Translations under genes and position numbers: made by a program
Part shown: piece after piece, positions 1-64,000 of the stretch
Numbering within the stretch: position 1 is the first letter of the stretch
Layout: each line of letters begins with the position of its first letter
DNA from: Octopus sinensis
Lineage: Eukaryota
NCBI RefSeq assembly: GCF_006345805.1
Contig: NW_021832282.1
Coordinates: forward strand, 1-64,000
Direction of reading: 5' to 3'
Length of the DNA: 64,000 bases
The notes under the pieces: model-generated
What the model was told of the DNA's origin: nothing
The model's input: only the letters and a program-made list of their open reading frames with translations
Database searches by the model: none

Positions 1-438
1 GTACTGGTTGTCACAAAGTATTAAAATACATATATACATTCTTTGATAATAATAAGAAATTTAAAAGCAGTTTACAAGAAAGTATTTAAGAAAATATTCA
101 ACAAAAAGTATTAGGAGTTCAATAAAATTCATGTTTGTTTGGTAGTATATATATATATATATACATACACAGAAGGAAATAATATTTAAGAGTTTATAAA
201 GAATTTGAGAGGACCAACCAGTCTTCCTAGCATTTTTTTGTTTTGTGTCACCTAAATGCACCAACATCAGTTGTCAAGCGAAGTTGTGTGCGTGCGTGGG
301 GAAATGCATACATACATACATATTATATATATATATATATACTGCAGATTTTGTTACTGCAGTAAATTATTTACGGCAGATTTTGTTATATATATATATA
401 TATTTTATATATATGTTATATATATATATATATATATA

Positions 439-895
439 GGCGCAGGAGTGGCTGTGAGGTAGTAGCTTGCTTACCAACCACATGGTTCCGGGTTCAGTCC
501 CACTGCGTGGCCCCTTGGGAGAGTGTCTTCTACTATGCCGCGGCTCACCAAAACCTTGTAAGTGATTTGGTAGACAGAACTGAAAGACGCCTGTCGTATA
601 TTTGGTATATATATATATATATAATATATATATATATATATTATATATATATATATAATATATTTTGTGTGTGTGTGTGTGTGTGTTTTGTGTGTCTGTG
701 TTTGTCCCCCCCACGTCGCTTGACAACCGATGCTAGTGTGATTACCTCCCCGTACTTAGCGTTCGGCAAAACAGACTGATAGAATAAGTACTAGGCTTAC
801 AAAGAATAAGTCCCGGGGTCAATTTGTTCGACTAAAGGTGGTGCTCCAGCATGGCCACAGTCAAATGACTGAAACAAGTAAAAGAGAAAAGAGAA
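439..895 (+). mobile_element. tRNA-derived SINE family A, full length
   Basis: Box A TGGCTGTG(T/A)GG and box B GGTTCAGTCCC, central (TA)n/(TG)n, 3' end GCAGTCAAATGACTGAAACAAGTAAAAGAG; about 20 copies in the window. Confidence 0.9.
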
Positions 896-898
896 AGA

Positions 899-1061
899 GA
901 TACAATGGGCTTCTATCAGTTTCCATCTACCAAATCCACTCACAAGGCTTTGGTTGGCCCGAGCCTATAGTAGAAGACACTTGCCCAAGGTGCCACGCAG
1001 TGGGACTGAACCCAGAACCATGTGGTTGGTAAGCAAGCTACTTACTACACAGCCACTCCTG
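899..1061 (-). mobile_element. SINE A, 5' half
   Basis: Inverted head abutting the previous copy. Confidence 0.85.
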
Positions 1062-1074
1062 TGTCTGTACACTC

Positions 1075-3400
1075 ACACACACACACATATATATATATGT
1101 ATATACACACAGACATTTACGTGTAAGTATGTGTATATCTGTCTATATATACATACATATATATGTATATACACACATACATTTACGTATAAGTATGTGC
1201 ATATCCGTCTATATATACATACATATATATATATGTATATACACACAGACATTTATGTATAAATACGTGTATATCCGTCTATATATACATACATATATAT
1301 AGATGTATATACACACAGACATTTATGTATAAGTATGTGTATATCCGTCTATATATACATACATATATATATGTATATACACACAGACATTTATGTATAA
1401 ATATGTGTATATCCGTCTATATATACATACATATATATATAATATTATGTATATACAGAGACATTTATGTATAAATATGTGTATATCCGTCTATATATAC
1501 ATACATATAATATGTATATACACACAGACATTTATGTATGAATATGCGTATATTCCGTACTATATATACATATATATATGTATATACACAGATATTTACG
1601 TATAAATATGTGTATATCCGTATATATATACATACATATATATATATGTATATACACAGACATTTATGTATAAATATGTGTATATCCGTCTATATATACA
1701 TACATATATATATGTATATACACAGATATTTACGTATAAATATGTGTATATCCGTCCTATATAATACATATATATATTTGTATATACACACACATTTATA
1801 TTGTATAAATAATGTATATCTGTCTATATATACAATTAATATAGATGTATATACACAGACATTTACGTATAAAATGTGTATATCCGTGTCTATATAACAT
1901 ACATATATATATATATTTATATACACACAGACATTTATGTATAAATATATGTATATCCGTCTATATATACATACATATATATAGATGTATACACACAGAC
2001 ATTTATGTATAAATATGTGTATATCCGTCTATATATACATACATATATATATGTATATACACAGACATTTATGTATAAATATGTGTATATCCGTCTATAT
2101 ATACATACATATATATATGTATATACACACAGACATTTATGTATGAATATGCGTATATCCGTCTATATATACATATATATATATGTATATACACACAGAC
2201 ATTTATGTATAAATATATGTATATCCGTCTATATATACATACATATATATAGATGTATACACACAGACATTTATGTATAAATATGTGTATATCCGTCTAT
2301 ATATACATACATATATATATGTATATACACAGATATTTACGTATAAATATGTGTATATCCGTCTATATATACATACACATATATATATATGTATATACAC
2401 ACAGACATTTATGTATAAATATATGTATATCCGTCTATATATACATACATATATATATGTATATACACAGATATTTACGTATAAATATGTGTATATCCGT
2501 CTATATATACATACATATATATATGTATATACACACAGACATTTATGTATAAATATATGTATATCCGTCTATATATACATATATATATAGATGTATATAC
2601 ACAGACATTTACGTATAAATATATGTATATCCGTCTATATATACATACATATATATATATATGTATATACACACAGACATTTATGTATAAATATATGTAT
2701 ATCCGTCTATATATACATACATATATATATGTATATACACAGATATTTACGTATAAATATGTGTATATCCGTCTATATATACATACATATATATATATGT
2801 ATATACACACAGACATTTATGTATAAATATATGTATATCCGTCTATATATACATACATATATATAGATGTATACACACAGACATTTATGTATAAATATGT
2901 GTATATCCGTCTATATATACATACATATATATATATGTATATACACAGATATTTACGTATATGTATGTGTATATCCGTCTATATATACACACAGACATTT
3001 ATGTATAAATATGTGTATATCCGTCTATATATACATACATATATATATGTATATACACAGATATTTACGTATATGTATGTGTATATCCGTCTATATATAC
3101 ACACAGACATTTATGTATAAATATGTGTATATCCGTCTATATATACATACATATATATATGTATATACACAGATATTTACGTATATGTATGTGTATATCC
3201 GTCTATATATACACACAGACATTTATGTATAAATATGTGTATATCCGTCTATATATACATACATATATATATGTATATACACAGATATTTACGTATATGT
3301 ATGTGTATATCCGTCTATATATACACACAGACATTTATGTATAAATATGTGTATATCCGTCTATATATACATACATATATATAGATGTATACACACACAC
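1075..3400. repeat. Compound minisatellite, unit about 60-70 bp
   Basis: Recurring ACACAGACATTTATGTATAAATATGTGTATATCCGTCTATATATAC. Confidence 0.9.
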
Positions 3401-3613
3401 AAATGTAGATATTCTCACATGAGGAGGCACTGCCTACTACTCCCGGATATATTATAAGTATCCTCTTAACTGTTGCCATATCTTCATTGCTGTTCGAACG
3501 AAGCAGACTCACAGAATATTTCCAAGAAAGAAAGACTTCAAGCTCAAAGCAAAACCCAAAAACCCGACTCTGGTAAATAATATTCTTCTGATATTTATTA
3601 TTTAACACACAGT

Positions 3614-3997
3614 GGAGGCGCAATGGCCCAGTGGTCAGGGCAGCGGACTCGCGGTCGTGGGATCGCGGTTTCGATTTTCAGACCGGGCGTTGTGAGTGTT
3701 TATTGAGCGAAAACACCTAAAAGCTCCACGAGGCTCCGGCAGGGGATGGTGGTGATCCCTGCTGTACTCTTTCACCACAACTTTCTCTCACTTTTACTTC
3801 CTGTTTCTGTTGTACCTGTATTTCAAAGGGCCGGCCTTGTCCCTTTCTGTGTCACGCTGAATATCCCCGAGAACTACGTTAAGGGTACACGTGTCTGTGG
3901 AGTGCTCAGCCACTTACACGTTAATTTCACGTGCAGGCTGTTCCGTTGATCGGATCAACCAGAACCCTCGTCGTCGTAGCCGACGGAGTGCTTCCAT
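3614..3997 (+). mobile_element. tRNA-derived SINE family B
   Basis: Head GGAGGCGCAATGGCCCAGTGG..; 12-bp TSD atttaacacaca (3600 and about 4008). Confidence 0.9.
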
Positions 3998-4098
3998 CCA
4001 ACCATCCATTTAACACACAATTTACCAACACATTTACATCACTAAACATTCATTACAATTATTTTCAAACATAAATATATACTGTTATATAATCTCTT

Positions 4099-4798
4099 CT
4101 ACTCCTACTCTTTTACTTGTTTCAGTCATTTGACTGTGGCCACGCTGGAGCACAGCCTTTAGTCGAGCAAATCGACCCCAGGACTTATTCTTTGTAAGCC
4201 TAGTACTCATTCTATCGGTTTCTTTTGCCGAACCGCTAAGTTTACTCTTTTACTTGTTTCAGTCATTTGACTGCGGCCATGCTGGGGCACAGCCTTTAGT
4301 CGAGCAAATCGACCCAAGGACTTATTCTTTGTAAGCCTAGTACTTATTCTATCGGTCTCTTTTGCCGAACCGCTAAGTTTACTCTTTTACTTGTTTCAGT
4401 CATTTGACTGCAGCCATGCTGGGGCACCACCTTTAGTTGAGCAAATCGACCCCAGGACTTATTCTTTGTAAGCCTAGTACTTATTCTATCGGTCTCTTTT
4501 GACCAAACCACTAAGTTATGGGGACAAAGACACGCCAGCATTGGTTGTCAAGCGATGTTGGGTGGGGGGACAAACACAGACACACAAACATATACACGCA
4601 AACACACATATATATATATATATACATATATACGACAGGCTTCTTTCAGTTTCCGTCTACCAAATCCACTCACAAGGCTTTGGTCGACCTGAGACTATAG
4701 TAGAAGACACTTGCCTAAAGTGCCATGCAGTGGGACTGAACCCGGAACCATAAGGTTGGTAAGCAAGCTAATTACCACACAGCCACTCCTGCGCCTAT
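4099..4798 (-). mobile_element. SINE A with triplicated 3' segment
   Basis: Tail motif at about 4107, 4243 and 4381 (period about 137). Confidence 0.9.
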
Positions 4799-4937
4799 AT
4801 AGATGTTGTTTTATTTTCATACACCATTTTATAGATTAGACATTGTTTAAACATTTTACAGTGTTACTTTACAAGTGAAACATTTCATTTCCAGAATATA
4901 ATATAAAGAATACCGTAAATCCTCAAGTATAGTCCGC

Positions 4938-5560
4938 CCTTGAGTGTAATATGCAGGGGATTTTTAGGGGGCTGTACCTCTGAAAAACCTAAACCTTGAG
5001 TATAATATGCAGGGGATTTTTAGGGGGCTGTACCTCTGAAAAACCTAAACCTTGAGTATAATATGCAGGGGATTTTTAGGTGGCTGTACCTCTGAAAAAC
5101 CTAAACCTTGTGTATAATATGCAGGGGATTTTTAGGGGGCTGTACCTCTGAAAACCTAAACCTTGAGTATAATATGCAGGGAATTTTTAGGGGGCTGTAC
5201 CTCTGAAAAACCTAAACCTTGTGTATAATATGCAGGGAATTTTTAGGGGGCTGTACCTCTGAAAAACCTAAACCTTGTGTATAATATGCAGGGGATTTTT
5301 AGGGGCTGTACCTCTGAAAAACTAAGCCTTGAGTATAATATGCAGGGAATTTTTAGGGGGCTGTACCTCTGAAAACCTAAACCTTGAGTATAATATGCAG
5401 GGAATTTTTAGGGGGCTGTACCTCTGAAAACCTAAACCTTGAGTATAATATGCAGGGGATTTTTAGGGGGCTGTACCTCTGAAAACCTAAACCTTGAGTA
5501 TAATATGCAGGGAATTTTTAGGTGGCTGTACCTCTGAAAAACCTAAACCTTGTGTATAAT
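4938..5560. repeat. 55-56-bp minisatellite, about 11 copies
   Basis: CCTTGAGTATAATATGCAGGGGATTTTTAGGGGGCTGTACCTCTGAAAAACCTAAA. Confidence 0.95.
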
Positions 5561-6200
5561 ACGCACCCCTTCTCTAACATGAGTCAAGGAGGTCTATATA
5601 AAGTCCTTGGTTTGTAAAAATGTATACAGTAACATCCTTTATTATTTTTGTATATATAACATAATGCAAACGTGTAGCTTTTTTGTGAATTTTGTTTGCA
5701 GAAAATAAAGAAATAACAGAAATAACGTTTAATAAATGTTGCTTACTGCAAGTTTAGGGGGCTGTACGTCTGAAAAACCTAAACTTTGTGTATAATATGC
5801 ACCCCTTCTCTAACTTGAGTCAAGGAGGTCTATATAAAGTCCTTGGTTTGTAAAAATGTATACAGTAACATCCTTTATTATTTTTGTATATATAACATAA
5901 TGCAAACGTGTAGCTTTTTTGTGAATTTTGTTTGCAGAAAATAAAGAAATAACAGAAATAACGTTTAATAAATGTTGCTTACTGCAAGTTTAGGGGGCTG
6001 TACGTCTGAAAAACCTAAACTTTGTGTATAATATGCACCCCTTCTCTAACTTGAGTCAAGGAGGTCTATATAACGTCCTTGCTTTCTAAAACTGTATATG
6101 GTAACGTCCTTTATTATTATTGTATATATAACATAATGCAAACGTAGCTTTTTTGTGCATTTTGTTTGCAGAAAATAAAGAAATGACAGTAATAATGTAT
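5551..6200. repeat. 236-bp tandem repeat, about 2.7 copies
   Basis: Starts at 5551, 5787, 6023. Confidence 0.9.
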
Positions 6201-6204
6201 TTAG

Positions 6205-6861
6205 TCATAAAACAGCACAGCTCCTTCCATGACTTTCGGAAACATTTTTTCACACTAAGAGATGCTGAAGTATGGAAGAAACTGCTGGCATCAGTTGTTA
6301 GTTGTCGGAGCACTGCATCCTTCAAAACTTCCATGCTTCCTGAGATTCGCCAACACTACACCTGATTTTCTCCCCTCCATACACACACAAGCATGTATCT
6401 GACTCATACACTGTTCGCTTTCCAGACATTTGTACATTACTGCATATACTTTATACACACTTTTTGACAAGTTGTGGTGCACCTGAGCACTGTATACAAT
6501 AATTTCATTATTATTATTATTTAAAAACTCCACCTGTCTAACACCCATGGACATATTTACAAAGTCAGAAAACCGCACAGCTCCTATGACTTTCGGAAAC
6601 ATTTTTTCACGCTAAGAGTTGCTGAAGCATGGAACAAACTGCCGGCATCAGTTGTTAGTTGTCGGAGCACTGCATCCATCAAAACTTCTATGCTTCCTGA
6701 GATTCGCCAACACTACACCTGATCTTTCTCCCCTCCATACACAGACAAGCATGTATCTGACTCATACACTGTTCGCTTCCCAGACATTTGTACATTACTG
6801 CATATACTTTATACACACTTTTGAGAAGTTGTGGTGCATCTGAGCACTGTATACAATAATT

Positions 6862-6900
<39 letters not shown>

Positions 6901-7095
6901 CACACACATATATATATATTTGCATTCATATATGCTTTATACGCACTTTTGAGAAGTTGTGGTGCATCTGATCACTGTATATAATAATTTCATTATTATT
7001 ATTATATATACACACACATATATATCTGCATTCATATATGCTTTATACACACTTTTGACAAGTTGTGGAGCACTTGAGCACTGTATACAATAATT

Positions 7096-7146
<51 letters not shown>

Positions 7147-7250
7147 CACACACATATATATATATTTGCATTCATATATGCTTTATACGCACTTTTGACA
7201 AGTTGTGGTGCACCTGAGCACTATACAATAATTTCATTATTATATTATTA
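6205..7250 (+). mobile_element. Tandem dimer of CR1-group LINE 3' ends plus extra tail copies
   Basis: Encodes HLSNT(R/H)GHIYKVRK..FFTLRVAEAWNKLPASVVSCRSTASFK, a CR1-type ORF2 C-terminus; (ATT)n tails. Confidence 0.8.
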
Positions 7251-7392
7251 GATAAATATGATGGAAACCAAGCCAACCATGACAGTCCCATCGTTTCCAG
7301 TACATATTATCATTAGTAATACTTATATTCCATCTAACTAGCAAAATGTTCAGTCTGTCTATGAAACATAAAGTCTATGTTTTGCTAATTGT

Positions 7393-7620
7393 TGAGGCAC
7401 GTGGCTTAATGGTTAGGGTGTCAGCATCATGATCGTAAGATTGTGGTTTCGATTCTTGGACCGGGCGACATGTTGTGTTCTTGAGAAAAACACTTCATTT
7501 CACGTTGCTCCAGTCCACTCAGCTGGCAAAAATGAGTAACGCTGTGATGGACTGGTGTCCCGTCCAGCTGGGGAACACATACGCCATAGAAACCGGGAAA
7601 CCGGGCCAGGCTTTAAAAAG
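7393..7620 (+). mobile_element. Diverged tRNA-derived SINE
   Basis: Head gaggcacgtggcttaatggttagg, box B ggtttcgattc, 3' part like family C. Confidence 0.6.
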
Positions 7621-8159
7621 GGTGCATTTATCATTTATTTATTTACTAATTGTTGCATGTTAATGAAGTCTGAATATGATTGCTGTGTGTTGGGACATAA
7701 TATAGCATGTATACCAATTAAAGTTAATTTTCTCTACAGCTTAGAGTGTCTCGTTATTGAGTATTTTTCGAGCAGGGGAATCTCTTTGACTAATTATCGT
7801 TAAATAAATCTAAGCCACACATGACTATTACTTTGTGATGTTGAGAGCAAATATCATTTCCAGTGAATATAATTATCTCTATATATATAAATGGCAAAAT
7901 GTCTGTGTGCGTGTGTTCTTTATACAAATCCACAATTTTTCAGTTAGAGGGCTTGCACTTTCTATGGTCATTCAAAACCGTTGCTGGGTCATAGTGCTAG
8001 TTGCTAATATTTAGACTCCATGTAATTAATGAAACTTATTAATTACATCATAAAATAAATTGCAATCAGATGCTTATTTCTAATCATTATTACTCCAACA
8101 AAATGTTGTTTAAATATTAATTAGACAAGATTAATTCGCTGACAGAAATACATAAATGT

Positions 8160-8787
8160 TTTATAATAATGAAATTATCGAATACAGTGCTCAGGTGCCC
8201 CCACAACTTGTCAAAAGTGCGTATAAAGCATTTGCAGTAATGTACAAATGTCTGGGAAGTGAACAGTGTATGAGTCAGATACATGCTTGTGTGTGTATGG
8301 AGGGGAGGAAATCAGGTGTAGTGTTGGCGAATCTCAGAAAGCATGGAAGTTTTGAAGGATGCAGTGCTCCGACAACTAACAAATGATGCCAGCAGTTTGT
8401 TCCATGCTTCAGCAACTCTCAGTGTGAAAAAATGTTTCCGAAAGTCATGGGAGCTGTGCTGTTTTCTGACTTTGTAAATATGTCCACGGGTGTTAGACAG
8501 GTGGAGTTTTTGAATAATAATAATAATGAAATTATTGTATACAGTGCTCAGGTGCACCACAACTTGTCAAAAAGTGTGTATAAAGTATATGCAGTAATGT
8601 ACAAATGTCTGGAAAGCGAACAGTGTATGAGTCAGATACATGCTTGCGTGTGTATGGAGGGGAGAAAATCAGGTGTAGTGTTGGCGAATCTCAGGAAGAA
8701 TGGAAGTTTTGAAGGATGCAGTGCTCCGACAACAAACAACTGATGTCGGCAGTTTGTTCCATGCTTCAGCAACTCTCAGCGTGAATT
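8160..8787 (-). mobile_element. Inverted copy of the same CR1 3'-end dimer
   Basis: Same internal junction ATTATTATT(T/C)AAAAACTCCACC as at about 6522. Confidence 0.8.
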
Positions 8788-8854
8788 GTGTGTTTCAAAT
8801 AATGAAATAAACATCATTTCCCTGAAACTTTAATATTTTCACAAAGCTAAATGT

Positions 8855-8875
8855 TTTCTTTATATTTCATTACAG
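8855..8875 (+). promoter_or_regulatory. Splice acceptor of the propeller-gene exon
   Basis: Polypyrimidine tract plus CAG, 7 nt before the ATG. Confidence 0.7.
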
Positions 8876-8882
8876 ATTCACT

Positions 8883-11018
8883 ATGGATGTCCAAGAAGAA
8901 AATACTTTAAGAAAACTTATCTCTCAGAAAAGAGCTTTATGGGACTCAGCAATGAAAAGGTATGAAGATGGAGTTGACCATCAAAAGTGTAGATATGAGA
9001 GAGGTGGCTGTTCCCGGAGAGAATGGTCAGAGAAACGAGCTTCATCTTGGTCAACAACAAAACAAAAAAGGCATAAAGGAGTCTGTGAAAAGAGGGAAAT
9101 GATGGGAAAAGGAAATATTTTGGACAAACACATATTGTATACAAGATCTAATGCATATGAGGACAAAATGAATTTGTTGATAAATTCTCGGGAAGAAATA
9201 TGTACTTTTTTAAAAACTATAGGAACGGATGAAGATAATTTTCTAAAAGGTTTTACACACAAAATAGAAATTTTGATGAAAAACATTGAAAAAAATGATT
9301 ATGATCAAGATTTTATTATTTTTGAAAAACTAGAATTCTTCCTGGAACATTATTTACAGAGAAATATTTTCCAAAATAAACACAAAACCATTGAGCCACC
9401 AAATGTAACCACAAAATTTCGGCCTCTTCAACCAGTTGTGACCAAAGTAGCTGAGATTGAGGAACCTGTAGAAGGATTTGTCAAAAGCACAATACTATCC
9501 GATATTATTGTCACACATAAGGGAGTGGTCACCTTTTCCCGCCATTGTATGACAGTTTGTTTTATGACAAGAGACGGTGGCAGAAATGAGATTTGTTGTC
9601 CATCTTCTGTCACCAGTTTCACCAGAACCGGTGAAGACATGGTTCTGGCAACCCTCCCTTTCCAAAGAATGATTCTTTTAATCAGCCCCACATGTTTCAA
9701 GATTAAAAGGATTCAGTTGGGGTTGCATTTGGTTGCTTACTTAGAACATTCTACACTGATAGGTGTAGAAATGTTTGGTAAGACAGTTTACCAAATTGAT
9801 TGGGAGGATAATAGAATTCGATATGAATTCATTACTAAAGAAAAACCTACAGATATTGCTGTAGGGGTCCAGAATATACTTTTAGTTACATTTTCTACTT
9901 CTAACAGAGTAATCTGTTACAATTTGGATGGCCAACAGTTATGGGAGGTAGAGACCCATTCTCTGCACCTCCCAAGTAAAATCTCCCTGTACCAAAATTA
10001 TTTCTATGTCCTCCAGGGACAAATTATTTATAAGATTTCGGCTAAAGGTGGTGTAATAACGAGGGACATTGGCAGGAAATGCCACTCTATTTCTGTTGGT
10101 AAAGATACCATTTTGGTAACAGATTATTGCGGCAAAGCACATGCCATTGAAACAAATGAATACTTTTGGCCCAAACTGTCATACAACCACCAGGTACATA
10201 CTCTCAGTTTGAAAGACTATATTGATATTGAGGATTGCTGCAACATAACAAATTTTCTACCTATGTCTACATCTTCTATATTAGTAATTTACAAAAACAA
10301 GAAAGCTAAATTATTCACTGATAACGGGGAAATAATTAGCCAAAATAATTTAGTTTTCCTTGAGCTTCCTTCTTTCTGTTGTAGAATAAACGCAAACAGA
10401 TTCCTGGTATTTTATCGTGAAATGAAAGGGTTTCAGTATATCACCTGTCCTGAACTAAGAAAAGGCCCTTTAGTAAAGGTCCAAACAGATTATATGAAAA
10501 TATGTCTTATTGTATCAAATAAGTGTTTAGCTGTGACCACCACTGAAAACAAAATCGAGGCCCATATCATATTGGTCGAGGAAGATAAAGTTGACATTAT
10601 AGAAAGAATTTCTCTGGAACATTATAATGTCAGCATTGCTGCAACTCCAATTAATTTCGTGATCGTAGATGGAAACGAAAATAAAATGGTATTTTATTCC
10701 ACATGTGGTAAAGAACTTTTTCAAAAATACCTTCCATTCAATGGCCAACACCATCAAATCTACTCTGATAATATTTATATTTATGTCCTCTTCAAGAAAC
10801 ACTCTATTCTGGTATGTTATGATATATACGGAGAAATTAGATGGCAATGGAGACTACCTTTGCCTGTTCACCCTCACCTTGCTATTTTCCAAAGAACTTT
10901 TTATGTCCTGGACACTCAACTCAACAGGTTTCTTCTTTACAAGTATCAGGATGGGTCTTCTGGCTGTTGTTTGCACACAAATAATCCTTATATAAAAAAT
11001 CTAGATATACGAGCTTGA
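8883..11018 (+). CDS. 711-aa protein: predicted helical/coiled-coil N-terminus plus two tandem NHL-like beta-propeller regions (TRIM-NHL-like, no RING/B-box in this exon)
   Basis: Uninterrupted 2.1-kb non-repetitive ORF in AT-rich DNA, preceded by acceptor ttttctttatatttcattacag (AG 8874-8875). Blade-like motifs KPTDIAVGVQNILLVTFSTSNRVICYNLDG and ITNFLPMSTSSILVIYKNKKAKLFTDNG. Fold assignment by motif resemblance only. Confidence 0.8.
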   Translation: MDVQEENTLRKLISQKRALWDSAMKRYEDGVDHQKCRYERGGCSRREWSEKRASSWSTTKQKRHKGVCEKREMMGKGNILDKHILYTRSNAYEDKMNLLINSREEICTFLKTIGTDEDNFLKGFTHKIEILMKNIEKNDYDQDFIIFEKLEFFLEHYLQRNIFQNKHKTIEPPNVTTKFRPLQPVVTKVAEIEEPVEGFVKSTILSDIIVTHKGVVTFSRHCMTVCFMTRDGGRNEICCPSSVTSFTRTGEDMVLATLPFQRMILLISPTCFKIKRIQLGLHLVAYLEHSTLIGVEMFGKTVYQIDWEDNRIRYEFITKEKPTDIAVGVQNILLVTFSTSNRVICYNLDGQQLWEVETHSLHLPSKISLYQNYFYVLQGQIIYKISAKGGVITRDIGRKCHSISVGKDTILVTDYCGKAHAIETNEYFWPKLSYNHQVHTLSLKDYIDIEDCCNITNFLPMSTSSILVIYKNKKAKLFTDNGEIISQNNLVFLELPSFCCRINANRFLVFYREMKGFQYITCPELRKGPLVKVQTDYMKICLIVSNKCLAVTTTENKIEAHIILVEEDKVDIIERISLEHYNVSIAATPINFVIVDGNENKMVFYSTCGKELFQKYLPFNGQHHQIYSDNIYIYVLFKKHSILVCYDIYGEIRWQWRLPLPVHPHLAIFQRTFYVLDTQLNRFLLYKYQDGSSGCCLHTNNPYIKNLDIRA

Positions 11019-11172
11019 CAAAGTATCATTGGTGAAATATGTAATCTGGTGGTGTCCGACATCAACCATGATTGCTTGTTATAGAGAAATGATGGTCTTC
11101 AACAGGGATCTCTGTTGTTTAAAATCCATCAGAACTGAGAAATACTACAACACAATTTATAAATACAACGGC

Positions 11173-11477
11173 TGTGGAGGCACATGGCCTAGTGGTTAGA
11201 GCAGCAAACTCGCGGTCGAGAGATCGCGGGTTCGAATCTCAGACCGGGCGATGTGTGTGTTTATGAGCGAAACACCTAAGCTCCACGCGGCTCCAGCAGA
11301 AGGTAATGACGAACTTCTGCTGACTCTTTCGCCACAACTTTCTCTCACTCTTTCCTTCTGCATCTTGCAGCTCACCTGTGAGGGACAGGCGTCCCATCCA
11401 GGTGGAAAACCTATACGCCAAGAAACCGGAAACCGGCCCTTATGAGCCAGGCATGGCTCAAGAAGGAACAAACAACG
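11173..11477 (+). mobile_element. tRNA-derived SINE family C
   Basis: Head GGAGGCACATGGCCTAGTGG, box B GGTTCGAATCTC; 12-bp TSD aaatacaacggc (11161, 11478). Confidence 0.9.
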
Positions 11478-11792
11478 AAATACAACGGCAATCAACTCGT
11501 GTGTGGTGGTCATTATATTAGAGACATAACTCAAGAAGAGAGAGACGAGAAATACTAAAGAATATGGAACAACAAGAAGGATTACTACATTTGCAAAGAC
11601 CCTGACATCTTTGACTCTTATTTTGTGGATGTGATTGATATCAAAGGTAGGAAATGTAAAGATGAAGTACGTCACGGGGAGACGGGGAGGGAGAGGGAAT
11701 GTTGGAAGATGCAGGTGTGGATGATGTGGGAGTCACATCTTTTGGTGATGTTGTTGTTGTGAGGAGGGAGAAGAAGAAGGAGTAGAAATCTG

Positions 11793-12219
11793 GGATCTTT
11801 TCGGTTTGAACGGCAGTTTTTTAAAATAATTTCCACGTAACTAAACACTTTTAAACTTCGTATACTGGTAGAATGTGTTTATAAAACATCTTTTTCTCTT
11901 GGCTTTATTGAGAAAATTCTGTAGTTTGTAAGATATTTGTTGTTTTCTTCCTTCAATTTCTGCAATTTCAACCAATCAATGACGTCTATCGAGGTGAGAA
12001 ACATTCTGTGCCGTATGAATATGTCCCTCGTTTAAGAAACAGATTAGGTTTATTTACATTTCTGAAGAAAAAAATATACCCTTCCCCCACCCCTAAGCCT
12101 AACTAACCCTAACCCTAAATCAGATTGAAATACAATAGATTGATACCAGGGTCATAATTATGAGTGACAATTTCATATGGCACCGCCAGAAAAAACTGCC
12201 ATTCAAACGGAAAAGATCC
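11793..12219 (+). mobile_element. MITE, about 29-bp TIR GGATCTTTTCGGTTTGAACGGCAGTTTTT, 8-bp TSD (Merlin-like)
   Basis: TSD gaaatctg at 11785-11792 and 12220-12227. GG termini plus an 8-bp TSD fit Merlin; hAT is not excluded. Confidence 0.8.
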
Positions 12220-12331
12220 GAAATCTGAATGGAGGATTGATTCCTATCTTGTGGAATGGTTCAGCGAAAAGTCGTTGGTGAGGAGGATAAGAACAGAAGG
12301 CAGACATTCTGGTCTGGTCTTTTATATTCCA

Positions 12332-12720
12332 AGAGTGGCTGTGTGGTAAGTAGCTTGAAAACCAACCACATGGTTCCGGGTTCAGTCCCACAGCGTGGCA
12401 TCTTGGGCAAGTGTCTTCTGCTATAGCCCCGGGCCGACCAATGCCTTGTGAGTGGATATGGTAGACGGAAACTGAAAGAGGCCTGTCGTATATATGTATA
12501 TATATATATATGTGTGTGTCTGTGTTTGTCCCTCTAGCATTGCTTGACAACCGAAGCTGGTGTGTTTACGTCCCCGTCACTTAGCGGTTCGGCAAAAAGA
12601 GACCGATAGAATAAGTACTGGGCTTACAAAGAATAAGTCCCGGGGTCAATTTGCTCGACTAAAGGCGGTGCTCCAGCATGGCCGCAGTCAAATGACTGAA
12701 ACTAGTAAAAGAGTAAAAGA
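12332..12720 (+). mobile_element. SINE A inserted in the decayed propeller domain
   Basis: Family A sequence between codons CCA and GAG-AGT. Confidence 0.9.
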
Positions 12721-13404
12721 GAGAGTCTAACTACAAATGGTGAATGTGTTTATATAACAGATTCAAGAAACGATATTTTCCAGGTACCTCGACATATTGA
12801 AGAGGAAACATCTGAAAATATTGAAGTGCTGACACTTGAATATAATCCAAAATATTTAGTCCTCAGGGGTCATGATAATGAAGTCATCCAAGTTCTCGGT
12901 TTTGAGGTTCCAGAAAATTCTGTCATGGTTTTTGGAATTATTCTTGGATGTCAACCTTTTGATTTCTTTCATTATGACAAATAAATATTTTCAGAAATAT
13001 TAAACTTGAATATTGTTATCATTATTATTATTATTGTTGTTGTTGTTGTTGTTGTAAAATAGGTTCACCCAGGAATTGAACCTGGATTGCATACATTGCA
13101 TTCTTCCCACTAACAGTTATTGTTGTAACATTCCTCAACACACTCTATGTGTGTATATTTATATATAGTATATGTACATGTGTTTATATATATATATATA
13201 AACACATGTGACTTTTATTTGCTTTTTAAGGCTACAGCCAGCCATTCAGTTGAGACTCACAGCACCATCAACAACCATGAAGAATGTTGTTATCGTGCAA
13301 TGCCTGTGCAGGAAGATGTTTTTTAAAGTGAGGAAAGGCTGTGCACTGAGTCAATCCCACTCACTAAGCAACAGCAGCCATAATCCGAAAAGAAGAACAA
13401 GTCA

Positions 13405-13790
13405 ACATCATCGGTAACCACTGAGCCGCAGGTTTTATGCCGGAGTTATCCCAGTTACCTGAGTTACCTTCGCCTAGAAGGATGCCCTAACAAAGGCTAG
13501 GAGTCCTTCACTCCCAATGGTTTAACCGTGCGATCGGGTATTCAGTCCGATTATTTCTATGTCCCCGCGCATGATACAGCCTTAAGACATTTATTGGATG
13601 GCTGTTGACTCTCAAGAGTTCCTCTGCCCTTTAACGGGTTTTGTTTTTCATCCCGCAGGGTGTCCAATAAACACCCTCCTCACCAAGCATGCTTCGTGAG
13701 GTTGCCGGTTTAGTCGCCGCCGACCCGACCATGCAACAGGTTGTACTGGGTTGCATGTTACCAGTAGCACTTGAAAGTGACCTGACACAT
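13405..13790 (-). mobile_element. RTE-type 5' UTR-like structured element
   Basis: CTCCTAGCCTTTGTTAGGGCATCCTTCTAGGCGAAGG resembles the RTE 5' UTR motif (from memory); several adjacent hairpins. Confidence 0.45.
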
Positions 13791-14061
13791 ATATATGTAT
13801 GTATGTATATGTATATATATATAACAGGACATTATATATAACTATACATACACACACACACACACACACATATTTACATATGTATGTATACAGATAAGGC
13901 TATAAACATAAATATATCACTTTTGGATATATATAAACATAACAAGGTGCTCCAGCATGGCCGCATTCAAATGACTGAAACAAGTAAAAGAATGTGTAAC
14001 AGTTCTGGGATAATTTTGCAGCTATAATAAAATGTGTGTGTGTGTATATATATATATGTAT

Positions 14062-14259
14062 ACTCTTTTACTCTTTTACTTGTTTCAGTCATTTGACTGC
14101 ACCCATGCTGGAGCACTGCCTTTAGTTGAGCAAATCGACCCCGGGACTTATTCTTTGTAAGCCCAGTACTTATTCTATCGGTCTCATTTTTGCCGAACCG
14201 CTAAGTGACGGGGACGTAAACACACCAGCATCGGTTGTCAAGCAATGCTAGGGGGACAA

Positions 14260-14302
<43 letters not shown>

Positions 14303-14460
14303 CGACAGGCTTCTTTCAGTTTCTGTCTACCAAATCCACTCACAAGGCATTGGTCGGCCCGGGGCTATAGCAGAAGACACTTGCCCAAGATGCCACGCAG
14401 TGGGACTGAACCCGGAACCATGTGGTTGGTAAACAAGCCACTTACCACACAGCCACTCCA
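14062..14460 (-). mobile_element. SINE A
   Basis: Matches family consensus. Confidence 0.9.
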
Positions 14461-14495
14461 GTATATATATATTTATACACACACACACATATATA

Positions 14496-14526
<31 letters not shown>

Positions 14527-14553
14527 ACTATGACTTAACTATCCTCTCACACT

Positions 14554-14602
14554 GTCTCCGATGAAGGGATATTAATTGATATCCTAGAAACAGCTGTAAG
14601 AC
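14554..14602 (+). ncRNA. Variant type I hammerhead motif
   Basis: GUCU CCGAUGA A-GGGAUAU..AUAUCCU-A GAAA C-AGCU-GUA AGAC. U4C core variant and an A-A mismatch closing stem II. Confidence 0.5.
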
Positions 14603-14789
14603 CTTCTCTCTATAAATGCTCTAATATCTACACAGCCTTCGTTTTTTTTATCTTATTACGCAAAAAATTCTTATATATATATATATAAATATATATATAC
14701 ACATACATATATATATAATAATGCAATACAAATGTATTACTTTCCAGTAAAAGATAGCCCATAAGGGTAAAATTATGCATATAAAAGTA

Positions 14790-14856
14790 GGTAAATGGTA
14801 CTATTTACCTACTTTTATACATATATATATATATACATATATATATATAATATATA

Positions 14857-14887
<31 letters not shown>

Positions 14888-15565
14888 CATAAATGTATAT
14901 ATATATACATAAATGTATATATATATATACATAAATGTATATATATATATATATACATAATGTATATATCATCATCATCATCATCATCGTTTAACGTCCG
15001 CTTTCCATGCTAGCATGGTTGGACGGTTCAACTGGGGTCTGGCAAGCCCGAAGGCTGCACCAGGCCAGTCAGATCTGGCAGTGTTTCTACAGCTGGATGC
15101 CCTTCCTAACGCCAACCACTCCGAGAGTGTATATATACATAAATGTATATATATATATATATATACATGTATAATATATATATATATACATGTATATATA
15201 TATATATAATATATATATATAATATATATATTATATATATATATACATACATGTAATATATATATATATACATGTATATATATATATATATACATACATG
15301 TGTATATATATATATATATATATACATACACACATATACATATATATATACATATGTATACACATATATAAATATATATATAGTAATGTGTGTACATATA
15401 TGAATATATATGTATATGAATATATGCATGTATATATATATATATATACATACATATATATATATATTATATATATATATATACACATACATATATATAT
15501 ATATATATATACATATGTATACACATATATAAATATATATATACATAAATGTATATATATATAAT

Positions 15566-15597
<32 letters not shown>

Positions 15598-15660
15598 TAT
15601 ATATATATACATATATATGTGTGAATATATATACATACGCGCGCGCACACACATACACAC
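14790..15660. repeat. (TA)n/(TACA)n microsatellite tract
   Basis: Low-complexity AT tract with a family D insert. Confidence 0.9.
14968..15130 (-). mobile_element. Retroposon family D with (GAT)n tail
   Basis: GGAGTGGTTGGCGTTAGGAAGGGCATCCAGCTGTAG..GGACGTTAAACGATGATGAT; further copies listed separately. Confidence 0.75.
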
Positions 15661-15899
15661 ATATATGTATATAAAGGATTATTATCATGGTAAAATCTTG
15701 TTGGAAAAACACAAATTTAAAGAAATTTTGCGAGAAGTAACGGGTGAATGTACTTTGTTCGTTTCGTCGCCTGGGCATTGCCGACCAGTATAAACGTTTC
15801 CATCTTCAGTTTGTGATTTCAGACTGTATCGATCTTACAATGAAAGTGTTCGAAGAATAACGAAACAACATTTTTTACTTTGAACGTAGTTTTCATAGC

Positions 15900-16113
15900 A
15901 GAAGTCAAGAGATAAGAGAGAAGGGTGTGTGACAACTTCCGGAATTTTTCTACGTTTCGTCTTTTTTTCCTGGTCAAGTTTTGTAATATCTGTTGCGAAA
16001 TTTCAGTTGCTGGATCAAATTAAACCCAAAAAAAGAATAACAAAAATTAGAAAAATTGGACTAAATTAGAGAAAAATTCAATTTGAGAAATTTCAGGAGA
16101 AATACAAGTAAGT
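15900..16113 (+). promoter_or_regulatory. Candidate promoter and non-coding first exon of the + strand ZNF gene
   Basis: Non-repetitive, CpG-richer segment with ETS motif ACTTCCGG (15935-15942) and consensus donor CAA/GTAAGT (GT at 16108). Confidence 0.5.
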
Positions 16114-16364
16114 CTTTTATTCAGCAGTGGGTAATTAATGGTTGGTTTGATTGATAAATTGATTGTATAATGCAATTAGTGTTAGGTACGTGGCCTTATC
16201 TAGTAATAAATGTCTTGATTAATTTAATAAATTTGTGTAATATAATTAGCATTAATTAATTATGAAGTGTTCACTGTATTTACCCAAGTAAAGTAGTGAA
16301 TGAATTACAATTTGTCTAATTAATTGCGGCATTAATTGTATAATATAATTAGTATAAGCGGTAT

Positions 16365-16545
16365 TTCAGCTGTCGCTGGGTTCTGAGTTCAAATTCCGCC
16401 GAGGTCGACTTTGCCTTTCATCCTTTCGGGGTCGATTAAATAAGTACCAGTTACGCACTGGTGTCGATTTAATCGACTTAATACCTATGTCTGTCCTTGT
16501 TTGTCCCCTCTGTGTTTAGCCCCTTGTGGGTAGTAAAAAAATAGG
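16365..16545 (+). mobile_element. SINE family E (Meta/MESC-like central domain)
   Basis: GAGGTCGACTTTGCCTTTCATCCTTTCGGGGTCGAT(T)AAATAAGTACC; domain name from memory. Confidence 0.75.
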
Positions 16546-17657
16546 TATAATAATTAGCAATTGAACACTACGGTCGATGCTAGTATTGTACCCAAATTTG
16601 AAATCATTAATCGCGTGGCTTATATTATATACTTACCCAAGTATAGTAATTAATTAATTACTACTATTGCTAATTACTAAATTCATTAATTACTATACTT
16701 ACCCAAGTATAGTATTATGTAGTTTCCACATTACTTATCCAAGTATAGTAATGATTGAATTAAAATTCAATTAATTATATATAACACTTAATTATTATAA
16801 GTAATTATGTTGTCTTTAGCCTTCACTATTTACCAAAGTACAGTAATGAATTAATTACAATTTGATTAATTGTGAATGTAATTAGTATTAAACATGTGGC
16901 CTTCACTGTAGTTACCTAAGTATAGTAATGATTAAATTACAATTGAATTAATTAATTATATTAGTTTTTATGTTGTTATAACCTCCACTATTTATCTCTC
17001 AAAGTATATTAATTAATGAATTACAATTTGATGAATTAATTGTATAATATAATTAGTACTAATTATGTAACAGACCGATAGAATAAGTACTAGGCTTACA
17101 AAGAATAAGTCCTGGGGTCGATTTGCTCGACTAAAGGCAGTGCTCCAGCATGGCCACAGTCAAAAGACTAAAACTAGTAAAAGAGTATACCGAAAAAATG
17201 CCATGTATATATATATGTGTGTATATATATATATATAGATATCTGCTGCGTGAGCGTATTTGTGTTTGCCTCCTTCCATCGCCGGTGCTGGTGTGTTTAC
17301 ATCCCCGAAGCTTAGCGGGTTTATCAATAGTAGCTGATAAAATAAGTACTACACTTTAAAAAAAAAAGCCCTGGGGTTGATTTGTTCGACTAAAATCCTT
17401 CGAGGCAGTGTTCCAACACGGCCCCATTCAAACGAGAGACACAAATAAAATATGTATCGTTTTTCTTCACTGTGATATCGTATGAATCATTTAATATCTA
17501 TTGTCACTTAAGCGTGGGAATAGATATTACCTTTCGCTAATAAATACTACCTCTGTTGCTAATATTTCTATTTTTAACAACTTGAATGTAATTCGTTTTT
17601 ATTTACTTACATCGTCCTTCGTTCGTTATTGTACTGGCGTAAATAAAAACCACGAAC

Positions 17658-17980
17658 TGGCTGTGTGGAAGTAGCTTGCTAACCAACCACATGGTTCCGG
17701 GTTCAGTCCCACTGCGTGGCATCTTGGGCAAGTGTCTTCTGCTATAGCCCCGGGCCGACCAATGTCTTGTGAGTGGATTTGGTACACGGAAACTGAAAGA
17801 AGCCCGTCGTATATATGTATATATATATATGTATGTGTGTGTGTGTGTTTGAATGTCTGCTGTGTTTGTCCTCCTAGCATTGCTTGACAACCGATGCTGG
17901 TGTGTTTACGTCCCCGTCACTTAACGGTTCGGCAAAAGAGACCGATAGAATAAGGACTGAAACAAGTAAAAGAGTAAAAC
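17658..17980 (+). mobile_element. SINE A with internal deletion
   Basis: Matches family consensus; part of the 3' region is missing. Confidence 0.85.
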
Positions 17981-18035
17981 TAATTATATTATACAATTAA
18001 TTAATCAACCTGTAATCCACTCATTTCTATACTTA

Positions 18036-18275
18036 CACTCTCTTTTACTCTTTTACTTGTTTCAGTCATTTGACTGCAGCCATGCTGGAGCACCGCCTTT
18101 AATCGAGCAACTCGACCCCGGGACTTATTCTTTTGTAAGCCCAGTACTTATTCTATCGGTCTCTTTTGCCGAACCGCTAAGTGACGGGGACATAAACACA
18201 CCAGCATCGGTTGTCAAGCAATGCTAGGGGGACAAACACAGACCACACCACACGCATATATATATATAATATATA

Positions 18276-18321
<46 letters not shown>

Positions 18322-18476
18322 GACGGGCTTCTTTCAGTTTCCATCTACCAAATCCACTCACAAGGCATTGGTCAGCCCGAGGCTATAGTAGACACTTGCC
18401 CAAGGTGCCACGCAGTGGGACTGAACCCGGAACCCTGTAGTTGGTAAGCAAGCTACTTACCACACAGCCACTCCTA
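18036..18476 (-). mobile_element. SINE A
   Basis: Matches family consensus; tail-to-tail with the previous copy. Confidence 0.9.
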
Positions 18477-18724
18477 AGCTATATACATACACACATATAT
18501 ATATATATATATACGATTGGCTTCTTTCAGTTTCCTTCTACCAAATCCACTCACAAGGCTTTGATCGGTCCTACTGATGTTCAGCCCCAAATTTTTAGGT
18601 ATTTTAGCTGCTTCCTTCGGCCAACTTTGATCTCCCAGCTTTTATTAATCCTGTACTGTGCAGGATATCAGTAAACTAATCTGGCAATAGCAAAAATTTG
18701 AAGTTTTTGCACGTATATTAATGT

Positions 18725-20380
18725 GTATTTTAAGAGATCTTCGACCATTAATGCCCAGAAATTCGGTGTTATACTTGTGTTTATAATAAATATATTTCCA
18801 CTGTAGCTTTATTATAAATTTTGTTGTCTAGGAAGAGCCATACTGCGTTAATATCTGACACACCCACTGATTCACTTTCCGTTCATTTATTATATATATT
18901 TTTTCTTTTCCAAAATTTTCGTTGCTTCTACAACCTTGTCAGTGGATATATTTTCGAGGGTACGTACACACATACGTACGTATGTATGAGTAGATAGATT
19001 GATAGAACAAGACAAACCTAGATAATTAATTAATTATTGTCTGTCACCACATACCCGTAGTCTGTATTTTAAGAGATCTTCGACCATTAATGCCCAGAAG
19101 TTCGGTGGTATACTTGTGTTTATAATAAATCTATTTCTAATGTAGCTTTATTATAAATTTTGTTGTCTGGGGAGAGACCACAGCTCTTCAATATCCCCCC
19201 GAAGAACCTGAGAGACCTGTATTGGGTGGATGCAGATGTCTTTAAAATAAAGCTGGACCTCTTCCTGTCAGGTGTCCCAGATGAACCAACTTCACGGCAA
19301 GAGGTGCAGATGAGGGCAGCTGCATCGAACTCTCTCATGCACCAAATGGCAATTGCTAAAAAGCATTCGTGAAGTAAAATTATGTAGCAACACCAAATGG
19401 CGGTGCCCCAGCATGGCCACAGCTCGTGAGCTGAAACTAGATAAAATAAAAAAAAAAAAATAAATAAATACTGCTTTGATATCTAACACACCCACCGATT
19501 CACTTTCCGTTCATTTATTATATATATTTTTTCTCTTCCAAAATTTTCGCTGCTTCTACAACCTTGTCAGTGGATATATTTTCGAGGGTACGTACACACG
19601 TACGTACGTATGTATGAGTAGATAGATTGATAGAACAAGACAAACATAGATAATTAATTAATTCATTATTGTCTGTCATCACATACCCGTAGTCTGTATT
19701 TTAAGAGATCTTCGACCATTAATGCCCAGAAATTCGGTGTTATACTTGCGTTTATAATAAATCTATTTCCACTGTAGCTTTATTATAAATTTTGCTGCCT
19801 GGGGAGAGCCAAGCTGCCTTAATAATATCTGACACACCCACCGATTCACTTTCCGTTCGTTTATTATTTATATTTTTTTCTGTTCCAAAATTTTCGTTGC
19901 TTTAGCAACCATTTCAATAGATATACTTTTTGGGATATACTTTTGAGGGTACGTACATATGTATGAGTAGATAGATTGACAGAACAAGACAAACATAGAT
20001 AATTAATTAATTATTGTGTCATCACATACCCGTAGTCTGTATTTTAAGAGATCTTTGACCATTAATGCCCAGAAATTCGGTGTTATACTTGCGTTTATAA
20101 TAAATCTATTTCCACTGTAGCTTTATTATAAATTTTGCTGTCTAGGAAGAGCCAAGCTGCCTTAATAATATCTGACACACCCACCGATTCACTTTCCGTT
20201 CATTTATTATATATATTTTTATTTTCTAAAGTTTTCGTTGCGTTTGCAACCTTGTCAATGGATATACTTTTGAGGGTACGTACGTAAGTACGTATGAGTA
20301 GATAGATTGATAGAACAAGACAAACAGATAATTAATTAATTAATTAATTAATTATTGTCTGTCATCTCATATCCGTAGTC
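18725..20380. repeat. About 340-bp tandem repeat, 4 units; unit 2 carries a LINE
   Basis: Starts at 18725, 19064, 19696, 20039. Confidence 0.9.
19175..19468 (+). mobile_element. 5'-truncated CR1-group LINE, second family
   Basis: PQLFNIPPKNLRDL..VFKIKLDLFLSGVPDEP..RAAASNSL, stop 19372, 3' UTR hairpin, A-rich tail. Confidence 0.8.
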
Positions 20381-20399
20381 ATTCCTTAACCTTGCCTCG

Positions 20400-20597
20400 C
20401 GTCGTATCAGCTGACCAAAACTGACCAATGAAAATCCAGCAATTCGTCCACCGCTGTTGTGTGTTTATCCCAGAAATACTTCATTCATTAATTATTATCT
20501 CCGGCCTTCTTCGTTCCGATTGAAATGTGAAGATCGAACCTTCTTATATATCACCTAACTATTATTACCGACGTAGATTTATTGATACGAGGTAATT
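20400..20597 (+). promoter_or_regulatory. Candidate alternative promoter/first exon
   Basis: CpG-richer unique segment with CCAAT (about 20427) and donor GAG/GTAATT (GT at 20592). Confidence 0.3.
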
Positions 20598-20794
20598 TTC
20601 ATTTATGTTTTTCTTTGTTCTCGTTCAATTGTCTTTTTCTTCATTCACCAATAATCAGTATAAACGTTTCATTTTTCGTTCATCTGTCATGAAATTCGTG
20701 TCACTCAGCCATCTGTGTATAATATTTAATATATACATTGCCGATAGGATCAGTAAATGCAGTATCTACAGAGTGTATACGTTAATTAAGCGTT

Positions 20795-21362
20795 AATTAA
20801 GCTACATTGAGGCGATCTTGACTAAATGTTGTCTCATTTGCTTGAACCGATTCGTATAATTTCTCTATAGCGACCTACCTTTAATCACTTCAATCAGGAT
20901 TGAGGATAGACCGAGAGGTGATTAACCAATAATTATGCTTACATTGAGGCTATCTTTATTAAATATTGTCTAATTTGTTTGAACCGATTCGTATAATTTC
21001 TATATATTGCGATCTACCTTTCATCATTAATCGTTTCAATCAGGATTGAGGATAGACCGAGGGCTGATTAACCAATAATTAAGCTACATTGAGGCTATCT
21101 TTATTAAATATTGTCTAATTTGCTTGAACCGATTCGTATAATTTCTATATATTGCGACCTACCTTTCATCATTAATCGTTTCAATCAGGATTGAGGATAG
21201 ACCGAGGGCTGATTAACAAATAATTATACTTACATTGAGGCGATCTTTATTAAATATTGTCTCAATTTGTTTGAACCGGTTCGTATAATTTCCCTATAGC
21301 GACCTACCTTTCATCATTAATCGTTTCAATCACGATTGAAGATGGACCGACAGGTGATTAGC
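20795..21362. repeat. About 140-146-bp tandem repeat, 4 units
   Basis: TACATTGAGG at 20803, 20940, 21085, 21231. Confidence 0.9.
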
Positions 21363-21899
21363 CAACATCGAGACACAAAGAGATCCTTTCCGAAGTCAAT
21401 CATGTGCTCGAAATAACAGCCAGATTTTCCCCCAATTTACACCTCTTCGAACTTCAAAAGAAATAATAGAAAAAAAAAATAATGAACAGTATTGAATAAT
21501 GCATCTTAGATTTGCCGTAGAAGAAAGAAGGAAGCCTAGGTTAATCAAAACTGGAATGATTTTAATCATTAGTCTGGTTATCAGTAGCTAATAACCATAT
21601 TGGTGTGCTTGGAGAAGAAGATGACGTTATAATAATCTATTCTGTAGATTAATATATGTGTTGTTACATAATAAAGCGCGGGCGTGGCCGTGTGGGTTTA
21701 GCAGTTCGCTTCTCGGGTCTGTGGTTTGGGGTTCGGTCTTACAGCATGTCATCTTGGACGATTGTCTTTTTGTATAGCCCCAGGCTGACCTGAACCCCGC
21801 GTGCGGATTTGGTAGGCGAAATCTGAAAGCAACCTATAGCGCGTGTGTGTGTGTGTGTAAAATCAACCACATATATTTCGTAGCTTGTTTCATATTTGA

Positions 21900-21918
21900 A
21901 TCTATCTATCTATCTATC

Positions 21919-22006
<88 letters not shown>

Positions 22007-22668
22007 ACTATCTATCTGTCTGTCTGTCTGTCTGTTTGACTATCTATCTGTCTATCTATCTGTCTATTTGTCTATCTATCTGTCTGTCTATTTGTCTATC
22101 TATCTGTCTGTCTATCTGTCTATCTATCTATCTATCTGTCCGTCTGTCTGTCTGTCTGTTTGACTATCTATCTGTCTATTTGTCTATCTATCTGTCTGTC
22201 TATCTATCTATCTGTCCGTCTGTCTGTCTGTCTATCTGTCTGTCTGTTTGACTATCTATCTGTCTATTTGTCTATCTATCTGTCTGTCTATTTGTCTATC
22301 TCTGTCTGTCTATCTGTCTATCTATCTATCTATCTGTCCGTCTGTCTATCTGTCTGTCTGTCTGTTTGACTATCTATCTGTCTATTTGTCTATCTATCTG
22401 TCTGTCTATCTATCTATCTGTCCGTCTGTCTGTCTGTCTATCTGTCTGTCTGTTTGACTATCTATCTGTCTATTTGTCTATCTATCTGTCTGTCTATTTG
22501 TCTATCTATCTGTCTGTCTATCTGTCTCTCTATCTATCTATCTGTCCGTCTGTCTGTCTGTCTATCTGTCTGTCTGTCTGTTTGACTATCTATCTGTCTG
22601 TCTATTTGTCTATCTATCTGTCTGTCTATCTGTCTATCTATCTATCTGTCCGTCTGTCTGTCTGTCTA

Positions 22669-22699
<31 letters not shown>

Positions 22700-22712
22700 A
22701 TCTGTCTGTCTA

Positions 22713-22755
<43 letters not shown>

Positions 22756-22795
22756 GTCTATCTAGATAGATAGATAGACAGACAGATAGATTAGA
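21900..22795. repeat. (TCTA/TCTG)n compound microsatellite
   Basis: Recurring GTTTGACTATC landmarks. Confidence 0.95.
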
Positions 22796-22929
22796 AGTAT
22801 TGGGGGTGATGTACATATTTAATACATATGAGAGAAAAAGGCGTTCAGAATGCTGGATGGTTGTATATAAAAATATATATATATTTATTTACATATCACA
22901 TATTATTTCTTCAAATCACATATTTAATT

Positions 22930-22962
<33 letters not shown>

Positions 22963-23287
22963 AATTTCGTTTGCAAGATTCTTTATGTGAATTCGTGTGT
23001 TGAAGCATGTTTTATTGTGTCTGGGGAGAATCATTCCCTTTTAGTGCCTTTATTTAACACACCCACAGGTTCGATTTCCACTCATTTTTACTTACTTTTC
23101 CTAAAACGTTCCTTGCGTCTTGCAACCTTTTCAATAGTCGTTAATTGAAAAAGTCTGCAAGACGCAAAGAAATTTTAAAAATCTAACCGCTGAGTGTTTT
23201 AAATAATAATATATGTGTATGTATATATATATATATATATATGTATGTGTACATATGAATGTGTATGTGTATATGTGTGTAAAGAAG

Positions 23288-23322
<35 letters not shown>

Positions 23323-25779
23323 ATATATACATGCATATATATAATAACTCTTCTCAGTTAATAATATGTGTATAAAATCATTCATATATACTTCTATGCT
23401 TCGTAGCTTTTATTTCATATTTGAATATATAATCTTTAGACAGGATTAAAAAAAATCGAAGGCTGGTCGATTTCTTCAACATCGAAGATATTATTTTTTA
23501 AAACAAATCCTTAATATTCTATATATACACTGTTCGTTTTAGCTTTCTCAACTTTGAGTTCCAGTGTTAAAAATGACTTACTTTATATCTCTCGAATTTC
23601 TAGAAAATAAAGAAAATATGAAACAATTGTATTGAGGTGTTTATAAACCATTTAAAACCGTTGGATTCACCTCAAATTTAATTTGCCAAACTATTTTCGC
23701 CGTTTTGAAACCGTGACCTGTTCACTGACAAAATTCCCTGCTGCATCTGAGAAAGCAATAAGATCATGATATATCTATCATATGGTCAAATTCCGCCGAG
23801 GTCGACTTTGCCTCTCATCCTTTCGGGGTCGATAAATTAAGTACCAGTTGCGTACTGAGGTCGATCTAATCGACTGGACCCTCCCCCAAAATTTCGGAAC
23901 TTGTGCCTAGAGTAGAAAAGGATATATGATATGGCATAGTATGGTATGAATGTATACATACATGCATGCATGCATGTAGGTATGTAAGTGTATAGACGTG
24001 TCGTTGTTGTTGTTGTTAAGCAACAAAACAGGTGAGGGTGATTAGGTGATGGTCTAGGGCCTTGGGGAAAAAAAACTTTGGTCGTCTCGTTGTAGTCGAG
24101 TGCTCTTCGTTGACGCCCGACACCACTGGGAGGTGGCCCTCGAAGTCGCTGGAAATGGAGATCTCCAGGTCCAAATTCTCGGACGGCTATAGACGTGTCT
24201 GTGTATATGTGTATGTACATGTGAACGTATGTTTATTTACTGATATGTGCGTCTGGTCAAGTTGTATATATGATTTACTCTGTCGAAGGTTATAAATATA
24301 TATATGTCCCTCTCACCACCGTCTAACGAATGTCTTAGATACATACATGTATAAATACATGTATATCTCTATATATATGTGTGTGTATATATATATATAT
24401 ATGTGTGTGTGTGTATATATATATATATGTGTATGTGTATGTATATGTGTATGCATGTATATGTGTGTATGTATATATATATGTATTTATGTATTTGTAT
24501 GTATGTGTATATGTGTGTAAAGAAGTATATATATATTTGTGTGTATATATACATGTATATAAACCTACCTGTACATATGTACAAGCACACACAATCATAT
24601 AAACACGTATATATGCACACCCACCTATATACATATAATCTTAAAGTATACACACACACACACACATATATATATACGCTTATCCATCTACACATATATA
24701 TGTCACTATTTTCGCAGACATTAACCCAAGGGGTCACATATATATATATCTACTAGACTAGACTCTGAGTTTCCCAGCAACAGAGTTTTGTTTCGTGGGT
24801 TGGAAAGATTTGGCTGCTATTTCTTGTACGCCCTGCTACCACGTTACAGGTATTTCGGGTCCGTTATCGCAAATAGATGTTAGGTGGTAGCAGGACGTGC
24901 TAAAAATAGCAGCCAAATCTTTGAAGGGGAGATGTGTTGCATGCACTCGAAAAAACTACTTCACACTGAGGTTATGAACGGGTCTTTTACGAAATATCTA
25001 CCGTATGTTTAAAGCCATTTTCACTGTAGAATATTTTAAAAATCTGCCAAAAAAGTTTTTGTAATGGTATTTGCTAGAAAATAATTTGAAAGAAAAAACT
25101 TTAAAAATATTCCGTTTAAAGAAAGCTAAAATATACATGCTTACTATACAAACAGCTTACATTTTTTTAATTACATTTACGAAAAATATATGTAAATAAT
25201 TAAAATATTGTTTAACGAAAGTGAAAATAGAAATTATATTAAAAAAATCTTTTTTTTTTTTCGTTGTGAAAGATAAGAGTTTCTTCCCTTCCAGGATGAA
25301 TATTATTTTCGGAACAATTTTTCCTTGAGCACCGTTTTGGGTATTTATACCCTGAAAATCTCAAATATCTTGAAAACTTGTTTCCTTCGATTTCAGGGTA
25401 GACTTAATTCAGGGTATTCTCCCCCAGTATGTGCCAGTTTTGCTGACTAACATTACAAGCAAGCAAGCAAATTTGAAACTGAGTTTTAACGTATTATATA
25501 TATGTGTATATATGTGTGTATGCATGTGTGAGTGAATATATGTGTATGTATATATGTGCCTGTATGTGTGTGTATATATATGTATATATATATATATATA
25601 TGCATGTATATATATGTATGTATATATATGTATATGTGTGTATGTATATGCATGTATGTATATATGCATGTGTATGTATATGTATATATGTGTATTTATG
25701 TATGTATGCGTATGTATGTATATGTATGTGTGTGTATATATATGTATGTGTATATATGAATGTGTATGTGTGTAAAGAA

Positions 25780-25812
<33 letters not shown>

Positions 25813-25814
<2 letters not shown>

Positions 25815-25974
25815 TACAGGAGTGGCTGTGTGGTAAGTAGCTTGTTTACAAACCACATGGTTCCGGGTTCAGTCCCACTGCGTAGCACCTTGGGCAAGTG
25901 TCTTCTACTATAGCCTCGGGCCGACCAAGCCTTGTGAGTGGATTTGGTAGACGGAAACTGAAAAGAAGCCCGTC

Positions 25975-26006
<32 letters not shown>

Positions 26007-26405
26007 GTACAGGAGTGGCTGTGTGGTAAGTAGCTTGTTTACAAACCACATGGTTCCGGGTTCAGTCCCACTGCGTAGCACCTTGGGCAAGTGTCTTCTA
26101 CTATAGCCTCGGGCCGACCAAAGCCTTGTGAGTGGATTTGGTAGACGGAAACTGAAAAGAAGCCCGTCGTGTATATATATATATATATGCGTGTGTGTGT
26201 TTGTGTGCCGGTGTTTGTCCCCCCTAGCATTGCTTGACAACCGATGCTGGTGTGTTTATGTCCCCGTTACTTAGCGGTTCGGCAAAAGAGACCGATAGAA
26301 TAAGTACTGGGCTTACAAAAAGAATAAGTCCCAGGGTCGAGTTGCTCGATTAAAGGCGGTGCTCCAGCATGGCCGCAGTCAAATGACTGAAACAAGTAAA
26401 AGAGT
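25813..26405 (+). mobile_element. SINE A with tandemly duplicated head
   Basis: Near-identical heads at 25813 and about 26005. Confidence 0.9.
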
Positions 26406-26476
26406 ATATATTTGTGTATATATATACATGCATATATATATGTGTGTATAGATGTATGCATATGTGTGTGTATATA

Positions 26477-27259
26477 TATTGGATCGTTCCATAAATAATG
26501 TAGCTTTTTCAATTGTATGAACTAAAAGTCAGAGGGGTGTGGGATAAACTACCTGCATCAACTTACTATAAAAGCAGGTAGTAATTTTACCTTGCACTTA
26601 TTCTTAGTGCAGGCTTTGGAGAGTGCAGTTTGATTTTGAGTTATTTTTTTCGAAGTTATAACCGAAGTGAGAAAGGAGCATATTTAGTATGCTTTGCTTG
26701 ATGAGTTCAAAGAAGGCAACAGCTCAACGGAAAGTGTGAGGAATATTAATGCAGTATACGGGGATCGGACAATAAGTGTAAGCTAGTGTCAATGGTGGTT
26801 TCAGAAATTCTGAGCCGGAAACTACAGCTTAGAAGATGAGCCCTTGAAGATGTGTATAACTCAACAAGGATGTCCTGAATACCCTGGTGGAACTAATAGA
26901 GACGCTTGGAGTTTTTCATTCACTCATTCATTGACACCTGCATGCCATTGGGTCAATGGGTTCCAAATTGGGTCAGTGGGTTTCTCACAAACTTTCTGAG
27001 TCGAATCTGGTGCAGAGAAGGAATAGGGGCTTTTCTTTGCTGCCTTGTTTCATGAATGAACCCTTTTTTAGAACAAATAGTGACAGGTAACAAGAAATGG
27101 GTTCTTTATAAAAATGTCAAGCACCGAAGACTGGGGGTAGGGAAAGGTCTTCACCCAAGTATGTGTGTGTATATATATATATATATATACACACACACAT
27201 ACATGCACGTATATACACACATACTTGGGTGAAGACCTTTGTGTATATATGTGCATGTA

Positions 27260-27290
<31 letters not shown>

Positions 27291-27722
27291 CTGTGTGTAT
27301 ATATATGTGTATGTATGTGTGTATATATATGTGTATGTATGTGTGTATATATATGTGTATGTATGTGTGTATATATATATATATATCTGTGTGTATATAT
27401 ATGTGTGTATATATGTATGCATGTGTATGTATATATGCATGTGTATGTATATATGAATGTGTATGTATATATATGTATGTGTATATATGAATGTGTATAT
27501 ATGAATGTGTATGTGTATATGTGTGTAAAGAAGTATATATATATTTGTGTGTATATATACATGCATATATATGTGTATAGGTGTATGCATATGTGTATAT
27601 ATATATATTGGGTCGTTCCATAAGCAGGTCTTCACCCAAGTAAGGGGTTATCTAGGTGGTGGGATATGAAAGGTTGAGTCCATTTTGGCCTTTAAACCCA
27701 AACCAAACCATAAAAAAGATTA
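26477..27722 (+). pseudogene. Mariner transposon relic (left TIR plus degenerate transposase)
   Basis: TA-TTGGATCGTTCCATAA end; EFKEGNSSTESVRNINAVYG, GQWVSHKL (WVPHEL-like), IVTGNKKWVLYKN, GLHP..WWDMKG; interrupted at 27162-27625. Confidence 0.8.
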
Positions 27723-27724
27723 TT

Positions 27725-28090
27725 GGCGCAGGAGTGGCTGTGTGGTAAGTAGCTTGCTTACCAACCACATGGTTCTGGGTTCAGTCCCACTGCATGGCAC
27801 CTTGGGCAAGTGTCTTCTACTATAGCCTCAGGCCGACAAAAGCCTTGTGAGTGGATTTGATAGACGGAAACTGAAAGAAGCCTGTTGTATAGATGTATAT
27901 ATATATGTGTGTGTTTAGGTGTCTGTGTTTGTCCCCCTAGCATTGCTTGACAACCGATGCTGGTTTGGCAAAAGAGACCGATGGAATAAGTACTAGGCTT
28001 ACAAAGAATAAGTCCTGGGGTCCATTTTCTCAACTAAAGGCGGTGCTCCAGCATGGCCACAGTCAAAAGACTGAAACAAGTAAAAGAGTA
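27725..28090 (+). mobile_element. SINE A
   Basis: Matches family consensus. Confidence 0.9.
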
Positions 28091-28096
28091 AATATG

Positions 28097-28127
<31 letters not shown>

Positions 28128-28404
28128 TGTCCTTGCCTTTGAAACATGGAGTAGATGAAACAAGGGACAACTGAAGAAGCGAAATATTCTTTATGTTGTA
28201 TGTTTCATTTCTGTTGTATGTTTCATTTTTTTTCATTGTCCGAAAAAAAAGTTTGTTTCTATGTTTTTGTTTCTCATTGTGTTCAACGTTTTTTTTTTAT
28301 GTCCTGTACCCATATATGCATGTATATATATACATACATATGTGGGTATGTACATATATGTATGTATATATACATATATTTATATATTATTTATGTTATT
28401 TTCT

Positions 28405-28760
28405 GAGCACCTTTTCAAACTCCACCTGTCTAACACCCGTGGACATGTTTACAAAGTCAGAAAACAGCACAGCTCCTATGACTTTAGGAAACATTTTTTC
28501 ACGCTAAGAGTTGCTGAAGCATGGAACAAACTGCCGGCATCAGTTGTTAGTTGTCGGATCACTGCATCCTTCAAAACTTCCATGCTTCCTGAGATTCGCC
28601 AACACTACACCTGATTTTCTCCCCCCCCATACACATAAGCAAGCATGTATCTGACTCATACACTGTTCACTTCCCACTGCATATGCTTTATACACACTTT
28701 TGACAAGTTGTGGGTCACCTGAGCACTGTATACAATAATTTCATTATTATTATTATTATA
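28405..28760 (+). mobile_element. CR1-group LINE 3' end, same family
   Basis: EHLFKLHLSNTRGHVYKVRK..HYT stop, then (ATT)n. Confidence 0.85.
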
Positions 28761-29089
28761 TGTACGTGTGTGTGTGTGTGTGTGTATACAAAGACACACC
28801 CATTGAAAATTAAAGTAAGCACATGCACTGGTTCAACGCCACTTGTTTATTTTACCGGCTGACTATCCAATGATTTGTTTAGTGTGTTGACTCTACAATG
28901 AATTGGTTGTAACTTCTCTTTGTCAGAATTCTTTACTTTACTATTTGCGACCACATCAATGACATGGCCTCACACTTCCAGTTCTGCTTTAAGCCTTTTT
29001 GAGAATTAAATCTCATGCTTCTGTGTTTGAATGTATGTGTCTAGGTATGTGTGTGTGTGTGGAGCTGTTTTACTTTTTAATAAGTTAAG

Positions 29090-29325
29090 TTAATTTTTTG
29101 GCTTAAAAAGCTAAAAGCAAGGCCATGTAGGGGGACAGGGAGTTATGTACAGGGAGGGTGGTCATACAAAGAGTTCAGGCCATTTGTGGTCAAGGCAGAC
29201 TTTGAACCGAGCGGTCGTCGGCATCTTCACCATCTCGTCCGGCAGCTTATTCCACGGATCCGCAACCCTGACGGAGAAAGCCCCTCTCCTTCGATTGAGA
29301 TGAAATCGTCGTAGATAGAGCTTTA
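29090..29325 (-). mobile_element. Short CR1-group LINE 3' end, third family
   Basis: Homologous to the unit of the 30.4-33.3 kb array. Confidence 0.8.
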
Positions 29326-30092
29326 TATCATCATCATCATCATCATCATTTAACGTCCGCTTTCCATGCTAGCATGGGTTGGACGGTTCAACTGGGGTCT
29401 GGGGAGCCCGAAGGCTGCACCAGGCCAGTCAGATCTGGCAGTGTTTCTACAGCTGGATGCCCTTCCTGACGCCAACCACTCCGAGAGTGTAGTGGGTGAT
29501 TTTATGTGCCACCGACACAGGTGCCAGACGAGGCTGGCGAACGGCCACGCTCGGATGGTGTTTTTATGTGCCACCGACACAGGTGCCAGACGAGGCTGAC
29601 GAACGGCCACGATCGGATGGTGTTTCTTACGTGCCCATAGCACGGAGGCCAGTCGATGCGGTACTGGCTACGGCCACGTTCGGATGGTTTTCTTGTGTGC
29701 CACCGGCACTGGTACCACAAAGATACAAATTCCATTGATGTTCATCTATTTTGATTTGATTTGATTTGATTTTCACTTGCCTCAACAGGTCTTCACAAGT
29801 GTCACAAGAAGGAAGGAAGGTATGCACAGGTGAACTGACAACGTCCCAAGTAGGGGCCACGGGTTATGGCCTGACTAGTCTTGCCGGGTTTTCGGATGAT
29901 GTTTTTATGTGCCTCCGACACAGGTGCCAGATGGATGGTGTTTGTTACGTGCCCACAGCACGGAGGCCAGTCGATGCGGTACTGGCTACGGCCACGTTCG
30001 GATGGTTTTCTTGTGTGCCACCGGCACTGAACCACAAAGATACAAATTCCATTGATGTTCATCTATTTTGATTTGATTTGATTTGATTTGAT
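29326..30092 (-). mobile_element. Retroposon family D with internal tandem duplications
   Basis: About 60-bp internal repeats; block 29626-29770 repeated at about 29942-30092. Confidence 0.75.
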
Positions 30093-30339
30093 CTATATAT
30101 ATATATATATATATATATATAATCATATCAAAGGGAAATGGAATTTAATTAAATGTAAAATATTCAATCAAAATTTACATTTCAAGTGGGTACTAGATGG
30201 TAAATGTTTTTCATTTCCAAATTTATTCCCGTCGAATTTTATCCGTTATTTTTGTGGTTTATAGAACCTAGTAGTTCTCTCTAAAGTGTTGAATCTCACA
30301 CTAAGTGGATTCCTTATGTGTATAAATATGCACTATATC

Positions 30340-30374
<35 letters not shown>

Positions 30375-30381
<7 letters not shown>

Positions 30382-33255
30382 CAATTCAATTTTTATTGGC
30401 TCAAAAAGCAAAAGCAAGGCCATGTAGGGGGACATGGAGTTATGTACAGGGAGGGTGGTCATACAAAGAGTTCAGGCCATTTCTGGTCAAGAAAGACTTT
30501 GAACCGAGCGGTCGTCAGCATCTTCACTATCTTGTCCGGCAGCTTATTCCACGAATCTGCAACCCAGACGGAGAAAGCCCCCTCTCCTTCAATTGAGATG
30601 AAATCGTCGCAGATAGAGCTTTTCGGAGTGACCCCGCAGCCTACGCTCTGGAGCAGGAGTGAAGAACAGCTCTTTCGAGAGGTTACACTTTCCGCTTATG
30701 ATGTTGTGAGGCCATGTAGGGGGACATGGAGTTATGTACAGGGAGGGTGTTCATGTAAAGAGTTCAGGCCACTTGTGGTCAAGAAAGACTTTGAACCGAG
30801 CGGTCGTCGGCATCTACACTAACTCGTCCGGCAGCTTATTCCACGGATCCGCAACCCAGACGGAGAAAGCCCCCTCTCCTTCAATTGAGATGAAATCGTC
30901 GCAGATAGAGCTTTTCGGAGTGACCCCGCAGCCTACGCTCTGGAGCAGGAGTGAAGAACAGCTCTTTCGAGAGGTTACACTTTCCGCTTATGATGTTGTG
31001 AGGCCATGTAGGGGGACATGGAGTTATGTACAGGGAGGGTGGTCATACAAAGATTTCAGGCCATTTGTGGTCAAGAAAGACTTTGAACCTAGCGGTCGTC
31101 GGCATCTACACTAACTCGTCCGGCAGCTTATTCCACGGATCCGCAACCCAGACGGAGAAAAGCCCCCTCTCCTTCAATTGAGATGAAATGAAATCGTCGC
31201 AGATAGAGCTTTTCGGAGTGACCCCGCAGCCTACGCTCTGGAGCAGGAGTGAAGAACAGCTCTTTCGAGAGGTTACACTTTCCGCTTATGATGTGTGAGG
31301 CCATGTAGGGGGACATGGAGTTATGTACAGGAGGGTGGTCATACAAAGAGTTCAGGCCATTTCTGGTCAAGAAAGACTTTGAACCGAGCGGTCGTCAGCA
31401 TCTACACTAACTCGTCCGGCAGCTTATTCCACGAATCTGCAACCCAGACGGAGAAAGCCCCCTCTCCTTCAATTGAGATGAAATCGTCGCAGATAGAGCT
31501 TTTCGGAGTGACCCCGCAGCCTACGCTCTGGAGCAGGAGTGAAGAACAGCTCTTTCGAGAGGTTACACTTTCCGCTTATGATGTTGTGAGGCCATGTAGG
31601 GGGACATGGAGTTATGTACAGGGAGGGTGGTCATACAAAGATTTCAGGCCATTTGTGGTCAAGAAAGACTTTGAACCTAGCGGTCGTCAGCATCTTCACT
31701 ATCTTGTCCGGCAGCTTATTCCACGAATCTGCAACCCAGACAGAGAAAGCCCCCTCTCCTTCAATTGAGATGAAATCATCGCAGATAGAGCTTTTCGGAG
31801 TGACCCCGCAGCCTACGCTCTGGAGCAGGAGTGAAGAACAGCTCTTTCGAGAGGTTACACTTTCCGCTTATGATGTTGTGAGGCCATGTAGGGGGACATG
31901 GAGTTATGTACAGGGAGGGTGGTCATACAAAGAGTTCAGGCCATTTCTGGTCAAGAAAGACTTTGAACCGAGCGGTCGTCAGCATCTTCACTATCTTGTC
32001 CGGCAGCTTATTCCACGAATCTGCAACCAGACGGCGAAAGCCCCCTCTCCTTCAATTGAGATGAAATCATCGCAGATAGAGCTTTTCGGAGTGACCCCGC
32101 AGCCTACGCTCTGGAGCAGGAGTGAAGAACAGCTTTTTCAAGAGGTTACACTTCCCGCTTATGATGTTGTGAGGCCATGTAGGGGGACATGGAGTTATGT
32201 ACAGGGAGGGTGGTCATACAAAGATTTCAGGCCATTTGTGGTCAAGAAAGACTTTGAACCTAGCGGTCGTCGGCATCTACACTAACTCGTCCGGCAGCTT
32301 ATTCCACGGATCCGCAACCCAGACGGAGAAAGCCCCCTCTCCTTCAATTGAGATGAAATCGTCGCAGATAGAGCTTTTCGGAGTGACCCCGCAGCCTACG
32401 CTCTGGAGCAGGAGTGAAGAACAGCTCTTTCGAGAGGTTACACTTTCCGCTTATGATGTTGTGAGGCCATGTAGGGGGACATGGAGTTATGTACAGGGAG
32501 GGTGGTCATACAAAGAGTTCAGGCCATTTCTGGTCAAGAAAGACTTTGAACCGAGCGGTCGTCAGCATCTACACTAACTCGTCCGGCAGCTTATTCCACG
32601 AATCTGCAACCCAGACGGAGAAAGCCCCCTCTCCTTCAATTGAGATGAAATCGTCGCAGATAGAGCTTTTCGGAGTGACCCCGCAGCCTACGCTCTGGAG
32701 CAGGAGTGAAGAACAGCTCTTTCGAGAGGTTACACTTTCCGCTTATGATGTTGTGAGGCCATGTAGGGGGACATGGAGTTATGTACAGGGAGGGTGGTCA
32801 TACAAAGATTTCAGGCCATTTGTGGTCAAGAAAGACTTTGAACCTAGCGGTCGTCAGCATCTTCACTATCTTGTCCGGCAGCTTATTCCACGAATCTGCA
32901 ACCCAGACGGAGAAAGCCCCCTCTCCTTCAATTGAGATGAAATCGTCGCAGATAGAGCTTTTCGGAGTGACCCCGCAGTCGACGCTCTGGAGCAGGAGTG
33001 AAGAACAGCTCTTTCGAGAGGTTACACTTTCCGCTTATGATGTTGTGAGGCCATGTAGGGGGACATGGAGTTATGTACAGGGAGGGTGGTCATACAAAGA
33101 GTTCAGGCCATTTCTGGTCAAGGGAGACTTTGAACCGAGCGGTCATTGGCATCTTCACTATCTCGTCCGGCAGCTTATTCCACGGATCCACAACCCAGAC
33201 GGAGAAAACCCCTCTCCTTCGATTGAGATGAAATCGTTGTAGATAGAACTTTATA
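30375..33255 (-). repeat. Tandem array of a 292-bp CR1 LINE 3'-end unit (9 full plus 1 partial)
   Basis: Unit starts near 30418, 30710, 31002, 31299, 31590, 31882, 32173, 32465, 32757, 33049. Minus strand encodes LRGHSEKL..RV..WNKLP..FKV.LD. Confidence 0.9.
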
Positions 33256-33267
33256 TATACATATATA

Positions 33268-33690
33268 TTCAATTCAATTTTATTGGCTCAAAAAGCAAAA
33301 GCAAGGCCATGTAGGAGGACATGGAGTTATGTACAGGGAGGGTGGTCATACAAAGAGTCCAGGCCATTTCTGGTCAAGAGAGACTTTGAACCGAGCAGTC
33401 GTCAGCATCTTCACTATCTCGTCCGGCAGGTTATTCCACGGATTCGCAACCCGGACGGAGAAAGCCCCCTCTCCTTCGATTGAGATGAAATCGTCGCAGA
33501 TAGAGCTTTTCCGAGTGACCACGGAGCCGACGCTCTGGAGCAGGAATGAAGAACAGCTTTTTCAAGAGGTTACACTTCCCGCTTATGATGTTGTGAGCGA
33601 GAATGAGATCACCACAGCATCGTCGTTTTTCTAGAGAATAACGGTCGAGCGTCTTCAGCCTTTCTTCATGTGTGTATTCGTTCTTATGTG
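33268..33690 (-). mobile_element. 5'-truncated CR1-group LINE with its own tail
   Basis: THEERLKTLDRYSLEKRRCCGDLILAHNII..LRGHSEKL; AATAAA and (ATTGA)n tail. Confidence 0.85.
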
Positions 33691-33850
33691 TATGCATGTA
33701 GCTTATTTTTTTTTTATTGGTGAGCACCTGTATGCGTTTGCATTCTTTTGGGTGTGTATGTGTGTATATAGCTTATTTTTTTAAAAATAGGTAAGTGGGT
33801 GTGTATATATAAAGCTTTTTTTTTTAATAGATAAGTGGATGTGTGTAGAT

Positions 33851-34385
33851 ACTCTTTTACTTGTTTAAGTCATTTGACTGCGGCCATGCTGGGGCACCAC
33901 CTTTAGTCGAGCAAATCGACCCCAGGACTTATTCTTTGTAAGCCTAGTACTTATTCTATCGGTCTCTTTTGCCGAACCGCTAAGTTTACTCTTTTACTTG
34001 TTTCAGTCATTTGACTGTGGCCATGCTGGAGCACTGCCTTTAGTCGAATCAAATCGACCCCAGGACTTATTCTTTGTAAGCCCAGTACTTATTCTATCGG
34101 TCTCTTTTGCCGAACCACTAAGTTACGGCGACATAAACACACCAGCATCGGTTGTCAAGCAATGTTTTGGGGACAAACACAGACACACAAACATATACAC
34201 ACACATATATATATACATATATACGATGGGCTTCTTTCAGTTTCCGTCTACCAAATCCACTCACAAGGCTTTGGTCGGCCCGAGGCTATTGTATAAGACA
34301 CTTGCCCAAGGTGCCACGCAGTGGGACTGAACCCAGAACCATGTGGTTCATAAGTAAGCTACTTACCACACAGCCAATCCTGCGA
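33851..34385 (-). mobile_element. SINE A with duplicated 3' segment
   Basis: Tail motif twice (about 33851 and 33989). Confidence 0.9.
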
Positions 34386-34445
34386 TAGCTTATTTTTTTT
34401 AAATAGGTAAGTGGGTGTGTGTGTATATAGCTTATTTTTTATTAT

Positions 34446-34630
34446 GCTGGTGGCATGTAAAAAGCACCCACTACACTCACGGAGTGGTTGGCATTAGGAA
34501 GGACATCCAGCTGTAGAAACTCTGCCAGATCAGACTGGAACCTGGTTCAGCCTCCTGGTTTCCCAGACCCCAGTCAAACTGTCCAACCCATGCTAGCATG
34601 GAAAACGGACGTTAAATGATGATGATGATA
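34446..34630 (+). mobile_element. Retroposon family D, 3' part
   Basis: Family D motif and (GAT)n tail. Confidence 0.75.
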
Positions 34631-34681
34631 TACATACACATGCAGTTATATACATATATATGTATACACACATGCATACGT

Positions 34682-34720
<39 letters not shown>

Positions 34721-34999
34721 CATACACACAGTTTTTACAAAGTTTCGATCTTTTAAATCCACTCACAAGGCATTGGTCAGTATGGTAGTGGTAGTGGTGG
34801 GGGCTATTACTGTAGAAGTAGCAGACACTGGGCCCAAGATGCCGTGCCATAGGATTGAACCCAAAACCACATAGACACAACATGTGCTTATTAACCTCAT
34901 GACCATATTTACACCTTTTGTGTAGAAACAGAAACATAATGAATTTGTGTTTGTTTTTTTTTTACCCTTTTTAAATCTTATCCCTTTTATATCTTAACA

Positions 35000-35022
35000 C
35001 TGTTGTTTCTTTGTTATTTCAG
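35000..35022 (+). promoter_or_regulatory. Splice acceptor of the ZNF terminal exon
   Basis: tgttgtttctttgttatttcag, then exon start ATTACCCTATG. Confidence 0.65.
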
Positions 35023-35084
35023 ATTACCCTATGTCCTGGATACATTGAAATATATTATATTCTGAAGGATCAAAGGAAAAGCAC

Positions 35085-35950
35085 CACACAGAACGGATAT
35101 AAAAACAGATATCAGTACAGTGAAATGTTTCTTCTGAACTTGAAAAAATAGCAACATCTTCCTTCATTGCTGACTAGAATATCTTCTCTACAAGATCTGT
35201 TGGAGAAATTTACAATTGGAGAAGTTTATAATTTAGCTTGTTGCATATTCAGATTTTGAGAAAAAGATACTGTTCATGGAGGTGTAGTGGTGTAGATTCC
35301 GTTTTGTAAGGAAGGAATTGTAAAGATAAACAGAACAGCGATACCTGTGTATTTTTGGTGAAAGAAGAAGAATAATGGAAACCAGCGACAATATTCAAGA
35401 ATTGATTTTTCCGACAGAACGGATATAAAAACAGATATCAGTACAGTGAAAGGTTTCTTCTGAACTTGAAAAAATAGCGACATCTTCCTTGGAATTGTAA
35501 AGACAAACAGAACAGCGATACCTGTGTATTTTTGGTGAAAGAAGAAGAATAATGGAAACTAGCGACAATATTCAAGAATTGATTTTTCCGACAGAACAGA
35601 TATAAAAACAGATATCAGTACAGTGAAAGGTTTCTTCTGAACTTGAAAAAATAGCGACATCTTCCTTGGAATTGTAAAGACAAACAGAACAGCGATACCT
35701 GTGTATTTTTGGTGAAAGAAGAAGAATAATGGAAACTAGCGACAATATTCAAGAATTGATTTTTCCGACAGAACGGATATAAAAACAGATATCAGTACAG
35801 TGAAAGGTTTCTTCAGAACTTGAAAAAATAGCGACATCTTCCTTCTTTGCTGTCCGGAATATCTTCTCTACAAGATCTGTTGGAGAAATTTACAATTTAG
35901 CTTGTTGCATATTCAGATATACCTGTGTATTTTTGGTGAAAGAAGAAGGA
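35085..35950 (+). repeat. 177-bp tandem repeat containing copies of the ZNF start region
   Basis: ATG GAA AC(C/T) AGC GAC AAT ATT CAA at 35375, 35552, 35729. Confidence 0.9.
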
Positions 35951-35952
35951 TA

Positions 35953-37530
35953 ATGGAAGCTGGTGACAATATTCAAGAATTGATTTTTCCGGAAATCCTA
36001 ACTGAAGGGATAAAGAAATCTTTATACCCTTGCAGTGTCTGTGGGAAGTATTTCGCTCAGAAAGGTAACTTAACGACTCACATGCGAAGTCATACAGGCG
36101 AGAAACCATATCACTGTAATATCTGTGGTAAATCGTTTTCCGGAAGCAGTAACTTTGCTAAGCACCGGCGTATCCATACAGGGGAGAAGCCGTATCACTG
36201 TGACGTGTGCGGAAAATCGTTCACCGAGAAAGGGGTATTGATTAAGCACCAGCGTATTCATACGGGAGAGAAGCCGTATAAGTGTAACGTGTGCGGAAAA
36301 TCGTTCTCTCGGAATGGCGAGGTAACTGTTCATCAGCGTATTCATACTGGAGAGAAACCTTATCATTGCGAAGTTTGCAGTAAATCGTTTGCGAGAAACG
36401 GCGAAGTGATTATACACCGGCGTATCCATACGTTGGAGAAGCCATACAAATGCCACGTCTGCGGAAAGGCTTTCTCTGAAACTGGGCATTTAACTACACA
36501 CATCCGCGTCCATACTGGAGAGAAACCATATCACTGTGACATCTGTGGTAAACGCTTCTCGCACGGAAATACCTTAGCGATACACAGGCGCATTCATTCA
36601 GGTGAGAAGCCGTATAACTGTAAAGTCTGCGGTAAATCGTTCTATGAAAATGGAATTTTAAGCAAGCACAAGTGTGTCCATGCGGGAGAGAAGTCCTTTC
36701 AGTGCGATATTTGCGGGAAATCCTTTGCTGCGAATGGGGTTTTGAAGAAACACCAGCATGTTCATACCGGGGAGAAACCCTATCATTGCGATATTTGTGG
36801 TAAAGCTTTCTCTTTGAGCCATCATTTGATCAAACACAGACACATTCATACAGGTGAGAGACCGTATCATTGTGATACCTGTGGGAAATCGTTTTCTGGA
36901 AATAGCGACTTGACCAGGCATAAGCGTATTCATACAGGCGAGAGGCCGTATCAGTGTGAAATCTGTGATAAATCTTTCTCCGAAAGCGGCCACTTGACCA
37001 TCCACATACGCATTCATACAGGTGAGAGGCCGTATCATTGTGACGTCTGTGGGAAATCGTTCTCTGAGAATGGAGTCTTGACCAAACACAAACGTATTCA
37101 TACAGGCGAGAAGCCATACCACTGTGATTTCTGCGGGAAATCGTTCACGCAAAACGGTGTCTTAACAAAACACAAGCTAATTCATATCGAAGAGAAACCG
37201 TATCACTGTGGGTTCTGTGGCGAATCGTTCTCAGAAAGCAGCGAATTAACCAAACACAGGGAATCTCATTCTTCAGAGAAAAAGTTCCACTGTGACATCT
37301 GTGGTAAATCTTTCTTCACGGTCAGTCAGTTGTCCGTACACACCCGTATTCATACAGGAGAGAAGCCATTTCGCTGTGATATCTGTGGCAAAGCATTTTC
37401 GAAAAACGGCGTCTTGACCACTCACATGCGTATTCACACCTCAGAGAAACCCTACAGTTGTGACATCTGTGGAAAAGCCTTCTCTCAGAAGTCTAATCTA
37501 ACAAGACATGTTAATATTCACACAGCATAG
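35953..37530 (+). CDS. Poly-C2H2 zinc-finger protein, 18 fingers
   Basis: 18 consecutive C-x2-C-x12-H-x3-H units with TGEKPY-type linkers. ATG at 35953 (the track starts 51 nt earlier at a TTG); stop TAG 37528-37530. Confidence 0.95.
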   Translation: MEAGDNIQELIFPEILTEGIKKSLYPCSVCGKYFAQKGNLTTHMRSHTGEKPYHCNICGKSFSGSSNFAKHRRIHTGEKPYHCDVCGKSFTEKGVLIKHQRIHTGEKPYKCNVCGKSFSRNGEVTVHQRIHTGEKPYHCEVCSKSFARNGEVIIHRRIHTLEKPYKCHVCGKAFSETGHLTTHIRVHTGEKPYHCDICGKRFSHGNTLAIHRRIHSGEKPYNCKVCGKSFYENGILSKHKCVHAGEKSFQCDICGKSFAANGVLKKHQHVHTGEKPYHCDICGKAFSLSHHLIKHRHIHTGERPYHCDTCGKSFSGNSDLTRHKRIHTGERPYQCEICDKSFSESGHLTIHIRIHTGERPYHCDVCGKSFSENGVLTKHKRIHTGEKPYHCDFCGKSFTQNGVLTKHKLIHIEEKPYHCGFCGESFSESSELTKHRESHSSEKKFHCDICGKSFFTVSQLSVHTRIHTGEKPFRCDICGKAFSKNGVLTTHMRIHTSEKPYSCDICGKAFSQKSNLTRHVNIHTA

Positions 37531-37717
37531 TAACTGTATCAGTGTCAAAATTTATTCTACAACGTACAACAACAAACATTTTCACAGCATTTTCTCTGTT
37601 AATTCCTTTGTTATCATAATCCTGTTGAAATACATTGTCTTTATTTCAATTTATTTTGGAATTAATGAAGAATTTGGTATAAATATTACGGAGATGTACT
37701 TGCATAGCAAGTGACCT

Positions 37718-37885
37718 GATCTGAGATCGTGTGCTGGAACGAAAACAATTGCAGCGTGGAAGGTGTTTGTAAGCCATTTAAGAAACACACAAAAGCCGTT
37801 CGATTCACTTCAACATTTAAATTTAATTTGTCAAAATATTTTCGTCACTTTAAGACCGCGACCTGTTCACTGACAAAATTCCATG

Positions 37886-37923
<38 letters not shown>

Positions 37924-38060
37924 GCAACGTGGAAGGTGTTTATAAGCCATTTAAGAAACACACAAAAGCCGTTCGATTCACTTCAACATTTAAGTTTAAT
38001 TTGTCAAAATATTTTCCTCGCTTTAAGACTGCGACCTGTTCACTGACAAAAATCCGTGCT
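37718..38060. repeat. About 170-bp tandem duplication of a dispersed repeat
   Basis: Copies at about 37745 and 37921; a related copy at about 23630. Confidence 0.75.
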
Positions 38061-38160
38061 GCAATCATTACTAAGCTGGTGTTTGGAACATAAATTAACA
38101 TAAATTAATATGAAATTTTGATGGAAGGTCTTAATCTGGATCACTTTAACCCTTTTGTTA

Positions 38161-38465
38161 GTGGAGGCACATGGCCTAGTGGTTAGAGCAGCGGACTCGC
38201 GATTGAGGGATCGTGGGTTTGAATCTCAGACCGGGCGTTGTGTGTGTTTATGAGCGAAAACACCTAAGTTCCACGCGGCTCCGGCAGAAGGTAATGGCGA
38301 ACTTCTGCTGACTCTTTTGCCACAACTTTCTCTCAGCTTTTCTTCCTGCATCTTGCAGCTCACCTGCGACGGACCGGCGTCCCATCCAGGTGGGGAACCT
38401 ATACGCCAAGGAAACCGGCCCTATGAGCCACGCATGGCTTGAGAAGGAACAACAACAAACAACCC
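38161..38465 (+). mobile_element. SINE family C
   Basis: Homologous to 11173-11477. Confidence 0.9.
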
Positions 38466-38477
38466 TTTTGTTACCAT

Positions 38478-38700
38478 TCCAGTGGCACATAAAAAGCACC
38501 AACTGATCGTGGCTGTTTGCCGGCCTCCCCTGGCACCTGTGTCGGTGGCATGTAAAAAGCACCCACTACACTCACGGAGTGGTTGGCGTTAGGAAGGGCA
38601 TCCAGCTGTAGAAACACTGCCAGATCAGACTGGGCCTGGTGCAGCCTCCTGGCTTCTCAGACCCCGGTCAAACTGTCCAACCCATGTCAGCATGGAAAAC
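38478..38700 (+). mobile_element. Retroposon family D, partial
   Basis: Family D motif. Confidence 0.7.
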
Positions 38701-38703
38701 AGA

Positions 38704-38905
38704 TACTCTTTTACTTGTTTCAGTCATTTGACTGTGGCCATGCTGGAGCAATGCCTTTAGTCAAGCAAATCGACCCCAGGACTTATTCTTTGTAAGCCTA
38801 GTACTTATTCTATCGGTCTCTTTTGCCGAACCGCTAAGTGACGGGGACGTAAACACACCAGCATCGGTTGTCAAGCGATGTTGCGGGGACAAACACAGAC
38901 ACACA
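38704..38905 (-). mobile_element. SINE A, 3' half
   Basis: Matches family consensus. Confidence 0.85.
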
Positions 38906-39109
38906 AAGATGTTGAATGATGATGATGATGATTTCTGTTGAAATACTTTACCTATCATCCATTTATGCGACACCAGAGTGCATTCACATGTCAATTTGTA
39001 TGACACCGGTATCTGCCTTGACTGTGATTTTGCTTAGCTTGATAGATTTTCTTCTCAAGCACGACATAATGCCAAGTCTTGGTCATTGCCTCCGTGAGGC
39101 CCAACACTT

Positions 39110-39475
39110 AAAAGGAATTATTTCAATTGATTTTGAAAATAACGAAAAAATTAATGAAATATAGTAAAATAACATTGTCACTATTAAGCTGGTTTTTGAA
39201 ACATAAATTAGCATAAATTAACATAAATTAACATAAAATTTTAATGGAAGGTTTCAACTGGGATCACTTTAACCCTTTCGTTACCATACTTCTGTTGAAA
39301 TCCACTGCCTTTATTTCAATTAATTTTGAAGATAACGAAGGATTTAGTAAAATAACTTTGTCATTAAGTGGCTGTTTGGAACATAAATTAACATGAATCA
39401 ACATGGAAGGTTTCAACTTGGATCACTTTAACCCTTTTGTTACCATACTTCTGTTGAAATATGCTGCTTTTGTTT
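39110..39475. repeat. About 160-bp tandem units of a dispersed repeat (TTAACCCTTT..)
   Basis: Motif at 39269 and 39428; related copy at about 38060-38160. Confidence 0.7.
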
Positions 39476-39931
39476 TATTTAATTCAATCAGAAACTAATT
39501 AAAGTTAGGGAGTTACAGCTGTAAAACATTTTTTTTTTGTGTACATAAATATATTTTGCTTACATTTGAATGTTTATAAATAAATATATAACATCTGTAT
39601 ACTTGTGTTGATCTTAATCAGTGGGGTGGGTCACCAGATTATGGCCCGTGGGCTGGATCCAGCTCGTGAGGTCAGTTTGTCAGGCACACCACTGCTCTGT
39701 ACTTTTGTGTAAGTAAGTACCTGCATTTGCATCTGGTATGGCATCAGTGTTTGGAACAACTTATGTCTGTGAGCAAAAAATTTTCAATAATGAAGTATGT
39801 GAAGTCCGCACATCGAACGAGGTCGACCAATGAACATTTAAAAGCCATTATATATATGTGTATATGTATATATATATGTATGTATGTATATATATATGTG
39901 TGTGTATGTGTATATATATATATATATATAT

Positions 39932-40250
39932 ATACAAAATGAGAAAATGGAGAAATATATCTAAATCAATCATCAACTATCAGATAATACCCAATCAATA
40001 CTTTATTAAACCATTACACAATAGCAATGATGTTATACATTAATATAGTACAAATATAACAAGACATGAAACAGCTGTCAGCTACTATGTAAATGTATTT
40101 CTATTTCTATTTCTATGTCTTGTTATATTTGTACTATATTAATGTATAATATCATTGCTATTGTGTAATGGTTTAATAAAGTATTGATTGGGTATTATCT
40201 GATGGTTGATGATTGATTTAGGTATGTTTCTCCATTTTCTCATTTTGTAT
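39932..40250. repeat. Long inverted repeat, arms about 135 bp
   Basis: 39932-40067 is the reverse complement of 40115-40250, with a few mismatches. Confidence 0.9.
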
Positions 40251-40413
40251 TATTAATTTACGGTAATAATTTTACCTTTGCCCACATAATACAGTAAATG
40301 AATTAATTGCATCGCAATTTTTAACATTTATGTATTAGCTTTGTTGGGTACTTCTCTAGCAGTATATTGGATATATTTTATCCCATGGAGGGTTGAATTT
40401 ACAACCCCTATCT

Positions 40414-40452
<39 letters not shown>

Positions 40453-40500
40453 GATATATAGATAAATGAAAGAATGGAGTCGAATGACGATTTAACAAAA

Positions 40501-40599
40501 TTCCTTTATTCTCGACATATGTTTCGAAGACTGCATATTCTTAATTCCGAAGGAATAAAGGGTGCATTATGCCGTCTTCTCATCAGGAAAGACAAGGAA
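40501..40599 (-). ncRNA. Type I hammerhead ribozyme, intact core
   Basis: CUGAUGA (40586-40580), stem II GAAGAC/GUCUUC, GAAA, short palindromic stem III AC-AUAU-GU, GUC cleavage triplet, stem I UUUC/GAGA plus UUCCUU/AAGGAA. Confidence 0.8.
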
Positions 40600-40904
40600 C
40601 TTATGTCAGCATCATGACGAACAAAAACTTTTAGATGACTGCCCACACGGAGTCCATAGTGACTCCATTCTTTCATTTATCTATAGTAAAAAAACACACA
40701 AATTTCCACACGAAAGCACGTGATTTCTGCCCTTGGCATGTAGCTTCAACTGTCCTTTCTGACGTAAATTTGCTACCCAGGTATCGGTTAACCGAATTAT
40801 CCATACTAGGATAATTCATTCAACTACTTAAACATATATCTATATATATATAACCAGCCTACTTATACGTACCTTTCTTTCATTTGACAATAAAATTTGC
40901 TTTC

Positions 40905-41362
40905 AAAGACCTGTTGAAGCAAGTGAAATCACAATCAAAATCAATTTTACTGATGACAGCACCGCATGACTGGCATCCGTGCCAGTGGAACATTAAAAGC
41001 ACCATCCGAGTGTGATCTTTGCCTGGGCCACTGACTGGCCCCAGTGCTGGTGGCACTTTGAAAGCACCAACATTTGAGCGAAGTCGTTGCCAGTGCCGCT
41101 GGACTGGCTCCTGTGCAGGTGGCACATAAAAAAAACACCATTTGAGCATGGCCGTCGCCAGTACCACCTGACTGGCTCTCGTGCCGGGGGTATATAAAAG
41201 CACCCACTTCTCAGAGTGGTTGGCTTTTGGAAGGGCATCCAGCTGTAGAAACCCTGCCAGATCAGATTAGAGCCTTGGTGCAGCCATCTGGCTCGCCAGA
41301 CCTCATTCAAATCATCCAACCCATGCCAGCATGGAAAGCGGACATTAAACGATGATGATGAT
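40905..41362 (+). mobile_element. Retroposon family D
   Basis: Internal gtgccagtgg repeats and (GAT)n tail. Confidence 0.75.
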
Positions 41363-41412
41363 ACCCCCATATATACTCAAACACACATTATATATACATG
41401 TATATATATATA

Positions 41413-41594
41413 ATAAATTAGAGATAAAACCACTATTAGGCAAATCAAAATATAAACCAAAACATAGAAATAAAATTAATTAATATAATATACAAAATAT
41501 ATTTTGTATATTATATTAATTAATTTTATTTCTCTGTTTTGGTTTATGTTTTTCACTGTTTGATTTGCCTAATTGTGGTTTTATCTCTAATTTA
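41413..41594. repeat. Palindrome, arms about 85-95 bp
   Basis: Centred on TACAAAATATATTTTGTA (about 41500). Confidence 0.85.
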
Positions 41595-41609
41595 ATATAT
41601 ATATATATA

Positions 41610-41802
41610 CTCTTACTTGTTTCAGTCATTTGACTGCGGCCATGCTGGAGCACCGCCTTTAGCCAAACAACTCAACCCCGGGACTTATTCTTTGTAAGCT
41701 CAGTACTTATTCTATCGGTCTCTTTTGCCGAACTGCTAAGTGACGGGGACATAAACACACCAGCATCGGTTGTCAAGCAATGCTAGGGGGACAAACACAT
41801 AA

Positions 41803-41860
<58 letters not shown>

Positions 41861-42024
41861 CGACGGGCTTCTTTCAGTTTCCGTCTAGCAAATCCACTCA
41901 CAAGGCTTTGGTCGGCCTGAGGCTATAGTAGAAGACACTTGCCCAAGGTGCCACGTGGTGGGACTGAACCCGGAACCATGTGGTTGGTAAGCAAGCTACT
42001 TACCACACAGCCACTCCTGCGCCT
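41610..42024 (-). mobile_element. SINE A
   Basis: Matches family consensus. Confidence 0.9.
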
Positions 42025-42134
42025 ATAAATATATATATATATATTTATACTGTAAAATTAGATTTAATCCTAAATCTAATTTTTCCCTGTAAGTTTGGAT
42101 TTACTCCCTAATATTATTACTATTATTATACACT

Positions 42135-42440
42135 GCGTGGCATCTTGGGCAAGTGTCTTCTGCTATAGCCCCGGGCCGACCAATGCCTTGTGAGTGGATT
42201 TGGTAGATGGAAACTGAAAGAAGCCTGTCGTATATATGTATGCGTGTGTGTGTTTGTCCCCCTAGCATTGCTTGACAACCGATGCTGGTGTGTTTATGTC
42301 CCCATTACTTAGCGGTTCGGCAAAAGAGAGCGATAGAATAAGTACTGGGTTTACAAAAGAATAAGTCCCGGGGTCGATTTGCTCGACTAAAGGCGGTGCT
42401 CCAGCATGGCCGCAGTCAAATGACTGAAACCAATAAAGGA
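42135..42440 (+). mobile_element. SINE A, head-truncated
   Basis: Matches family consensus. Confidence 0.85.
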
Positions 42441-42472
42441 GTATGTATATATATAGGTAGATAGATGGATGT

Positions 42473-42841
42473 GGAAGCACTCCGTCGGTTACAACGACGA
42501 GGGTTCCGGTTGATCCGAATCAACGGAACAGCCTGCTCGTGAAATTAACGTGTAAGTGGCTGAGCACTCCACAGACACGTGTACCCTTAACGTAGTTCTC
42601 GGGGATATTCAGCGTGACACAGAGAGTGACAAGGCCGGCCCTTTGAAATACAGGTACAACAGAAACAGGAAGTAAGAGTGAGAGGAAGTTGTGGTGAAAG
42701 AGTACAGCAGGGATCACCACCATCCCCTGCCGGAGCCTCGTGGAGCTTTTAGGTGTTTTCGCTCAATAAACACTCACAACGCCCGGTCTGGGAATCGAAA
42801 CCGCGAGTCCGCTGCCCTATCCACTGGGCCATTGCGCCTCC
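42473..42841 (-). mobile_element. SINE family B
   Basis: Reverse complement of 3614-3997. Confidence 0.9.
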
Positions 42842-42902
42842 ATAGATAGATAGGTAGATAGATAAACAACAGAAAATGCAATGAACAACATTCTTTATTT
42901 AA

Positions 42903-43010
42903 AATCACTACAATTGTTTCAACACCTTTTTACACCTCAAGTATATTGGCAAGATGTTGTGTAATCCTTGTCATCTTTCCAAGGTGTAGAAGGCATCTCC
43001 TCCAGTGATT
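42903..43010 (-). ncRNA. Degenerate hammerhead relic
   Basis: Stem I AAUCAC/GUGAUU, GAAAC-AAUU-GUA present, but the first core box reads UGGAGGA instead of CUGANGA. Confidence 0.35.
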
Positions 43011-43086
43011 GTTTAAATAAGTCCTTCTTCACTAGATCCTGCTGTCATTTCGTTCAGTTAAAGAATGCGTACTCAAAATAAACAGT

Positions 43087-43482
43087 CAGGAGTGGCTGTG
43101 TGGTAAGTAGCTTGCTAACTAACCACATGGTTCCAGGTTCAGTCCCACTGCGTGGCATCTTGGGCAAGTGTCTTCTGCTATAGCCTCGGGCCGACCAATG
43201 CCTTGTGAGTGGATTTGGTAGACGGAAACTGAAAGAAGCCTGTCGTATATATGTATGTATGTATATATATATATATGTGTGTGTGTTTGTCCCCCTAGCA
43301 TTGCTTGACAACCGATGCTGGTGTGTTTACGTCCCCGTCACTTAGCAGTTCGACAAAAGAGACCGATAGAATAAGTACTGGGCTTACAAAGAATAAGTCC
43401 CGGGGTCGAGTTGCTAGATTAAAGGCGGTGCTCCAGCATGGCCGCAGTCAAATGACTGAAACAAGTAAAAGAGTAAAAGAGT
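43087..43482 (+). mobile_element. SINE A
   Basis: Matches family consensus. Confidence 0.9.
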
Positions 43483-43619
43483 CATTTTCAGCAGTTTACA
43501 GACAGAACTAAACCTAATGATATAGCGGCAGACAATATACAATTATAACCAAAATACACAATGAGTATCATGCTGGCATGGGTCATATATGTGTGTGTAT
43601 ATCTCTCTTTCTTTCTTTC

Positions 43620-43832
43620 TTTCTTTTACTTGTTTCAGTCATTTGACTGCGGCCATACTGGAGCACCGCCTTTAATAGAGCATCTCGACCCCGGGATTTA
43701 TTCTTTTGTAAGCCCAGTACTTATTCTATCGATCTCTTTTGCCAAACCGCTAAGTAATGGGGACGTAAACACACCAGCATCGGTTGTCAAGCAATGCTGG
43801 GGGGACAAACACAGACACACACATACATATAT

Positions 43833-43882
<50 letters not shown>

Positions 43883-44522
43883 TCCGTAATAATGAAGGGT
43901 GAAATTAATTAATTTGGAATAATTATCAATTACACCAAGTAGTCTTCGGCATGTAAAAGCCTCATTCGAGGAAAATTTAAGTAATACTAAGCAATAAAGG
44001 GTTTAGCAACGAATTGCCTTACCACATACCGAATTTAGAAATAGCAGTCAAAGAGTTATAGCTATTTCTTCTACTAAAAAGGGAGATCTCAGTAAAAACA
44101 GCAATTGGAAGGCAGACACAAACAGGTAAGAGAGAATGAATTGACGGCAAACTTAAAATTGTATGATAGATTGCCGTCAATTCATTCTCTCTTACCTGTT
44201 TGTGTCTGCCTTCCAATTGCTGTTTTTACTGAGATCTCCCTTTTTAGTAGAAGAAATAGCTATAACTCTTTGACTGCTATTTCTAAATTCGGTATGTGGT
44301 AAGGCAATTCGTTGCTAAACCCTTTATTGCTTAGTATATATATATATATATATATATATGACAGGCTTCTTTCAGTTTCCGTCTACCAAATCCATTCACA
44401 AGGCATTGGTCGGCCCGGGGCTATAGCAGAAGACACTTGCCCAAGATGCCACGCAGTGGGACTGAACCCGGAACCATGTGGTTGGTAAGCAAGCTACTTA
44501 CCACACAGCCACTCCTGCGCCT
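43620..44522 (-). mobile_element. SINE A split by an insertion in its central (TA)n
   Basis: 3' half 43620-43830 and 5' half 44358-44522 flank unrelated sequence 43878-44337. Confidence 0.85.
43984..44337. repeat. Apparently perfect inverted repeat, 167-bp arms, 20-nt spacer
   Basis: Arms 43984-44150 and 44171-44337; the track shows near-identical ORFs on both strands. Confidence 0.95.
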
Positions 44523-44536
44523 ATATATATATATAT

Positions 44537-44769
44537 AATTAAATATAATTAAGGGTTTAGCAACAAGTTACTTCACCACATACTGAAACTTTAGAAATAG
44601 CAGCCAAAGACAACTAATTCCTTTTCACTAGAGATATGTCTCCATAGATAACAGTTATCCATGGAGTCATATCTCTAGTGAAAAGGAATTAGTTGTCTTT
44701 GGCTGCTATTTCTAAATTTTCAGTATGTTGTGAAGCAACTTGTTGCTAAACCCTTAATTATATTTAATT
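44537..44769. repeat. Palindrome, 116-bp arms
   Basis: Centre at 44653; outer 60 bp related to the 43984 element. Confidence 0.9.
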
Positions 44770-44911
44770 TTATATATATATATATAAACAGATGAGTGGT
44801 ACAAAAAGGCACCAATATTTAGTGGAAAATAGCAATCGATACAAATACGATGCTATTATATAGCTTCACTGTGTATATACTCCTTCTTTATATATATATG
44901 TTACTATCTCC

Positions 44912-44952
<41 letters not shown>

Positions 44953-45014
44953 CGTGACCGACCAGGTTATCAGATGTTGCTACACATCGCTGGTCACAAT
45001 GCGCTTCGCATTGT

Positions 45015-45250
45015 TTTAGCGTTCAAATGATGCCACCCTGCTGGTTAAGCGAGCAGGCCAACAGAAGAAAGAGTGAGAGAAAGTTATGGTGAAAGAATAC
45101 AGCAGGGATCACCACCACCCCCTGCTGGAGCCTCGTGGAACTCTTTAGGTGTTTTCGCTCAATAAACACACACAGTGCTCGGTCTGGGAATCGAAACCAT
45201 GATCCTCCGACCACGAGTCCGCTGCCCCTAACCACTAGGCCATTGCGTTT
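45015..45250 (-). mobile_element. SINE B/C-related partial copy
   Basis: Shares the head and the ccctgctgtactctttcaccacaactttctctcactc segment. Confidence 0.7.
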
Positions 45251-45251
45251 C

Positions 45252-45284
<33 letters not shown>

Positions 45285-45287
45285 GGT

Positions 45288-45515
45288 GGCGAGCTGGCAG
45301 AAACGTTAGCACGCCGGGCGACCTGCGTAGCCGTATTTCATCTGTCGTTACGTTCCGAGTTCAAATTCCGCCGAGGTCGACTTTGCTTTTCATCCTTTCG
45401 GGGTCGATAAATTAAGTACCAGTTACGCACTGGGGTCGATGTAATCGACTTAATCCCTTTGTCTGTCCTTGTTTGTCCCTCTGTTTTTAGCCCCTTGTGG
45501 GTAGTAAAGAAATAT
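45288..45515 (+). mobile_element. SINE family E, full length
   Basis: Head GGCGAGCTGGCAGAAACGTTAGC plus central domain. Confidence 0.85.
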
Positions 45516-45844
45516 GTATATGGTGTAAACAATGACATGAAGACAAGATAAAAAAAAAACCAAACAGGAAATAGGAGAAAATAGAAGGGAAAGTCTTTTA
45601 TGTTTTGAGCATACACTCCTCATCTGAGTGCATGTGTTAGTGTAACTGTTTGTTGATCTTGAGCAAATGAAAGACACAGGCAAATGTGCATGTGTATTCA
45701 GCAATCACCAGTACATGGAAAACAATATCATCAGTAAATTTTTAGCATCCCTTTGTGTGTGTGTATGTATGTATGTGTGTGTGTATGTATGCATGTACTA
45801 TGTATGTATGTATGTATGTACTATGTATGTATGTATGTATGTAT

Positions 45845-46230
45845 TACTCTTTTACTTGTTTCAGTCATTTGACTGCAGCCATGCTGGAGCACCGCCTTTA
45901 GTCGAGCAAATCGACCCCGGGACTTATTCTTTTGTAAGCCCAGTACTTATCCTATCGGTCTCTTTTGCCGAACCGCTAAGTGACGGGGACGTAAACACAC
46001 CAGCATTGGTTGTCAAGCAATGCTAGGGGGACAAACACACACATATATACATATATATATATATATACGACAGGCTTCTTTCAGTTTCTGTCTACCAAAT
46101 CCACTCACAAGGCATTGGTCGGCCCAGGGCTATAGCAGAAGACACTTACCCAAGATGCCACGCAGTGGGACTGAACCCGGAACCATGTGGTTGGTTAGCA
46201 AGCTACTTACCACACAGCCACTCCTGCGCC
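45845..46230 (-). mobile_element. SINE A
   Basis: Matches family consensus. Confidence 0.9.
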
Positions 46231-46507
46231 TATATGTATGTATGTATGTATGTATGTGTGTGTGTGTATGTATGTATGTGTGTGTTTGTATGTATGTGTG
46301 TGTGTTTGTATGTATGTGTGTGTGTGTGCGTGTATGTGTGTGTATGTGTGTATGTATGTATGTATGTATGTATGTATGTGTGTGTGTATGTATGTGTGTG
46401 TATGTATGTATGTATGTATGTGTGTGTATGTATGTATGTATGTATGTATGGGTGTATGTGTGTGTGTGTATATATATATGTATGTATGTATGTATATAGA
46501 AAGATAC

Positions 46508-46725
46508 ATAAGGGAGGTCTGAAAAGTTCCCGACTTTGAGGGTATTGCAAATGACCTGGTTGGAGGCCCATCCTCCCGAGTTCTTTAACAGGGCTTAGAA
46601 AAACTGAAGGACTGCTGCAATAAATGTGTGAATCTGAGGGGAGAATATGTTGAATAAAATCATAATTAACTGATCCTCCTGTATTTTCTTTTACCCAAAA
46701 CCAGGAACTTTTCAGCACCCCGCTC
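46508..46725 (+). mobile_element. Non-autonomous mariner MITE
   Basis: TIR-like G(T)GCTGAAAAGTTCC / GGAACTTTTCAGCACCC; retains the transposase C-terminal codons (..GEYVE stop). Confidence 0.75.
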
Positions 46726-46751
46726 TTGTTTGTGTGTGTGTGTATAGATAC

Positions 46752-47348
46752 ACAAAGAGAGTGCTGAAAAGTTCCTGGCTTTAAGGGTATCACAAAAGGC
46801 CTGGTTGGAGGCCCAAACTTCCAAGTTCGTTCACAGGGCTTAGAAAATCCGAAAGACCACTGTAATACACTTGCGTCAGAAATTAATTAGCACTTCTCAA
46901 ATTTCTACATTAAATAGGTTAAATCAATTAACCTATGAGCTGTTCAAAACGTCTTACGCGATGAGAAAACTTAGTATGGTGTGATTTCGGTCCTTGCGAG
47001 GCGCTACCTATATCTATTAAACAAAGGAAGATTTGTCTGCATCTGCACTCCAAGTTGTTGCACTGCTATGTCAACATCATAAGGCTGTAGACTCTCAAAC
47101 TGCTCTGCAAACAAAGTTACGTCATCGTTCTGCGCAACAGTGAACTCGCAACAAAGCAATAGTTCGAGATATGGCCACTAGGTGACAGCACATACCTTGA
47201 GTGAAGAGCAAATCAAGGGTGCTAATTAATTTCTGACGGTAGTGTAAGTTTATGAATCAGAGGAGAAAATTTTGAATAAAATCATAATTAACTGATCCTT
47301 CTGTATTAGCTTTTACCAAACCCCAGGAACTTTTCAGGACCCTCTCAT
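46752..47348 (+). mobile_element. Second mariner MITE copy, interrupted
   Basis: Same sequence, split by 46868-47244. Confidence 0.75.
46868..47244. mobile_element. Tc1/mariner-type MITE
   Basis: 26-bp TIR CACT(TG/AC)CGTCAGAAATTAATTAGCAC (24/26 match) with TA on both sides. Confidence 0.8.
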
Positions 47349-47419
47349 ATATATGGTTGTGTAGTGTATGTTACTGTCTCCTTCTTATATATATATAAGA
47401 ATCGAAATCGATCAATGGA

Positions 47420-47781
47420 AATTGCAGATGTGTTACCAGTGCCGGTGGCATGTAAGAGAACCTTCCGTTTCGCGACCGTTGCCAGCACCGCCCCGTTTCG
47501 TGTCCGTTGCCAGCCTCGCCTGGAACTCGTGCCGGTGGCACATAAAAAGCACCATCCGTTCGTGGCCGTTTGCCAGCTCTGTCTGGCACCTGTGCGGGTG
47601 GCACGTAAAAAGCACCCACTACACTCACGGAGTGGTTGGCGTTAGGAAGGGCATCCAGCCGTAGAAACACTGCCAGATTTGACTGGGCCTGATGAAGCCT
47701 TCTGGCTTCACAGACCCCAGTAGAACCGTCCAACCCATGCTAGCATGGAAAACGGACGCTAAACGATGATGATGATGATGA

Positions 47782-47785
<4 letters not shown>
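47420..47785 (+). mobile_element. Retroposon family D
   Basis: Family D motif and (GAT)n tail. Confidence 0.75.
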
Positions 47786-47818
<33 letters not shown>

Positions 47819-48256
47819 AACTGGTTACAATATAAACAAAACTGAAAACATAATAAAATAAAATACACAGATAAATAAACAAATGGAAGTAAATAACTAT
47901 ATACATTTTATTAAAAGTTTCTTTAAAAATATTTTTATAATTATTAATAGTATTGTTGTTATACATACATACAAGCATACTTAAAAATAATAATAATGAT
48001 AATGATAATAATAATATTAAGTGGGTGTAAACACATGAACAAAATAAGAATAAAAATAAACAAAAACAAATTACACGAACATATATAAACAGGAGATACA
48101 AATATTACAGGCCATTTCCCCACCCCACTAACTAAACATAGGCATACATAGAGGTATACGCATGCGCAAATGAAGACGCATACAATAGGAATACAAAATA
48201 CAAAATGGCTGATTGTTAGTAAGGAGAGACACACAAATAAGAAAGAAGAAAGCAAA

Positions 48257-48301
48257 GGACCACTGATGAGGTCATAGGAGTGTGCCGAAAGAACTCTGGC
48301 C
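48257..48301 (+). ncRNA. Minimal type I hammerhead ribozyme motif
   Basis: GGACCA CUGAUGA GGUCA-UAGGAGUG-UGCC GAAA G-AA-CUC UGGCC. Core intact; stems I and II each carry one bulge; stem III very short. Confidence 0.6.
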
Positions 48302-48431
48302 GAAATAAGATTAAGATTAATGTATAAAATAAATTACACTGAAGGAAATTAACACCAAATATAGAGTGCGTGTGTTTTTATTAGCTAAACTGGCAAAATG
48401 ACCATTCCGAAATATAACAATATATATATAA

Positions 48432-48676
48432 ATTAGAAAAAACCCCACCTTTTATCAATTCAATAATGAAAACATCAAATTATACCATTTAGAAAAATTA
48501 CATCCTATAGAAAGATTAAATACACCAAATATAGACGTTTTATTTATTATTTTGCCCATTATTTAATCATGGTATGTTTTATATTATATTTAATCTTTCT
48601 ATAAGATGTAATTTTTCTAAATGGTATAATGTAAATTTTTCATTATTGAATTGATAAAAAGTGTTTTTTTCCTAAT
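48432..48676. repeat. Inverted repeat, arms about 90 bp
   Basis: 48432-48522 versus 48587-48676. Confidence 0.8.
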
Positions 48677-48959
48677 ATATATATATATATATTATATTCT
48701 GTGAAATTTGATTAAGTCTTTCCTTGTTTGTTTTGCAAAATAGTGGTTTTGTCTCGAATTAATATTATATAATATTTTACTATAAAATTGGATTTCATCC
48801 TAAATCTGATTTTTTCCCTGTAAATTTGGATTTATTCCCTAATATTTATTATATATATATATATATATATATATTATATTTTGTGAAATTTGATTTAGTA
48901 TTTCTAAATTGAATTTTTCCCTGTAAGTTTGGAATAATTTCCCTCATATTATATATAGG

Positions 48960-49290
48960 AGCACTCTGTTGTGACGACGAGGGTCCCAGCTGATACAATC
49001 AACAGTACAGCCTGCTCGTGAAATTAATGTGTAAGTGGCTGAACACTCCACAGACACGTGTACCCCTAATGTAGTTCTCAGGGAGATTTGGCATAACAAA
49101 GTGTGACAAGGCCGGCCCTTTGAAATACAGGTACTACACGTTTTTGTCAGCTGAGTGGACTGGGGCAACGAGCAACATGAAATAAACTGTCTTGCTCAAG
49201 GTCACAATGTGTCGCTGTGAATTGAATTCATGACATTACGATCATGAGCAGCCAAATGCCCCTAACCACTAAGCCACGTGCCTTCACATA
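48960..49290 (-). mobile_element. Diverged SINE sharing the family B 3' region
   Basis: Contains gtgtaagtggctga..acacgtgtaccc. Confidence 0.65.
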
Positions 49291-49469
49291 CACACCCACA
49301 TATATACCCATAATATATAATAGTTGTATATGAATGTCCCTGACGTGCAAAAGATGTTCTTCATTGACAATCTTTGCAGAAACATATCTGGTCATGGGGA
49401 AACATTACCTTATTTGGAAGGTATGCAACAGAAAGAGCACCCAGCCGAAAAAAGAAAAAATCTGCCCCA

Positions 49470-49858
49470 GCAGGAGTGGTTGTGTGGTAAGTAGCTTGCT
49501 TACCAACCACATGGTTCTGGGTTCAGCCCCACTGCGTGGCATCTTGGGTAAGTGTCTTCTACTATAGCCTCGGGCCGACCAATGCCTTGTGAGTGGATTT
49601 GGTAGACAGAAACTGAAAGAAGCCTGTCATATATATGTATATATATATGTATGTGTGTGTTTGTCCCCCTAGCATTGCTTGACAACCGATGCTGATGTGT
49701 TTATGTCCCCGTTACTTAGCGGTTCGGCAAAAGAGACCGATAGAATAAGTACTGGGCTTACAAAAAGAATAAGTCCCGGGGTCGAGTTGCTAGATTAAAG
49801 GCGGTGCTCCAGCATGGCCGCAGTCAAATGACTGAAACAAGTAAAAGAGTAAAAGAGA
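49470..49858 (+). mobile_element. SINE A, antisense just downstream of the ZNF stop
   Basis: Ends about 50 bp from the stop at 49908. Confidence 0.9.
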
Positions 49859-49907
49859 GAGAGAGCAAAAGTTCTGTTTGATTCATGCAGGTATAGAAAA
49901 GTGGGCG

Positions 49908-52295
49908 TTAAAATGATGATGATGAGCGATATGGTGCCTCTCCTCCTTCAGTGTAGTTGTAAGTAGTTAAAGAATTTCCCTGAATGATCGATATATCATG
50001 GATATTGTTGTCATGGCCCTTCTCTCCTGCGTGAATACATTTGTGTTTAGCCAAGCGACCAGTCTCAGAGAAGGATTTACCACAGGTACCGCAATGATAT
50101 GGTTTCTCCCCTGTATGAATACGTTTGTGTTTAGTGAACTGGCTTCCATCAGAGAAAGATTTCCCGCAGACACCACAGTGGTATGGTCTCTCACCTGTAT
50201 GAATACGTTTGTGTATATTTAAGTCTCCACTCTGGGAGAAAGATTTACCACAGATATTACACTGATATGGCTTCTCTCCGGTATGAATACGGTTGTGTTT
50301 AGTTAGGTGTACCTTTTGACAGAATGATGCCCCACAGATATCGCAGTGATATGGCTTCTCTCCTGTATGAATGCGTCTGTGTTTCGTAAACTGACTTCGA
50401 TCGGAGAAAGATTTACCACAGATATCACAATGATATGGCTTCTCTCCCGTGTGAATACGTCTGTGTATTGTTAAGTCGCCGCTTTGCGAGAATGATTTAC
50501 CACAGATATCACACTGATACGGCTTCTCTCCCGTGTGAACACGTTTGTGTTTCGTTACATGTTCCTTCTGAGCGAACGACATACCACAGATATCACAGAA
50601 ATATGGCCTCTCTCCTGTATGAATACGCTTGTGTTTGGTAAACTGACTCCCATCAGAAAAATATTTCCCACAGATATCACAATGATATGGTTTCTCTCCT
50701 GTATGTGTACGTTTATGTACAGTTAAGTCACCACTTTGAGTAAATGATTTACCACAGATATCACACTGATACGGCTTCTCACCTGTATGAACGCGTTTGT
50801 GTTTAATCAGGTGTTCGTTCTGAGAGAATGATTTCCCACAGATGTTGCAATGATATGGCTTCTCACCTGTATGGATACGTCTGTGCTTGGTTAAGTGACT
50901 ATTTTCAGAGAAAGATTTACCACAGGTATCACACTGATATGATTTTTCTCTTGTATGAATACGTCTATGTTTAGTCAGGTCACTACTTCCAGAGAATGAT
51001 TTACCGCAGGTATCACAGCAAAATTGATTTTCTCCTGTATGAATACGCTTGTGTTTGGTAAACTGACTCCCATCAGAAAAATATTTCCCACAGATATCAC
51101 AATGATATGGTTTCTCTCCTGTATGTGTACGTTTATGTACAGTTAAGTCACCACTTTGAGTAAATGATTTACCACAGATATCACACTGATACGGCTTCTC
51201 ACCTGTATGAACGCGTTTGTGTTTAATCAGGTGTTCGTTCTGAGAGAATGATTTCCCACAGATGTTGCAATGATATGGCTTCTCACCTGTATGGATACGT
51301 CTGTGCTTGGTTAAGTGACTATTTTCAGAGAAAGATTTACCACAGGTATCACACTGATATGATTTTTCTCTTGTATGAATACGTCTATGTTTAGTCAGGT
51401 CACTACTTCCAGAGAATGATTTACCGCAGGTATCACAGCAAAATTGATTTTCTCCTGTATGAATACGTCTATGTTTAATTAGGTCACTACTTCCAGAGAA
51501 TGATTTACCGCAGGTATCACAGCAATACTGCTTCTCACCTGTATGAGTAAACATGTGAGTAGTGAGGTTACATTTTTGAGAGAATGATTTACCGCAGGTA
51601 TCACAGCAAAATTGATTTTCTCCTGTATGAATACGTCTATGTTTAGTTAGGTCACTACTTCCAGAGAATGATTTACCGCAGGTATCACAGCAATACTGCT
51701 TCTCACCTGTATGAGTAAACATGTGAGTAGTGAGGTTACATTTTTGAGAGAATGATTTACCGCAGGTATCACAGCAATACTGCTTCTCACCTGTATGAGT
51801 ATACATGTGAGTGGTGAGGTTATATTTTTGAGAGAATGATTTACCGCAGGTATCACAGCAATACTGCTTCTCACCTGTATGAGTAAACATGTGAGTGGTG
51901 AGGTTATATTTTTGAGAGAATGATTTACCGCAGGTATCACAGCAATACTGCTTCTCACCTGTATGAGTATACATGTGAGTGGTGAGGTTAGATTTTTGAG
52001 AGAATGATTTACCAGAGGTATCACAATTATATGGTTTCTCACCTGTATGAATACGTTTGTGTTCAATTAAATGGTCATTTTGTGATACTGACACACCACA
52101 GATGTCACAGTGATACGGTTTTTCTCCTGTGTGAGCACGTTTATGAGCTGTAAGGTTCCATTTCTGAGAAAATAATTTACCACACACATCGCAGTCATAT
52201 AATGTCTTTTCATTCTCTTCCTTTACAACCTGGAGACCAATTATTTCTGATTGCGTTTCCCATTCATCCTTGTCCTCACAAAATTCATTCTCCAT
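49908..52295 (-). CDS. Poly-C2H2 zinc-finger protein, 26 fingers (finger 3 degenerate, CDTS)
   Basis: 795-aa ORF: short acidic N-terminus ([17 protein letters not shown]) followed by a finger array with TGEKPY/TGEKQY linkers. Confidence 0.95.
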
Positions 52296-52337
52296 AATTT
52301 TTCTTTTTATACCACAGTGTATAGAATGTATAAAATG

Positions 52338-53935
52338 TATGGATCTTCTTGAGTAGTATGGGTTTTCTTTAGTATGGCTCTTCTTGAGTAGTATGGGTTT
52401 TCTTGAGTAATATGGGTCTTTTTGAGTAGTATGGGTCTTCTTGATTAATATGGGTCTTCTTGAGTAGTATGGGTTTTCTTGAGTAATATGGGTCTTTTTG
52501 AGTAGTATGGGTCTTCTTGAGTAATATGGGTTTTCTTGAGTAATATGGGTCTTTTTGAGTAGTATGGGTTTTCTTGAGTAATATGGGTCTTCTTGAGTAG
52601 TATGGGTCTTCTTGAGTAATATGGGTCTTCTTGAGTAGTATGGGTCTTCTTGAGTAATATGGGTCTTCTTGAGGAATATGGGTCTTTTTGAGTAGTATGG
52701 GTCTTCTTGAGTAATATGGGTCTTCTTGAGGAATATGGGTCTTTTTGAGTAATATGGGTCTTCTTGAGTAATATGGGTCTTCTTAAGTAATATGGGTCTT
52801 CTTGAGTAATATGGGTCTTCTTGAGTAGTATGGGTCTTTTTGAGTAGTATGGGTCTTCTTGAGTAATATGGGTCTTCTTGAGTAGTATGGGTCTTCTTGA
52901 GTAATATGGGTCTTTTTGAGTAGTATGGGTCTTCTTGAGTAATATGGGTCTTTTTGAGTAATATGGATCTTTTTGAGTAATATGGGTCTTTTTGAGTAAT
53001 ATGGGTCTTTTCGAGTAATATGGGTCTTTTTGAGTAATATGGGTCTTCTTGAGTAGTATAGGTTTTCTTGAGTAGTATGGGTCTTCTTGAGTAATATGGG
53101 TTTTCTTGAGTAATATGGGTCTTCTTGAGTAGTATAGGTTTTCTTGAGTAGTATGGGTCTTCTTGAGTAATATGGTTTTCTTGAGTAATATGGGTCTTTT
53201 TGAGTAGTATGGGTCTTCTTGATTAATATGGGTCTTCTTGAGTAGTATGGGTTTTCTTGAGTAATATGGGTCTTTTTGAGTAGTATGGGTCTTCTTGAGT
53301 AATGGGTCTTCTTGAGTAATATGGGTTTTCTTGAGTAATATGGGTCTTTTTGAGTAGTATGGGTTTTCTTGAGTATATGGGTCTTCTTGAGTAGTATGGG
53401 TCTTCTTGAGTAATATGGGTCTTCTTGAGTAATATGGGTCTTCTTGAGTAATATGGGTCTTCTTGAGTAATATGGGTCTTTTTGAGTAATATGGGTCTTC
53501 TTGAGTAATATGGGTCTCTTGAGTAATATGGGTCTTTTTGAGTAATATGGGTCTTCTTGAGTAATATGGGTCTTCTTAAGTAATATGGGTCTTCTTGAGT
53601 AGTATGGGTCTTTTTGAGTAGTATGGGTCTTCTTGAGTAATATGGGTCTTCTTGAGTAATATGGGTCTTTTTGAGTAGTATGGGTCTTCTTGAGTAATAT
53701 GGGTCTTTTTGAGTAATATGGATCTTTTTGAGTAATATGGGTCTTTTTGAGTAATATGGGTCTTTTTGAGTAATATGGGTCTTCTTGAGTAGTATAGGTT
53801 TTCTTGAGTAGTATGGGTCTTCTTGAGTAATATGGGTTTTCTTGAGTAATATGGGTCTTCTTGAGTAGTATAGGTTTTCTTGAGTAGTATGGGTCTTCTT
53901 GAGTAATATGGGTTTTCTTGAGTAATATGGGTCTT
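52338..53935. repeat. 20-bp minisatellite, about 80 copies
   Basis: TTCTTGAGTA(A/G)TATGGGTCT with few variants. Confidence 0.95.
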
Positions 53936-54489
53936 GTGTGTTTAATTTGAAAGCATAACCATCTTGTAAATATTGCAAAGAGAAAAGAAGGAAAAAGTTA
54001 TTAATTTTAATTCAGGTGTTATATTACCTGTCTGAAGAGAATTGCTGTCATTTATCATAATTTAAAATAATATTTAATTGTTTGTATTTTTCACAAATTA
54101 TTCTTCCTCCACAGTTATATTTCCATCAATTGCAATTTTTGTTAATCGAAGATTCTACACAAACAGTCAACTTTGACCCTACAAAATCCATTTTCCATAA
54201 TTTTTCTTCTTTCACCACAGAGTATAAAGATATCCGTCTTCTTTCTTGTTTTGCCTTTTGATTTAATCCTAATATCTGTAATTTTCGTCAATATCCGAAG
54301 ATGAAGATGTCACACAAAATTAACCAATGAATTTTGTCCGCTTTTAATTTGAAACCAATATTACAAAGAGAAAAGAAGGAAATTGTCATCAATTTTAATT
54401 CAGGCGTTTCGTATCTGAAGAGAATTGCTGTCGTTTATCATAATTTAAAATAATATTTACATGTTTGTATTTTTCACAAATTATTCTTC

Positions 54490-55115
54490 CTCCAATTGTT
54501 GTCAATGATCGAAGATTCTACAAAAACAGTGTAGATTTAATCCTAATATCTGTTTTTTCTTCAATTTTTGCATTTTCAACCAATCAATGACGTCTATTGA
54601 GGTAAAAAAACATTCTGTGCATAATGAATATGTCCCTCGTTTAAGAAACAGATTGGGTTTATTTACATTTCTGAAGAAAAAAAAAGATACATTTCCCCCC
54701 AACCACTAACCCTAAAACAGATTGAAATGCAATAGATCGATACTAGGGTAATAATTATGGGTGACAATTTCATATGACACCGCTAGAAAAAACTGCCGTT
54801 CAAACCGAAAAGATCCAAAACAAATTTACATTTCCATTAATTGCAATTGTTGTCAATGATCGAAGATTCTACACAAACAGTGTAGATTTAATCCTAATAT
54901 CTGTTTTTTCTTCAATTTTTGCAATTTCAACCAATCAATGACGTCTATTGAGGTAAAAAAAACATTCTGTACCGTATGAATATGTCCCTCGTTTAAGAAA
55001 CAGATTGGGTTTGATTGATTGATTGATTCTAGTTTCAGCTCATGAGCTGTGGCCATGCTGGGGCACCGCCATATATTTACATTTCTGAAGAAAAAAAAAG
55101 ATACACTTCCCCCCA
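54490..55115 (+). mobile_element. Two partial copies of the same MITE
   Basis: Right TIR ends at 54816; second partial copy at about 54900-55115. Confidence 0.75.
55013..55071 (-). mobile_element. About 60-bp 3' end of the same LINE family with (ATCA)n tail
   Basis: Matches 19398-19440; interrupts a MITE copy. Confidence 0.75.
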
Positions 55116-55429
55116 ACCAAAGATCCAATGATCGAAGATTCTACACAAACAGTCAATGTTGTCCCCACAAAATCCCTTTTCCATAATTCTTCTTCTTTCA
55201 CCACAGAGTAATAAATACATTCGCCTTCTTTCTGTTTTGCCTTTTGTTTTAATCCTAACAACAACTCTGAGTTTTGTGAAGATCCAAAGATGCTACACAA
55301 ACTAATTAATAAAATCTGTCCAAGTTTTAATTGTGGAAAGCAAAGAAGAAAAAATATATCAATTTTAATCCAGAAGCAATTTTTACTTCATTGAAGAGAA
55401 TTGCTGTTAACTATCTTCATTCAGAAGGG

Positions 55430-55975
55430 GGCGAGCTGGCAGAAATGTTAGCACTGTCTTGTTTGTCCCCTCTGTGTTTAGCCCCTTGTGGGTAGTAAAG
55501 AAATAGGTATTTCGTCTGCCGCTACGTTCTGAGTTCAAATTCCACCGAGGTCGACTTTGCCTTTCATCCTTTCAGGGTCGATAAATTAAGTACCAGTTAC
55601 GCACTGGGTCGATGAAGTCGACTTAATCGCTTTGTCTGTCCTTGTTTGTCCCCTCTGTGTTTAGCCCCTTGTGGGTAGTAAAGAAATAGGTATTTCGTCT
55701 GCCGCTACGTTCTGAGTTCAAATTCTGCCGAGGTTGACTTTGCCTTTCATCCTTTCGGGGTCGATAAATTAAGTACCAGTTACGCACTGGGTCGATGGAG
55801 TCGACTTAATCGCTTTGTCTGTCCTTGTTTGTCCCCTCTATGTTTAGCCCCTTGTGGCTAGTAAAGAAATATATCTTCATTCAGAAGGTGGCGAGCAGGC
55901 AGAAACGTTAGCACTGTCTTGTTTGTCCCCTCTATGTTTAGCCCCTTGTGGCTAGTAAAGAAATATATCTTCATT
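55430..55975 (+). mobile_element. Tandem SINE E multimers
   Basis: Repeated headless units of about 180 bp. Confidence 0.85.
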
Positions 55976-56126
55976 CAGAAATAATATTTCACCACAATTC
56001 ACCAGATTCATAAAACTGCAGTTTTAGATCTTTTCTGTATATTTTTCTTCAGTTTTTTTTTAGTCAGAAAAAGATGAAAACTGTTAAGGAAGTATCGGGT
56101 CTTGGGTTGCAATGTCATCGGATAAT

Positions 56127-56155
56127 CTAAAATAGAAAAAAAAGAAAAAATAGTT
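56127..56155 (-). promoter_or_regulatory. Splice acceptor upstream of the minus-strand ZNF
   Basis: Minus strand ttttttctttttttctattttag, then ATTATCCGATG, resembling the exon start ATTACCCTATG of the other ZNF. Confidence 0.55.
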
Positions 56156-56169
56156 TTAGATAGAAAGGA

Positions 56170-56400
56170 TATGTAGTGACGTCATATTCCAGTGTGCGCA
56201 CACACGTCATTCTTCAGTGTGCGTGTGCGGGGCTGGAACCTTCTGGAAAGGCATAAGGAAGTTCCCTCATGCACATGCGCTAGAGACTGAAGAAGAAATT
56301 CTATCGTGTTCCTTAATAGCGTCGGGGACTTGAGACACGGCGATAGAAGAGAAAGGACGTATTTTTAAACGTGATCAGCCTATTCTCCTGTCACAGACGC
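56170..56400. promoter_or_regulatory. CpG-richer promoter-like segment
   Basis: TGACGTCA (CRE, about 56177), GTGCGCA and GCACATGCGC (NRF1-like) in unique sequence; direction not determinable. Confidence 0.35.
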
Positions 56401-56754
56401 TTAGGATTTAACCTGTTCTATTGCTGCTGAATTGTTGTAAGAAGCTTACAAACGTTAGAATTCAGCCTTGCTGTGTTGAACTAGGTGGATACCAGTATAC
56501 CATCGTGTTTCATTGTTGAACCAAGAGAATAAAGAATTGTATATATTTTTAAACTTGCGTTTCGTTCCTGACTGGTAGTTTCTAGAAACAAAAAGAAAGG
56601 AAATTGTGTTGCACCCCAAAAGTGTAAAGAAGCAACCAGTTCTCTTTACAGATACTTAAATAGAGATATAGATATGAGTAGGCAAAGTTGTATGATAAAA
56701 AGTTTGCTTCTGAACCACAAGATTCCGAGTTCAGTCCCACTGTGTAACATTTTA

Positions 56755-57110
56755 CATTAGCACGCCAAGCAAAATGCTTAGCGGTATTTCGTCTGTTTTT
56801 ACATTCTGAGTTCAAATTCTGCCGAGGCTGACTTTGCCTGTCATCCTTTCAGGGTCGATAAATAAAGTACCAGTTATGCACTGGGGTCGATGTAATTGAC
56901 TTAATCCGTTTGTCTCTCCTTGTTTGTCCCCACCTCCACATTTAGCCCCCTTGTGGGTAGTAAAGAAATAGGTATTTCATCTGTTTTATGTTCTGAGTTC
57001 GAATTCTGCTGAGGTTAACTTTGCCTTTCATCCTTTCGGGGTCGATAAATTAAGTACCAGTTCCATATTGGGGTCGATCTAATTGACTGGCCCCCTCCCT
57101 TAAAATTTTG
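56755..57110 (+). mobile_element. Tandem SINE E dimer
   Basis: Two central domains in tandem. Confidence 0.8.
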
Positions 57111-57199
57111 GGCCTTGGACAAGTGTCTTCTACTATAGTCCCAGGCCAAATTAAGCCTTATGAGTAGATTTGATAGATGGAAACTGAAAGAAGCCCATC

Positions 57200-58317
57200 A
57201 TGGCTTGACGGGTCCTCTCAAGCAGAGCACATCGCCAAAGACCTTGGTTACCAGTCATTGCTTCTGTGAGGCTCAAAGTTCAAAGATCATGCTTCACCAG
57301 CTCGCCCCATGTCTTCCTGGGTCTACCTCTGCCACAGGTTCCCTCCACAGTTAGAGATCAGCACTTCTTTACACAACTGTACTCGTCCAAACACATCAGA
57401 TGGTCATGCTAGTGCAGTCATAATTTCCACGTAACTAAACACTTTTAAACTTCGTATACTGGTAGAATGTGTTTATAAAACATCTTTTTCTCTTGGCTTT
57501 ATTGAGAAAATTCTAGTTTGTAAGATATTTGTTGTTTATTTTCTTCAGTTTCAACCAATCAATGACGTCTATTGAGTTAAAAAAAACATTCTGGGCCGTA
57601 TGAATATGTCCCTCGTTTAAGAAACAAATTGGGTGTATTTACATTTGCGAAGAAATAAAAGATACTCTTCCCCTCACCCCTAACCCTAAAACAGATTGAA
57701 ATGCAATAGATCGATACTAGGGTCATAATTATGGGTGACAATTTCATATGACACCGCTAGAAAAAACTGCCGTTCAAACCGAAAAGATCCCAAACTAGTT
57801 TTATAGAAGCTTCTTTCAAAATTTCTGTTTTGTTTTTCACATAGGCGCAGGAGTGGCTGTGTGGTAAGTAGCTTGCTAACCAACCACCTGATTCCTCGTA
57901 TGCCTAACTTTTCTCTCAAAATGCTTACATTCTGTCAAACATGCACACTGACAGTGCACATCCAGTGGAGCATACTGGCTTCATTTCTTTTAAGCCTACG
58001 CATGTCCTCAGCTGTCATAGCCCATGTTTCATTGCCATGCAGCACAGCTGTTCAGATGCAGGCATCAACAATGTACCTTTCACTCTGAGAGAGGGCCCTT
58101 TGTTGCCAACAGGGGTAGGAGCTTTCTGAACTTTGCCCAGCCTAATCTCATTCTCACAGCTATGCTCTCAGAACATCCACCTCCACTACTAACTTGGTCA
58201 CCTAGATAATGGAAGCTATCTACGACCTCTAGTTTGCTTCCCCGACAGTCGATGGAGTCTATTTTCTGCATATTTTCAGCATTTATTGTACCTGTGCACC
58301 TTTTACATACAAGTTCA
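57200..58317 (-). mobile_element. Degenerate RTE-clade LINE fragment interrupted at 57420-57880
   Basis: LEVVDSFHYLGDQVSSGGGC..LGWAKFRKLLPLL, LREKLGIRGI, VEGTCGRGRPRKTW; stops and frameshifts. Confidence 0.85.
57420..57790 (+). mobile_element. Same MITE lacking its left TIR
   Basis: Near-identical to the reverse complement of 58920-59270. Confidence 0.8.
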
Positions 58318-58318
58318 G

Positions 58319-58742
58319 TCAGGAGTGGCTGTGTGGTAAGTAGCTTGCTAACCAACCACATGGTTCCGGGTTCAGTCCCACTGCGTGGCATCTTGGGCAA
58401 GTGTCTTCTGCTATAGCCCCGGGCTGACCAAAGCCTTGTGAGTGGATTTGGTAGACGGAAACTGAAAGAAGCCTATCGTATATATGTATATATATATATA
58501 TATGTATGTATGTGTATGTATATGTATGCGTGTGTCTGTGTTTGTCCCCCTAGCGTTGCTTGACAACCGATGCTGGTGTGTTTATGTCCCCGTCACTTAG
58601 CGGTTCGGCAAAAGAGAGACCGATAGAATAAGTACTAGGCTTACAAAGAATAAGTCCCGGGATCGATTTGCTCGACTAAAGGCGGTGCTCCAGCATGGCC
58701 GCAGTCAAATGACTGAAACAAGTAAAAGAGTAAAGAGTAAGA
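58319..58742 (+). mobile_element. SINE A
   Basis: Matches family consensus. Confidence 0.9.
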
Positions 58743-58911
58743 GTAATATACCATTAAATGTATAGCTTTCTTTCGATATAACTCGACAAAATCAAAACAT
58801 TTCAATTCGGGTATTTCCGCGGAAGCAGATAACAGTTCGATTCTGTTTTCCGCTTGGAAATTTGCAGATTTTACATACACAAACGAAACGGGTAAGAACA
58901 AATATGCAAGG

Positions 58912-59301
58912 CTTTTCGGTTTTTTCTAGCGGTGTCATATGAAATTGTCACCCCTAATTATGACCCTAGTATCGATCTATTGCATTTCAATCTGTTTTAG
59001 GGTTAGGGGTGAGGGGAAGAGTATCTTTTATTTCTTCGCAAATGTAAATACACCCAATTTGTTTCTTAAACGAGGGACATATTCATACGGCCCAGAATGT
59101 TTTTTTTAACTCAATAGACGTCATTGATTGGTTGAAACTGAAGAAAATAAACAACAAATATCTTACAAACTATAGAATTTTCTCAATAAAGCCAAGAGAA
59201 AAAGATGTTTTATAAACACATTCTACCAGTATACGAAGTTTAAAAGTGTTTAGTTACGTGGAAATTATTTTTAAAAACTGCCGGTCAAACCGAAAAGATC
59301 C
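58912..59301 (-). mobile_element. Same MITE, inverted, one TIR partly deleted
   Basis: TIR ends at 59301. Confidence 0.8.
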
Positions 59302-60037
59302 GTTTTTTTTTCTTCAAGTTTAAAATGAGACATTGCTGGTATAATTTCGTTGTATCTATACTCCACAACCCACGGAAATTCCAGAAGTGAAATGTTTTGA
59401 TTTTGTCGAGTTGTAATCGAAAGAATGCCAAATGCGTTAATAGGGAGAAAGATATTGAGAAAGATCAATACGTAAGTAATAGGACAAACAAACAAGGAGG
59501 GTATGGAGTAGTCGTGAAATATGCTAAAAATAACAGCCAAATACCAATTAAATCACAAAAATAAAAAATCTTTTTTTTTAGGTTTTTGCATAGTCGTAAG
59601 ATTTCTCGTGAATAGAACACAAATTCTGGCAATTCGAGTTATATCGAAAGAATGCCATTCTGGCAACGTTTCGATTATGGTCTCAATCTTGACATTTATT
59701 GCCCAAATTCGTAAAAACTTTCTGAAAATTCCCCAAAATAAAAAAAAGTTATGAAGGCCTCTACGCTTTGCGTAAAGAATTCCGCCAAAAAAAGTTTTCA
59801 TTTATCGATGTCCACTTTAATTTTTACTAAATAATATAGATTTATATATCTTACCTGTTGTTATTACTATATAACAAGTAACTATGGTGAAATATCTTTT
59901 ATTACGCCAAATATCTTTTCCAACATCACAAAATACACGCACCAGCAAAATATTCCTTTGTGTAAATTAACGCCAAGACAATAAAAATTTATAAAAACCG
60001 ACTCGGAAAGCGAAATGGTGAAATGTATTTAGTTTCG

Positions 60038-60096
<59 letters not shown>

Positions 60097-60289
60097 AAAT
60101 TATGAGGGAGATAAATTGAATATTAATTTAATTAACATCAATTTAAAACCAGTAGCCTAGCATACAAAAATCTGAAAAATCAGAGAAAACATTCTTTTCT
60201 TTGTAGCTTGATCGTAGGTGATCTACTTCTAGCATACGGCCGACCACCTAGTGGTTTGCCCTCCAAATATACATATATATATTCTTTTC

Positions 60290-60672
60290 TTTTACTCTTT
60301 TACTTGTTTCAGTCATTTGACTGCGGCCATGCTGGAGCACCGCCTTTAATCGAGCAAATCGACCCCGGGACTTATTCTTTTGTAAGCCCAGTACTTATTC
60401 TATCGGTCTCTCTTTTGCCGAACCGCTAAGTAACGGGGACATAAACACACCAGCATCGGTTGTCAAGCAATGCTAGGGGGACAAACACAGACACACAAAC
60501 ACATATATACGACGGGCTTCTTTCAGTTTCCGTCTACCAAATCCACCCACAAGACTTTGGTCGGCCCGAGGCTATAGTAGAAGACACTTGCCCAAGGTGC
60601 CACGCAGTAGGACTGAACCCGGAACCCTGTAGTTGGTAAGCAAGCTACTTACCACACAGCCACTCCTGCGCC
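60290..60672 (-). mobile_element. SINE A
   Basis: Matches family consensus. Confidence 0.9.
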
Positions 60673-60704
60673 TATATATATAAAATTTCACTTATTAAAA
60701 ATAA

Positions 60705-60767
<63 letters not shown>

Positions 60768-60895
60768 AAAACTTTTTATTTCTTTTCTTTTATCTATGGA
60801 TCCCTTTGATTTCTATTATATTCTGGTGGACATCCATAGCCATTCAATGTTTAAAAACTAGTTTTATAGAAGCTTCTTTCAAAATTTCTGTTTTG

Positions 60896-61316
60896 GGATC
60901 TTTTCGGTTTGACCGGCAGTTTTTAAAAATAATTTCCACGTAACTAAACACTTTTAAACTTCGTATACTGGTAGAATGTGTTTATAAAACATCTTTTTCT
61001 CTTGGCTTTATTGAGAAAATTGTATAATTTGTAAGATATTTGTTGTTGTTTTTTCTTCAATTTCTGCAATTTCAAATAATCAATGACGTCTATTGAGGTA
61101 AAAAAACATTCTGTGCCGTATGAATATGTTCCTCGTTTAAGAAACAGACTGGGTTTATTTACATTTCTGAAGAAAAAAAAAAAAGATACACTTCCCCCCC
61201 AACCACTAACCCTAAAACAGATTAAAATGCAATAGATCGATACTAGGGTCATAATTATGGGTGACAATTTCATATGACACCGCTAGAAAAAACTGCCGTT
61301 CAAACCGAAAAGATCC
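60896..61316 (+). mobile_element. Same MITE, complete, flanked by 42-bp direct repeats
   Basis: Both TIRs present; direct repeats at 60854-60895 and 61317-61358. Confidence 0.85.
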
Positions 61317-61369
61317 AAAACTAGTTTTATAGAAGCTTCTTTCAAAATTTCTGTTTTGTTTTTCACATA

Positions 61370-61905
61370 GGCGCAGGAGTGGCTGTGTGGTAAGTAGCTT
61401 GCTAACCAACCACATGGTTCCGGGTTCAGTCCCACTGCGTGGCATCTTGGGCGAGTGTCTTCTGCTATAGCCTCGGGCCGACCAATGCCTTGTGAGTGGA
61501 TTTGGTAGACGGAAACTGAAAGAAGCCTGTCGTATATATGTATATATATATATATATATGTGTGTGTGTTTGTCCCCCTAGCATTGCTTGACAACCGATG
61601 CTGGTGTGTTTACGTCCCCGTTACTTAGCGGTTCGGCAAAAAAGAGACCGATAGAATAAGTACTGGGCTTACAAAAAGAATAAGTCCCGAGGTCGATTTG
61701 CTCGACTAAAGGCGGTGCTCCAGCATGGCCGCAGTCAAATGACTGAAACAAGTAAAAAGTAAACTTAGCGGTTTGGCAAAAGAGACTGATAGAATATGTA
61801 CTGGGCTTACAAAGAATAAGTCCTGGGTTCGATTTGCTCGACTAAAGGCGGTGCTCCAGCATGGCCGCAGTCAAATGACTGAAACAAGTAAAAGAGAGTA
61901 AAGAG
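61370..61905 (+). mobile_element. SINE A with duplicated 3' segment
   Basis: Second tail at about 61770-61905. Confidence 0.9.
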
Positions 61906-62104
61906 TATATTAACTTGTGTTGATTGAACTACGTAAAATGTTAGAGAAAGAATCGTGGCTGTTTCTTGCAATACACACCAATGCAGACATCTTAAGCAAA
62001 ATTTTTCCAGGGGCCCTTAAAATACTATTGTGAATCCCCAATTTATATGGACCCTCAGAGGTCATATGAACGACCCGGTTAAGAGCTATTGCTGTGTTTG
62101 CATA

Positions 62105-62735
62105 AGGCGGCGAGCTGGCAGAATCGTTAGCACGCCGGGCGAAATGCGTAGCCGTATTTCGTCTGCCACTACGTTCTGAGTTCAAATTCCGCCGAGGTCG
62201 ACTTTGCCTTTCATCCTTTCGGGGTCGATAAATTAAGTACCAGTTACGCACTGGGGTCGATGTAATCGACTTAATACCTATGTCTGTCCTTGTTTGTCCT
62301 CTCTGTGTTTAGTCCCTTGAGGGCAATAAAGAAATAGGTATTTCGTCTGCCGATACGTTCTGGGTTCAAATTCTTCCGAGGTCGACTTTACCTTTCATCC
62401 TTTCGGGGTCGATAAATTAAGTACCAGTTACGCACTGGAGTCGATATAATCGACTTAATCCGTTTGTCTGTCCTTGTTTGTCCCCTCTATGTTTAGCCCC
62501 TTGAGGGTAGTAAAGAAATAGGTATTTCGTCTGCCGTTGCGTTCTGAGTTCAAATTCTGCCGAGGTCGACTTTGCCTTTCATCCTTTCGGGGTCGATTAA
62601 ATAAGTTCCAGTTACGCTCTCGGATCGACATAATCCGTTTGTCTGTCCTTGTTTGTCCTCTCTGTGTTTAGCCCCTTGTGGGTAGTAAAGAAATAGGTAT
62701 TTCGTCTGTCGTTACGTTCTGACTTCAAATTCCGA
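62105..62735 (+). mobile_element. Tandem SINE E array
   Basis: One head followed by 3 units joined at GTATTTCGTCTG. Confidence 0.85.
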
Positions 62736-62774
62736 AAAGATCCTTTTTTTTCATTTATTTACCATGGGTTGGTT

Positions 62775-63157
62775 GGAAGCACTCCGTCGGTTACGACGAT
62801 GAGAGTTCCGGTTGATCCGACCAACGGAACAGCCTGCTCGTGAAATTAACGTGTAAGTGGCTGAGCACTCCACAGACATGTGTACCCTTAACGTAGTTCT
62901 CGGGGATATTCAGCGTGACACAGAGAGTGACAAGGCCGGCCCTTTGAAATACAGATACAACAGAAATAGGAAGTAAGAGTGAGAGAAAGTTGTGGTGAAA
63001 GAGTACAGCAGGGATCACCACCATCCCCTGCCGGAGCCTCGTGGAGCTTTTAGGTGTTTTCGCTCAATAAACACTCACAACGCCCGGTCTGAAAATCGAA
63101 ACCGCGATCCCACGACCGCGAGTCCGCTGCCCTAACCACTGGGCCATTGCGCCTCCA
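62775..63157 (-). mobile_element. SINE family B
   Basis: Reverse complement of 3614-3997; TSD taccatgggt. Confidence 0.9.
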
Positions 63158-63439
63158 TACCATGGGTAATATACAGTTGACTGAACAAATTGATGAAAAT
63201 TGAAACCTTTTCTGAATGTACTAAATTACATTAGGGACTTATAACTTATGGCACCGGCACCATCGAAAGCTACGTGTACAAGAGTCGGTGCTCCACCCCC
63301 TTCATCCTGAAATAATTTAAATACATCGTCAAGGGGTCGTTTTCTTGATTCCCACAAGACCAGGAACAGAGGAACTGGTGTTTCAATCCCTACAAGAAGA
63401 TTAAACGAGTAAATAACGTTTCGGGACCTTCTTGAGGTC

Positions 63440-64000
63440 TCACTTGATCGTCAAATATATTTCTTTACTACCAATAAGGGGCTAAACACAGAGGGAACAA
63501 ACAAGGACAGACAAAAGGATTAAGTCGATTATATCAACCCCAGTGCGTAACTGGTACTTAGTTTATCGACCCCGAAAGGATGAAAGGCAAAGTCGACCTC
63601 GGCGGAATTTGAACTCAGAACGTATCGGTAGACGAAATACCTATTTCTTTATTGCCCTCAAGGGACTAAACACAGAGAGGACAGACATAGTTATTAAGTC
63701 GATTACATTGACCCCAGTGCGTAACTGGTACTTAATCGACCCCGAAAGGATGAAAGGCAACGTCGACCTCGGCAGAATTTGAACTCAGAACGTAACGGCA
63801 GACGAAATAACCTATTTCTTTATTGCCCTCAGGGGACTAAACACAGAGAGGACAAACAAGGACAGTCATAGGTATTAAGTCGATTACATTGACCCCAGTG
63901 CGTAACTGGTACTTAATTTATCGACCCCGAAAGGATGAAAGGCAACGTCTACCTCGGCGGAATTTGAACTCAGAACGTATCGGCAGACGAAATACCTATT
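63440..64000 (-). mobile_element. Tandem SINE E array (runs off the window)
   Basis: Three units, inverted relative to 62105-62735. Confidence 0.85.

What the first reader, a model, noticed from the sequence alone, without database searches (positions are those of the whole stretch)
8883..12984. Tandem NHL-like propeller gene that has lost a third propeller, still readable behind the stop
Seen: the 711-aa ORF ends NLDIRA-TGA, but the same frame continues QSIIGEICNLVV. After a frameshift it reads PTSTMIACYREMMVFNRDL..TIYKYNG. Removing a SINE (12-bp TSD), a MITE (8-bp TSD) and a second SINE joins KYNGNQLVCGG..CKDPDIFDSYFVDVIDIKG, then (second frameshift) DVGVTSFGDVVVV..WRIDSYLVEWFSEKSLVRRI..FYIP-ESLTTNGECVYITDSRNDIFQV..HYDK-TAA (12984). 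Established: P.sl.t.G.vyitD is an NHL-type blade motif, and molluscs have expanded TRIM/NHL-like families. Inference: the ancestor was a single-exon protein of about 985 aa with three propellers. Domains 1-2 stay fully open while domain 3 has three stops, two frameshifts and three insertions, which points to selection keeping a truncated two-propeller form. I do not recognise this architecture from any named gene.
Basis: partly seen in the sequence, partly recalled or inferred. Interest (0 to 1): 0.78.

Follow-up and report, generated by a model that had tools for sequence, protein, structure and literature searches.

The report
Truncated octopus multi-propeller gene with relic tail
This is a shortened copy of an octopus-only gene that normally encodes six beta-propeller modules in a row: the copy keeps two modules in an open reading frame, and a deletion, stops and jumping-gene insertions have wrecked what is left of the rest.

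Summary
The sequence observations hold. There is a 711-aa ORF (8883-11018). Homology continues past its TGA. Three interspersed repeats are absent from the related loci. A decayed coding relic runs to HYDK-TAA at 12984.

The reconstruction is wrong in one key respect. The window is Octopus sinensis. The gene belongs to an uncharacterised, octopod-only family whose full-length members have about 1,650-1,900 aa in one coding exon: a helical N-terminus plus six roughly 260-290-aa NHL-like beta-propeller modules. The "first frameshift" at 11082/83 is the junction of a deletion of about 2.46 kb. That deletion removed modules 3-5 and the start of module 6. The relic is therefore the last ~235 codons of module 6, not a third propeller, and the ancestor was not ~985 aa.

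The two-module ORF has no stop (6.1 expected, P=0.0015) and no indel. The 824 bp behind the stop carries ten length changes (P between 3e-5 and 6e-12). Selection has therefore kept the frame open, although amino-acid change on this branch is nearly neutral (omega about 0.84).

An O. bimaculoides relative was truncated independently 28 codons earlier.

This is a new variant of a known kind and of moderate interest.

The parts
8855..8882 (+). Conserved splice-acceptor-like element (…TTTCTTTATATTTCATTACAG, AG at 8874-75) 7 nt upstream of the ATG. It suggests that the coding sequence is one large last exon preceded by a 5'-UTR intron.
   Evidence: The roughly 50 nt before the ATG are nearly invariant in four loci, including the paralogue L004 that shares only 62% protein identity. 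That it is an acceptor is inferred, not shown.
8883..11018 (+). Open reading frame of 711 aa plus TGA. It has an N-terminal region (aa 1-185; three predicted helices at 88-166), propeller module 1 (aa ~186-445; 9438-10217) and propeller module 2 (aa ~446-711; 10218-11015).
   Evidence: ORF. (75-78% identity to Octopus proteins over the full length). (AF2: all-beta, 24 strands in module 1, pLDDT 60-84; module 2 lower). (Foldseek: tandem beta-propellers).
11016..11018 (+). Premature TGA. Relatives read CTC AAA GAA (…RLKEKEND…) here.
   Evidence: Alignment. The O. bimaculoides locus instead has its own TAG 28 codons upstream.
11019..11082 (+). Remnant of the module 2-3 linker and the first 11 codons of module 3 (QSIIGEICNLVVSDINHDCLL). 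It carries two in-frame deletions of 18 and 15 bp.
11082..11083 (+). Junction of a deletion of about 2.46 kb. It removed family positions ~743-1561: the rest of module 3, modules 4 and 5, and the start of module 6. There is a TA microhomology. The joint is out of frame (+1) and creates TAG at 11082-84 in the ORF frame.
   Evidence: window 11083 jumps from L002 8228 to 10686 and from L001 10213 to 12338. (junction sequences).
11083..11172 (+). Module 6 relic, piece 1 (REMMVFNRDLCCLKSIRTEKYYNTIYKYNG).
   Evidence: 93-94% DNA identity to L001 and L002.
11173..11477 (+). SINE-like interspersed repeat, inserted with a 12-bp target-site duplication (11161-72 and 11478-89).
   Evidence: Empty site in L001 and L002. 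6 copies in the window. ARAGORN and Rfam call no tRNA in it.
11490..11792 (+). Module 6 relic, piece 2 (NQLVCGG…KY*…DVIDIKG…DVGVTSFGDVVVV…). Lesions: TAA at 11556-58, a 3-bp insertion near 11588, a 1-bp deletion near 11703 and TAG at 11783-85.
11793..12219 (+). MITE with 30-bp terminal inverted repeats (GGATCTTTTCGGTTTGAACGGCAGTTTTTT) and an 8-bp target-site duplication GAAATCTG (11785-92 and 12220-27).
   Evidence: inverted repeats, flanks, 6 copies in the window. Absent from L001.
12228..12334 (+). Module 6 relic, piece 3 (WRIDSYLVEWFSEKSLVRRIRTEGR…FYIP).
12335..12724 (+). Second SINE-like interspersed repeat (35 copies or fragments in the window). A 4-bp deletion at the insertion site shifts the frame.
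12725..12984 (+). Module 6 relic, piece 4 (SLTTNGECVYITDSRNDIFQV…VMVFGIILGCQPFDFFHYDK-TAA). It is still open and ends at the family's canonical stop.
   Evidence: E=1e-25 to P0021. (the family C-terminus is …FAFFHYDK).
12980..12985 (+). AATAAA overlapping the ancestral stop codon. It is the only canonical poly(A) signal between the TGA and 12998, so 11019-12985 is probably the 3' UTR of the truncated gene.
   Evidence: motif scan. Its use as a poly(A) signal is inferred.

Best explanation
**What it is**
- The locus is a truncated member of an uncharacterised, octopod-restricted gene family.
- Intact members carry one coding exon of about 5-5.7 kb. It encodes a charged, helical N-terminal region of about 185 aa followed by six six-bladed, distantly NHL-like beta-propeller modules of about 260-290 aa each. 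The protein ends …FFHYDK.

**What happened to this Octopus sinensis copy**
- The frame now ends at a TGA just after module 2.
- Behind the stop lie 11 codons of module 3.
- An out-of-frame, microhomology-type deletion of about 2.46 kb then removed modules 3-5 and the first blade or so of module 6.
- The last ~235 codons of module 6 survive down to the ancestral stop and AATAAA. They carry two further stops, two more frameshifts and three transposable-element insertions.

**Shown**
- The anatomy.
- The six-module ancestor.
- The deletion.
- The empty insertion sites in the related loci.
- The neutral decay of the tail.
- The absence of any stop or indel in the 2.1-kb ORF.

**Inferred**
- The N-terminus plus two-propeller product is still made and is kept by selection for an open frame, under weak or diversifying amino-acid constraint.
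- The relic serves as 3' UTR.
- Because the coding region has no downstream intron, a premature stop does not trigger exon-junction-dependent mRNA decay. Shortened forms can therefore be expressed and tested by selection. This would explain why the family is full of copies with different module numbers.
- The protein most likely works as an intracellular multi-propeller binding scaffold; it has no signal peptide and a basic N-terminus. Its ligand is unknown.
For: **Family and architecture**
- only 31 representatives among 1.84 billion proteins, all from Octopus species or Argonauta hians apart from two weak NHL hits.
- full-length members of 1,625-1,925 aa.
- internal repeats with a period of about 260-300 aa.
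- the O. vulgaris locus L002 is open over 1177 + 622 codons, broken by a single frameshift.

**Deletion and inserts**
-.

**Relic identity**
- E=3e-51 to family positions 1552-1796.

**Fold**
- modules 1-2 are all-beta and match tandem propellers.
- module 6 of P0067 has pLDDT 75-94 and 24 strands, and matches WDR5, Fbw7 and G-beta propellers with TM-scores of 0.45-0.54.
- weak sequence links to NHL.

**Selection**
- pairwise dN/dS is 0.50-0.60 in the ORF against 0.88-1.03 in the relic.
- 151 substitutions on the window branch would give 6.1 stops; P(no stop)=0.0015.
- 10 length changes in the 824 bp behind the stop against 0 in the 2133-bp ORF. P=6e-12, or 3e-5 if only small indels are counted.
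- an independent two-module truncation in O. bimaculoides L001. It has its own TAG, modules 3-6 riddled with stops, and a branch omega of 0.48 (p=0.03).
Against: - On the window's own branch the ORF's amino-acid pattern is statistically neutral: 108 non-synonymous to 41 synonymous changes against 113:36 expected, omega 0.84.
- Its substitution density (0.071 per site) is close to that of the relic (0.079).
- There are no expression data.
- A 623-bp repeat insertion at 8163-8785 lies about 100 bp upstream of the ATG and could have affected the upstream region.
- The contig is an unplaced contig of its assembly. Single-base frameshifts, and conceivably the deletion, could be assembly errors.
- No annotated orthologue of about 98% identity was found in the sister species O. 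vulgaris, so the events cannot be dated.
- The AF2 models have low overall confidence (mean pLDDT 51-52).
Confidence: 0.7

Rival explanations
1. The whole locus is a dying pseudogene. The 711-codon frame is open only by chance or because function was lost recently. No truncated protein is selected.
For: Window-branch omega is 0.84, not different from 1. The ORF's substitution density roughly equals the relic's. Many family copies are fragments broken at many different positions. A repeat has inserted about 100 bp upstream of the ATG.
Against: P(no stop)=0.0015. P(no indel) is at most 3e-5. Lesions start immediately after the TGA, with two deletions within 64 bp. A parallel truncation in O. bimaculoides shows significant purifying selection.
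Confidence: 0.15
2. The locus is a recombinant. Unequal crossing-over or gene conversion in the tandem array joined the 5' part of a live full-length copy to the 3' part of an already dead copy. The contrast between intact and decayed parts would then need no selection on a truncated form.
For: The family sits in large tandem clusters on one small chromosome. Many members have internal module-to-module joins, so rearrangement is frequent.
Against: The ORF and the relic give the same relationships and proportional distances among the window, L001, L002 and L004. The boundary between intact and decayed sequence coincides with the stop codon. The junction shows a 2-bp microhomology, not a homologous exchange.
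Confidence: 0.1
3. A single-exon ancestor of about 985 aa with three propellers lost its third propeller in place through stops, two frameshifts and three insertions.
For: The readings themselves are correct and the inserts are real.
Against: Both related loci carry 2.1-2.5 kb of extra coding sequence between window positions 11082 and 11083. The relic aligns to family positions 1552-1796, not 706-950. Full-length members have six modules.
Confidence: 0.02

Closest known systems
TRIM-NHL proteins (TRIM2/3/32/71; Drosophila Thin, Brat) and the NHL repeat, Pfam PF01436
   Same: Blade motifs of the type G.vYvtD..N.I.vF. Modules of about 250-280 aa predicted as 24 strands, that is six blades. A helical region lies N-terminal to the propellers. 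The family profile's only outside hits are true NHL proteins, and its best PDB sequence hit is the NHL domain of Thin.
   Different: No RING or B-box. No NHL match reaches Pfam's threshold: 8.7 bits here, and 18.5 bits at best in the family, against a cut-off of 20. There are six propellers in tandem instead of one.
Tandem beta-propeller proteins (Utp21/WDR36, IFT-A subunits, LRP5/6 and LRP2 YWTD propellers, EML-type tandem propellers)
   Same: Best Foldseek matches of the 711-aa model (E=1e-17 to 1e-12). Consecutive propellers in one chain acting as binding platforms.
   Different: No sequence relationship. No WD40 or LDL-receptor class B repeats, and no EGF spacers. TM-scores are low (0.2-0.3) because the model is of low confidence. 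Six directly abutting propellers is unusual.
Uncharacterised octopod proteins of the same family (for example O. bimaculoides LOC106873529 with 1712 aa and LOC106870252 with 683 aa; O. vulgaris CAI97… 'hypothetical predicted protein'; Argonauta hians Ahia01_000013500 with 1913 aa)
   Same: Direct homologues: 75-78% identity over the whole ORF, the same N-terminus, the same module order and the same C-terminus in the relic.
   Different: This copy has only modules 1-2 in frame, a private 2.46-kb deletion and three private transposable-element insertions.

Membership tests
NHL repeat family (Pfam PF01436) / TRIM-NHL | NHL repeat matches above Pfam's gathering score (20 bits) | tested here: not met
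   Window protein 8.7 bits, E=2.5. Best family member P0032 18.5 bits.
NHL repeat family (Pfam PF01436) / TRIM-NHL | Six-bladed beta-propeller of about 250-280 aa | tested here: inconclusive
   AF2 gives 24 strands in module 1 (pLDDT 60-84) and in module 6 of P0067 (pLDDT 75-94). Foldseek matches propellers in general, with WD40 on top, not NHL specifically.
NHL repeat family (Pfam PF01436) / TRIM-NHL | Detectable sequence homology to bona fide NHL domains | tested here: inconclusive
   The family profile hits two true NHL proteins at E=5e-4 and 7e-4 in 1.84 billion sequences, and the NHL domain of Thin in the PDB at E=0.015.
NHL repeat family (Pfam PF01436) / TRIM-NHL | RING, B-box and coiled-coil N-terminal to the propeller (TRIM subfamily) | tested here: not met
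   No RING or B-box in the Pfam scans of this protein or of full-length members. Only three predicted helices, at residues 88-166.
WD40 repeat propellers | WD40 repeat matches in Pfam | tested here: not met
   No WD40 repeat family listed. The one WD40-type entry is a sub-threshold CFAP43 domain (12.8 bits against a cut-off of 26.9). The similarity is at fold level only.
Octopod six-propeller family (unnamed; LOC106873529-like) | Family N-terminal region followed by modules 1 and 2, collinear with full-length members | tested here: met
   74% identity over family positions 1-708. E=0 to 20 Octopus proteins.
Octopod six-propeller family (unnamed; LOC106873529-like) | Modules 3-6 and the canonical C-terminus …FFHYDK in the same frame | tested here: not met
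   Modules 3-5 are deleted. The tail of module 6 and HYDK-TAA are present only as an out-of-frame, interrupted relic.
Octopod six-propeller family (unnamed; LOC106873529-like) | Single uninterrupted coding exon | tested here: met
   The ORF is contiguous here and in L001, L002 and L004.

The most novel reading that the evidence does not exclude
The amplified, fast-evolving branch of this octopod-only six-propeller family may be a diversifying recognition system, with an immune-like or other arms-race role. In this reading, module number is tuned by intragenic deletions and premature stops. The intron-less coding exon makes these invisible to nonsense-mediated decay. Two-propeller forms would then have been selected convergently at least twice (this O. 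sinensis copy and O. bimaculoides LOC106870252), with the frame kept open while the amino-acid sequence turns over almost neutrally.
Probability: 0.2. Interest if true: 0.6.

Novelty: new variant of a known kind. Interest (0 to 1): 0.4.

Why it matters
- It documents an unnamed family restricted to octopods, and places one member within it. The family has six NHL-like propellers in tandem, dozens of copies clustered on one small chromosome, and a slowly evolving relative on a large chromosome.
- It shows how such a family changes module number: by microhomology-type deletions and stops inside a single giant exon.
- The locus gives a clean internal control. The 3' UTR relic serves as the neutral reference and the ORF as the test, which allows asking whether shortened propeller proteins are functional.
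- For annotators, many 'hypothetical proteins' of O. vulgaris and O. sinensis are fragments of one family, and gene models should be read with this six-module template.
- It does not open a long-standing question. A truncated gene with a pseudogenised tail is a common outcome of birth-and-death evolution.

Tried and rejected
- **tblastn on the raw downstream DNA.** Searching long paralogues against it gave only noise beyond 11081. The relic became significant only after the three inserts were removed and proteins containing module 6 were used.
- **Self-BLAST of the full-length protein.** It found no repeats. Windowed phmmer did.
- **Profile-profile comparison of the six modules.** It gave only weak, blade-level matches in shifted registers (best E=2e-5). 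The modules are old and divergent, not recent duplicates.
- **tRNA origin of the two SINE-like inserts.** ARAGORN and Rfam found no tRNA, so I call them SINE-like only.
- **P0006 (O. sinensis, 764 aa).** It looked like a third truncation at the module 2-3 boundary. Its locus is in fact an almost intact full-length copy with one frameshift and one stop, so I did not count it.
- **Literature.** Three searches found nothing on the family.
- **Transposon-encoded ORF.** I considered this for the family because it is multi-copy and single-exon. I rejected it because the copies sit in tandem clusters on one chromosome, and a conserved member lies elsewhere.


Full report
**1. The observation**

The window has an ATG-to-TGA reading frame at 8883..11018 (+) encoding 711 aa and ending NLDIRA. 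It is by far the longest non-repetitive ORF in its neighbourhood. The same frame reads on as QSIIGEICNLVVSDINHDCLL.

- A 305-bp SINE-like element at 11173-11477, flanked by the 12-bp duplication AAATACAACGGC.
- A 427-bp MITE at 11793-12219, with 30-bp terminal inverted repeats and the 8-bp duplication GAAATCTG.
- A 390-bp SINE-like element at 12335-12724.

Each has further copies in the window: 6, 6 and 35. Each is absent from the matching position of two related loci, so those loci show the empty sites.

**2. Where the window comes from, and the relatives**

The exact protein is encoded on Octopus sinensis contig VCDQ01005275.1, an unplaced contig of GCA_006345805.1.

A word-indexed search of 5.8 billion proteins found 20 relatives, all from O. 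vulgaris, O. sinensis and O. bimaculoides and all 'uncharacterized'. An exhaustive profile search of 1.84 billion cluster representatives found only 31 proteins. Of the ten hits whose source was looked up, eight are from Octopus species or Argonauta hians. The other two, the weakest (E=5e-4 and 7e-4), are genuine NHL-repeat proteins (Pfam NHL 43 and 105 bits).

No Pfam family reaches threshold on the window protein or on six other members. The sub-threshold hits are NHL, SGL, DUF5711 and DUF4934, which Pfam mostly describes as propeller families. The best PDB sequence match of the family profile is the NHL domain of Drosophila Thin/TRIM32 at E=0.015.

**3. The full-length template**

- Several relatives are much longer than 711 aa.
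- The O. vulgaris locus L002 is a single uninterrupted coding stretch. It has 1177 codons, one frameshift, then 622 more open codons, about 1,796 in all.
- Full-length proteins of 1,625-1,925 aa exist in O. bimaculoides (LOC106873529, LOC106882419), O. vulgaris and Argonauta hians.
- All end in …VFGIIPGRQSFAFF(H/Y)(Y/F)DK.
- Windowed self-comparison shows internal repeats with offsets of about 260-300 aa. This gives an N-terminal region of about 185 aa and six modules: roughly 186-445, 446-705, 706-950, 951-1240, 1241-1520 and 1521-1796.
- The modules are old and divergent from one another.
- AlphaFold2 on the 711-aa protein has low overall confidence (mean pLDDT 51.7). It gives three helices at 88-166 and an all-beta module 1 of 24 strands with pLDDT 60-84.
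- Foldseek returns tandem-propeller proteins for that model: IFT-A, Utp21 and LRP6, at E down to 2e-17.
- Module 6 of P0067 is modelled at pLDDT 75-94, again with 24 strands. It matches WDR5, Fbw7 and G-beta propellers with target-normalised TM-scores of 0.45-0.54.
- Twenty-four strands fit six four-stranded blades, as in NHL-type propellers. That reading is inferred from moderate-confidence models.

**4. What really lies behind the stop**

DNA comparison is decisive.
- Window 8786-11083 is collinear with L002 5904-8228 and with the O. bimaculoides locus L001 7904-10213, at about 86% identity.
- The next window base, 11083, continues at L002 10686 and at L001 12338.
- The window therefore lacks 2457 bp relative to L002, and 2124 bp relative to L001, which has gaps and deletions of its own.
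- The junction has a 2-bp TA microhomology, is out of frame, and creates TAG at 11082-84.
The homologous frame of module 3 (VVSDINHDCLL) runs straight on from the ORF frame up to it.
- After the junction, the sequence aligns to family positions 1552-1796 at E=3e-51, and to the intact C-terminus of P0021 at E=1e-21 and 1e-25.

The relic is thus the last ~235 codons of module 6, about five of its six blades. Its lesions in the family frame are:
- TAA at 11556-58.
- A 1-bp deletion near 11703.
- TAG at 11783-85.
- A 4-bp deletion at the third insertion site.
- The three inserts themselves.

Between the TGA and the junction there are also two in-frame deletions, of 18 and 15 bp. The final 53 codons are still open and end at the ancestral stop. 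That stop overlaps the only AATAAA in the region, at 12980-85.

**5. Is the two-module ORF maintained?**

Evidence that the frame is kept open:
- Pairwise dN/dS is 0.50 against O. bimaculoides and 0.60 against O. vulgaris for the ORF. For the relic it is 0.88-1.03.
- Polarising changes with the two other loci gives 151 substitutions on the window branch. Placing the same spectrum at random produces 6.1 stops on average, and no stop in only 0.15% of 20,000 trials.
- The 824 bp of ancestral sequence behind the stop carries ten length-changing events private to the window: four small indels, two medium deletions, the large deletion and three element insertions. The 2133-bp ORF carries none. The Poisson probability is 6e-12, or 3e-5 if only small indels are counted.
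- Lesions begin within a few bases of the TGA.

Evidence that the protein sequence itself is barely constrained:
- The window-branch amino-acid pattern is close to neutral: 108 non-synonymous to 41 synonymous changes against 113:36 expected, omega 0.84.
- The ORF's substitution density (0.071) is close to the relic's (0.079).

The evidence therefore shows selection for an open frame with weak or diversifying constraint on the sequence. It does not show a well-conserved protein.

**6. An independent parallel**

- The O. bimaculoides locus L001 (LOC106870252, 683 aa) ends at its own TAG 28 codons upstream of the window's TGA. The window has GGG at that position.
- L001 keeps modules 3-6 in place, but they are riddled with stops and frameshifts.
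- It shares no disabling lesion with the window's relic.
- Its ORF shows significant purifying selection on its own branch (omega 0.48, p=0.03).
- O. sinensis and O. vulgaris are sister species by established taxonomy. Yet the window is as far from L002 (JC distance 0.148) as from L001 (0.138). The window copy is therefore a paralogue of L002, and the truncations are independent events.
- Other gene models end near the module 1-2 boundary or carry module-to-module joins. Some of these may be artefacts of gene prediction across lesions.
- P0006, which looked like a third case, is a nearly intact full-length copy with one frameshift.

**7. Mechanism proposed**

Shown:
- A six-module ancestor.
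- A premature stop.
- A microhomology-type deletion.
- Three insertions.
- Neutral decay of the tail.
- A protected ORF.

Inferred:
- The gene still produces the N-terminal region plus two propellers.
- The relic is its roughly 1.97-kb 3' UTR, ending at the ancestral poly(A) signal.
- A conserved acceptor-like element 7 nt upstream of the ATG means the coding sequence is one terminal exon.
- By the established exon-junction rule for nonsense-mediated decay, premature stops in such a gene are not policed. This would let the family try out shorter forms.
- The product has no signal peptide and a basic N-terminus. It is most likely an intracellular propeller scaffold that binds unknown partners.

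**8. Rivals**

- A pseudogene open by chance or only recently dead. This fits the near-neutral omega but not the absence of stops and indels.
- A recombinant of a live 5' part and a dead 3' part. This is plausible in a tandem array. However, both parts give the same relationships among four loci, and the junction is not a homologous exchange.
- Assembly error, which cannot be excluded for single-base frameshifts on an unplaced contig.

**9. Novelty and verdict**

- The sequence observations were accurate. The evolutionary reconstruction needs correcting, from three modules to six and from a frameshift to a 2.46-kb deletion.
- The family is unnamed and restricted to octopods. I found no paper on it.
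- Its fold class is familiar, and a truncated copy with a decaying tail is an ordinary product of gene-family turnover.
- I rate it a new variant of a known kind, with interest 0.4.
- No step had to be referred.

Noticed in passing
window 8163-8785 and 6249-6871: A 623-bp repeat made of two ~265-bp units sits about 100 bp upstream of the ATG and is absent from L001 and L002. An inverted copy with 94.5% identity lies about 1.3 kb further upstream, so the two form a large inverted repeat across the region upstream of the gene.
   Followed up: partly
window 35902-37530 (+) and 49908-52295 (-): Two long open frames (542 and 795 aa) made almost entirely of C2H2 zinc fingers with HTGEKPY linkers. 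The propeller gene lies next to a zinc-finger cluster.
   Followed up: no
window 30417-33252: A 292-bp satellite, 9.7 copies at 95% identity and relatively GC-rich (0.43-0.47). It produces spurious ORFs of 150-220 aa.
   Followed up: no
window 52338-53935: A 19-bp minisatellite (TATGGGTCTTCTTGAGTAA, about 84 copies at 90% identity) with extreme strand asymmetry (GC skew +0.42, AT skew -0.33). It lies directly beside the zinc-finger ORF.
   Followed up: no
window 1081-3343 and 21919-22763: An AT-rich satellite of 66/134 bp (about 33 copies) and a TCTG microsatellite of about 212 copies.
   Followed up: no
P0039 / P0054 (O. vulgaris CAJ1099278.1, CAJ1099277.1): Gene models annotated as MIB2-like E3 ligase carry ankyrin repeats and a RING finger, followed by the first ~110 residues of propeller module 1 of this family. 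This could be a RING-plus-propeller chimera or a prediction artefact.
   Followed up: partly
P0032 / P0051 / P0052 (O. vulgaris, O. sinensis, O. bimaculoides; chromosomes of about 190-215 Mb): A distant six-module member (about 30% identity to the amplified copies) is at least 90% identical across the three Octopus species and lies on a different, large chromosome. It may be the slowly evolving founder of the family, in contrast with the fast-evolving cluster on the small chromosome.
   Followed up: partly
L002 9520-9531 and L004 about 9150-9190: The O. vulgaris and O. sinensis full-length copies are each broken by a single frameshift but otherwise open over more than 1,000 codons. These could be very recent inactivations or single-base assembly errors, and annotators split them into separate 'hypothetical proteins'.
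   Followed up: partly
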